Assembly (NCBI GenBank): GCA_030141605.1
Contig: JAQGDQ010000133.1
Location: 186,001 to 250,000, forward strand
Origin: Tubiluchus corallicola
Lineage: Eukaryota; Animalia; Priapulida
Length of the DNA stretch: 64,000 nucleotides
Reading direction: 5' to 3'
The notes below the pieces were generated by a model. It saw only the letters and a list, made by a program, of their open reading frames with translations. It was not told the DNA's origin and ran no database searches. Numbering within the stretch: position 1 is the first letter of the stretch; the number at the start of each line of letters is the position of its first letter. A program made the position numbers and the translations under genes. Shown here one piece after another: positions 1 to 64,000 of the stretch.

Positions 1-152
1 AAAACTTTGATATTACTTACTAGTGGAATAAATAAAATGATTTATAGTCGTGTGAGAACAATTAACAACGTTAACTAAAGATTTCATTATTCAGCTTTTA
101 CATGCATTTGATGGAAAATACAGACCTACCATTTCTTACTGAAATAACTTAC

Positions 153-1138
153 TTGCAAATTGGGTATCCATCTATTGTTTTTGTTCTGGGACAGAACACC
201 CCAATACATCCACAGTTTTTCAGTATTCTCTTGCATTTGCACTTCAGCACACAGTCAGCCCTGTCATATGGTTGTTCCTCACCAACGTACATCACATTCT
301 GGGCAATTTCAGACCGTCTTCGACCACGACTGCGTCCAAATATGCAGTTGTTGTCCGTGGGAATTCGGGATAGTGAAGAATTCTTGACCTCTATTCGCAC
401 ATGAGCCCCAGGGGCTACCTGCCAGAAGTTGTTGGGGTTGTGCACGTGGGGATGCACAGAAACTAAAAGATTGCCATTCCAACCCATGTCTAATGCATCG
501 GTAACCTTCGGATTTAAGATCAGCTTGAGCACTTTCGTGTCTTCTTCTGATATTTTTTCTAGAAATTCGTCACGAATAATTTTGTTTTTCATCTTGCTGA
601 TGTCAGAGTGGACCGTAACGCAGCTTCCTTTAATATTTTGTACATGAGCCGTGTTGAGACTTGTCCTAAGATACGCGCAATCGACAAATTTAGAATTGTT
701 TGACCTGCTCTGTATTCCGCAATGCCGTATCACCTCGTCTTGAAGCGGAAACAATGTTTTCAGCTGTGAAACGGCCTGGTCGCCAAACGTCCAATAGTCC
801 TTCAAGCGTCTACTGGTTAGCTGACTTCTGTTTATCAAGACATCCATTACTCCGGAAAACTTCAACGGGAAGCCAGTACATACAGTGACCGCCGGAAAGT
901 CGAAGACACCTTCGTAGATTTCCCTGGACACTGGCAGGATGGGGTAAGCACGATAGTACATGACTTTGTCACGAGTCTGGTAAGCTGTGAAACACAAAGC
1001 GACGAGCACAACCAATGCCCAGATTAACTTTCTCAATATGGATCCAGACTTGACGATGTTTGGCACTCCGTGGGTTGAAGAACTTTCCGCCCAGTGAAGA
1101 ATGTTTTCTTTGTAAGCTCTTATGCGCCTATTTGGCAT
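153..1138 (-). CDS. DEG/ENaC (ASIC/FaNaC/degenerin family) ion channel subunit, first coding exon; gene continues beyond the left window edge
   Basis: Translation has the pre-TM1 HG motif (WAESSSTHGVPNI), a hydrophobic TM1 (LIWALVVLVALCFTAYQT), the FPAVTVC signature, GSCVTV (G.CYTFN equivalent) and the Cys-rich thumb CVLKCKCKRILKNCGC. The apparent ORF stop lies inside a GTAAGT splice donor (minus strand, 152-147), so the exon ends at 153 and TM2 is outside the window. Confidence 0.9.
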
Positions 1139-1461
1139 TTTCGTGGTGTGTTATATGCAGATTTCCAGAGTCCAACAACAGCGCCCGTTCGATGTATGAT
1201 GGAAAACTCGACTGAAATTTTGTCGGGTCATTACGCCCGAGTCTAAGTTTAATTTTCCAAAGTGCCAGCAACGTCATTAAGGTTATATGTAGTAGTTTGA
1301 ATCAAATACAGACATTGCTGATAATGACATTTACATGTTTTTCGCAAAGTTTTATAACATCATCTCATTAACAACGTTTTATAACAGCATTCTCATCATC
1401 AGTCATTGACGTAAAATTTCAGGGTCATTATTGAAGAGAACAACGATAACTAACTTGATTT

Positions 1462-1617
1462 CTGATTAGTTACCAATACAGTTCAGCCGATTAATTATTG
1501 ATCCAACTCAGCCGATTAATTACCGATTTAGCTGAAAGGATTAATTACGATCCAGTTCTGCTGTGTAATTACTAATCCAGCTCAACGGATTAATAACACT
1601 GACCCAGCTTTGCCGAT
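1462..1617. repeat. Degenerate minisatellite, about 6 copies of a ~25-bp unit (GATCCAGCTCAGCCGATTAATTAC-like)
   Basis: Repeated cagccgattaatta / gatccagctc variants read directly, about 330 bp upstream of the ENaC ATG. Confidence 0.65.
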
Positions 1618-2351
1618 GTTGTCAAATACAAATTATACGCATTAAATTTTACAATGATTTTTTTCCTCAAAAATGATCAAAAAACAAGGAAGCCTTTAGG
1701 TTTATGCACTGCGCAGATAATCTGTAAGCTTTTGTAGCTAATTATTTTCTATCAAAACATAATTAATAAGGATAAGCCTGCTGCTTCATGCAGCATTAGG
1801 CCATAGTTTTTCCTTGCTTGCATATTTTGGCCAATAATCCATGGGTGACTTCTGAAATCGATTACAATCCATGATCGTCTTCATTTTGCTAATACATATT
1901 TAGCATACTGCAGCAGAGACTGATGATCTCTAGCTTAGTGAACATGGTTTCAAATAAACAGCGGCATGTAAAATTCGGCACATATTTTTTTCAGAGATTG
2001 CCAAATAACAAACAGAGGAATTATACACATATACTGCCCCGCCGGGGCCGTGGAATTGAACGTGGAATTTGGGCTATTGTGCTTGCTCTTTTTTGGAGTG
2101 ACCCTGACCTCTTTCACGCGCGGTCGTAAACTTTAATTTAATTTTTCAACTAGTTTTCTGCAATATACAAATTTGGTCAAATTGTCCTGCCCGGTGGCGA
2201 CAGTAGCAACTGTAGCAGCAGGAAAAACAGCAAAGAGAGCTAAATGCATTGCACGTATGTAAGAGAAGCTAAAAGTTTATTTTATTGATAATGTGATGAT
2301 GTATTATAAAAGACACATGTGAGGCGTTATAACTCTTGCGTTATAGCAACA

Positions 2352-2462
2352 AAACAACAGCAGCAGCAGCAGCAGCAACTGTATAACAGTAACGAAAATG
2401 ACAAGAATACCAGTTCAGCAGTACAATCAGCTGCTGCAGCAGCAACAACAACAGCAACAGCA
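2352..2462. repeat. (CAG/CAA)n low-complexity tract
   Basis: aacaacagcagcagcagcagcagcaac ... gcagcagcaacaacaacagcaacagc; explains the poly-Q/A/T ORF 2319..2546. Confidence 0.7.
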
Positions 2463-5400
2463 ATACGCACAATCTACTTAAAATGCATGATCTTTTCTCC
2501 CTTGTGCACACACATACATTGTGCTGTGATTAAAAGCTTCACGTAGAACACCTCGTACCACAAATCGAGTTTAGAACATGTCACCAAAATGTGGCCTCAA
2601 AAGGTCGTTCAAAGCAAACAGTTATGGAAAGCAGAAAGTGCGCCTCCGAGTAGCAGTAGATCCACAGACTTGTGTTTATTACACGCGAAAAGAAAATTGT
2701 TAAATGTTACAAATTGTACAGTGGTCAAAATCCCAGGGTTTGCTGTTCCTGGAAAACAATTTTGGCACTAATGCGACGTAGTGCCCATATTTTGCTGACA
2801 GAACAGCTGTATATTTGCCCATTTTCTGTGGAAACATATTCATCTAAACATCACAGGCTCTTCAAATTTATCCAGGGATTAGCTTGCCCTCGAATGACAA
2901 GATTTTATTACCAGCCATCGGATTGAATTTGCGAAGAGGAAGCGAGTGTACTGATGTTATATGCATAATTTTACAGACAAACATCAATACTGTTGGTAGA
3001 TTGCCATCAATACTGTCACGAATAGTTTTTGTTTGATTACTTTGCTTTTAGCTGGATGTTTATGAATGCATTTAGGCTTCGTCGCTTAAATTGTTAATTT
3101 GGTAAAGAAAAATTTCGTTTTATTTGTAATTAGCATCTATAATTTGGTAACCCAACAGAGATCCTATATGAACTTTTCCAACGTTACAATTTGTATTTTA
3201 TTGCTAATTATAGTCACAAAAGTTCTACTCGTCTACAACTAATTTCGCATTTTTAGGTAATAGCTGAGCATTTAACGGTTTTCTCGGAAAGGTCACGTGG
3301 TTTAGGTGGCTAATATTTTTATGACGTTAATAAAACAGGCGAAACAACAAAATAAAAACAGAAAATTTTATAATTGCAGCAAGAATATGCAGAAATTGTC
3401 AAAAGTTTAGCGAAAAAGTAAAATGAAAAAGTACAAATACAACACTATGTTTTTGCCACATAATGTTTAATAAATTGCCCTTACCAGGTTGAGCTACAAA
3501 TCTAATTCAACAGTATGAAGAAACCAAAAGATTGTAACATTTTGATAAAACGAAGTAAAACACAGTATACATAATTATTAAAAAACGATAGCGATCAAAA
3601 ATATCAGTTAACTTTTCTCTGCAAAAGCTCTTGAAAACTTCAAAAAAGATTTTATTTTTTTCTGTTTTTGCCATTTTTAATTCAGGCTAGATTCCCCCAG
3701 AACCAAAGAATTCAGAAATTCGAATTGTTAAAAGCGAGTAGGCTATTTTCGTAGGTTATGCACTTTGAGTCGTCAGGAACACTTTTCAAGGCAGCACTGC
3801 GCTTTCCAGCAAGATTTGCATGTCCTGCGCAGAAGAAGTGCTCCACAAGGATAATTATTCTTCTTCAAAATGAAAGAGGCAGAGTCAATTAGCTACTATT
3901 GGTATCGTCATTGCTCTACCATAATATTGACCGAGTTGGTCAGAATACTTTCAGCCACTGGTCTGTTGATCAGTTGCTATTGAATCCTCGTGGCAATCGC
4001 AGTGGGCTTCCTACAAGAGCTGCGATTGAAGAAGACACTCGTCATTAACATTCCGAGCGGCTCCTCCTTGTGTTAGAAACCTCTAGATTTAGTGTGTCGA
4101 TCGTGCAAGTTTCTAGAAGTAAAATGCGCTAACAATTCTGTTTTTGCTGTGCGTCCTGAAGGGATTGAAACGAGAGATTTCGTGTATTTTTTGCGCTTTT
4201 TGAAGTTCCCCGATCAAGGTACTACACCTGCGCAGTGCTTCGAACTGACTATTGTTGCTTTCAGAAATGAGACAGCTATAAAATAATGATACTGTTTATT
4301 TCACGAGGGTTCAATTGTTTTTTTGCAGATTTGATTTCGCAAAGTGTTTTCGTTTTCCTTTGCCTGTGTTAAGGTTTTTAGTCTTTGTTACAAAACTGCC
4401 TGAAAATTCAAATCGCATAACTATTGTTTCATATCTCGCAGATATGAGATGTAGGGTCATTTTCACATGGTCTAAATAACGAACGACGATGATGGCTGTG
4501 ACAGCCGTGGTTATGAGGTGAAGGCGATAATAATTGATGATGACTGATAATGTTTTATTCTAGACAATTGTTTTGGAAATTATACAATTTAAAGACGGAA
4601 AAATACGAAGTATAGATAATAGCAGGGGAACATTAATTGTGGTTATTGTTAAATCATTGCGTGCCAAACTTCTATTATCATGACAAGCATTAAATGTCAC
4701 CTGTCAAATTTGCTAATCTTCTAATTTTAGTGAAACAACAATGTACATTAAATACGTTGATAAGTAAATATTACCAGCCTTCGATATTTTGCCAGGATTA
4801 CTTGTTATGATTCTATTTTATTCATGTACTAGGAACTTGCCAAAAAGAAAACTGTCGCTGATGTGTGGTGGAATTGTTTGCCTGAGTATAGTAATTCCTA
4901 TTAAGTACAATCTTGCCAGCGTGAAAAGTAATACTAGCAGATACACTTAATTATATCCAGTCTAGTTATATCCTAATTATATTTTCTAGATTTGTGCTTA
5001 GGTAATTTGTAAAAAGAAAAAAAAACGTATATGTTTGATGCTTTGGCGTATTCAAAAGCTAGACTCGAACCTGAGACTGCACAACCGCAAACATGCTTGA
5101 GTTTGCAATGTAGACCGCTAGTGACCAAACCCGGAATTAATTAATTAATCAAATTACCTTTAGAAAACCATTTGTTTTTACAGTGTACGGTATGCACCCA
5201 TAAATTCTTTCAGTTCGGTAGCTGAGCTAATCAATTAACGAGTTTTTCTGATCACATATCTGATATCTGGTTAGTCAATCAAGTAGATTGATCAGGTTTT
5301 CTTATCACGTTTAGTTGATACAAGATCGTTTGTCCTTTTATTAAGCTCGTGCTTGGTGTATTAATTTGATAACCAGCTGGAATGAAACCCGTCGGAACCC

Positions 5401-7067
5401 AGCTCAGTAAATGTTTCCAAAATTGCAGCGAATACTCTTGACAGAAATTGTTCGAACAAAATGTAATGGCAAGAAATAATTTTTTTGCAGGAGTACAGAA
5501 TCGAGATAATAACTAGTTTGTTTGTTTCTTTTCGAAGTATAAAAATTGTACAAATCAGGACTTACTAAGAACAGGAAAGGGGCGGAGGCGATAAACGTAC
5601 TTTGTTGAATTAGCTAACCATTGCCATTCAAAATTAGATTAACAGTATGTAGAGAACTATGCAGGAACTTAGTACATGCATTGATTAATTCATAAAATAC
5701 GAGCAATTTAGAGTAGTTACACTAATTACGCAGTAATTTTTGTCTACACCTAAACATTTCAAGTGCTGAGTTAGAATGTTTACAACTCATATATAATATA
5801 TGGTATCACATGCGGAAATTCAACTGCAATGAGCACAGAATTTTTGTATATGTAACAAACTAATACATAATTATATGACTAAAGGAATAGTCTGTAAAGT
5901 ACAAATTAGCTAGCAAATAGATTAGCTAACTAATTTCAAGACTAATTACCCTGTAGTAGCTTTCATTAAAATTAACTACGCAAATTAGATACTTAATCAT
6001 TATCTCATAGTAAAACCGTCATTACCTTGCAAAAAGCTCAAGTGAGTTCGCTATATAGTGAAAACCAAAACTTACATTATTGCATATATATTTATCCAGT
6101 TTTTTTAGTAGTAATTAGCATGTTGGTAATATTAACTTTAGCTTTTTTTGAAATGTACTTGCTGCGTATATGGAAGCGTAAAATATTAATACTAAAAAAC
6201 ACAGAGTTTTTGACAGTTTTCTTAAAAGTAATGTGAAATAGAGTGAAATGGGAGACTAGCACGTCGTTAATGAAATTCGTGCAGCGACTAGCGATGAAAT
6301 AATGTTTTTGTTTGCTCATTATTATTGTTCAGTCGTTTGTAAAGAACACCGAGGCGCTAATGAACCATCTAGAATCCTATCGTACAACGGAATGCGTGTG
6401 GACGAAGCTTGCACCTATAGTTGCTCTGCCATACCTTCTTAATCTAATACATGAACGTAGTTCTACTTCTTCATGATTTTAGTTTTGTTGGTGTATATTT
6501 AAATAATGTACAGAACTATGTTTATTATAAGTTATCGGCAAATCAGGCGTATTGAATTATTACTGATACTGTTTTGCAGTAAGCTGCAGCTTGTCTAAGC
6601 CAGTCCGTATTACCACGGTGTAAAGGGTGCCTATCGAGGAAAACAAAACTAAATTCCTAAAACAGTTTGCATTCTAGCAAATTTGTGAGCTTGAGTTTCT
6701 TTTCTCATATTATCGTGTTTCTTCTCAGCTACTCCGTTTTCCAAAATTCTTTCCCTATTTTTTATTTGCGTAATGTTTTGTACACTGATGGGCACCCTCT
6801 TTTCTTCGCAATACGTGCTGTAGAATGTGTTTTAAAGCCTCGTAGAATCTGCACCAGTTTGTGTTTTGAAAGTCAACTTTGTGCATTAATCCGATAAAAT
6901 TTCTCTTCCTTAGTATCACACGGAGATATGATTATGGATGCACAAAATTTGCGTGTGGTGTAAAATAACAAGAATGTGAAAATAATCCCAAGAAGTGCAA
7001 GAAGAAGGCGTCTCTATCGTATAGTATTATATATATGATATATAGAAGTATAGTATTATCTGTTGAC

Positions 7068-7175
7068 ATGACGAACACAAATGATGTAGAAGGAGTGGTA
7101 TCTGAACCAGTCATACTCTGCTACTGTGCATCTGTGGATGATTTGACAGATATGGCTTATTTCGATATTCAAAAA
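7068..7175 (+). CDS. Candidate distal first coding exon of the gamma-syntrophin gene (MTNTNDVEGVVSEPVILCYCASVDDLTDMAYFDIQK)
   Basis: ATG at 7068, 36 open codons, perfect GTAAGT donor at 7176 in phase 0, matching the phase-0 exon at 21027. No recognisable homology, so the assignment is tentative. Confidence 0.45.
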
Positions 7176-8299
7176 GTAAGTAAATAATTGTTAGCGTATG
7201 AATAATCAAAAGTTTATAACACAATTAAAATTTAGTTAAAAATTAATAATGAGATTTGTATTGCATTCTGTAGTTTGCAACCACATCATTGTTAACAATA
7301 TTTCATGTTGCTGTTATTTGTTCTTATTTTTGTGGTTTTTGTTGTTTCTGCTACTGTAATTGCAACTGTTATTTCTTGTAGTTGTTGTCGTCACGTTTTT
7401 TGTCGTTACTGCTGTCATTGGGTTTGTCATTGTCACGGCTCTGTTACCAGCTGCCAGTGTGTCAAGTAATTTTGTTGCAACAGTAGGTACCATTTTTAAA
7501 TTCTTTGTTATGATGTAGCGGTAACGTCGAACTCACGCACTCCTTGACGGAAAGCGGACCCGTTTATCGCTAGTCTGTACTGTGTGGTCCTAGCTAAAAT
7601 ATTTAAGTTATTCATTGTAGGTGTGTACGCTACTTGGTAATTATGTAATTTTGTTACTGTTTTCGTTATGTAACTACATGAGTGGCATGCGTGATGATGT
7701 GCAGTTACAGATTTTCAAGGGACGCGGCTATAAAATTAACTTCTTCAGTGAACTCAGTCAACATATTTTCGTTGTTTAGCTGATATTACATAAATTAGGA
7801 ATTGTCTGGCAGTGATGGAGCTTTATTACAATAATTGGAACTCCATGAAAAGCCCTCAGGAAAATGATGAATGTCTCGGTTTGTTATATGTGTATTTCAG
7901 CATCACGTGGAACATTACGAGGGCGGTATGCGGCAAGGCCGTATGCAGAAATGTCGAGCAACCGTGAACATCCCATGTAGTGTTGTATTTAGAGATTAAT
8001 AACGCCTTTATGGAATAATAACGCCTCAGTAGCTAGTGTTGATAAAATCCTTATTCCTTGACTTTGTATAAAAACGTCTAAATCGATTGACAGATCGACA
8101 GGCCACGAGTTTTACGTTTTGCTGAATTGGAGATAGACGTAATCGTGTGTAGCTGGATGTATTTGCAGAATTCCTGATAGAATGTTAAATGATTCGCAGA
8201 AATTTGCATATCTGTCAGAGCCATAACGTATCAAGATGAAATCTTTCCGGGAATTGATATGTCTGAATTAAAATATACGAGAATAAAATATTGTTGCGT

Positions 8300-9300
8300 T
8301 TCTCTGAAAACTGATAAGCTGAATGATTAAATGATGGAGACCGATTTAGTCGTCAAGAAGTCTCATTCATATGCACAGTACGAGGATTGTGATTAATAAT
8401 TTGTGATTACAAATTGAAAATAACGACAAAGAAATTTTTCTACCCAAAACAATTGCAGAAAGGTGGAAATGTGTTGCACGTCCAAAAATAGAATCCTTAC
8501 AGCTAATTTGCTAGTAATAGGCAGACAAGGTGGTAAACGTTAGTCCTTTTTGAAGCGAGTAATGCAGTAATTAACAGGGAATCAATTTTCTAGCAGAGAA
8601 TTCTATAATTAGAAGTCTGGGGGAAAAAGACGGATTTATAGACAGTTATTCTAGAAATTAATATCCATGGAGAAGCAGCAGAAAAACCAAGTATTGTGAA
8701 CAATCTCTGACCGAAGATGAGAGGATCTAAGGGCATTTTCCAAATAAAATAAAATAAACTTAAGGTAGCGATAAAAGAGGCATAACATAGCATCTGGGCG
8801 TCGGTAAGCAAGGAATTGCTAGATTTACCCCAAATCAGACCCAACAAGAGGTACTATACGATTATGTAATCTGTCAAGTGGTTTAAGGCAAAAAGATGTT
8901 CGAGGCACTAGTTCAATGTTCCACGCTACTGCAGTATTCCATGCAAGATCGAACAGGAGATTTGCAACGTTAAAATACAGTATTATCTAATCTGCAACTC
9001 GAGTTCGATATAGGCACCCGAAATAGTTAGAAAAGTGGTTATTTGCGCAATTAAAGCTCCAAAACGAAATTGCAGGAAAAACACAAAGTGCACTAAACAC
9101 TTCTTCGGCAAAAATACAACATGGATCGGTGAGGATGATAGACTTCTTTTTAAACACACCTTTGTATGACTAAACTTAATTCAATCAAATCTAAGAGCTT
9201 TTGACAAATGATTTATTGACTGTAAGTCAACATCCAGCAAAAAGTAGATTGTTATAGCAGGACTGGGATCTTGCTATTTATCAAAGATAATCATCCTATT
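8300..9300 (+). mobile_element. Possible highly decayed non-LTR retrotransposon fragment
   Basis: A-rich coding-like sequence with many stops, and NLRAFDK at about 9188-9208 resembling the D-x-x-K-A-F-D motif of LINE reverse transcriptases. Boundaries approximate. Confidence 0.25.
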
Positions 9301-9413
9301 CTAAAATAAAGTATTGACCCAGTGGAAGTCGGATGTATACTCTATATACAACCTTATTCCGTTTCTGGATAAAAGTCTGGTGGTAGTGTGGCAGAATAAA
9401 ATGTGCTGACGCA

Positions 9414-9506
9414 ATTTCCGCAGCGGTTGTCTTTCGTTTGCTAACCTGGTTTAGCATTGTTTAACTTCGCAGCCAAGCTTGCCACACTGCCTTGACTATT
9501 TAGCTC
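9414..9506 (-). mobile_element. SINE-like element copy (tRNA A-box-like start followed by a 5S-rRNA-like segment)
   Basis: Minus strand gagctaaatagtcaaggc...gcgaagttaaacaatgctaaaccaggttagcaaacgaaagacaaccgctgcggaaa aligns with the copies at 38486-38572 and 38623-38709 and resembles the 5S core GAAGTTAAGC...TGGTTAGTACTTGGATGGG.GACCGC. Confidence 0.5.
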
Positions 9507-12457
9507 GAATGAGGATGTATATGGAACCAAATATTGCTAAGGAGATTTCAGCCTAGCTTGCAATGTGCGATTAACGTAAAAAAATGACGTATATAATCGG
9601 AAGCAAAGCTTATGGCTTAGGAGCTGCTTTGTAACAGAACTTTGTGAGAAAGGTAGGTGGCTCCACACAGCGGCGGTATTGATTATCACTCGTTATTGAC
9701 AAATGCACATTTACGTGGCTGCTACAAATCGGCGAGTTGCCTTAAACTTTTTTGATTTTTTTTTCAAGATTATACGCGAACAGTAGAAAATAAATTGCCA
9801 AATTGTAAGATAAATGTTCTTTTACAAAAATAACTTCGTGGCTGCTATACAGTCATCTTAAGTGCGAAACAAACATATTTCTTAACAAATTTTGGCTGAT
9901 GTACCAACAAACAATCAATGATTGCCATAATAACGAAATAGCAAACAATAATTTTTTAACTTGCTTATTTTATGTTATGGATGTTGTGTTGTTTTTCAAT
10001 ATTCACTATTCTTCAACCAGTATACAAGAAAAACTCAATCTTTCGCACTTTTTTCCTATGGGAAAATGTCCACTGGCCAAAATAGTACCAATATGAATGC
10101 GATTGGAATTCTGCATTCCTGGTCCACCCCAATCCCCTGGTCCACCCTCAGCCAAATTTGGTTCACCCTTAAGTGGACTTCGAATAGCACTGAACTACAG
10201 TAACTATTAAACAGTGGCTCAAACGAACCACGTAGACATTCATGTGTAGCCGAACCAGGGATAACCTAAGTTGAATAAACGGCTGCGTTTCTTTCGCGGA
10301 TATACCTGGGATAAAAAACAATACATTCGCTAAATGTTATTGGACAAGTTTCGATTAAGCCACGCCTTCAAGCGCCCTGTCCAAGTTGTAGTGAATGTGT
10401 TTTCACGTTGGAAAATACCGTGAATGCATGCAGCTGCATCGCTTGCGTAGTGTAATAATTATAGCCTTCCTACGTTATACGATACGAACGTAAAATGATA
10501 ATAAATATTAGCAATAATAGTTAATTATTAAAAATATTTACAATTGTGTTTTACTTTTTTGTAATAATTTTTTGGAAATTAGACGGCATGAGAGTGCATG
10601 CGTTGCATGTATGGACTGCACACCATTGAAATGTGTAATCAGTGTTCAGTGAATATATAGACTGCAATTGTAATTTTCTGTCATTTTTTCACAAATGTCT
10701 CAGTAGTGGCAGCTATTATTGCCTCTTTTATGGACCAATAATTACTAGGAATAACAGGAGTCAGTTACACAGTCAACTGATTCAGAAGTTGACATGTATC
10801 ACTTTGTTTGCATTGAAGTAGCCTTGGAAACTCATTGTCAACAAAATCTGCGACAATGGGCTCAAGTAAACCCCGCGATATTTACTCTGATTCCTGGCCT
10901 TCTTTTTTTGTTCACGTCTTGGATAAGACCTTTAACAAGATGTTATAGAACAGCGTTTCTTACTTTGTGAAATTTAGCACCAGCGGTTTTTTAATATTAC
11001 TCAGCAAATGGACGGACTGCAAAGAACCCAAACCGCAGCTTTGACTCATAAATGTAGCATTTACCCTCGCATTCACTCCAGGCAGCGAAGTCATTAACAT
11101 ATCTTCATTAGTTCTAATAGCATTCAACATCAGCTATTTTAGATACTACCCAAGATGGAGGGACAGCAACCAAAAATGTTTGACTTAGATGTTGCTTTTC
11201 ATTTTTTTTATTTATATTAGGCAAAGGCAACGTTGATTTAAGATAATCGTTCTTTTCATATTTGGTACCAACTTTTTAGATAATACTCCCAGTTGACCTG
11301 TACCCAAAGGAAGCAGAAATTATGACATTGGATTTTTGACCCCTTTATACCCATTGAACTTCAATGACGTGTAGTCTTAGGAAAGCTTTTTAATACGTAC
11401 CAACCAACTAACTAAGAAAGTAACCAAACGTCCAACCGACTAACGGGCCAAACAAACTAACAAACGGAAGAACGAACGAACGAATAAACAAACAAATAAG
11501 CAAGCAAACGAACAAATTAAATGCAGTAGGTGATTACAGAAAGGCAATAGATGATCATGACTGCCATTTCAGTTGGCAAAGCAGTTTGCTTGGTAACACG
11601 AATTTGCTGTTCTTTGTAAAAAGATTCTTTTTCTGATACTCAGGCATCCACTTGCTATTTAGCAAAGCTCCTTGAACTGAGAATCTCTTTTGATACGTTG
11701 ATTTATTTGTTGAGAACGACTTTAAATAAACACAACTCTGCTGGCAGAAAGCATTTACGGGCTTATGGGTTTATGCAAATTTAAACCGCGAGCCTGCAGT
11801 AGTTATTGTTGAATCAGTTAATTGCTTGTTTATGCGCAGTTTCAAGTTTTGACCGCAGGGCTTACTCGTAAGCAGGAATTAGCAGCTTTGGCTTCTCCAG
11901 ATTATAAACAAATGTCTAACCATGCACAGGAGTTAATCTTCTGGAGGATGTTGTATGATGCGCTTTTACTCCTTCAGTCAGACATTCGCGCATAGTTGGA
12001 GCCAGAATATAATTTGAAATTAAGGAGATTCTTGTTAGTTGGGAATGTACATCCGATCACCACGCACAAATGGAATGATGATGTTACGAACATAACACAG
12101 CCATTTATTTGGAAAGTTTCAGCTTGTTTACCAGCCACTTCAGTACAGTCGGAGAACAACAAAACAGAACGGATTTAATAAACAGCAAAAATGTAAGCAA
12201 AAACGATTAGAATCTTAAAAAGTTAAGGCCTAATAATTAGAAATAAAATAATATTACCAACCACGAAGAATCTCTTCTGCTTTGTTGTGTTTTTTAGACC
12301 GCACTTGCTCAAGGACAGCTGGAAAAGCAATCGTCAAAGCACGAATAAATTGCGGTGTTATGTACATATTCATAACATCGTTAGTGCTCGTGAAATTAGG
12401 AGTTCATAAATTTATGCCGCGTAGGAGAACAAAGAAGGGTAACGTGGGAAAAGCATC

Positions 12458-13315
12458 CTGGGCTGGCTCTGCCGCTAGGCAAACTAGATCGGTTGCCTAG
12501 GCCGCAAATTTTGGGAGGCGCCAAATTCTGGAAGTAATTCTTTAATTTTTAAGTTTAGCTTTAGCATAACTACTGTTACTTTAATTGCACAACGTTACTT
12601 TAATTTAATGAAGCGAACTGCTTGCCTAATTTTCCTGGCAAAATTATATGATTTATCGACGCTAACACGGAGCTGTCTTCCCCCAGCAAAACACTTTTGT
12701 TTTACCTGGCTTCCTAAGATTACGCAGACATTACTGGCGCACTCGTATAAGAAAACAGTTTCCTGCGTTAACATTTATCTAATTATGGCAGACAAATCTA
12801 TAAGAATAGAAGCCTTTAGGAGTGTAATAGGAACGAAAGGTAAAAAAGCTGGCGGACAACGAGCAGCAAAACGATTCGCTAATGACTTATTTGCAACCTG
12901 ACTAGAGTTATAGTTGTGAATATGAGAAAACTAGAGAATGGATTTATGTAAAAAGAAGTTAAAATTTTCTGATAAAAGTCTGAGTGAAAATCTAGCCAAG
13001 AGTGTGCATAAATGAAGGATGTGCAGCAGAAACTGTAGAAATTTTTATTGCTCCCGAAGACTCAGGATTTACAATAGTGTCATAAATTCAATTTTAAATG
13101 AAATCAACACTAGCTGTAGATAGGTAATTAACTACAGTTAATTAGTGCACTATAATACATGTATAAACCTAATGCACAGGTAGCATTATACTTTATTGTA
13201 TGCAACAGAAATTGTTGCGGTGGGGTGCATGGGAACCGTTGGGAAGGCGTTGACAGTTGAGGAGAGTGCGCTAAAAATACTTTGCTTAGGGTGTCAATAC
13301 CTGGAGCCGGCCCTG
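12458..13315 (+). mobile_element. Non-autonomous hAT-type DNA transposon remnant
   Basis: Imperfect TIRs CTGGGCTGGCTC ... GAGCCGGCCCTG and subterminal gcctagg/cttagggtgtc motifs. A decayed frame near 12800-12895 (KPLGV*..RKVKKLADNEQQNDSLMTYL) resembles hAT transposase N-termini (SGAxxRKxKK...SLxKYL). No clear TSD. Confidence 0.55.
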
Positions 13316-15754
13316 ATTAAGCTTGCAGAAGATTCCGAAGGAGGTTAATGTTAGAATCTCCTCTTACTAAATGTATGATTAACTTTGGTAGTAGCATTAT
13401 CTTCAGCAGCTCAGTATGTAAAAAGCTGCTCTCAACTATCCAAACAGTCAAGCGAGTTATTAAAATGCGTTAAGCGTATTATCAAGAGGAATCCAGTAAA
13501 GTTACTCACCGACTAAAAATAAGTTAATGAATAAAATAATAAAAAAATCATATTAAATTACACATACTATTAAACATATTAAAACATAATAAACATGCCT
13601 TATTAAAATATTCTCGCTTTCTGCAGACTTTTGGCCTACAGCTTATAAGGCTTCGCATGATTAGATAATTTATTTATTACTCATAGAGTTTGAGTGCAAT
13701 GTGCAAGCGTTTCTAGCAACATCAAACCAAGGCTTAAATAAGTTATCAGAGAAACACAGAGCAACAAAATTTTTTTTTTAAAATTTTGAAAAGTTATTTT
13801 TCAAACGTTTTATTTTTGGATTGATAAACTTGGATTGAAGCTGGACCCCTGTATTAACGCAAATTTTTCTAACCGACAATTTTTAATAAAAACAGGCTAG
13901 ACCTTGGCAAATGTTTGAGCTGGAGACTAGAGCCGAAAAGGTTTTCCAACATGATACGCAGTTGGAAGGGTGCTATTTTTCTTCTGTAAATAGATTGTCA
14001 GTAAGATAGCACTTTTTGCTGCACCACATGCGAATATGTCAGACACCATGTGCAGCACAGGCAATATGGATCGTCTGATTCAGTCTACCCACAATGCATT
14101 GCACGAGCATGATGAAGCCCGTGTAGTCCATTATAGCCAAATCGAGCAGCCAGTTCTGTAGAAGTCGCACTAGAATTGTGTTTTGTTAGTGGTAAAGGAA
14201 CGTTTAACCTGCATCATTCATTCGTTAATTGATCAGTAAACATGTGAAGATGTGTGTACTGTTAGTGATATAAATGCAGCAGTGAAATCGGCCATGTCAC
14301 ACCAGGTTTGTATGCTTAGCGTCTTTAAATTAATGTCACGTGACCTCAAGGGTGTACAGGATTGGGCCTCCAACCTAGCACACTTGCAATGATGCACACT
14401 GAGTAAATTATAACTGTTTTTGATTACACATATCGAAAATTTGGGTAGCTGCTCCAGGAAGTACTACAGGGAATTGTCTTTTTTCCGAGACTATTTATTT
14501 TTGTATAGGTGAATGTTTGAAAATATTGTACACCGTATTGTATGCTGACATTCACAGACGATCATGTCATCAGACAAAGTTCATTTGCCCCCTCAGATCT
14601 GTAGCAGCTAGGCGTTCAGTGTGGCTTCGTTTAAAGGAAAACGAGATGATTGTTTATACTCAATCTCATTTTAATTTACTGTCCAAAATATACGTTTTCT
14701 TGCCTATAAAAGTTAGCAATTGTTTCTTATATTTGAATAATTAGCTTAGAAAGTTAATTAACGGTAACCGAACACAGCTATTGCTTACGTCAGAAACTAA
14801 CTACAGTTTGTACGATAACAGGCATCTTCCCTTGCGCGTCAAGCATTTTTGCACAAGTTTTACAGTACTGCTTAAACGTGTGATGTCACGAAAATGGGCT
14901 CTACGTCATGTGACGTCAGAAACTAACACAGCAGTTCATGATCATGGTTATCACGGTGCCGCCTTTTATTTGTGACATGTGAACCTCGCGTAGCTTTTAA
15001 AGTTTAAGGAAATTTGGGTATCCGAGATAATTATTATTTAACCTAAGCTTTGATTCAAAATAAGCTATTGCAGTTTTCAGTATTTTAGGGCATTCTTTAT
15101 TCTGAATCAACGTTGACACAATCGTCCAGTTTACTTTTAAGCCATATTTGCCTAAACTAAGCATGCCACACATGGTTTATATTTAATTACTCTTCTCTTT
15201 GTCATCGCCTTTGTGGCATCATGAGGCACCTTAATTACCGTTGCACGTAGCGCATGATGACTTTTTAGGTAATGAATAATGATCCTAATCTCGAAGCTTT
15301 GGTCGGTGAAACTAATTAATATGATTCGACTGTGCTGCTGCTGATGCTGCTGCTGCTGATGATGATAATGATGAGGGAGCGACGATGATGACGATGATGA
15401 TAATGATGTCGTTGGTATGATAATAATGATAATGGTAATGTCAGATAATTAGCAATTATTTATAGCGATATAATTAAAGCTTACCATGAGCTGGTGTCGT
15501 AGAGAGCCCCAACGTCACTTAATATTGCAGACTGCAGCTTTTAGTTAGCAAAAATGCTAACGTTCATTTTGTAGTTATTCCAGTTTTATTGTTCAGAGAA
15601 TATTATGAGAAATTTAATTAAAGATAATATAGCATTTAGCGGAGGTTTATGGATTATCAAAGTGCGCGAAAGTTGTTTTTCCAGGACGTGTACATTTTTC
15701 TTCAGCTTGGTAAATCACCAGAGGTAACATGATCGAGGAAACGTATAGAGGCAG

Positions 15755-15895
15755 TTTTCTAGGCAGTCACCCATGCCAGTTCCCGACCGAGCTCGGAATT
15801 TCGAATTTCGGAATTTCGAAGCTGCCAGTTTCGAACTCATGATTGCAATCACTAATGCTTGTCTGCCGTCCGAAATGTAAACCACTCAGCCGCTG
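15755..15895 (-). mobile_element. SINE-like element copy (tRNA/5S-derived family)
   Basis: Minus strand starts cagcggctgagtggttt (A-box-like) and ends gagctcggtcgggaactggcatgggtgactgcctagaaaa (5S-like GGATGGGTGACCGCCTGGGAA). Confidence 0.4.
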
Positions 15896-18800
15896 AACTT
15901 ATTGACCTCGCTATAACGCGTTCCATCGCCCTAAATTGTTCTATCGTCCAACGTATTTTAGCTTCTTTGAAACGCTTTGTACAAGATATTTACCAAATGG
16001 ACTAACTAATAAGGAGCTTTAAAATTTTTCGAAGCCTCAGTTGTCGTATCGGAAAATATTTAAAAACACGCATGCGTAATAGGCATGTTTGTTGATTGAT
16101 TACAGGCTGTTTATTTATGAGGAAGGCCTAACTAGATCATCAACACTAGAGCTAGGTGTAATAACACGATTACGTAATCTTTCATACTTCGTTAATCACA
16201 CTCAACATATTACATAATTGCAGAAAGTATGCAACTGCAATTACTCTAACATGTATTGATTCAACCTGGCGTATTGACACAATGTTAAAGGGAAATGACA
16301 GGGTTTGAATGTGAGTTCGCAAAATTTGTAATTGTGGTAAAACATCCGCGGCGAAACGAAACATCTTGGTTTTTTGATCGTCTGAGGACACCAATACAAA
16401 AGTCTCAAATAAGGCCAGTGGCCATTAGCTAACGTTCTCTTTGAAAGAGCTGAGGTTTTAGTTAACAGGGAAACAATTTTTTGCTAGATAATTTTACAGA
16501 CAAGAAGTTCGTTGGAGAAACTTGATTTACAAGCAGCTGTTATAACAGACAAAGACAAGATTTATTTACCATTAAGAGACAATATTAGCACTAACGGCTA
16601 TTTATCGACTTACACAAATAACGAATAACATGTAGGGTATATGCCTTGGACAATTGTAGCCGCTAGTATCGAACTCAAGACTTCGTGGAATTCATTTAGA
16701 TGTCTTAGTAACATTCGGATGTGTATTATATCTTGGCTCAATGAGGTGATCAGCCGGGACAGTGTAGGCGAAATTATTCAGAAGCACTTTTTCCAGTTTA
16801 TCACTCATCTATTTACTGTCCTGGCTGGACGTTGCTCAGTTTCGCTTATAAAGTTATTCTTATCGCCTAAACTTTTAAATCGAGATCGCATTTTTTATCA
16901 GTAGCTTATATACATTCACAAGTTACGTAGTTACCAGAGTGGTTCTTGGTTGCTTATGTCTGAGGCACTAAGTGAACTGCGTAATGATAATATTTAACTA
17001 TCTAATGGTCAACCGTTACTGATAACCAACGGTCATCATGAACTATGGACTCTACCGGGACTGAGAAGGTCGTGCACCCCTGAGTCAATACATTAGGTTG
17101 AATGCAGATAGAATTTAATAATGATTATTGATATCTCTGGTGTATGATTTGGAGTCTGTATGTGCACGGGAACAGTAGTTATTGAGCAGATGGCTGCTTA
17201 AATAATCTGCTTATGGACAGCCCAACTGATACACTTTTTATACAAATCCTCCCATACAAGATTATGGGCTACTCAGGGTAGGGTTATGGAAGAAAAATGG
17301 AAATAAAGGTACAGATAAACAGAATTCTTCTAACTAATTAGAAAGAGGCGTCTATCATGAATTGAATGAAGTTGTAGTTGTTAGAAACTACTTTTTTGGT
17401 TGAGAATCTCGCTGATATGAAGTGCGAGGAAAAAACTGGATTTATCTACATTGCAACTGCAATAAAATTATATTTAATAATGCAAACTGTCATCTCTTCG
17501 GCAGAATTTGTGTAAAAGGTTGTCATTTCATGTGACCATACGGACACACTTGACATGCATTCAATTCTAGTTGCATTCAACTAAAATTAACACCAAATTC
17601 AAAACTGACTCAGTGTACATTTCACTCATGAGCGTTAACATCTTCAACTGAAAAACGATATTTATTGAGATTTTGTCAACGTTTAAAATAAGGCGGTAAT
17701 TTTAGCTGAACACAATTAGAATCGATGCGTGTCCATAAGGTTACAGGCAAATAATAGTGGAAGGCATAGTGTAGGCAAACGGCTGTTTTACTATTACCGC
17801 TAGTTTAGTAGGAATTCACTACTGAACTTTCCAGCTGCTTGTTTACGACTTCAGTTACCAGACAAACTTAGCTGCCATTAGAGAAAGATTCATTTTAGCT
17901 AGAAAGTAAAGTTACAAGAGAAAGATTACAGAGTTACAAGAAGGTACAAAGCAAGGCCGCTCTAATAGTACCCGCTTCTTCTTGAGTGCCGGGCTATGAT
18001 AGTTAGGTGATGCCGAACCTGCTTATGGAGTAGGTGGGTGACCACTGAAAAAATTGTTAATGGGTTGTTTCAGCTGCTGTTATATCTTCACATGAAGGAG
18101 AACGCGCGCGTATCCATTCGTGGCTAAGAAATCTCTGCTGGCTAATTTTCTAATTATTAGAGATTTATCCTCTATAATGAGCTAGGTTCTGGTCCTGCCA
18201 ACCGTCTACATTAGTCCTCGATGTTAATTCCAGTTTGCAGACCAGAATGCCGAACTGCATAACATTACACGTGCAGAAGGATCAGTTTGACGAATGAAAC
18301 CGCCCAGAACGGGAATTGAATGGAGTATATCACTTATCCATTCACTGTCTAGCTTGGGCATTGCTTAACTTGACAGCAAAGTACACATTCGGTTATTCCC
18401 ACAACCTAAATCTTTTAACGTGCAATTTGTAAAGTTCCTCTAAAGACTTGTACCATCCAGTCTGTTACACGTCTGTTAAACAAACTGGCGTTAAAAATAA
18501 TCTCAGACGTCACAAGTTTTGTTCCATCGTGAAATCAGAAGAGGGAACGCACTGCAATTCTTTCTTGTTTACTGCTCATTTTGTGAAACTCATTTGGAGT
18601 TAAAATGCCTCGTTGCGGCACATCAATAACTTTCTGTTTATTTTTCAAACTGAAATTGGATAACCCAATCTAAAAAACCCGACTTTACTGCGTGAAATTT
18701 TTTTGCAAAAATATGAAACTTGCAGCGCGATTTGCTGTTAGGTGGTCCAAGAACTGAAGGTTAAAAAGTGTTCATTTATTCTTTCATTATCACTTTCTCC

Positions 18801-20384
18801 TGATAGTTAAAGAAATCGCAGCTTAAACATAATGTCATAAGGCTTAAAAACCTTCCACATATTGTTGTGCAGTTAAGCCGACCAATTAACTAAATTACAT
18901 TTTTCGATACTTTTCGATTTTTCAACACTTACATATGGTGGAACACCCATTTGGGACTAATATTAATAAATCTTTTCTTTTCTGGTTCTAATCCGTTGAC
19001 CAATGATTTTTATTTTTAGTACGTATTCAAAGTGTAAAATTTGTATGTTATTATCGAGTTTATTCCTACTTATTAATACTAAGTGATCATGCAGTATGCA
19101 CAAAATTCATAATATTTTATTGCTGATTTTACTCTGTCTTGTTTAACTAAATTAACCCGATAAAAATTCTCACAGTTTTGGCTATTTTCAAATTGCTCAA
19201 AATCTTTCAAGTTGATTTTTTACTTTATTTACCGAGTTGTTTGTCACCTAAGGGTGTATAAGAATGTATGTGATACGGTGCAAAGCCCATGTTGTTTTAT
19301 TTTCGGTAACGACCATCGTCATATTTGTCAGACAGCTTTGTGTAGGAAGCTGCTATGGCATTCCAGTACTCATTAGTAAGCACGTGCAAACAAAATCACC
19401 AAGTTAGTTACTTCCGTGAGAACACGGGTATAAAACAAATGCGTAGATTGTCGCCAGTCAAATAACTGTTCTGTAAAAACTATTTTCGCAAGACCCTAAT
19501 TACCCTGTTTAAGATTACTGCGTGTATAACTGTATCTTATTGATTACAGTAAATACAGTTTGACGGCTTCGGGAATGGTAAAACCACCTGAGGTGTGTGG
19601 TCATTGTATACCGGGAAGCACGTCTGTACTCTATAAAGGTTTGAATATGTATAATGAACAAGCAGTAATTGTTTCTCTGTTTTCATTAATATTTTCTTAG
19701 TTTAATATTCTTAGAAAATTCAGATGTTGAAGCTAAAATTACTGTGAAGTGTATTAAGAAGTAACCGATGGCTTGTTACACTTGTACATCTGAAAAATGA
19801 AAAAAATAGGAAAATGCTACATAAAATATGAGCTATGGTAGGATTACTGTGGGGATAAAATATTTTAGTTACTTTTCCCTCTGCCAAGGAAGTTATGCTT
19901 CAACGCTGTTTCTTTGTTTCTTTGTTGTATAGCAGTAAGCCTTTCACGCTCAACAGATTTTCACGAAACTTTGCAGAGAAGGTGTAAAGAGGGGACAAGA
20001 AAGATGCATTTTGATGCAGATTCCTGCATGGAAGGGGAAGGGCGAAAAGGCGAATGCGCTTTGACAAAGTGGGCGTTTATCGTCCGTTCTTTTTTTGCAA
20101 AACTTGGTCAACGCCGCGTACAAAAAGCTTTTTCGAAGGACTTCGTGTAGGTCTTAGAGGGAGTGTTATAGCTCTTCAGGAAAAGGAGGACTTGGCTACA
20201 AGATAGGGTAATTCTTTTTTATTATGTCCGCTAGGACAAACAACTACGAGCTAGTTTCAGATTCTATTTCGAGAAATTCTCGCTTGGAAAACTTTACTAT
20301 TACTTTTGCTTACACATGTATATAGTCTTAAAAGCTGACTTAATATGTAAATGCGTGTATCTATCGCTCTATTACCCGCGCCAA

Positions 20385-20414
20385 ATGGCTGCATGCAGAA
20401 CTGTAGGTAATGAG
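20385..20414 (+). CDS. Candidate proximal first coding exon of the gamma-syntrophin gene (MAACRTVGNE)
   Basis: Good initiation context (caaaATGG), 10 codons and a GAG|GTAAGT donor at 20415 in phase 0, 612 bp upstream of the phase-0 exon at 21027. Confidence 0.45.
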
Positions 20415-21026
20415 GTAAGTTGTAAGTTGTTATGATGAAAGGAAACGAGCTGCTTGGAAAAAGAGAATTTTTGTGACTATAGTGACAGCGATTTTAATGC
20501 TCTTTTCGTAGCAAGTTAGATGGTAGTTAGCATTGAAGAACGTTCTGTTAAATACTTTCACAGATAGAAAGCCTATAGAAAACTAGGTTTATAAGCAGCC
20601 TTAGTTTAGCAACTGACATTTGATGAGCAACAAGGGGACTGGAGGAAAGCTTGAAATCAGATCCAGCCTGATCGATAATTCAATTGGGCTTTTTGTCAAG
20701 TAGGTTAAGGTAAATCATCGTGCAGCAACTGTTATTGTTCATTGGATGCTTAACTTATTTGTAATGTATTTAATGATACGTAGGCCTATAATATGACAGC
20801 CTTTTGATGTCGCATCGCGCACAGATTTTGACAATCAAAGGACTCGTAAAAAGTGCTTCAGTGATTAGTATTCTTGTCTTGCGTTGAGTGGCTTGTATTG
20901 ACGCCATTGCATTTCCAGTCACAAAAGTTGTGCAAAAGTGTCGCCGTTGAAAATCCCAGAACAGTGAGAGCACAGTAGCGATTTATCGACAAACACATTT
21001 TTCAGATGTCATCCATACTGTTTTAG

Positions 21027-21368
21027 GTTCGACATGGCATGGTGGCAGTGACAGATGGCAAAGGGAAACGACAAGCGGTGCGCCTTCAATTAGCTGGAAG
21101 TCATCTGACGATACAGAAGGAGGAGCTAGTCTATGCTATTCCCACGGAAATTCGAGACAACACACCGAGGGACAGCAAGGTTAGTAGGATTCAAAAGTGT
21201 TTTTTCTTTGATTAGATTTGCTAACAATAAAATTAACAGTTTTATCAGTGATCTAGTAACTTATTGAATGATTGACTGACTTACTGACTGATTCTCTGTT
21301 TGGCATCCTGCCTCATGGGAGAGAGAGTGAGAGAGAGAGAAAGAGAGAGAGAGGGAGAGAGGAGAGGA

Positions 21369-21422
<54 letters not shown>

Positions 21423-24400
21423 GAATATTAAATTTATTTTCTCATAACGACTAACTCTGTTTGAATAATGAGCTTTCTGAAGGAAAGTTTGATTTTTGCT
21501 TGAATTGAGTAAACAAAAGTCGAGGATCCACCTTTTTTTGAATAATAGGTGAGATTGTCCTGTTTTTATTAATATAGGGATTTTGAGTGACATTCTTGTG
21601 TCAAAAGTTGCAGGGAGTGTTGCTATTGTACTGAACGATTGTTCCTTATGTAATTCATGTAAGTGGCTTCTCATAATTATAGAGAAAACAAGGATTTGCA
21701 CAAATTTTAACAGTAATTAATAATGTGGAGGCAACTGGATGCCTTTGCAATCTTTTCTCACATGACTATCTCATTTTGTCTGAATTTTGCTGCTTCGTTC
21801 AGTTTTATTGAGCTCGAGAGATTTTACCGTTTGTTATTTCACACTCTGAGTCACTCAGTTTCCTCAGCAGTTTGGCGCCTAGGTGAATGAGTCACGCAGT
21901 GTCTGTGTCCAGGTAGATTATTGATGTGAAGAATTACCTCGGCGATGCGTTTAGGATGCTGGTATTACCGGGATCACAATAACGGCATCCTCATCCAGCA
22001 TATAACTTCAATGGAAATCATTTTTGCAATCGAGTGTTTACTTTATTGTGGAAAAGTACATGCATGAATATTGAATGATCACCTTGATCTGTTTAACTTT
22101 TAGGTACTGTCCCGGGGATGTATGAATTAGGGTTCTCCAAGTTTTGATAAAACATGTTGCATTGCGAAGCTTTGGGTTAGCTCTGTGGTCCTGTTGCTCC
22201 ATTAAGCGAATTTCAGTAATCGACATACTCTAATTTCAGTAATCGGCAGTTTAACTACTCAACAGATAAGGTAATTTAAAGTAATATGAAATATGAAAGA
22301 GCATATTGTAGCTTGCTACATTAGCTATTTAAGTCGTTCAAATTGAATTACCATTGAACATAATACTCGTTTTCATGACGCTCACTTTGATGACCGACAA
22401 ATGACTAACCGACCGGCCCACTTTAATTCACTTTACTCACTTGCTCACGTTTCCTACGTAGTTCGCGTGTCACGATGTTAGCGTACTCAATTTGAGCAGC
22501 AGATTAGTCGATATTTGACCATCAACTTACTAAATTTAAGTAGATTTTCATTTTGCCTACTTGACAGAGTATTTCTTAATATAAATCTCTCCAAGGAAGG
22601 GCAGGGACTGCTCCTAGAACTTTCAATGTAGGTCAAGGCAGTCTTTTGGCAGACAAAAACCGATAAATATGGGTTCTTTTGGCTGTTGTTACATTAGAAT
22701 ATTAAATCTTATGAGGAGATGAGTTGAATGACGTCCAGCGAATCGAGGTCACGTGGAGGTTACAGCTGCCAAAAGCAACTAAAGAGTAATGCATCGTACC
22801 AAAGCGCTAAAATGTGCTGATGGGTACTGAATTTTACGGTTTAGTTTTTTAACACCAGGTGCCCTCACTACTCATGCATGTTTGTGACTGCGTTACTGTG
22901 TTAAATCAGCATTTAAGTGGTTGGCGCTTCAGAATACGCCCAATTTTCTTATAGCGCATCTGTTTGTGGTGTGTCAGCGAGTGTGCAGCAGCCAAATACC
23001 CCAGCTTTTGTAGAAATTAAGCGACGGGAAACTAAGGATAAGCCGCCCTTTGTTTAACGATGTGTACATTTGTACAGAGAGCGTTACTTAGGTTCCTAAG
23101 AACCATTTCTTGTATTCCTGTAGTAGGTGTGTAGAATGGTGAGGTACATAAAACTGAAGGAATTTATGTGGACCCGTATCAGCTCATATTAGTAACGGCT
23201 TCGTAGCGGTTAACCTAGATTCCACAGGCTATTTGCATGGCTTCTTTCTAAAGATAATGAAAAGCAGATGTGATCTATAGCTGCGTAAGAACCAAGCAAC
23301 GCGATTGAAATCCGATTAGCAAATTCTTTGTTTAACAGCGTTTTTAGTTGTCCTTCTGTCAAATAGGTAGCGGTTCAATTCATTTTCGCTTTATCGTTTT
23401 TGGTTTATTCTGCAAAGGAGAGCCAAATCTATTGAAAATTGCACCGAAATACATCACTTCAATCTGTCGCTTTGTCATTCTCTCGTTTTAATTGCTTGCC
23501 TACATCTAAATTAATTACTGTGGTTAAAAATTAGGTCATCTCACCTATCTAAATATCCGTATAAATAACGGAGTAACTTCAGCATTGTAGAATCATTAAG
23601 CACAATCTGCTGAAATGTTTTTTCTGCAAATTAACTTTTTATTTAATTGTCAGTAGTAGTTTGAAGGTTTTTGTTGAAAGCAAGGGCTAAGGCAATTTAT
23701 AGATTCTAGATAATAATGCAGAATATCTAAAAATATGAAAATTGCAAAAAACTGCTACGTCCAGCGTCCAGCGTTTTAATTACGCACATTATAAGAGGAA
23801 CCACGTTTGACTTGATTTTAAGTTTTCCTGTTTACTGTGAAAACATAGTGTAGCGCAAAGTAAGCAAACTGTTTTGCACTCAATGTAAAAAGGTATTTAT
23901 AACTGATGACACGCAGACATCATGAAATTCAACACTTTACTAACTGGCTCTTGGTCATTCTGAGAATGTTAAAAGTCAAATACATGTGGGCATTTTGCGT
24001 CCAACTTACTTTGGTGATTTTTGACGCTTCATGTGTAAGAACATTTGCTTTTTTATCCGTCATTTCAGCCATACAGCCAAAGATAAATAAACAGCTTTTT
24101 ATTTTCCGATTTTTGGATTTGTTAGGGCGGGCACATTGCCAATTTTTACCCTTGCTGAAACACCACGATGCCTATTTATTTGATAAAGAGAACTTTCAGC
24201 GTTTTTACTCGAATGTAACAGAGTGAGTTGATAAATGGCAATTATTAATGCTTGTTTGTTGAGGGAGGTCGTAGACACATGTAAACGTTATTGAGACCCT
24301 CGGTCACGCACTTCACTGTCTCACTGCGAGATTCCGGTACAGTCACAACCATCTGGGGACAGCAGTGACTACTATATGATCATTCTGTTGGCGAGTCCTG

Positions 24401-27400
24401 CAAGTCAAGCTTCCCAGTTGTTGGCAAAAGCAAGCCGTGAATAAATGTTGTTTGAAAAGGCAACTGCAGAGCTTGTTATGTATTCATATTGTCATTACAT
24501 TTTTAGAAATACAGTACTTATAAACTTATACAGCAGATATAAATGGGTCAATGGATGATTTTTATCCAAATACAAATACTTCGGGAGCGCTCGTCAGTAA
24601 CGTAAGTATTTCGTAAAAAATTGATGTCAAGTTATTCGAGAATAGATTTTTAGAAATCTTGGTTCTGTGAATATTGTGAGCACCCCTAACTTTGTCTGTC
24701 GATGTTAGTGTTTCTCACTTAGAATAGGTAGTTTTATGTTCGAGACTTGGTACTATAATAAAAACGAATTTCTTAGCACTTTTAATAGATGTTCATTATG
24801 AACAAATATTGAAAGCTTGCAGATACTTATGTGCAACGAGTTAAGAATAAGCAGCAGTCTAAAAAATTTATTGAATTCAATTTTTACATTTTCAAGCTTT
24901 CGCTGCCTAATTACTAACAATTTGATAAATTTGATCTCCCCACAAAATATTCTTTTGCTCAAATTATTGTACAGCACTATTAGCAAGATCTATTTCAAAT
25001 CTGCAGTTTTATGATTATTGTATTCTTCACGCTTAAGCGGGTGCGGGTTTACAAAGTTTGAATGCTTGGGTTGCCAGGCTGCAGTCACAACCATCTTTTC
25101 CTATCACACATGGGATCCAGAAAGGTAGAGCTTTTCCTGAAGGTATTTTTGTGCATTTACACGGCTTACTTCGAATATACGTCTGAAACAAAATAATGCA
25201 TATTTTCAGAGTAATATGGATGACAAGCACATCTTGATAGTTGTGCGTGTTTGTGTCACATTTTCCGTTTTAACTTTCAAACCACAAAGCGACACCTTTC
25301 TCCGACACCTTCTCTTCTGGAGATTATTCACAGAAACAGAAGACTGCGCAAGAAAAGTGTCGCTCATGATGTAAACTCATACTATTTTTCACGATTGGGT
25401 TAAAGCCTTTAAAAACATTATCGCAAAGCTATAGCATTTGTCTAATATGCCACCAGAGTAGACAGACCTAGGAACCGATAACTGCAATTTCAAACGGACA
25501 GAGTTTTTGAAACTCCTCTAAAAATCGATCAACATTGGGCTGTTAATTCAGTAATAGCTTGTAGAGACGTTTTAATTTTATTTGATGTGATGTTAAAATC
25601 TAACGTGTAGCTCCGTTCCTTTGTTAATTGACTAATAACAAAAACTGGTTAATATAATTAAAATTTTTTGTATATAAGGGCGGTTAAATCTAAAAGAAAT
25701 CGTTGGCTCTGTCGGGTTTTGTTTTTTTTCGCCAAAAAATTCGCGAATTGCAAGCTTTTGGTAATCTTCAAATGGGGGAGGGGCACTTTCTCTTGCACGA
25801 GGGTCTCTCACAAAATTTCTAGATCTACCAGGAACAATCTAGGAAAACAAAGTTAAATACATTACCTCTCCACAAATTTTCTGGCCATTCCATGAAAAAC
25901 AGGTACATTCTGTCTTGAAGGCCCACTCACTGGGCGTGCAATCGTCTTCACACTTTACCTGGGCTGGACTGAAGCAGGCAGTCTCCAGGTTAGGCTTATT
26001 AGGCCTACTCGTAACAAAAACCTACAATAAATGTGAGTCTTAAGACTTGGCAACTTGGGAGGCGTTACACAATATAACAATTTAAGTAAAAATCAGATTA
26101 ATCAATGATAATTAGTTAATGCATCATCAATTGATCATAATCACGCATTTTCTTCATATAGTTATCGTCAGACATATCGCAGCTATTATACCACCGCGCA
26201 ATTGAATTTAACAATTTCATTATCATTGCCATCACCATCATCGCGGTAGTTATCGTTATCATCACCATAATATGATCACTAGTATCATGATCGCTGTTAT
26301 CGTCATCGTCATCATCATTATCATCGCTGTTATATCTATTGTTAAACACTAATAGTATAATTTGTAATAATGCTGATCATAGTTAAAGTTATATAACGTG
26401 TTTAATGTACCAGAAGTGAAAACAAAACACAAACGCCCAGCTTCATGATTCTGCTGATCAGAGGCTTGTTGTATGTGTGATGCAAATAATAATAGTAACC
26501 TGGATATTCCAGTTTCATTGCTTTTATACTGGCGTGCTTTTTTTTTACCAATATTTAACAAGGAATGCGGTTTGATATGATTTAATAAAATTCAATCTGA
26601 CAAGAAGATGTTTTGTTAAGGGTGGGGTATGGCTCAAACTCGATGTGAATATCTTCTCTTCTTTAGCAATATGCACTATAAAGCCATTAAGTAGTTAAAA
26701 TTGGAGATTGAAAAACAGGATTATGAAAATTTCGTGATGTGGTTAAACACTGGTGAAAAAATGCAAACCCCGTCGATGACGATGGTCTTTGAAAGCTTGT
26801 ATAGATGTAATTCAAGGTGACATTGAAAACTGATAAACAAACTGTCAAACAGTCATTCGATATTTGACGCAATTTTGTCTGAATGTTGCTTTGATCGCTA
26901 GATGTAAAACAATAGTCTGCATAAATTAACCTACCCGAAAAAGGTAGACAAGGGTAAAAATTTAACTTTTTAAAAGATAGTCTTTTGAAGGTAATAAGAA
27001 TAGAAAGCCTAAACTATATTTTGAAACATATTACCTGAAAACTCGCGATGTCAATGAAAAGTAGAATGTAGTTGGTAGCAAACGAAAGCCGCAGGTCAAT
27101 AGGTGGTATAAAAATAATTTTCTGACCACGTAGTCGGTAGGTACAGAAATTTCTACGTTCAAAGATGTTCAGATAACGTCTGTTCAAACGTTTCATGCTA
27201 TACTGGGTGCCCCTAAAATATTACATGATTTCAAGTTCAATAACTTTGTTAATTCAAATAAACAGAGACTTGGAGCACATTATCAATTGTCTGCTAATGA
27301 AATAAACTTTAAAAGCTCAAGTGTTACTGCTTTGTCACAGCAAAAAAATAAATAAATCAGAACGAAGAAACTAATTGTCGTCTTTGTAATCCATTGAGCT

Positions 27401-30400
27401 AGTCATTCCCTAGTAGCCGATTTTCTCAAACGGAAGACCATAGAAGCAAATTTAGGAAAGATGAACTTTTGTGAAAAAATGAAAGGATCAAGAAAAGATG
27501 GTAAGTGGTAGCATACGATAAGCAAAGTCTTTGAAGCCTCTTAGGAATATTTCAGTTGCCAAAGGCTTCGAAATACATAAAAATAATAATCGTCAATTTT
27601 AAGCTAAGGAGTTATGCAGCCCCCTTTTTAACTGTATAGTAGCTTTCTTAGAAGGTATAAAAAACTTTTTGTATGCGCCCATAACCAAACTAGTTTTTTG
27701 CACCTCTATGTATGGAGGATCTAAATTTCCCTTTTTTGCACAGGGAGCTTACTGCTAGTAATGCCCTTCCCGTACTGATCTTATTATTAGTGGGTTTTCA
27801 GTTGTTAATTCAAGCTGTTAATCATTGTGCCGCTTAATGATGTTATAATTAGCAGCCCGTTTCTTTGTTAAATGAGGTGATCCAAAGAAAGTTTACATAC
27901 CCCAGTTTTTGGATATTGAATTGTGATAAACCAGAATACTTAACACTTTACATGTAATGAACAATTAACCAAATTTTATTGTTAATTGATTGAAAGAGGA
28001 AGAGCCTGAAAAACTGTGGGTCAGGAGAACTCGCATTTTTAGGGCTTTCCAACTAAGTAACACTGTAAGTTAATTATTGATTACATAGAAAGCCTTAGAT
28101 TTTTTTATCTGATCTATTACGCTTCAGTATCTGGAAAAATTATCATTAGTTGTGAGTTGAGCGCAGCTAATTTGATTATTACGCTCTTCATTGTAATTTG
28201 TAACATAAATCAAGCTCTTCTTGCGCCTCCTGGTTTTTTTGTTGCACTCAATATTTAAAATTATAAAAATTTTGCAGTTTGCAGTAGCAAATAAAGCACT
28301 ACGCTGTAATTGTGCATATGATAAGTAAGTCTTCTACTAAACTGATTAAAGTTTTCTTGTTTATTCTGCACTGTAGATATGGCAACTTTGCAAGCTGTTT
28401 TTTTGGTTAAAGAAGGAAAAGAGAATGTATGATGATGCTCTTGGTTCACTCTCTTAAGAATGAACGTTTCGTTACGAATGTAAATACATACTTTTAGTGA
28501 AGTTTATTGCCTAACACGCTTTTCAGGGTAGTTTACTATGTTACTGATGCGTAGGAATGATATAGTTGTTGGTATTTTAGTTCTAACTGACCTTAAATAT
28601 AATGCTGCCCGAGCTAGAACATCTGCTTTTTATACGTATGTGAGCTTTCCTGTAACTTCAGCCAGTCAGCAAAAAACAAATAAACAGCTTCTCATTTTCT
28701 GGGACGATTTTCTGAATTTGTTTGGAGGGGCACTTTGCCAACTCTTATTTTTGCTGAAATGCCACAGAAGCTAAGTATTTGTTAAAGAAAAGATTTTTAC
28801 GTTAAATTTAATTTTTTACAGAATGAATTGGCGCTATGAATTTTGTTACATTTGTTACACTGATATGCTGTATTGATCAGTTAGTCCTACAGTGAATCTC
28901 CTGCCTAGTTGTAGGTTTGAAGGTGTGTAATTATTAGAAGTATCTAGAAACAGTAGTTGCAAATGAGTGGTGTATCGACAGGGTCTGCTATTAACACACT
29001 GAACTACCTCAGTAGCTGATCTGTCAGCATGGATCGTTTGCCTGGATAGGATAATACTGAATAATTACCAGACATCGTTGGGGGGGGGGGAGATGTATAT
29101 ACATCTGAATTTTGTGATACCTGTATTACTTTGTTGTCTTATTTTAAAAGATTATCATTGTTAGTGAGATAGATTCGGGTACAGCCACAGCCATCTGCAT
29201 TGAGTAAGCCTGCCCTTGAGTGCTTTCTCTCAGCTTGCAGGGTGCTAAATTGTATAAGGAAAGATGCTTTCCAGTTTTCACTTTTGAAACAGTGATCCTG
29301 CTGGCGATACACAAAGAGGTGGCTATGGCCTGGCCTGACACAACCAAGGAGTTAACGAATATTCCATGAAAAAGGTCAACTGCTGTGTGTGGTGACCCTT
29401 GGTCACAGTCGTAGGGTTTTTAAGGTCCTTTGCTTCCACGACTTTTTGAGCACAGCTTTCCACAGGTTTGGTTCCTATATGTTCCCAGTATGCTTCCCAA
29501 CCTGTTTTGACTTTACGTAACTGATTGATTTACACGTGTGCCATCACTGGTACGTTGTTATTTGTTCGCACATTTGAGTATAAATAAATTTTTACTTACT
29601 TGCTTATTTACTTACTTAGTTGCCAATTTAAAAAAATACACGTATTTTTCATGTGGTAAACGATTTGTGTCTGGTACACTGATAAAACGGATCGAGTCTA
29701 CACTTTAATAGATGTTCATTGTGAGTGAAATATTTGAAGCGTACAAGTGTTTGTGTCTAACAAGTTAAGAAATTCGTTCTTGTCAGGAAATGAAAAACGC
29801 AATCTGAGGTGTGGTATCAATTTATTAAATTCAAATTTTATGTTTTTATGTTCTTGCTTCATAACTAATAATAATTATGTATGACTCTTATTAGTAATTA
29901 AATTAACGACAATCATACAATGTCCTTTTTTAAGTTGTTGTACACTACCATTGACAAGGTCTACACTAAATCTGTAGGTATATAATTAGACATTACAGCG
30001 TTTGTATTACTTATGGGTTACAAGGTTTATATGCGTAGGGTGCCATGCTGCAGTCGCAAACACCTTCTTCCATCAAACATGGGAGAAAGAAAGGAATAAC
30101 TTGTGGACCTTGTGGAGTAGCTTTTTTGCACGTACACGGCTTATTTCGTGAATATATCTGAAAAAAATTCGTATTTTCACTATAGTATGGAGGGTAGGCA
30201 TATTTTCACCGTAGTATAACGACAATCATACAATGTCCTTTTTTAAGTTGTTGTACACTACCATTGACAAGGTCTACACTAAATCTGTAGGTATATAATT
30301 AGACATTACAGCGTTTGTATTACTTATGGGTTACAAGGTTTATATGCGTAGTAATATTGTGCGCGCGTTTTCACAGCAGTATGGATGACAGGCATATTTT

Positions 30401-33400
30401 TAAACAGATACGAATAGTACTTGCTAGTTAAACTTTTTCTGCGCCAGCTTTTGGTCCTTTGGTTAAGCGTCTCGACTACAGTGTTCTGCGTCAGCTCCTG
30501 GCCGTAAGGTTATTTGCAAAAAGAGCAAACGGCGCATGAAAAGTACTGCAATCCATACTACTTCACGCTACTTGTTACAGTTGACACATAAAAATCTAAA
30601 ATCGACACAAATTTTCGCAACTAAATTTACCTTTCTGCTTAATTAAACAAATTCTTTTTTGGGGGGCTTTAATTTTTATTTGAAATTCGGAGACTGACTC
30701 AGCTATAGAATAGAACCATGTATCCTGATTAGGCGGAGCTCTTTTCTTAATCGTTGAATGACTAGAATAAGGGCAAGTAAGAAACTGAAAGACTGGCTCT
30801 AGCAAAAGTTTTTATTTTTTTTCCACAAAAAATTCGTAATCTAAGTGAATTATAAACTTTTATAGGGTGACTCACTACCTTTTTATGGTCGCGTCCAGTT
30901 TTGCATAGTTCACAAACTTATAAAGAACAGGCTAATACATTTTCTGTCACTTCTGAAAACACATTAAAGATATTACCTCTACACATTTTTCTGTTCCTTT
31001 AAATAGACCACACGCGCATTCTGAGTGGAAAGGCCAGTCAGTAAGCTGTTTATATGGTGTGCAGCTTTCTTCACAAGTTATCCCGAACACCCCCAGTGTG
31101 ATGTCGCTCAGACAAATTGCTTGATCTAGGTTACTCTTCACAACAATCTGCAATAATCAAGACTTCTAATATCTGACATGTCGAAGACACTGCAGTAGTA
31201 TGACGAAGTCAATAAAAATCAAATTAGTTAAGTATAATCAAATTATTTTAAATTATTAATTAATAATAGTTAATTAATACACAGTCACCATCAACATTGA
31301 TCAAACGCTATCATCGCAGTTATTGTTATTGACATCATAATTCATTTTACTGCCATTGAATTAAATCTACTAAAGGCATTTCTGGCACAATAATAGTGAA
31401 GCTGATTGCCATCCAATTCGTTATCATCATCGTCATCGTCGTAGCCATCGTCATCATAATCGCATCGTCGTCGCCATCACCATCATCAGCGTCATTGCCA
31501 TCTTGCATCATCATTCAGATTTCGGAAGTGAATGAATTCTGCTGAAATGCTAATCAAAGTTAAAGTTTAGCAATATGTTTAACGTACCAGAAGTGAAAAT
31601 AAAACACAAACACCCAGCTTCATGATTCTGCAGATCAGAGGCTTGTTGTATGCGTGATGTAAACGATAATAGTAACCTGGATATTCCAGTTTCATTGCTT
31701 TTATACTGGCGTGAATTTTTTATCAAACGATATTTAACAAGGAATGCAGCTGAGCATAATTTAGTATGATTCAATCTGACAAGAAGATGACTTGCTTCGC
31801 GCGGATCTGATTCTGCAATCTGATGTAATATCTTCACATTTATTATACCAATATGTACTGTAAAGTTATTAAGTAATTATAATAAGAAATGTTTAGTAAA
31901 AAACACATGGGTGTTTGTTTACCATAGGAATTTTGTACAGGTTTCGACGGTGGGGGAATGTGCAATGCAGTAAGTAAATAGCCGTTGATGATAATGGTTT
32001 ATGGGTATTTGAAGTTTTTCACAAATGTTGCGATAGATTTGATTCAAGGTGACTTTGAAAAATAGCAAACAATCATTCATACGATACTTGATGTAATTCT
32101 AGAATTTACAAATTCTTAATAACAAGAAAACATATCAGTAGTTACAAACATCCCACAACAAAAGAAGTTTTCTGTACTCTTTTGTTGTCTATAACCTTTT
32201 TTTATTCACGTTTAAACTGCACTGAATCCAGTTAAAAAAGTCACATGAAAAAAACGCACAGGAAAAAAGAAATAACTTTAACCATAACCCCAACCCTAAC
32301 CCTAACATTAACCCTGACCCCTAACCCTACCCAAAATTAATTCTGACTTTTTCCTAAGACTTTTTACCTAGAAAAATTTGAGATTTTTCCGCGAATATTT
32401 TTACCGGTCACCATTGCACTATAACAGTCATCAGCATTGCTGCATTTGTTGTCTTATATTTATAGGTACTGGTTACATATTGAGCCTTTTGAAAAATTAA
32501 GTAGACAAAAGCAAAGTTCTTAACGCAGTTTTTCAAAATATATTGTAATAGAACAGCAGATAAAAAGTATTCGCTTGTAACATGTCGCTTAAAACCTTAC
32601 GATGAAACTGGTTAAAATTGCAAGTTTATTCGACATAAAAGGTCACTGGAAGGACATAGATGGCAAACAAAACCGCAGGTCATTGGATGGCAATACGAAG
32701 ATATTTTTATAATTTACTGACCCCTGTTGTGTTCATCGGGAAACTTTAACGCTCAATTGTAGAGATATGGATATAGACATAGGTGCATGTAGATGAGGGC
32801 TCGGTCAGTTTGTAACTCTGGTAAATTTTGAGCATTTTGTACAGTGGCTAATACAGTCCGAATGGTTACCCACTGTAAAACATGTAAGTAACTGACACTT
32901 GTCAGTCGTGAATTGTCTTTTCAAACTTTGGGAATAAAAAGTTTGTTAACTGTACGAGTCACTTAATCAGTCGGTAAATTGTGCACTGAATATAGATTCA
33001 AATTTCTCAAAATGTGAATTTCTTGAAAGAAGTAGTCCAAGTTTCCCAGACCGTGTAACAGCAATGTAAGACAATTCACTTGAACATTAGATTGGTACAT
33101 TTGAATGTTAAGTAAACTAGTTTGAATATAGAAGCTTTGTAGTCTAAGTTTCGTAGAAGACGATAACGAACTTATAAAGACGCAGTTACTCCGCTGCGTT
33201 CAGGTTGTTTGACCGTCAAAGGCAATTAGCTTCAAAAATCAAAGTAAAACCGACAGCTGACTGGAATTTTTATCGCCATCAAACTTGAACGTGACGGTTA
33301 GTCTCCAAGATAATGTTTGAAAACATTGCTCGAAATTACAAGCATAGGGCAGTTGAGTAATGTAAGAAGTGTAAGTACAGACCTCCTACATCTAGGATGT

Positions 33401-36400
33401 AAGACCAGCGCTAGCGTCGCAGATCTAGGAGAACCCATACGACAAAACTTTATTCATCATCGTCATTTCGTTATTGTTAGGCATCCAGTTTTCCACTTTT
33501 CAATTCTTATTAACTCGCAAGCACAGAGAGCAGGATACCACAGGGGCCTTGATGAAAGTGGCTTGGTGAACGGCGACCTCGGTCAAAGCATCGAAGACAT
33601 TGGACACCGGTCAGTTTTTACATTGCCATTCAGCTGCTCTTAGGGCTTTGGTGCGACATGCACATATTTTGGAAACGGCAAGGACTCGTATAAGTTATAA
33701 TTTGTCCACACGGGCAAAAATTAAAAAGTATGTAGTGAATATTCTCATATGTTATTAGTGTCAATATATTGTTTTGTGCATAAGACTGTTTTATATACCA
33801 ATGAAGATTTAAAATCAGTAAAACCTACTACCCTATTCTTGTTTTTATTATTCTTATTCTGTACTCTGGAAACCACACAATAGAGTCCCACGTGAAATAG
33901 GTTCTCAATAGTGTAATATCGCACACCGAACGCGCAGGGTAGACAGGGTAGACTGGGAAGAAAACTTGAACAGAGACCTCTGTTAAAGGGTTATTGACAC
34001 TGGACATAAGGTGCAAACACGGCTACGGCGTTACGCTCGCGGATTTAATTTCGGGATTTTGAGAGTAAGGTTAGTGCTGATTTCCTGAATCCGGATAATT
34101 AATTACTAGAACCTTGGATTTGCCATTATAAAATAGGAATTATTCATCTTGCATACATTTTGCTTCTACGTAGTACGCAAATTGAGCTTGGTAATCGTAT
34201 TACTGCTTTCAAAAACTCTCTAGAACAGTGGTTCCCAAAGTAGGGGTAAATTACCCCCCGGGGGTAATATGGTTTTTTTGGGGGGTAACGGGCACCCCTC
34301 TGAAAATTTTTAAAACTTCGCTCGGAATGCATTTTACGTAGTTTTCTTCTTGAAGAGACTGCCTCCGGCAGGCAACACTGTGTCATGGGGTCCATCACAT
34401 AAATAATTTTGCTTGCTTGTGGCATATACGTGTGTTTACTTTTTGAGTTGGAGAAGTAGTACTAGGTGTGGGGTAATGGACACGACCGGGTTTCCCGATT
34501 TGGGTAACGGCCCGAGAAAGTTTGGGAACCACTGCTCTAGAAGAACAAGTCATATATCTGTATTGTTTTGTTTTGTGTTAGTTTGTAAGAGATGGTACGA
34601 AAACGCAAAACTAATTAAAGTAACTGATGTTCATTTAAAAGTAGGCTAAATTATCACATTAAGTTTCTTTTTTGAAACTGTAAAACATTTCTGTAAGTGA
34701 AGCTTGTGTGACGTGTATTTTGTAGGGATGAGTATTTTCTACCAGAAAACGAATTCGAATCTAACCAAATTTCAGTATTTCGAATCCGAATCCAATTCGA
34801 ATTGAGTTTGAGAGATCTTTGAACAAGTTTTCGAACCACTAGTAAAAAGTAGACTTACAAAGATCATGCATATTACGTGATTTTGTTCTGCAGTAAAACC
34901 ACTATTAGCTAGTTAAAAAATTTTGCACAGAAACTGCAGCTAAATTTTGCTAATTGCATGCTGTTTCAAACATTTTAATGATAAAAACGCATGTGGCTGA
35001 AGTGCTGAATTATTCGAATCTATATTTTAGGCTCGAATCGAATTCGATTGTTCGATGTTCACCCCTAGTACTTTGTTGATTTTTAGCTTTTACAAAAGTC
35101 CCAGGTATAGAAATTCTCTCCCGGATCTCGGGATTGGGTAAGCTCGGGACTGAGATCTGGTTTTCTGTTGCAGGAAAGAGACGTTTCATTAAAACGCGGA
35201 ATAAATGGAGAGTTGGGACTGAGTATAAAGGTATAATTTATTCGAGCGATTTTGTTTATTTCTTTTTTAAAGTAGTTTGTGATTTCAACATTTTAGAATC
35301 TCAAAATTTATTGCATTCTTAATTTTTGCCAGATTGCATTTCATGTTTGTTGAGTGAATTTTATTGATTTGTGAATAATTTTGCATTGATGCATGCATGT
35401 AAAATCAATAACAGATGACCGAAATACGTTGTATTATCGGAATTGCCTTTAATTAGCTTTTGTATGCTTGAAGATTTCATAGAAACAACAAGTTAAGTAT
35501 TGTTGAATTCGACAAAACTTTATAATTCGACGGTACTAATACGTTAAATGTCCCACAATAAAAATTCTTTTCAGCCCTTTTCAGCTTTTCAACGTTTCAG
35601 CCCTACACTAATAGGCATCGTCTGGCACTGCTATTATGATAGCTACCAGATTTTTTTGTAGTGGCATAGTTAATATTACGATTATTGTTCTTGTTATTAA
35701 GAATTTTTTGAGCCCAAGTTTACGTAACGTTGTTGATTTTATTAACGCTTATTAGAAATTTATTCAGCTGGAGCTCAACTCTTAATCCAATAAAACCTTC
35801 AAAAGTGCAAGGCTTTGTTATTACTATTTGGTAACTTGCATTTCAGTTCCTTTAATTTTAATCAAATGTATCTTTTTTCTTTTCATAATTTGCCCAAACC
35901 GGCTTTGAGTTTAAATCCATTAGCCAAAATGGGCATCAAAGAATTAAACTATTTTATTATTCTATTCGTCAGATCATGTAGTTATTTTACTCCGCCCGAA
36001 CGTGACTCTCTTCTTCTTCTAAATATTTTTCAGGGAGGCGCTGAGCACAATCTGCCAATCCTGATATCCAAGATCTACAAAGATAGCGGAGGTGAGCTTC
36101 ATACAATACATTTTATAAGTATTCTGAACGGTTCCGCCGAGTTTAAATTGACTACAGAAAGCTGCTCGCTTTCATCAATTTCGGTTTAATTTCAGTGCAG
36201 AAAATTAAATTTTCCATGGGAGTTGAGCCCAGCGTTTTATTAGCCAGTAAATGAAATCTTCGTCCTTCGTTTTCTAGCTGTAAGATGTTGGTTTAATTTT
36301 CTTGCAAAGGTTTATTTTTATTCAATTATTGGGACTTACTGTAAATTGGTTTATTTTTCAGCTGCCAAATGCGGAAAATTGCATGTGGGCGATGCAATAA

Positions 36401-36537
36401 CAAAGGTAATTAAAGGTTTTTTCTCGGCAGAAACTTTATTGTTAGAGTTTATTTTCACATTTGATTCATTGCTTTAGCTTTTATTTGGTCATCATCAAAG
36501 TCGTCATTCATCTTCATTAGTACTATCAATATCATGG

Positions 36538-36617
<80 letters not shown>

Positions 36618-39600
36618 TTCATCACTGCCAACTTTATTTAGTTTTCACCATCATCATGTCTTCATCATCGCCAACTTTATTTAGCTTTCATCATCATCAT
36701 CATCATCATCATCCTCTGCTTCTCATTTACAAGTACTGCTGTTAGTACTGTCATTACTCATTACCAACACAATTGCCAGTTTAAACATTAACAACACAAT
36801 TTAGCATCATTATTAATATCCTCATTTCACACCACATCTCTTTTCGTCATCATTTTTTTATCAATTTTTCATTTGAATTGCTTTCTCATTCCTTTTTGTG
36901 TTTTTCTTCTTGATTAATGCTGATAACCATGTAACAATGTTATGCAGAGTTTGACTATGTGAGGTAAAAGAGTGGCAATACTTTTTCAATTTCAATTCAT
37001 TTAATTTATTTTGCGAAATAAACAAACATTGACTTTGTACATCAAAATACAGAGCATGATAAGATTAATACAGTACATTGCAAGTTATACTTGATGCTAG
37101 AGACTCAGAAGTAAGTATTGATAACACATTGCTAGTAGTTAAACCTACAATAATGTGATACCTAAATTTAATTAATGTAATGAAAACGTGTAGAAGATTT
37201 GGAGCTATGTGTTGTTATAAGTGAGAAAGAATTAAGACAATACTAGTGAGAAAACCTTAAATGTTGTTGTTTATGCAAACTGGTCTGTGTGTTCAGGTTT
37301 ATAAACCAACAAAAATCTTTAATTGAATTGAAGTGACGTTTTTTTAGATATTTACATCCATATAACATACAATAAATTATACACACATAACTTGCAAAAC
37401 TGCTACTGAATGTAAATAACAATAAACAGTATGACTGGTTATTGTTTGTGTATAACATGTAACACAAAATAAAGAAACCACAAATGTTATTTTTTTATAT
37501 AGATAAACGGTCATTACATAGAGAATTGTACCCATGACGCTGCAGTTGAACTTCTACGGAGAGCAGGCAACCAAATTATGTTGACTGTCAGACATTATAA
37601 AGTAGCTGCTCCATTTCTTGCCACAAAACCGGACACCCCACCACATAGCTATTGCAATGAAGGCAGTTGCTTTGACTCGGGGTCAAAGTCAAAGGTAAGT
37701 CTGCAGGTCATGGTCATGCAAGGTAGGTCTGCAAATGTAGTGGTCAATGTCAAGTGTAGGTTTCTAAGTCTTCTGTAACTGCTTGTGCTTTTACAACTAC
37801 TTTGCTATAGTCAATGAAGAAACAATATTTTCGTTGAAGAAATTTTGAAGAAGACAATAGTCATTAAAGAAGCATTTTAGTTTCATTCCGTTGTAAGATG
37901 TTTCACCAGTTGCATCAGTTCTCTATATGCTTCTTATATAGCTAACTTGTCAACTTAACAAACTGAAGCTCCTTTCTGGTTTTTTTATGGTTTAAATCTT
38001 AGCAGAGAGAATTTTTAAGCTTCCTGATTTCTTTTGCTTATGTGCAATTTCAATACAACACTTTCTTATTAATGTCATTGCTGTTTTTAAGAAATCATAC
38101 TATTAGAAAATGCTCAGAAGTAGATTTAGAATTCTTACCTGCATTTCATAAAAACTTGTGATGTGATGTTTTAGTTTGATTTGTTTTTTACATTTTAACG
38201 CTAATATCAAATCTCTGGATAATTTTCCAGTGTTCAAGTCATTCATGTAAGCAGTTAATGCCAAAGCTTGAAAAGCACTGGACAGATATAATCAATATCC
38301 ACTTGCTGATGGCGTATGTCACCAGATACGTGATGGGAACTGACAAACTAAGGTACTAAATTACTGATTTTGGTGCTGATGTTCATAATTGCAATAATTT
38401 TTAATAAAATGTGTTTTTTTGGTAGAATTGATCAGGACACTTCTAGTTTTACCTAATATGGAAAAATTACAAAACGAAAATGAATTAGCCGAGTGGTCAT
38501 GGTGTGTGCTTAGTGAGCAAAGTTAAACGATGCTTACATTGGTTAGTAAATGAATGGATGGTCATAGAGAAAATAACTTCTAGTTTTACCTAATGTGCAA
38601 AAATTACAAGACATAAGAGGATTAGCCGAGTGGTCATCGTGTGTGCTTAGTGAGCGAAGTTAAACGATGCTTACATTGGTTAGTAAATGAATGGATGATC
38701 ATAGAGAAAATAACTTGTGGAAAATTTTACTGTTTCATCTATCATATTTTCCCCAGTGATTTGCCTCATTGAGGGAAGATATTTGCACATTCACTTATAG
38801 TTAAAATGCCTGTGTCGGTTCAGTGTCTCACACAGAGGATTATCAGTGACGAGGCAGCTTCCAGTTTGCTGCAACCATCTGCATATGTAGGCCCCACTGT
38901 TCAAATGCTGACTTCCAGCCTGCCGAGTGCCAAACTGTTTAAAAATCCCTTAAGGACACAGCAGCCTTTGTTGGTTCAGTACAAATATACATAGGTGGCA
39001 CTACTAAGTAGTTGTTGCAAACGTTTTCCCTAGGTATATTATCTAAAAAATTTTATACACGCCTTACAAGAAACAAGATGAAGTATGTCATAGACTAATG
39101 CATCATAAAAAAGGGGATTCTTATAAAATATTTTGATTTGCTAAGTCTTTTAGTATTTTTTGTAGACCGGATGCCTTTGAAGTATTAGCAATGAATTGCC
39201 AAAGTTCTGGGGTTGTTCACTGTGATGACGTCTCTGTGCTTTCTGATTGGGTGAAGCACATAGCAAACAATATAACAGCTGCTAACATTCAGCACGTAAG
39301 TGTAGATAAGAACTTAATACTGAATTTTAATATTTAATTTAAATTACATTTAATTTTAACTTGCTTGTTTTCAGTAACTGTGTGGTTCTGTTTTAAGCTG
39401 TCAAGTGCAAGCCTTCCTTTTTGAATGATGGCTACTGTATCATTACACACATTTTTTGCAGATAAAAATGCTGAACCGTGCCCTACCTCCAGGAGAACAG
39501 GTAAACATTAATGCTTTTATGGTGTGAACATGAGTCGCTTAAAGCCTTTAAAGCACAGCAGTGTTTGTTAGTTGTGTATTAGTTTTTATTAGTTTTTGTA

Positions 39601-40639
39601 GATGGAGTCACAACTGAAGTAAACTGTTATCTTGATTACTGACTCTGATACATCTGTAAGTCACAAAAACGCAATGGTTCGGTTAGTAGTGCTACCACGT
39701 TAGACAGAAAGTTGCCTTGTGCATGCCACTGCATTGCGCTATGATTCTCAGCCTTGCATAATTTTTAGTCTAGCACAACCTAGTCTATACTAATGCTCTA
39801 TAGACAGCTAGATGAGTTTGCCTGATGACAGTTTATCACTGTATTTAGTCTATTTAAAAATGAGTTCAAACTGGCCGCATATTATGTAAATATGATTGGG
39901 AACCAACCAGCACTAAAAAAAGTTTAGTGAATTTTGGTTAAGTATTACAGCTGAATGTCAAGCTTGGGGAACTAATTTGTGAAACAGATTTTTCACATGA
40001 AATAAAAATGGTAGTACCCGCATACCTCACATAACAAAATGATGTTATTATTTTTTACCCACTGAAGTTTTTAAACATGAAACAAAAAAGCAGTTTTGAA
40101 TGTTTAACATGGTTTGAAGGTTTAAGGTTTATAGAGTACATAGAGGGAAATGTGTGAAGCTTTTTTCATATATCTTAGTGGCAGACTCGTACTTTTGGTT
40201 GGGATAACGGATCTTTTGCTTTTTCAGTTGTGGTATATGGGCTGGGTCTGTGAACGTCTACCATCAGCAAAGCATTGGCAAAGTTGGATCTGGAGGCCTA
40301 TGTTCATCGTACTCAAAGGACAAGATGTGTGTTTCCTAGATAATCCTCCGGTAAATACTTGATATCTGTCTGCCTCTTTGTCCATCTGTTTTAACAACAA
40401 TGCTCAGCAAAGCAAAGTCTGGTGGAAAGTTTTGAATAAACGAATAATGAATATTTTGGAACCCATGAAAAATTTGGACAGTTGTTCTTGTCTGTTCAGT
40501 CTGCGCTGCATTTGTATAAAATTATGCATTATAATGGCTAATACATGTGTTGCTGTCTGTTAGTTGTGGGAAAGAATTTGACAGACCGGTGAACATGAAT
40601 TAAAATACAAAGAGTCTTGAAGAGAGAGAGAGGGAAAGA

Positions 40640-40738
<99 letters not shown>

Positions 40739-43700
40739 GGGGAGGGAGGGAGGAGAGATAAAGAGAGAGGGGGAGGGACTGGGAGAAATGGAGAGAGAGA
40801 TAGAGCTTTCTTTGATTTTGTTCCTGCTTTTCTCTTAGACACTTCAGTTGTCGATGCTTTTTCGTGGGTTTGTCATTGTTGTTAATGTAACTTAATGTGC
40901 CTTGGTTAGCTGTGTTCTCATTAACTAACGTCTTGTGTGTTTGGATATTTTTGGGATCTTTAATTCAGCAATATGAGACCTGCTGTATCTGTTTGCTAGT
41001 GCACTCTTTCTTGAGTACAATCTGAAGCTTCCTGATACATGTTGCTGTATCAAAGCCATTGAGTCGCTTTTAGAAATGTAAATTTGTAATAATAAATAAA
41101 TTTTTTTGTTGATTCTTTTAGTATTGCCAACTGGCTAATTTATTTTACTGTTCTAAACCTTTCTTTTATTTTAGCTACATAGAGAAGACTGGCTTGACTG
41201 TGATCCATCGTATAGAATATATGATACAATTCTTTGTATCACTAAAGTAAGTATCAGTAAATGCAGAAATTTAAGCTCTGTTTATTATATACTTGCTTTA
41301 CAAAATGACAGAGCTGTGTACATGACTCTTTTGCCCTTCATTTTTTCTGAGAGCATATGCTAGTAATAATCAATGAATTGTGTCACAGATTTGTTTAGTT
41401 CTTAAATAGTACACTACCACATGACTATACATCAGCTGCCCACTGTTGTGAATTAGGATTAATGATTACTGTTGTACATTAATTCCTGGTATCATATTTT
41501 ATGTTGTTTTGTCTATCATAAGTAAGCTTGGCACTTTCAGTGTTGTCTAAAGATTTGTTTACCTTTTTTGCTGTATTATACCGTGAATTAGTGATTAGTG
41601 CAGATAGGCCCTCAAAATAGGATGTTCATTGATTTTGCTGAATAAGTGTTGTTAGAAGCTCTCTGCAAGCTCTATATATCGAATTTTGACAGATTCCTTG
41701 ACTCCTTGTTGAAACGTCTGTCTCTCTTCTGAAGCAGCTGACTTGTTCTTGTAATTGGTGTTTTGGACTGATAGTGTAACCTCTGAAACACTGATATGTT
41801 CTGTATGGTTGGATGATTGATATGGTGTAGGAGAAGCTACTGGAACAGCCATCGTGTGTTACAATTGGTGGAACATTATAGCTAGTGGACTGTCAGATAT
41901 TTTTTTCTTTTGTTCATATCTAGTGTAGGAAGCTACTGGTGTGGGGTAACATCGGGCATGAGACTCACAGAGGAAGGAAGGATGCTGCCTGAGTGTAGAT
42001 CAGCTAGTCTGAATAGTATACTAATTAGAGATAAACTTTTTTTCATGTCAGTTCTGTATGGTGAATTATTAGATTAGAGCTGTTTATTATTTAGCTATAA
42101 TTTTGTGTTGCAGTTTGAGTTTTGTGTTATTTTATTGATATAGTCATAGTTTGAAGTGATAACAAGTGGTGCTCCGCAATGATCTCTTCCCACTTATTGC
42201 TCAGCAGCAGAGATTTTCATATTGGCACTAAACTCAACAGTTACCATCATACTATGACTCCATCTTCTGAAATTATTGGCAAACTACTAATAACAGTGGA
42301 TAGTGTGTAATAGATGATTAAAGTGCACATTAAAAGCCGTATTTCAGAAATGAACAAAACTCTAACATAAGTCTTGCTTTTTGGCTGAGTTCTCATCGTC
42401 CATCTTGCAAAAGTTCATTATCCACTTGATCTGTGTTGTGAATGGAGACACTTAATAAAATGTGGTACATTGGAACTTCAAAACTTTTGGACTAATGGCT
42501 TATAGGAGTTGATAAAGAATACCTATAACAAATTGTTTGCCTAACTACATTTAATATCGTTCATGCTAAAAAATTGTGTTGCAGGAATCTGAATATGTCG
42601 ACAACAAGCAACACTGTTTTACAGTGAAAACTGTCAATGGCGAATTTAGATATTTTTGTTCTGAGACCGGCACTGATTTGCTGAGATTAGAGAATTCTTG
42701 GTACAAATGTTTATATCAAGCTGTCGAACAGATAAAGGTATGTGTAGCCTACTAATTTCCAAGTGTGCATACAATAAAATATAGTTAAATAATAAATGGG
42801 GCAACATCTCAAACATAATTCAAGTTTTAAACTTGGGATAATCCAGTGTGCCCACTATGCTTTATATTGTTTTAGTTCAGCAGATGTTGCAGTATGTATA
42901 ATGGTCAGCTTGCAAGGCAGCTACACTCCCCTGTTTAAAAACTCAAAAATGCTAACAGTCAGCTCCACACTGCCCGCTCATGTCCTTGTACTTTAGGAAT
43001 AGCCAAGGATGTGTTCAGATTTGTCAATGTTGCATGACTTAATTGGGATTCACTTGAACCAATCTTAAAAACAAAATTGAAAGTTATACTTATATTTGCT
43101 GTTGTAAAAATTGCCTACTCATCAGTTGTGGATAATTTTAACACTGAACACGTTTACTCATAGTGTTGATTTGATGTGTCTTCATGTGCTGGTGATTTAT
43201 AAATTTTGTATTTTTACATATTATTCTGTATATATGTACATGTACACATTGGCATTGTATATAACAAAATCTAATCTAAAATCTAAAAATCTGATGTATT
43301 TGTTTAGGAGACACTTGCAACCTATAATAGTTAGCACTCCTGTTCATAGATCATAATATGAAGCCATTATCTTATTAAGTTATGTATAATTATTGTATAC
43401 TAAGTTAGTATTATGTATATATTGATAATTTTAAGGTAGGTATTAACATAGTATGTTTATTAGCTAATTGAGCTAACTTAGCAAGTTATTCTACAGTGTA
43501 AGTAAGCTAAATGTCTTGAAAATATATGTTATTAATGAATTTATAATAATTTTTTTTAGATATACATAGCTATTAATGCTAGTTGCTCTTACAAAAACAT
43601 TTCTGTTTTAAAAATTAGATAACGTTCTTTAATATCATTTAATAAAGAATTGTAATATATAATTTTGTACTTAATTTGCACATAATTACTAACCATAATT

Positions 43701-44777
43701 AGCCATTGAAAACTTATTGAAGGTTTTTGAACACAGTTACATTTAGAAATTACTTAATTGTTTCTCACACATAGCTACATGTTTGAATTAATTGCTGGTT
43801 AGATATTAGTAAACTTAACATTTTTGTATAATTATATTGTTTACATAGCAGTTTCTATGTATGTTACAGAGCAAAACATTTTCATGTACATATAGAGGCA
43901 AAGCTTCTGGATTAACAATTGATATGGAAAATGGATTTTCCCTTTTTGATATTGAAACAAAAGTAAGTTGTGATGAATTGTTATTATATTTTGTTTGTTT
44001 AGACCTAGAATACTTTACATAGCTGCTAAATAAATAAAATTCTTTTCATTGCCATCATATGTGACCTTATTCCCTTCTTTCATTGTTTTTGTTCATAATG
44101 ATATGTTAAGTTGTACCACAAAAATTTTATTTTATCAAAAAGCAGTACAAATTTTACTGATTTTTAAATATAAAAATGTCATAAAATTCTTACTAAAGCT
44201 ATTTATAACATAGATTTCATAAATGATAAACATGGTACACCAGTTTTATCAAAAACTAATGCCATAGAATTTGACCAAAAGAAAATTATGGGGGAATTCA
44301 GTAATTTTCAAGTCCGCTTACATTTAGCAATTTTTTACATTGTTTTAGCAATATATGTGGAGGTATAAGTTTTCCCATCTTAGAGGATCATCAGATGATG
44401 GCAAATCAAAGGTAAAACTCATGCTCCAGGAAGGCCAGCTTGTTGAGAGTAGGGTAGGTCAATGCCATTTTTATTAAAGAATTATTTGTAAGTTCAGTTT
44501 TGTGCAAAAACTGATTAATTTAACACACAAGTGCACCTAACAACTTCATTATTTTTTACTCATTATTTTGTTAGGACTATTTAAACTCCATTTTACCTAG
44601 TTGCATAGTTTAAATAGTATTCAGTTTTACAGTTAAGTAATATAGGTATTAAATGAATAACGCTTTTATTTTCAGGAAATAGAATGCGAAACTTTGCAGA
44701 TGTTGCTCTTTTGCATGAATGCATTTTTAACGGCCAAATTGGTGTCTGTTGATCCCGCTTTTCTAAAATCGTCATGA
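21027..44777 (+). CDS. SNTG: Gamma-syntrophin-like scaffold protein (split PH1, PDZ, PH2, SU domain); 14 coding exons excluding the first
   Basis: Exons, all GT-AG and frame-consistent (1443 nt including stop): 21027-21179 (VRHGMVAVTDGKGKRQAVRLQL...), 35174-35230 (ERDVSLKRGINGELGLSIK), 36034-36091 (GGAEHNLPILISKIYKDSG), 36362-36405, 37503-37694 (...THDAAVELLRRAGNQIMLTVRHYK...), 38231-38352 (...LLMAYVTRYVMGTDKLR), 39166-39295, 39462-39500, 40228-40350 (LWYMGWVCERL...WRPMFIVLKG), 41175-41246, 42585-42737, 43870-43962, 44349-44453 (WRYKFSHLRGSSDDGKSKVKL), 44676-44777 (LLFCMNAFLTAKLVSVDPAF...stop). These motifs are characteristic of gamma-syntrophins and Drosophila Syn2. Confidence 0.93.
21319..21417. 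repeat. (GA)n microsatellite
   Basis: About 100 bp of gaga repeats in the syntrophin intron. Confidence 0.95.
24867..24872 (-). terminator. Poly(A) signal AATAAA of nested gene A
   Basis: tttatt on the + strand about 160 nt past the stop at 25033, at the same aligned position as the copy-B signal (29821-29826). Confidence 0.65.
25033..26446 (-). CDS. Nested gene A: small secreted cysteine-rich protein, 113 aa, 12 Cys in the mature region
   Basis: Exons 26446-26411 (MKLGVCVLFSLL|gtacat), 26021-25866 (ttgtag|VFVTSRPNKPNLETACFSPAQVKCEDDCTPSEWAFKTECTCFSWNGQKICGE|gtaat) and 25182-25033 (tttcag|TYIRSKPCKCTKIPSGKALPFWIPCVIGKDGCDCSLATQAFKLCKPAPA*). All introns phase 0; hydrophobic signal peptide; TATA box upstream and AATAAA downstream; the paralogue conserves exon structure and all cysteines. 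Confidence 0.88.
26522..26528 (-). promoter_or_regulatory. TATA box (TATAAAAG) of nested gene A
   Basis: Minus strand cgccagTATAAAAgc, about 76 nt upstream of the ATG at 26446; identical context in copy B. Confidence 0.75.
29821..29826 (-). terminator. Poly(A) signal AATAAA of nested gene B
   Basis: tttatt on the + strand about 185 nt past the stop at 30011; positionally conserved with copy A. Confidence 0.65.
30011..31623 (-). CDS. Nested gene B: small secreted cysteine-rich protein, 117 aa, 12 Cys in the mature region (paralogue of gene A)
   Basis: Exons 31623-31588 (MKLGVCVLFSLL|gtacgt), 31147-30977 (ttgcag|IVVKSNLDQAICLSDITLGVFGITCEESCTPYKQLTDWPFHSECACGLFKGTEKCVE|gtaat) and 30157-30011 (tttcag|IYSRNKPCTCKKATPQGPQVIPFFLPCLMEEGVCDCSMAPYAYKPCNP*). 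All introns phase 0 and the frame is intact. Confidence 0.88.
30217..30351. repeat. Exact 135-bp copy of 29904-30038 (end of exon 3 plus 3' UTR of gene B) lying in intron 2 of gene B
   Basis: taacgacaatcatacaatgtcc...caaggtttatatgcgtag is read identically at both positions. Confidence 0.9.
31699..31705 (-). promoter_or_regulatory. TATA box (TATAAAAG) of nested gene B
   Basis: Minus strand cgccagTATAAAAgc, about 76 nt upstream of the ATG at 31623. Confidence 0.75.
32222..32412. mobile_element. Short foldback/MITE-like insertion with internal telomere-like (TAACCC)n repeats
   Basis: Left arm repeats aaaaaagtcac/gaaaaaaacgcac/ggaaaaaag, right arm repeats the complementary tgactttttcc/gactttttacc/ttttaccgg, and the centre reads taaccccaaccctaaccctaacattaaccctgacccctaaccct. 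Absent from duplication unit A. Confidence 0.5.
34226..34534. mobile_element. hAT (Charlie-like) MITE, 309 bp
   Basis: Perfect 14-bp TIRs CAGTGGTTCCCAAA / TTTGGGAACCACTG, perfect 8-bp TSD CTCTAGAA (34218-34225 and 34535-34542) and subterminal GGGGTAA repeats. Confidence 0.92.
34723..35067. mobile_element. hAT-type MITE with TAGGG termini and TTCGAA subterminal repeats
   Basis: TIRs TAGGGATGAGTAT / ATGTTCACCCCTA, near-perfect 8-bp TSD gtattttg / gtactttg, and clusters of ttcgaat at both ends. Confidence 0.75.
36538..36714. repeat. (ATC)n microsatellite with a duplicated gccaactttatt spacer
   Basis: Long tcatcatca run at 36538-36616 and a shorter run at 36688-36714. Confidence 0.95.
38439..38716 (+). 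repeat. Tandem duplication, 2 x 137 bp, each unit containing a tRNA/5S-derived SINE-like segment
   Basis: acttctagttttacctaat starts at 38439 and 38576. Each unit contains tagccgagtggtca (A-box-like) and aagttaaacgatgcttacattggttagtaaatgaatggatg (5S-like). Confidence 0.85.
40622..40805. repeat. (GA)n / purine-rich microsatellite
   Basis: About 180 bp of gaga repeats; explains ORFs 40600..40842 and 40617..40838. Confidence 0.95.
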
Positions 44778-45676
44778 ACTTGGATAGTGCCCTTGTGGAT
44801 GCATATGATTTGACTCATTTCCATTTGGGTATAATTCACAATTTTGGTAGATTGTGATCAACATACTGGATGTGGAAGTGGATTTCATGGAAGCAAGAAC
44901 AATTTTTTTACTTGTAATTACATACATGGCACAGTCAGTTATTACATGAATAGAAACACCATATTTAAAAACTGTTTTATATATTTATAATATGGCATTG
45001 TATAAAACATATGGATAAAATGTGTACTAGACAAGTAATATTGCAAATCTTCTACATTTTTTAATAATCTTTTTTTAGTACATACTTGTGTACAAAATTA
45101 TGTAAAAAAATGAAACGTGCAATTGTAGGCTTACAATAATTAGTAAATTTAAACAGCAATTAGTTAAATTGTTTCAATGTTCTATTGATCTATATGCATA
45201 GAACCAGTGATAGATAAGCAACTGCTTTGTAACAAAACTTTACTATTACAGTATAAAAACAAGGACATTTCATGAAAATTCATATACATGTAATGGATAG
45301 ATGTATAATTTGTTACTTCATCAGAGTACTGAAATTTTTACATGCCACATATTTGTAAATAATTTTTTTGTTTGCTTGCAAAACTACAATGTGCATATCC
45401 TTTGTTAAAAGTATTTTTCTTTTAATGCTAGATTTTGTTTATGAAATTATCAGTGTATATACGTTTTGTAAATAAGTATACTATAATTTATTAATACTTG
45501 TTTATAAGTAGTAGTATGTTATAAATAAGAATGACTAAGATATGATGATGCCTATTAAGAAAAAAATAAATTACTATAAAATGATTTTGCTGTTTTCCTA
45601 TGTACATGTAGTTTTTATACAGACTACTTTGTTTAAAAGCATTAATTTTCCTAAACAGGTAGGTATAAAGTTAAAG

Positions 45677-45678
<2 letters not shown>

Positions 45679-45760
<82 letters not shown>
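45679..45760. repeat. (TA)n microsatellite
   Basis: About 80 bp of atatat downstream of the syntrophin stop. Confidence 0.95.
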
Positions 45761-47844
45761 GTATATTCTGTTCGTAAAATTTAGAAGATAAATGAAAAAT
45801 CTGAATCTTAATAATGGTGAATGTATATCTAGTAATTCTTTTAAGTTCATTTCACAGGAATTAAAAACAAACAAATGTTTTGAAAAAAGCAATTTGAAAA
45901 CAGTGTTCATTATTTCCCAGTAATGTCGACTCCACTGACGGTTTTTATAATTGTGATATAGTGTACAATTTAAAAGGTAACTTAAATGCTGATTGGTGAA
46001 AATAACTACCAGTTATGTAGACAAAACATCCATTAATATTACTTTTCATTTTTGTAATAGTTACAACCGAAAATGCATTAAGACCAGTCTCTTATAACAA
46101 ATGAAAAAAATGAACATATTTAAATTGTAATACATAGCGTTCTTCTTCATGATAAGACTTAAAAACACTTACAAAAATTACATTTATAATAAATTCTTGT
46201 CAATACTTGTAGATCATCATTATTATTACTATAATAAGCTTAAGAAACTTATTTGCTGTAATTATTTTGCAATACTTACATTTCTATACTTTATAATAGT
46301 AGACATATACAAAAGAGAATTAAATAGTATAATATAGGCTTCTATTGAACTAGTAAAGATCGATCGAGGTAGGAATGTGCTTAACAAATGGCTATAATAA
46401 AGTATACAACACATGTACAACAATTAATAAGTGAAAAATAAAGCATTCAATTTATATATTTATATATTATATAGGAAATTGTTTTCACTGAATATAATGT
46501 TTTTTAATTAGTTCTGAGGGATGAGAAACCGTATTTATGTGGGGGTGGAGGGGGAGGTTAACAGTAGCAGCACCGGTAGCCATGTATTTATATGAACATT
46601 TGTCGCGATGCATTTTCACTGTACTACTGTTAATGTTACTGTTAACAGTTGGCAAAAAAGCAAAGTTAGCATTCCTGCTAGAAACAATCATTTTTTTCAA
46701 AATGTTTTCAAAAACGATATAAGATGATTTATTAGTAAAGTTTTGGTTTAAAGCATTTAAAGAATTTCCATATTGTGGTATCTCTTGGCAATAGATATGA
46801 CAATTTCTCTGCATGAAGATTCATACAACGTCACGTATTTCGCTGCGCAAAATGCCAACATGATTACAGCTTTCGTATAACCACATACTGAGCATTTATT
46901 TTTGCTAAAAGAAGCTCGTCAGTTTCTTACATAACAGTGGCAAGGTGATGATAATTGCAGTGACCGTCTTTAGTATTTTGATAATGACCCTATAATGATG
47001 GAATGACATAAATTTATATTGATAATTTAAAATAAAACTTATTTTAGACTTATGTAAGCAATACGGGTTTAAACAATACAAGTTAATAACCCAGATAAAC
47101 TTTTTGTGTTCTTATAATTAAGAGGTTTTCCAAATATTGGAAGCTCAACCTAAACAAATATTAAAATACGTTATTTTATACTGTAGAGTGGTATTTGACA
47201 ATCCTTGTAAAAATAAGAAACTAGGGCTAATTACCTTGGGACTGACAGGGTTTTTATTAATATGAAAGGGTTCAGCCCGTGTCGTCTAAAGGATTCAGAT
47301 AATGTTATTTCACAAGGTGGGAGAGATTTGAGCCAATGACAGATTCATTGATGTTTATTTTTTTTACTTTAAGAAATTTATATAAATCAAATCTGACACT
47401 TTCTAACCTTTCCAGGCACTATACGTCTGCATTACAATACCTCGGATCTGTTTTACTGTTAATAAATTTTAGTTGATGAAATCTTGTAAAACATTTTAAT
47501 ACGTGTACCCGAAAAAATCACTCTTAGGGATGTTATCTCCCGCCGTATATTTCAATACATTCTCCACTTCTTTTTGTGAGTAGCCTTTGTTATAGAACAG
47601 TAGCCGGTCGGATGAAGAGACAAAATGAGAGCTGATTGGCCATTGCGAGGTGGTACCGCTTGTTGTTTGACGCTTGCCGATCTCTGTATTGAGTTAATTC
47701 CATTGTTAATGATGTATTGAAATTACGATTATGAATATTTAATGATGCCACAAAAGTAATGATGAACACCGGGATGTAATAATTTATAAGAACAAACAAT
47801 TAAATCGACACAAGTTTATATAAATTCTGGCTATCCTTCAAGAA

Positions 47845-61753
<13,909 letters not shown>

Positions 61754-62649
61754 TGTACATGGTTAAATTAACAAATTCATGGCAATCCTGTGAAAAAGTA
61801 ACGCAAAATAACACGTATTAGTGATTGATTAAGGGTCTGGTATTTTAATTTTTATAGATTTTTTGAGAATGCACTATGAATACATAAAAAAATTATTTTG
61901 CCACTGGTGCATGCATCATCGGGGTAGTATACAACTGTTTTATGGAGAATTTTATGATACATCTTGAAAAGAATATACAGCGTGTTTCAGAATTTTTCCA
62001 CTAATTTAATTTTTAATTTTCTTTACAGCTTATCGACGAAGGACATTCATCTTGTGGTAAACTCTTACTCAGTAAGTGAGAAGTTTTTCGCTGTGTCTTC
62101 ATTTAAAATTTGCGCCGCCATCGTCTGCTACCAAGCTGATTTAGAGGCGTAAACTTGTTATATAGCAGCCCGATATGCATGTGTAAATTAAAATTGCTGC
62201 AGTAGACTCATCAAGCCGAACTTAATGCCACTAAAGTTCTCAGCAGCCAAATTCTCACTTGGTTCTTCTTGTAGTTGCATTTTTAATAAAATTTTAAAAA
62301 TAATGACAAACTTTCCAATCACCCCGTGTAAAAATCCTTCATCAAAACATTAAAAGTAAACAATATAGTAATAATAATAATAGCACAAGTAATATGTTAA
62401 ATGGTTAAAAAATAACTTTAAACCTTTCGCTTTACAAAATTGTGTAATTGTGCAATCAGTATTTCAACTTATGAAATTACATAAAGCAACAAAGTATACA
62501 AAATTCTCGGCTGAAACAGGAAATGCAAGAACAGAATAAAACTAAGTTTAAGTTTTTACTTTAATTTTCGTAATAATAATGAAAGAAAACACATACGATG
62601 AGAATAAGAAAGTAATTCATTGAAGTAAAAGTTCGCAACACACACTTAC

Positions 62650-62850
62650 CTATGTGAAGCACCTGTGTGTCACTTTCTTTCATCTCTCTGCGAGCTTCTC
62701 ACTTGAATATCGCTGTTCACCTGTCTCTAGCGCAGAAGGACTGGCGGGGATACGTGGATGGAAACACTCCCAGACTCCTTGCTGTTTTAATTATTAAAAT
62801 CGAACTCCGCAAATGATAGGCAGGTTAACGCGAATGAGCACTCGTTGTCG
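62650..62850 (-). other. Probable non-coding 5' exon of the zinc-finger gene
   Basis: Strong donor CATAG|GTAAGT at 62650/62649 on the minus strand. The ATG-containing exon has a good acceptor (ctttttcacag|, exon start 61787) and so needs an upstream exon. The 5' boundary is a guess. Confidence 0.55.
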
Positions 62851-62929
62851 CTGACACAACATTAGTAACTCTGGTAGAGATTTTGCTCGTCTTCCCAGTC
62901 AATTGGTCAACATCTCAAAAGCCTCCCAG

Positions 62930-63030
62930 TAAATATGCAAATTAGTTTGGCAATAATAGGAGGAGGCGGTCCCTAAAGTTATTGCATGTTAGAATGGATA
63001 AAATGTATTTTCGGACGAGTCACGTGACTG
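62930..63030. promoter_or_regulatory. Candidate promoter motifs of the zinc-finger gene: octamer ATGCAAAT (62935-62942) and palindromic E-box GTCACGTGAC (63019-63028)
   Basis: Exact consensus matches in a relatively GC-rich stretch just upstream of the probable 5' exon; function not shown. Confidence 0.4.
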
Positions 63031-64000
63031 CGTGCTTCCTTAAAAGCGTGCTACTTCTTAAGTGGCGGTGCCCTTTAAACTTTTTAGAGGTAAAATCGTA
63101 CAGTCTGAGTCAATACTTTATAGGATGATTCGGGTAAAAAAGTAATTATTTGGAAAAGCTGATCTCTCACAAAATTAATGAAATAGTGCTTAATCAATGA
63201 TTTGCCCAACTGCGTCTTTTAAGATTAAAATATAATGTCTGAGTCCACGAAAGTGAATTTAGCAGGAATCTAATTCGACTTTGTACACATTGAATTACTT
63301 TAACTGTGTTGTAATAAAAAGACGATTTTAATTATTCAAATATTTATAATTTTAGTACTTAATATAAATATAAATATTGAATACAAATATTTAACTAATT
63401 ACCCACCGACTGTTCTAAATTGTAATTCCGGTTAAGCCTGCGTTTTGCAAGTTTAATAATTCGGAATTCGTTCATATACTGACGTATACCTTTTGAGTGA
63501 CATGCGTTGCTAAATTTAAACAAAAATGATTTCTTACGTGTAAAATCCAAAGATGACACGAGACTACAATACTACGAAAGTTTGTGTCTGTGGTGTTTAT
63601 TTTTGTTTTGTTTGATGAGTAATATACTACTTGGGCCTTATAGAAATCCATTTTACGTTTAATAATTTGGTTTGCTACATGTTAGTTTCAGCACTTACAA
63701 GTACTTTTAATTATCAAATTTTTATGTTATCTAACGTTTGCCAAAAATGAAAAGCCATAAAAATAAAAGGAAGGATGTTAGTGTTTCAGTATTTTGAGTA
63801 TATTAATGTACTATTTCTGCCATGTTTTCACTATAATTATTGTCTACTACTAGTAGAAGCAAACGTGACATTAAAGTTTTAGTCTTTTTTACAACAACCT
63901 CTGCAATTCGTACATAGCCTGCATTAAACAAGTTAATAACTAATTCTGTATTTAGGTATACAGTTGTTACCAATTTTCAATATAACAGTAAGATCACTAA

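Follow-up and report, generated by a model that had tools for sequence, protein, structure and literature searches.

In mussel MgCRP-I proteins the leader is conserved and the cysteines are fixed while the mature part otherwise varies, a pattern likened in PMC4558851 to that of antimicrobial peptides and neurotoxins; the synthetic peptides are described there as neither cytotoxic, insecticidal nor antimicrobial. EGFR ligands follow the pattern CX7CX4-5CX10CXCX8C (PMC8657471), and ErbB ligands are further marked by a splice site that separates Cys4 from Cys5 and by a transmembrane segment next to the module (PMC1618406). Thrombospondin type-1 repeats (TSRs) are recognized by WxxWxxW, CSxxCG (CSVTCG) and RxRxR (PMC5446238). 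Antisense nesting of genes is described as common in PMC3814207, which characterizes the nested genes of Drosophila as fast-evolving, narrowly expressed and testis-enriched. The locus compared with these systems here lies in a 64-kb stretch of DNA, referred to below as the window.

Organization of the gene pair and its likely host intron

Two minus-strand gene models of three exons each have been identified, with predicted products of 117 aa (gene A) and 113 aa (gene B). All four of their introns are GT-AG and of phase 0. From 5' to 3', each gene shows a TATA box, then a signal-like exon and a pair of Cys-rich exons, then a stop and an AATAAA, all at corresponding places in the two copies. The TATA box of gene A (TATAAAAG, 31705-31698) lies 82 nt 5' of the ATG, with conserved promoter blocks reaching upstream to about 31880. 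Coding exon 1 (31623-31588) supplies 12 codons, most of the predicted signal peptide; exon 2 (31147-30977, 57 codons) contains the predicted cleavage site and six cysteines and is net acidic, and the coding part of exon 3 (30157-30011, 48 codons and TAA) contains another six and is net basic. A candidate polyadenylation signal, AATAAA, is found at 29826-29821. In gene B, the same TATA box (TATAAAAG, 26528-26521) again lies 82 nt 5' of the ATG, and coding exon 1 (26446-26411) encodes 12 residues identical to those of gene A, with two synonymous changes. Its exon 2 (26021-25866, 52 codons) has six cysteines spaced 7,3,10,1,8, and the net basic coding part of exon 3 (25182-25033, 49 codons and TAA) has six spaced 1,14,6,1,9; the candidate AATAAA at 24872-24867 corresponds in position to that of gene A. 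These coordinates bear out the two complete minus-strand models, still predictions, that had been proposed in a sequence-only reading of this DNA, and the 12-cysteine spacing given there was reproduced for the mature parts as 12/7,3,14/10,1,8,9,1,16/14,6,1,9 (A/B).

Alternative in-frame acceptors upstream of exon 2 (31189, 31165, 31162 and 26045), read by eye, run into stops. A TATAAAA that precedes an ATG with a hydrophobic run of 12 codons occurs at five places on the two strands of the window, genes A and B being two of the five. A sequencing run guessed to be RNA gave one contig here, lying on a repeat, in one mapping and none in another, which speaks neither for nor against transcription.

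Both products carry their cysteines as 6+6 over the two phase-0 exons. The single hydrophobic run is N-terminal (11-residue Kyte-Doolittle mean 3.2-3.4, with nothing above 1.9 after residue 20); the secretion claimed earlier is probable. Calculated pI values of 5.0 and 8.5 mark a charge split, the mature product of gene A being acidic, and a proline-flanked aromatic loop, P-F-[FW]-[LI]-P-C, is conserved in the second module. Exons 2 and 3 were also compared as a possible internal repeat, which found no support (probability 0.1%).

Genes A and B lie wholly inside a 14-kb intron (21180-35173) between two in-frame exons of the opposite strand. The downstream exon (35174-35230, plus strand) encodes the start of a syntrophin PDZ domain, the best match for the PDZ exon being gamma-2-syntrophin (E 5e-5). 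The upstream one (21027-21179, plus strand) gave no Pfam match; from resemblance and from continuity of phase and frame, we take it to be the likely N-terminal part of the same syntrophin. Because this exon has been assigned by inference, antisense nesting in a syntrophin intron, as read previously, is likely rather than proven. The host is, from its sequence match, most likely a gamma-syntrophin-like gene, and it is probably a mere landing site. A nested Cys-rich gene in a syntrophin intron was not found in the literature; the layout itself is ordinary, and antisense nesting adds little novelty.

Duplication and divergence of the two copies

Sequence comparison shows a tandem duplication in which about 24064-26874 matches about 28657-32098, colinearly, over a whole span of 24064..32098. 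When the four mature exons were searched against the 64-kb window with tblastn, genes A and B were the only copies found. A DNA-like sequencing run, mapped at 80% likeness, placed 13 contigs on 26340-31390 and covered 23 of 30 bins; it may derive from the source sample itself, and in this one run those 13 contigs held nothing to suggest a large family of near-identical copies. An exact extra copy of 135 nt, comprising the end of exon 3 and the start of the 3' UTR, lies in intron 2 of gene A (30217-30351, minus strand); it is very recent and carries the stop codon, and it has neither an AATAAA nor an acceptor AG directly before it. A third copy was considered at 24200-24560, on the strength of 15 nt matching exon 3 of gene B, a match equalled in 1 of 300 shuffles; this was one of eight comparisons, in a region chosen after a tblastn row with E 0.25, and with stops in frame the match has been taken as chance.

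The two copies are closest at their 5' ends (94% identical, vs 60-72% for the DNA of the mature exons): 77 of 82 nt are identical from the TATA box to the ATG and 34 of 36 in exon 1, where the changes are synonymous only. Identical aligned positions number 84 of 141 in exon 2 and 100 of 138 in exon 3, and in 60-nt blocks the mature exons show identities of 0.65-0.77, vs 0.57-0.85 for the introns. In neutral simulations, both reading frames and all 12 cysteines were kept in 1 of 20,000 runs at a divergence of 0.25, in 0 of 20,000 at 0.37 and in 0 of 20,000 at 0.66, or 1 in 60,000 overall. Because neutral drift almost never retains frames and cysteines together, both gene models are very likely real genes. 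Over 93 codon pairs, pN is 0.31 and pS 0.44, with a bootstrap interval of the difference that includes zero. In this two-sequence comparison dN/dS is about 0.4 for exon 2 and about 0.9 for exon 3 (dN 0.34, dS 0.37); it is nowhere above 1, and diversifying selection is therefore not demonstrated. The purifying selection suggested previously holds for the frame and the cysteines, as the simulation indicates; across the entire mature sequence it is, on the bootstrap interval, not demonstrated. Constraint, as judged from these alignments, is confined to the scaffold of reading frame and cysteines, the mature loops being fast-changing.

Family and fold searches

The family searches were run exon by exon rather than on the spliced proteins. 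Pfam returned no family for three of the four exons and for the fourth a single spurious row below the cutoff (Utp21, E 0.034). Among PDB sequences, neither profile and neither exon 2 peptide had a match, and the exon 3 peptides gave three rows each, at chance level. HMMER with the exon 2 profile found nothing at E 0.001 among 1.84 billion representatives, and a word-based protein search with the exon 3 profile gave three candidates, none at E 1. As a control for the latter, the window's own ENaC was missed (781 candidates, none scored) despite a Pfam match of 7e-29, as was a syntrophin exon (one candidate, none scored); since these conserved neighbours were missed too, the null from the word-based search is weak evidence. 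Metagenome scans gave 312 and 595 pattern matches, none of which was confirmed, the ESM Atlas gave one row at 0.75 and nothing usable, and Rfam gave no match.

The fold models of the exons are of low confidence (pLDDT 51.5 and 54.6), that of exon 2 having a terminal beta-hairpin at 40-51. With these models, Foldseek found nothing in the PDB at E 0.001, a viral structure library had no match to the exon 2 model, and VIA gave a best Z of 2.0 or none; the models being poor, these nulls weigh nothing. The N-terminal heptapeptide had no literature match, and no description of the 12-Cys framework was found in the titles and abstract openings searched. The sequence-only reading did not recognize the family, and these per-exon searches, weak evidence though they are, agree with it, having matched no family, relative or fold. 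A possible likeness to motifs of the Bowman-Birk, Kazal, pacifastin and DSL types is confined to one paralog or is only partial. The two sequences are best read as genes of a familiar kind whose cysteine framework is unmatched.

Possible functions and known systems compared

Our preferred reading, held tentatively, is that the pair, which may be lineage-restricted, encodes what are likely active secreted disulfide-scaffold proteins, most likely binding effectors directed at the targets of other organisms. A common TATA promoter would drive both genes in one secretory cell type, and the signal peptide would be cleaved after about residue 17 to release products of about 11 kDa with up to six disulfides. 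Each phase-0 exon, to judge from the exon layout on which this rests, may form a separately folding three-disulfide module, with the P-F-[FW]-[LI]-P-C loop of the basic second module displaying the binding surface; the role in target binding could be defensive, protease-inhibiting or toxin-like, and the paralogs may have diverged toward different targets. In favour of effectors are an anatomy complete and matched in both copies, the neutral simulation, the single N-terminal hydrophobic run, the 6+6 split of the cysteines, the near-identical 5' ends set against diverged mature exons, and the likeness in leader, mature part and cysteines to MgCRP-I (PMC4558851). Against them are a dN/dS not above 1 and a count of only two copies in the 64-kb window. 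Typical antimicrobial peptides are cationic, and the acidic mature product of gene A is unlike them, a point against effectors. The like pattern of MgCRP-I (PMC4558851) did not predict activity, which also counts against them.

Variable loops on a fixed scaffold would suit reproductive secretions equally well, whether gamete-surface, pheromonal or seminal, diverging via mate or gamete recognition, and the testis enrichment and fast evolution of Drosophila nested genes, as given in PMC3814207, favour them; that statistic, however, is from a fly and may not hold for the host animal, and no sequence feature points to the gonad. We consider this explanation unlikely. Similarly improbable, if by a shade less, are divergent EGF-like double modules with a role inside the animal itself, whether in signalling (as a ligand or a ligand trap) or as part of a matrix or adhesive. 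C-x-C-x8/9-C closes both modules in both genes, the low-confidence exon 2 model would end in the hairpin noted above, and G-x-F-G-x-x-C-x3-C and C-x4-G-x-C-x-C of gene A may resemble laminin/MEGF-type EGF repeats. EGF-like modules pair their cysteines 1-3, 2-4, 5-6. Gene B exon 2, at 7,3,10,1,8, is one residue off the EGFR-ligand pattern of PMC8657471, but gene A exon 2, at 12,3,14,1,8, departs from it, Pfam EGF families matched none of the four exons at E up to 10, and neither the Cys4-Cys5 splice site nor the transmembrane segment of ErbB ligands (PMC1618406) is present in either gene. Neither protein matches EGF_1-like or EGF_2-like patterns, and fast loop change poorly suits a conserved self-receptor.

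Recent silencing of one copy or of both, leaving pseudogenes, with gene A perhaps impaired by the duplication in its intron 2, is quite improbable: mature exon DNA is barely more conserved than the introns and the very recent 135-nt duplicate does carry a stop codon, but neither copy has a stop, frameshift or splice-site loss, drift would retain frames and cysteines at most about once in 20,000 runs, the promoter blocks are conserved, and the duplicate lacks a directly preceding acceptor and an AATAAA. The divergent TSR fold proposed earlier, in which the mature chain would form one such repeat across the exon 2/3 junction, is slightly less probable still. A lone Trp five residues before a Cys, with R-x-K-P-C past the junction, is kept in both paralogs, but WxxW, CSxxCG and RxRxC are missing from both proteins, the cysteines number 12 and not six, and the CG is lost in gene A; with the defining motifs absent, the proposal is unsupported.

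To return to binding effectors, it is doubtful that the pair founds a new family of them, with a new 12-Cys two-module fold whose acidic first module and basic, hydrophobic-looped second module would bind foreign targets. If true, this would provide a new peptide scaffold, from an invertebrate lineage that has been little sampled; if the genes are expressed and the fold is new, there would be an added scaffold and a testable paralog pair of opposite charge. New peptide scaffolds can come from disulfide frameworks that match nothing known, and small multi-exon secreted Cys-rich genes inside introns are easily overlooked in annotation. The present evidence shows no new mechanism and opens no long-standing question.

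Among small disulfide-rich folds, CS-alpha-beta defensins have a GxC gamma-core, a pattern that, as the regex G-x-C-x3..9-C, matched neither protein; they also have a CxxxC on a helix bonded to a CxC on a strand. Both of these spacings occur here, no helix is seen in the low-confidence model, and a VIA match to a plant defensin (Z 2.0, rmsd 2.7, 41 aligned) is at noise level. Cyclotides are cyclic peptides of plants, and knottin or cystine-knot connectivity is 1-4, 2-5, 3-6. The knottin-type cyclotide cycloviolacin O2 shares C-x6-C-x-C with exon 3 of gene B, where W-I-P precedes it; the phmmer match (E 0.47) is at chance level and is absent with gene A exon 3. A TSR (PMC5446238) likewise has a single Trp before Cys and an R-x-K-x-C stretch, whereas WxxWxxW, CSVTCG and RxRxR are absent here and the cysteines are twelve. 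Like the EGF module of ErbB ligands, each block here has six cysteines, ending in C-x-C-x8-C in exon 2, and gene B exon 2 shares four of its five loop lengths; loop 2, however, has three residues here, gene A has longer loops 1 and 3, glycines and aromatics follow a shifted pattern and Pfam gave no match. CX7CX4-5CX10CXCX8C is found in no exon, the spacings being 7,3,10,1,8 (B exon 2), 12,3,14,1,8 (A exon 2) and 1,14/16,6,1,9 (exon 3).

MgCRP-I (PMC4558851) shares a conserved leader, a variable mature region, fixed cysteines, duplicated genes and no assigned function, and multi-module precursors exist there too. Its features include a C-C-CC-C-C array and a dibasic-site propeptide, its introns are of phases 1 and 2, and a single exon carries all of its modules; compared by description, genes A and B differ in having no CC, no propeptide, phase-0 introns only and one six-Cys block per exon. 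The opposite-strand nested genes of animals (PMC3814207) are likewise short, fast-evolving, intron-containing duplicates in a long intron of a conserved host, and from these the present pair differs only in its particular host.

Anatomy and setting of the gene pair

Within the sequence of 24500-32200, the two paralogous minus-strand gene models proposed in the sequence-only reading are found as described: gene A with coding exons 31623-31588, 31147-30977 and 30157-30011, and gene B with 26446-26411, 26021-25866 and 25182-25033. Each of the four introns has GT-AG ends and lies in phase 0; TATAAAAG (TATA box) lies 82 nt upstream of the ATG in both genes, and AATAAA is found at matching positions about 160-185 nt past the stop. 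The predicted proteins (A, 117 AA; B, 113 AA) each have one cysteine in the leader and 12 in the mature portion, six from each of exons 2 and 3. The spacing of the latter (A/B: 12/7, 3, 14/10, 1, 8, 9, 1, 16/14, 6, 1, 9) reproduces the 12-cysteine framework already noticed. The leader contains the sole strongly hydrophobic run in either protein, and from the small-residue rule we infer signal-peptide cleavage after residue 17. The calculated pI of the mature products is 5.0 for A versus 8.5 for B; common to both are an acidic exon 2, a basic exon 3 and a proline-flanked aromatic loop in exon 3. The pair is carried by a colinear tandem duplication (about 24064-26874 versus 28657-32098), with no third gene copy in the 64-kb window.

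The surrounding plus-strand gene reads as a syntrophin, the PDZ exon at 37503 having gamma-2-syntrophin as its best match among solved structures (E 5e-5) and further plus-strand exons reading likewise. The exon at which the PDZ domain starts (35174-35230, plus) is joined in phase 0 to an upstream exon at 21027-21179 (plus), which Pfam does not recognize and which we take to resemble a syntrophin N-terminus; on this evidence the pair very likely lies inside a 14 kb syntrophin intron. Two GC-richer stretches of that intron, 24280-24470 and 33300-33700, have no convincing reading frame, and a tandem 137-nt repeat (two copies, 92% alike) lies in a syntrophin intron at 38439-38712. High-copy repeats at 34264-35591 and 19656-20319 reach a summed contig depth of up to about 1,700 in the DNA run, and the repeat near 35000 is also matched by a contig from run X2, the presumed RNA run. 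The neighbors of the locus are an uninterrupted 333-codon ENaC/degenerin ORF (149-1150, minus; Pfam ASC, E 7e-29), which spans model positions 2-335 of 455 before its stop and may be either truncated or continued in exons beyond the window, and a multi-exon, Fez/Gfi-like C2H2 zinc-finger gene (47845-59490, minus), whose N-terminal motif F-S-V-D-G-L-L is reminiscent of the eh1 repressor motif. The gene content reads as that of an invertebrate. Opposite-strand nesting is common: in Drosophila almost 10% of genes belong to nested structures, the nested gene being on the opposite strand in 71% of cases (PMC3814207).

Divergence of the two copies

Genes A and B are identical at 34 of 36 nt in exon 1 (both changes synonymous) and at 77 of 82 from TATA box to ATG, with conserved promoter blocks, and at 84 of 141 aligned nt in exon 2 and 100 of 138 in exon 3; gene conversion could be an alternative cause of the very high identity over the 5' 120 nt. 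For the 93 codon pairs compared in the mature part, pN came to 0.31 against a pS of 0.44 (bootstrap interval of the difference, -0.26 to +0.01), and dN/dS is about 0.4 in exon 2 and about 0.9 in exon 3, values that do not demonstrate positive selection. The purifying selection earlier proposed is thus narrowed to the cysteine scaffold, which is fixed, while the loops are almost free. In a neutral simulation with the gene B mature exons as stand-in ancestor, substitutions only and 20,000 runs per divergence, both descendants retained open frames and all 12 cysteines once at divergence 0.25 and never at 0.37 or 0.66; that the two are pseudogenes seems improbable.

Two conserved blocks in the promoter, 21 nt and 18 nt long, lie 5' of the TATA box (31700-31800 and 26525-26620, minus) and are candidate transcription-factor sites. 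In both genes a second ATG, 10 nt past the start of the TATA box (31695 and 26518, minus), shares the reading frame of the main ATG, with 24 open codons. Since this stretch lies 5' of the expected TATA-driven start site and most of its five A/B differences alter residues, it is probably non-coding; were an upstream promoter used, an N-terminally extended form would result. Intron 2 of both genes has AATAAA at matching sites (30680 and 25582, minus), a hexamer frequent by chance at the local AT content, and read-through of the exon 2 donor meets a stop after 8-9 codons, so a one-module isoform from intron 2 polyadenylation is possible. Each gene retains in its first intron a degenerate GAT/ATC microsatellite (31400-31490 and 26200-26330) that predates the duplication. 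An exact 135-nt duplicate of the last part of gene A exon 3 and the adjoining 3' UTR (29904-30038) lies at 30217-30351. In front of it the pre-acceptor intron element occurs a second time (30368-30400), in a version more similar to gene B's element than to the working copy of gene A. A contig from run X1, which behaves as DNA, covers 29904-30246 without a mismatch, its depth roughly half that of the flanks, and extends 30 nt into the second 135-nt copy; this gives borderline support for the duplication being real and perhaps heterozygous.

Family relationships and possible role

Searched exon by exon, Pfam, PDB sequences, metagenome contigs and the ESM Atlas gave no significant match, nor did HMMER, run with just the exon 2 profile against 1.84 billion cluster representatives, or a word-based protein search with the exon 3 profile. 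These blanks agree with the earlier failure to recognize a family, but are weak evidence, because the word search also missed the ENaC ORF and a syntrophin exon of the window, the HMMER search was run without a positive control, and the queries were single exons rather than the spliced protein, so that any domain straddling exons 2 and 3 would have escaped them. Fold searches with poor single-exon AlphaFold models (pLDDT 51.5 and 54.6) were uninformative, and exons 2 and 3 show no detectable relation as internal repeats. No description of the framework or locus was found in the literature listings searched; we judge the pair to be genuine genes that form a small, apparently unnamed family of a well-known type.

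The C-C-C-CxC-C cysteine order is also compatible with knottins, for which the one sequence hint was a cyclotide match at chance level (E 0.47). The thrombospondin type-1 resemblance suggested earlier fails on all of the WxxW, CSxxCG and RxRxC motifs, features of that repeat according to PMC5446238 and missing from both predicted proteins; derivation from such a repeat is very improbable. A lead overlooked by the sequence-only reading is the EGFR-ligand spacing, CX7CX4-5CX10CXCX8C (PMC8657471), from which gene B exon 2 is one residue off. Gene A departs further, however, and the characteristic splice site and membrane anchor of ErbB ligands, as given in PMC1618406, are missing from both. That the products descend from EGF modules and serve as a self ligand or matrix protein is rather unlikely, and a reproductive protein is also unlikely.

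Our preferred reading, held tentatively, is that the products may be secreted, two-module disulfide scaffolds that would bind targets belonging to other organisms, with the paralogs having perhaps diverged in binding specificity. Gene anatomy and divergence are direct observations here, whereas secretion, modularity, the binding surface and the role are predictions. Evolutionary pattern alone does not fix function, since the mussel MgCRP-I family follows the same pattern as genes A and B, yet its synthetic peptides had no toxic or antimicrobial activity (PMC4558851).
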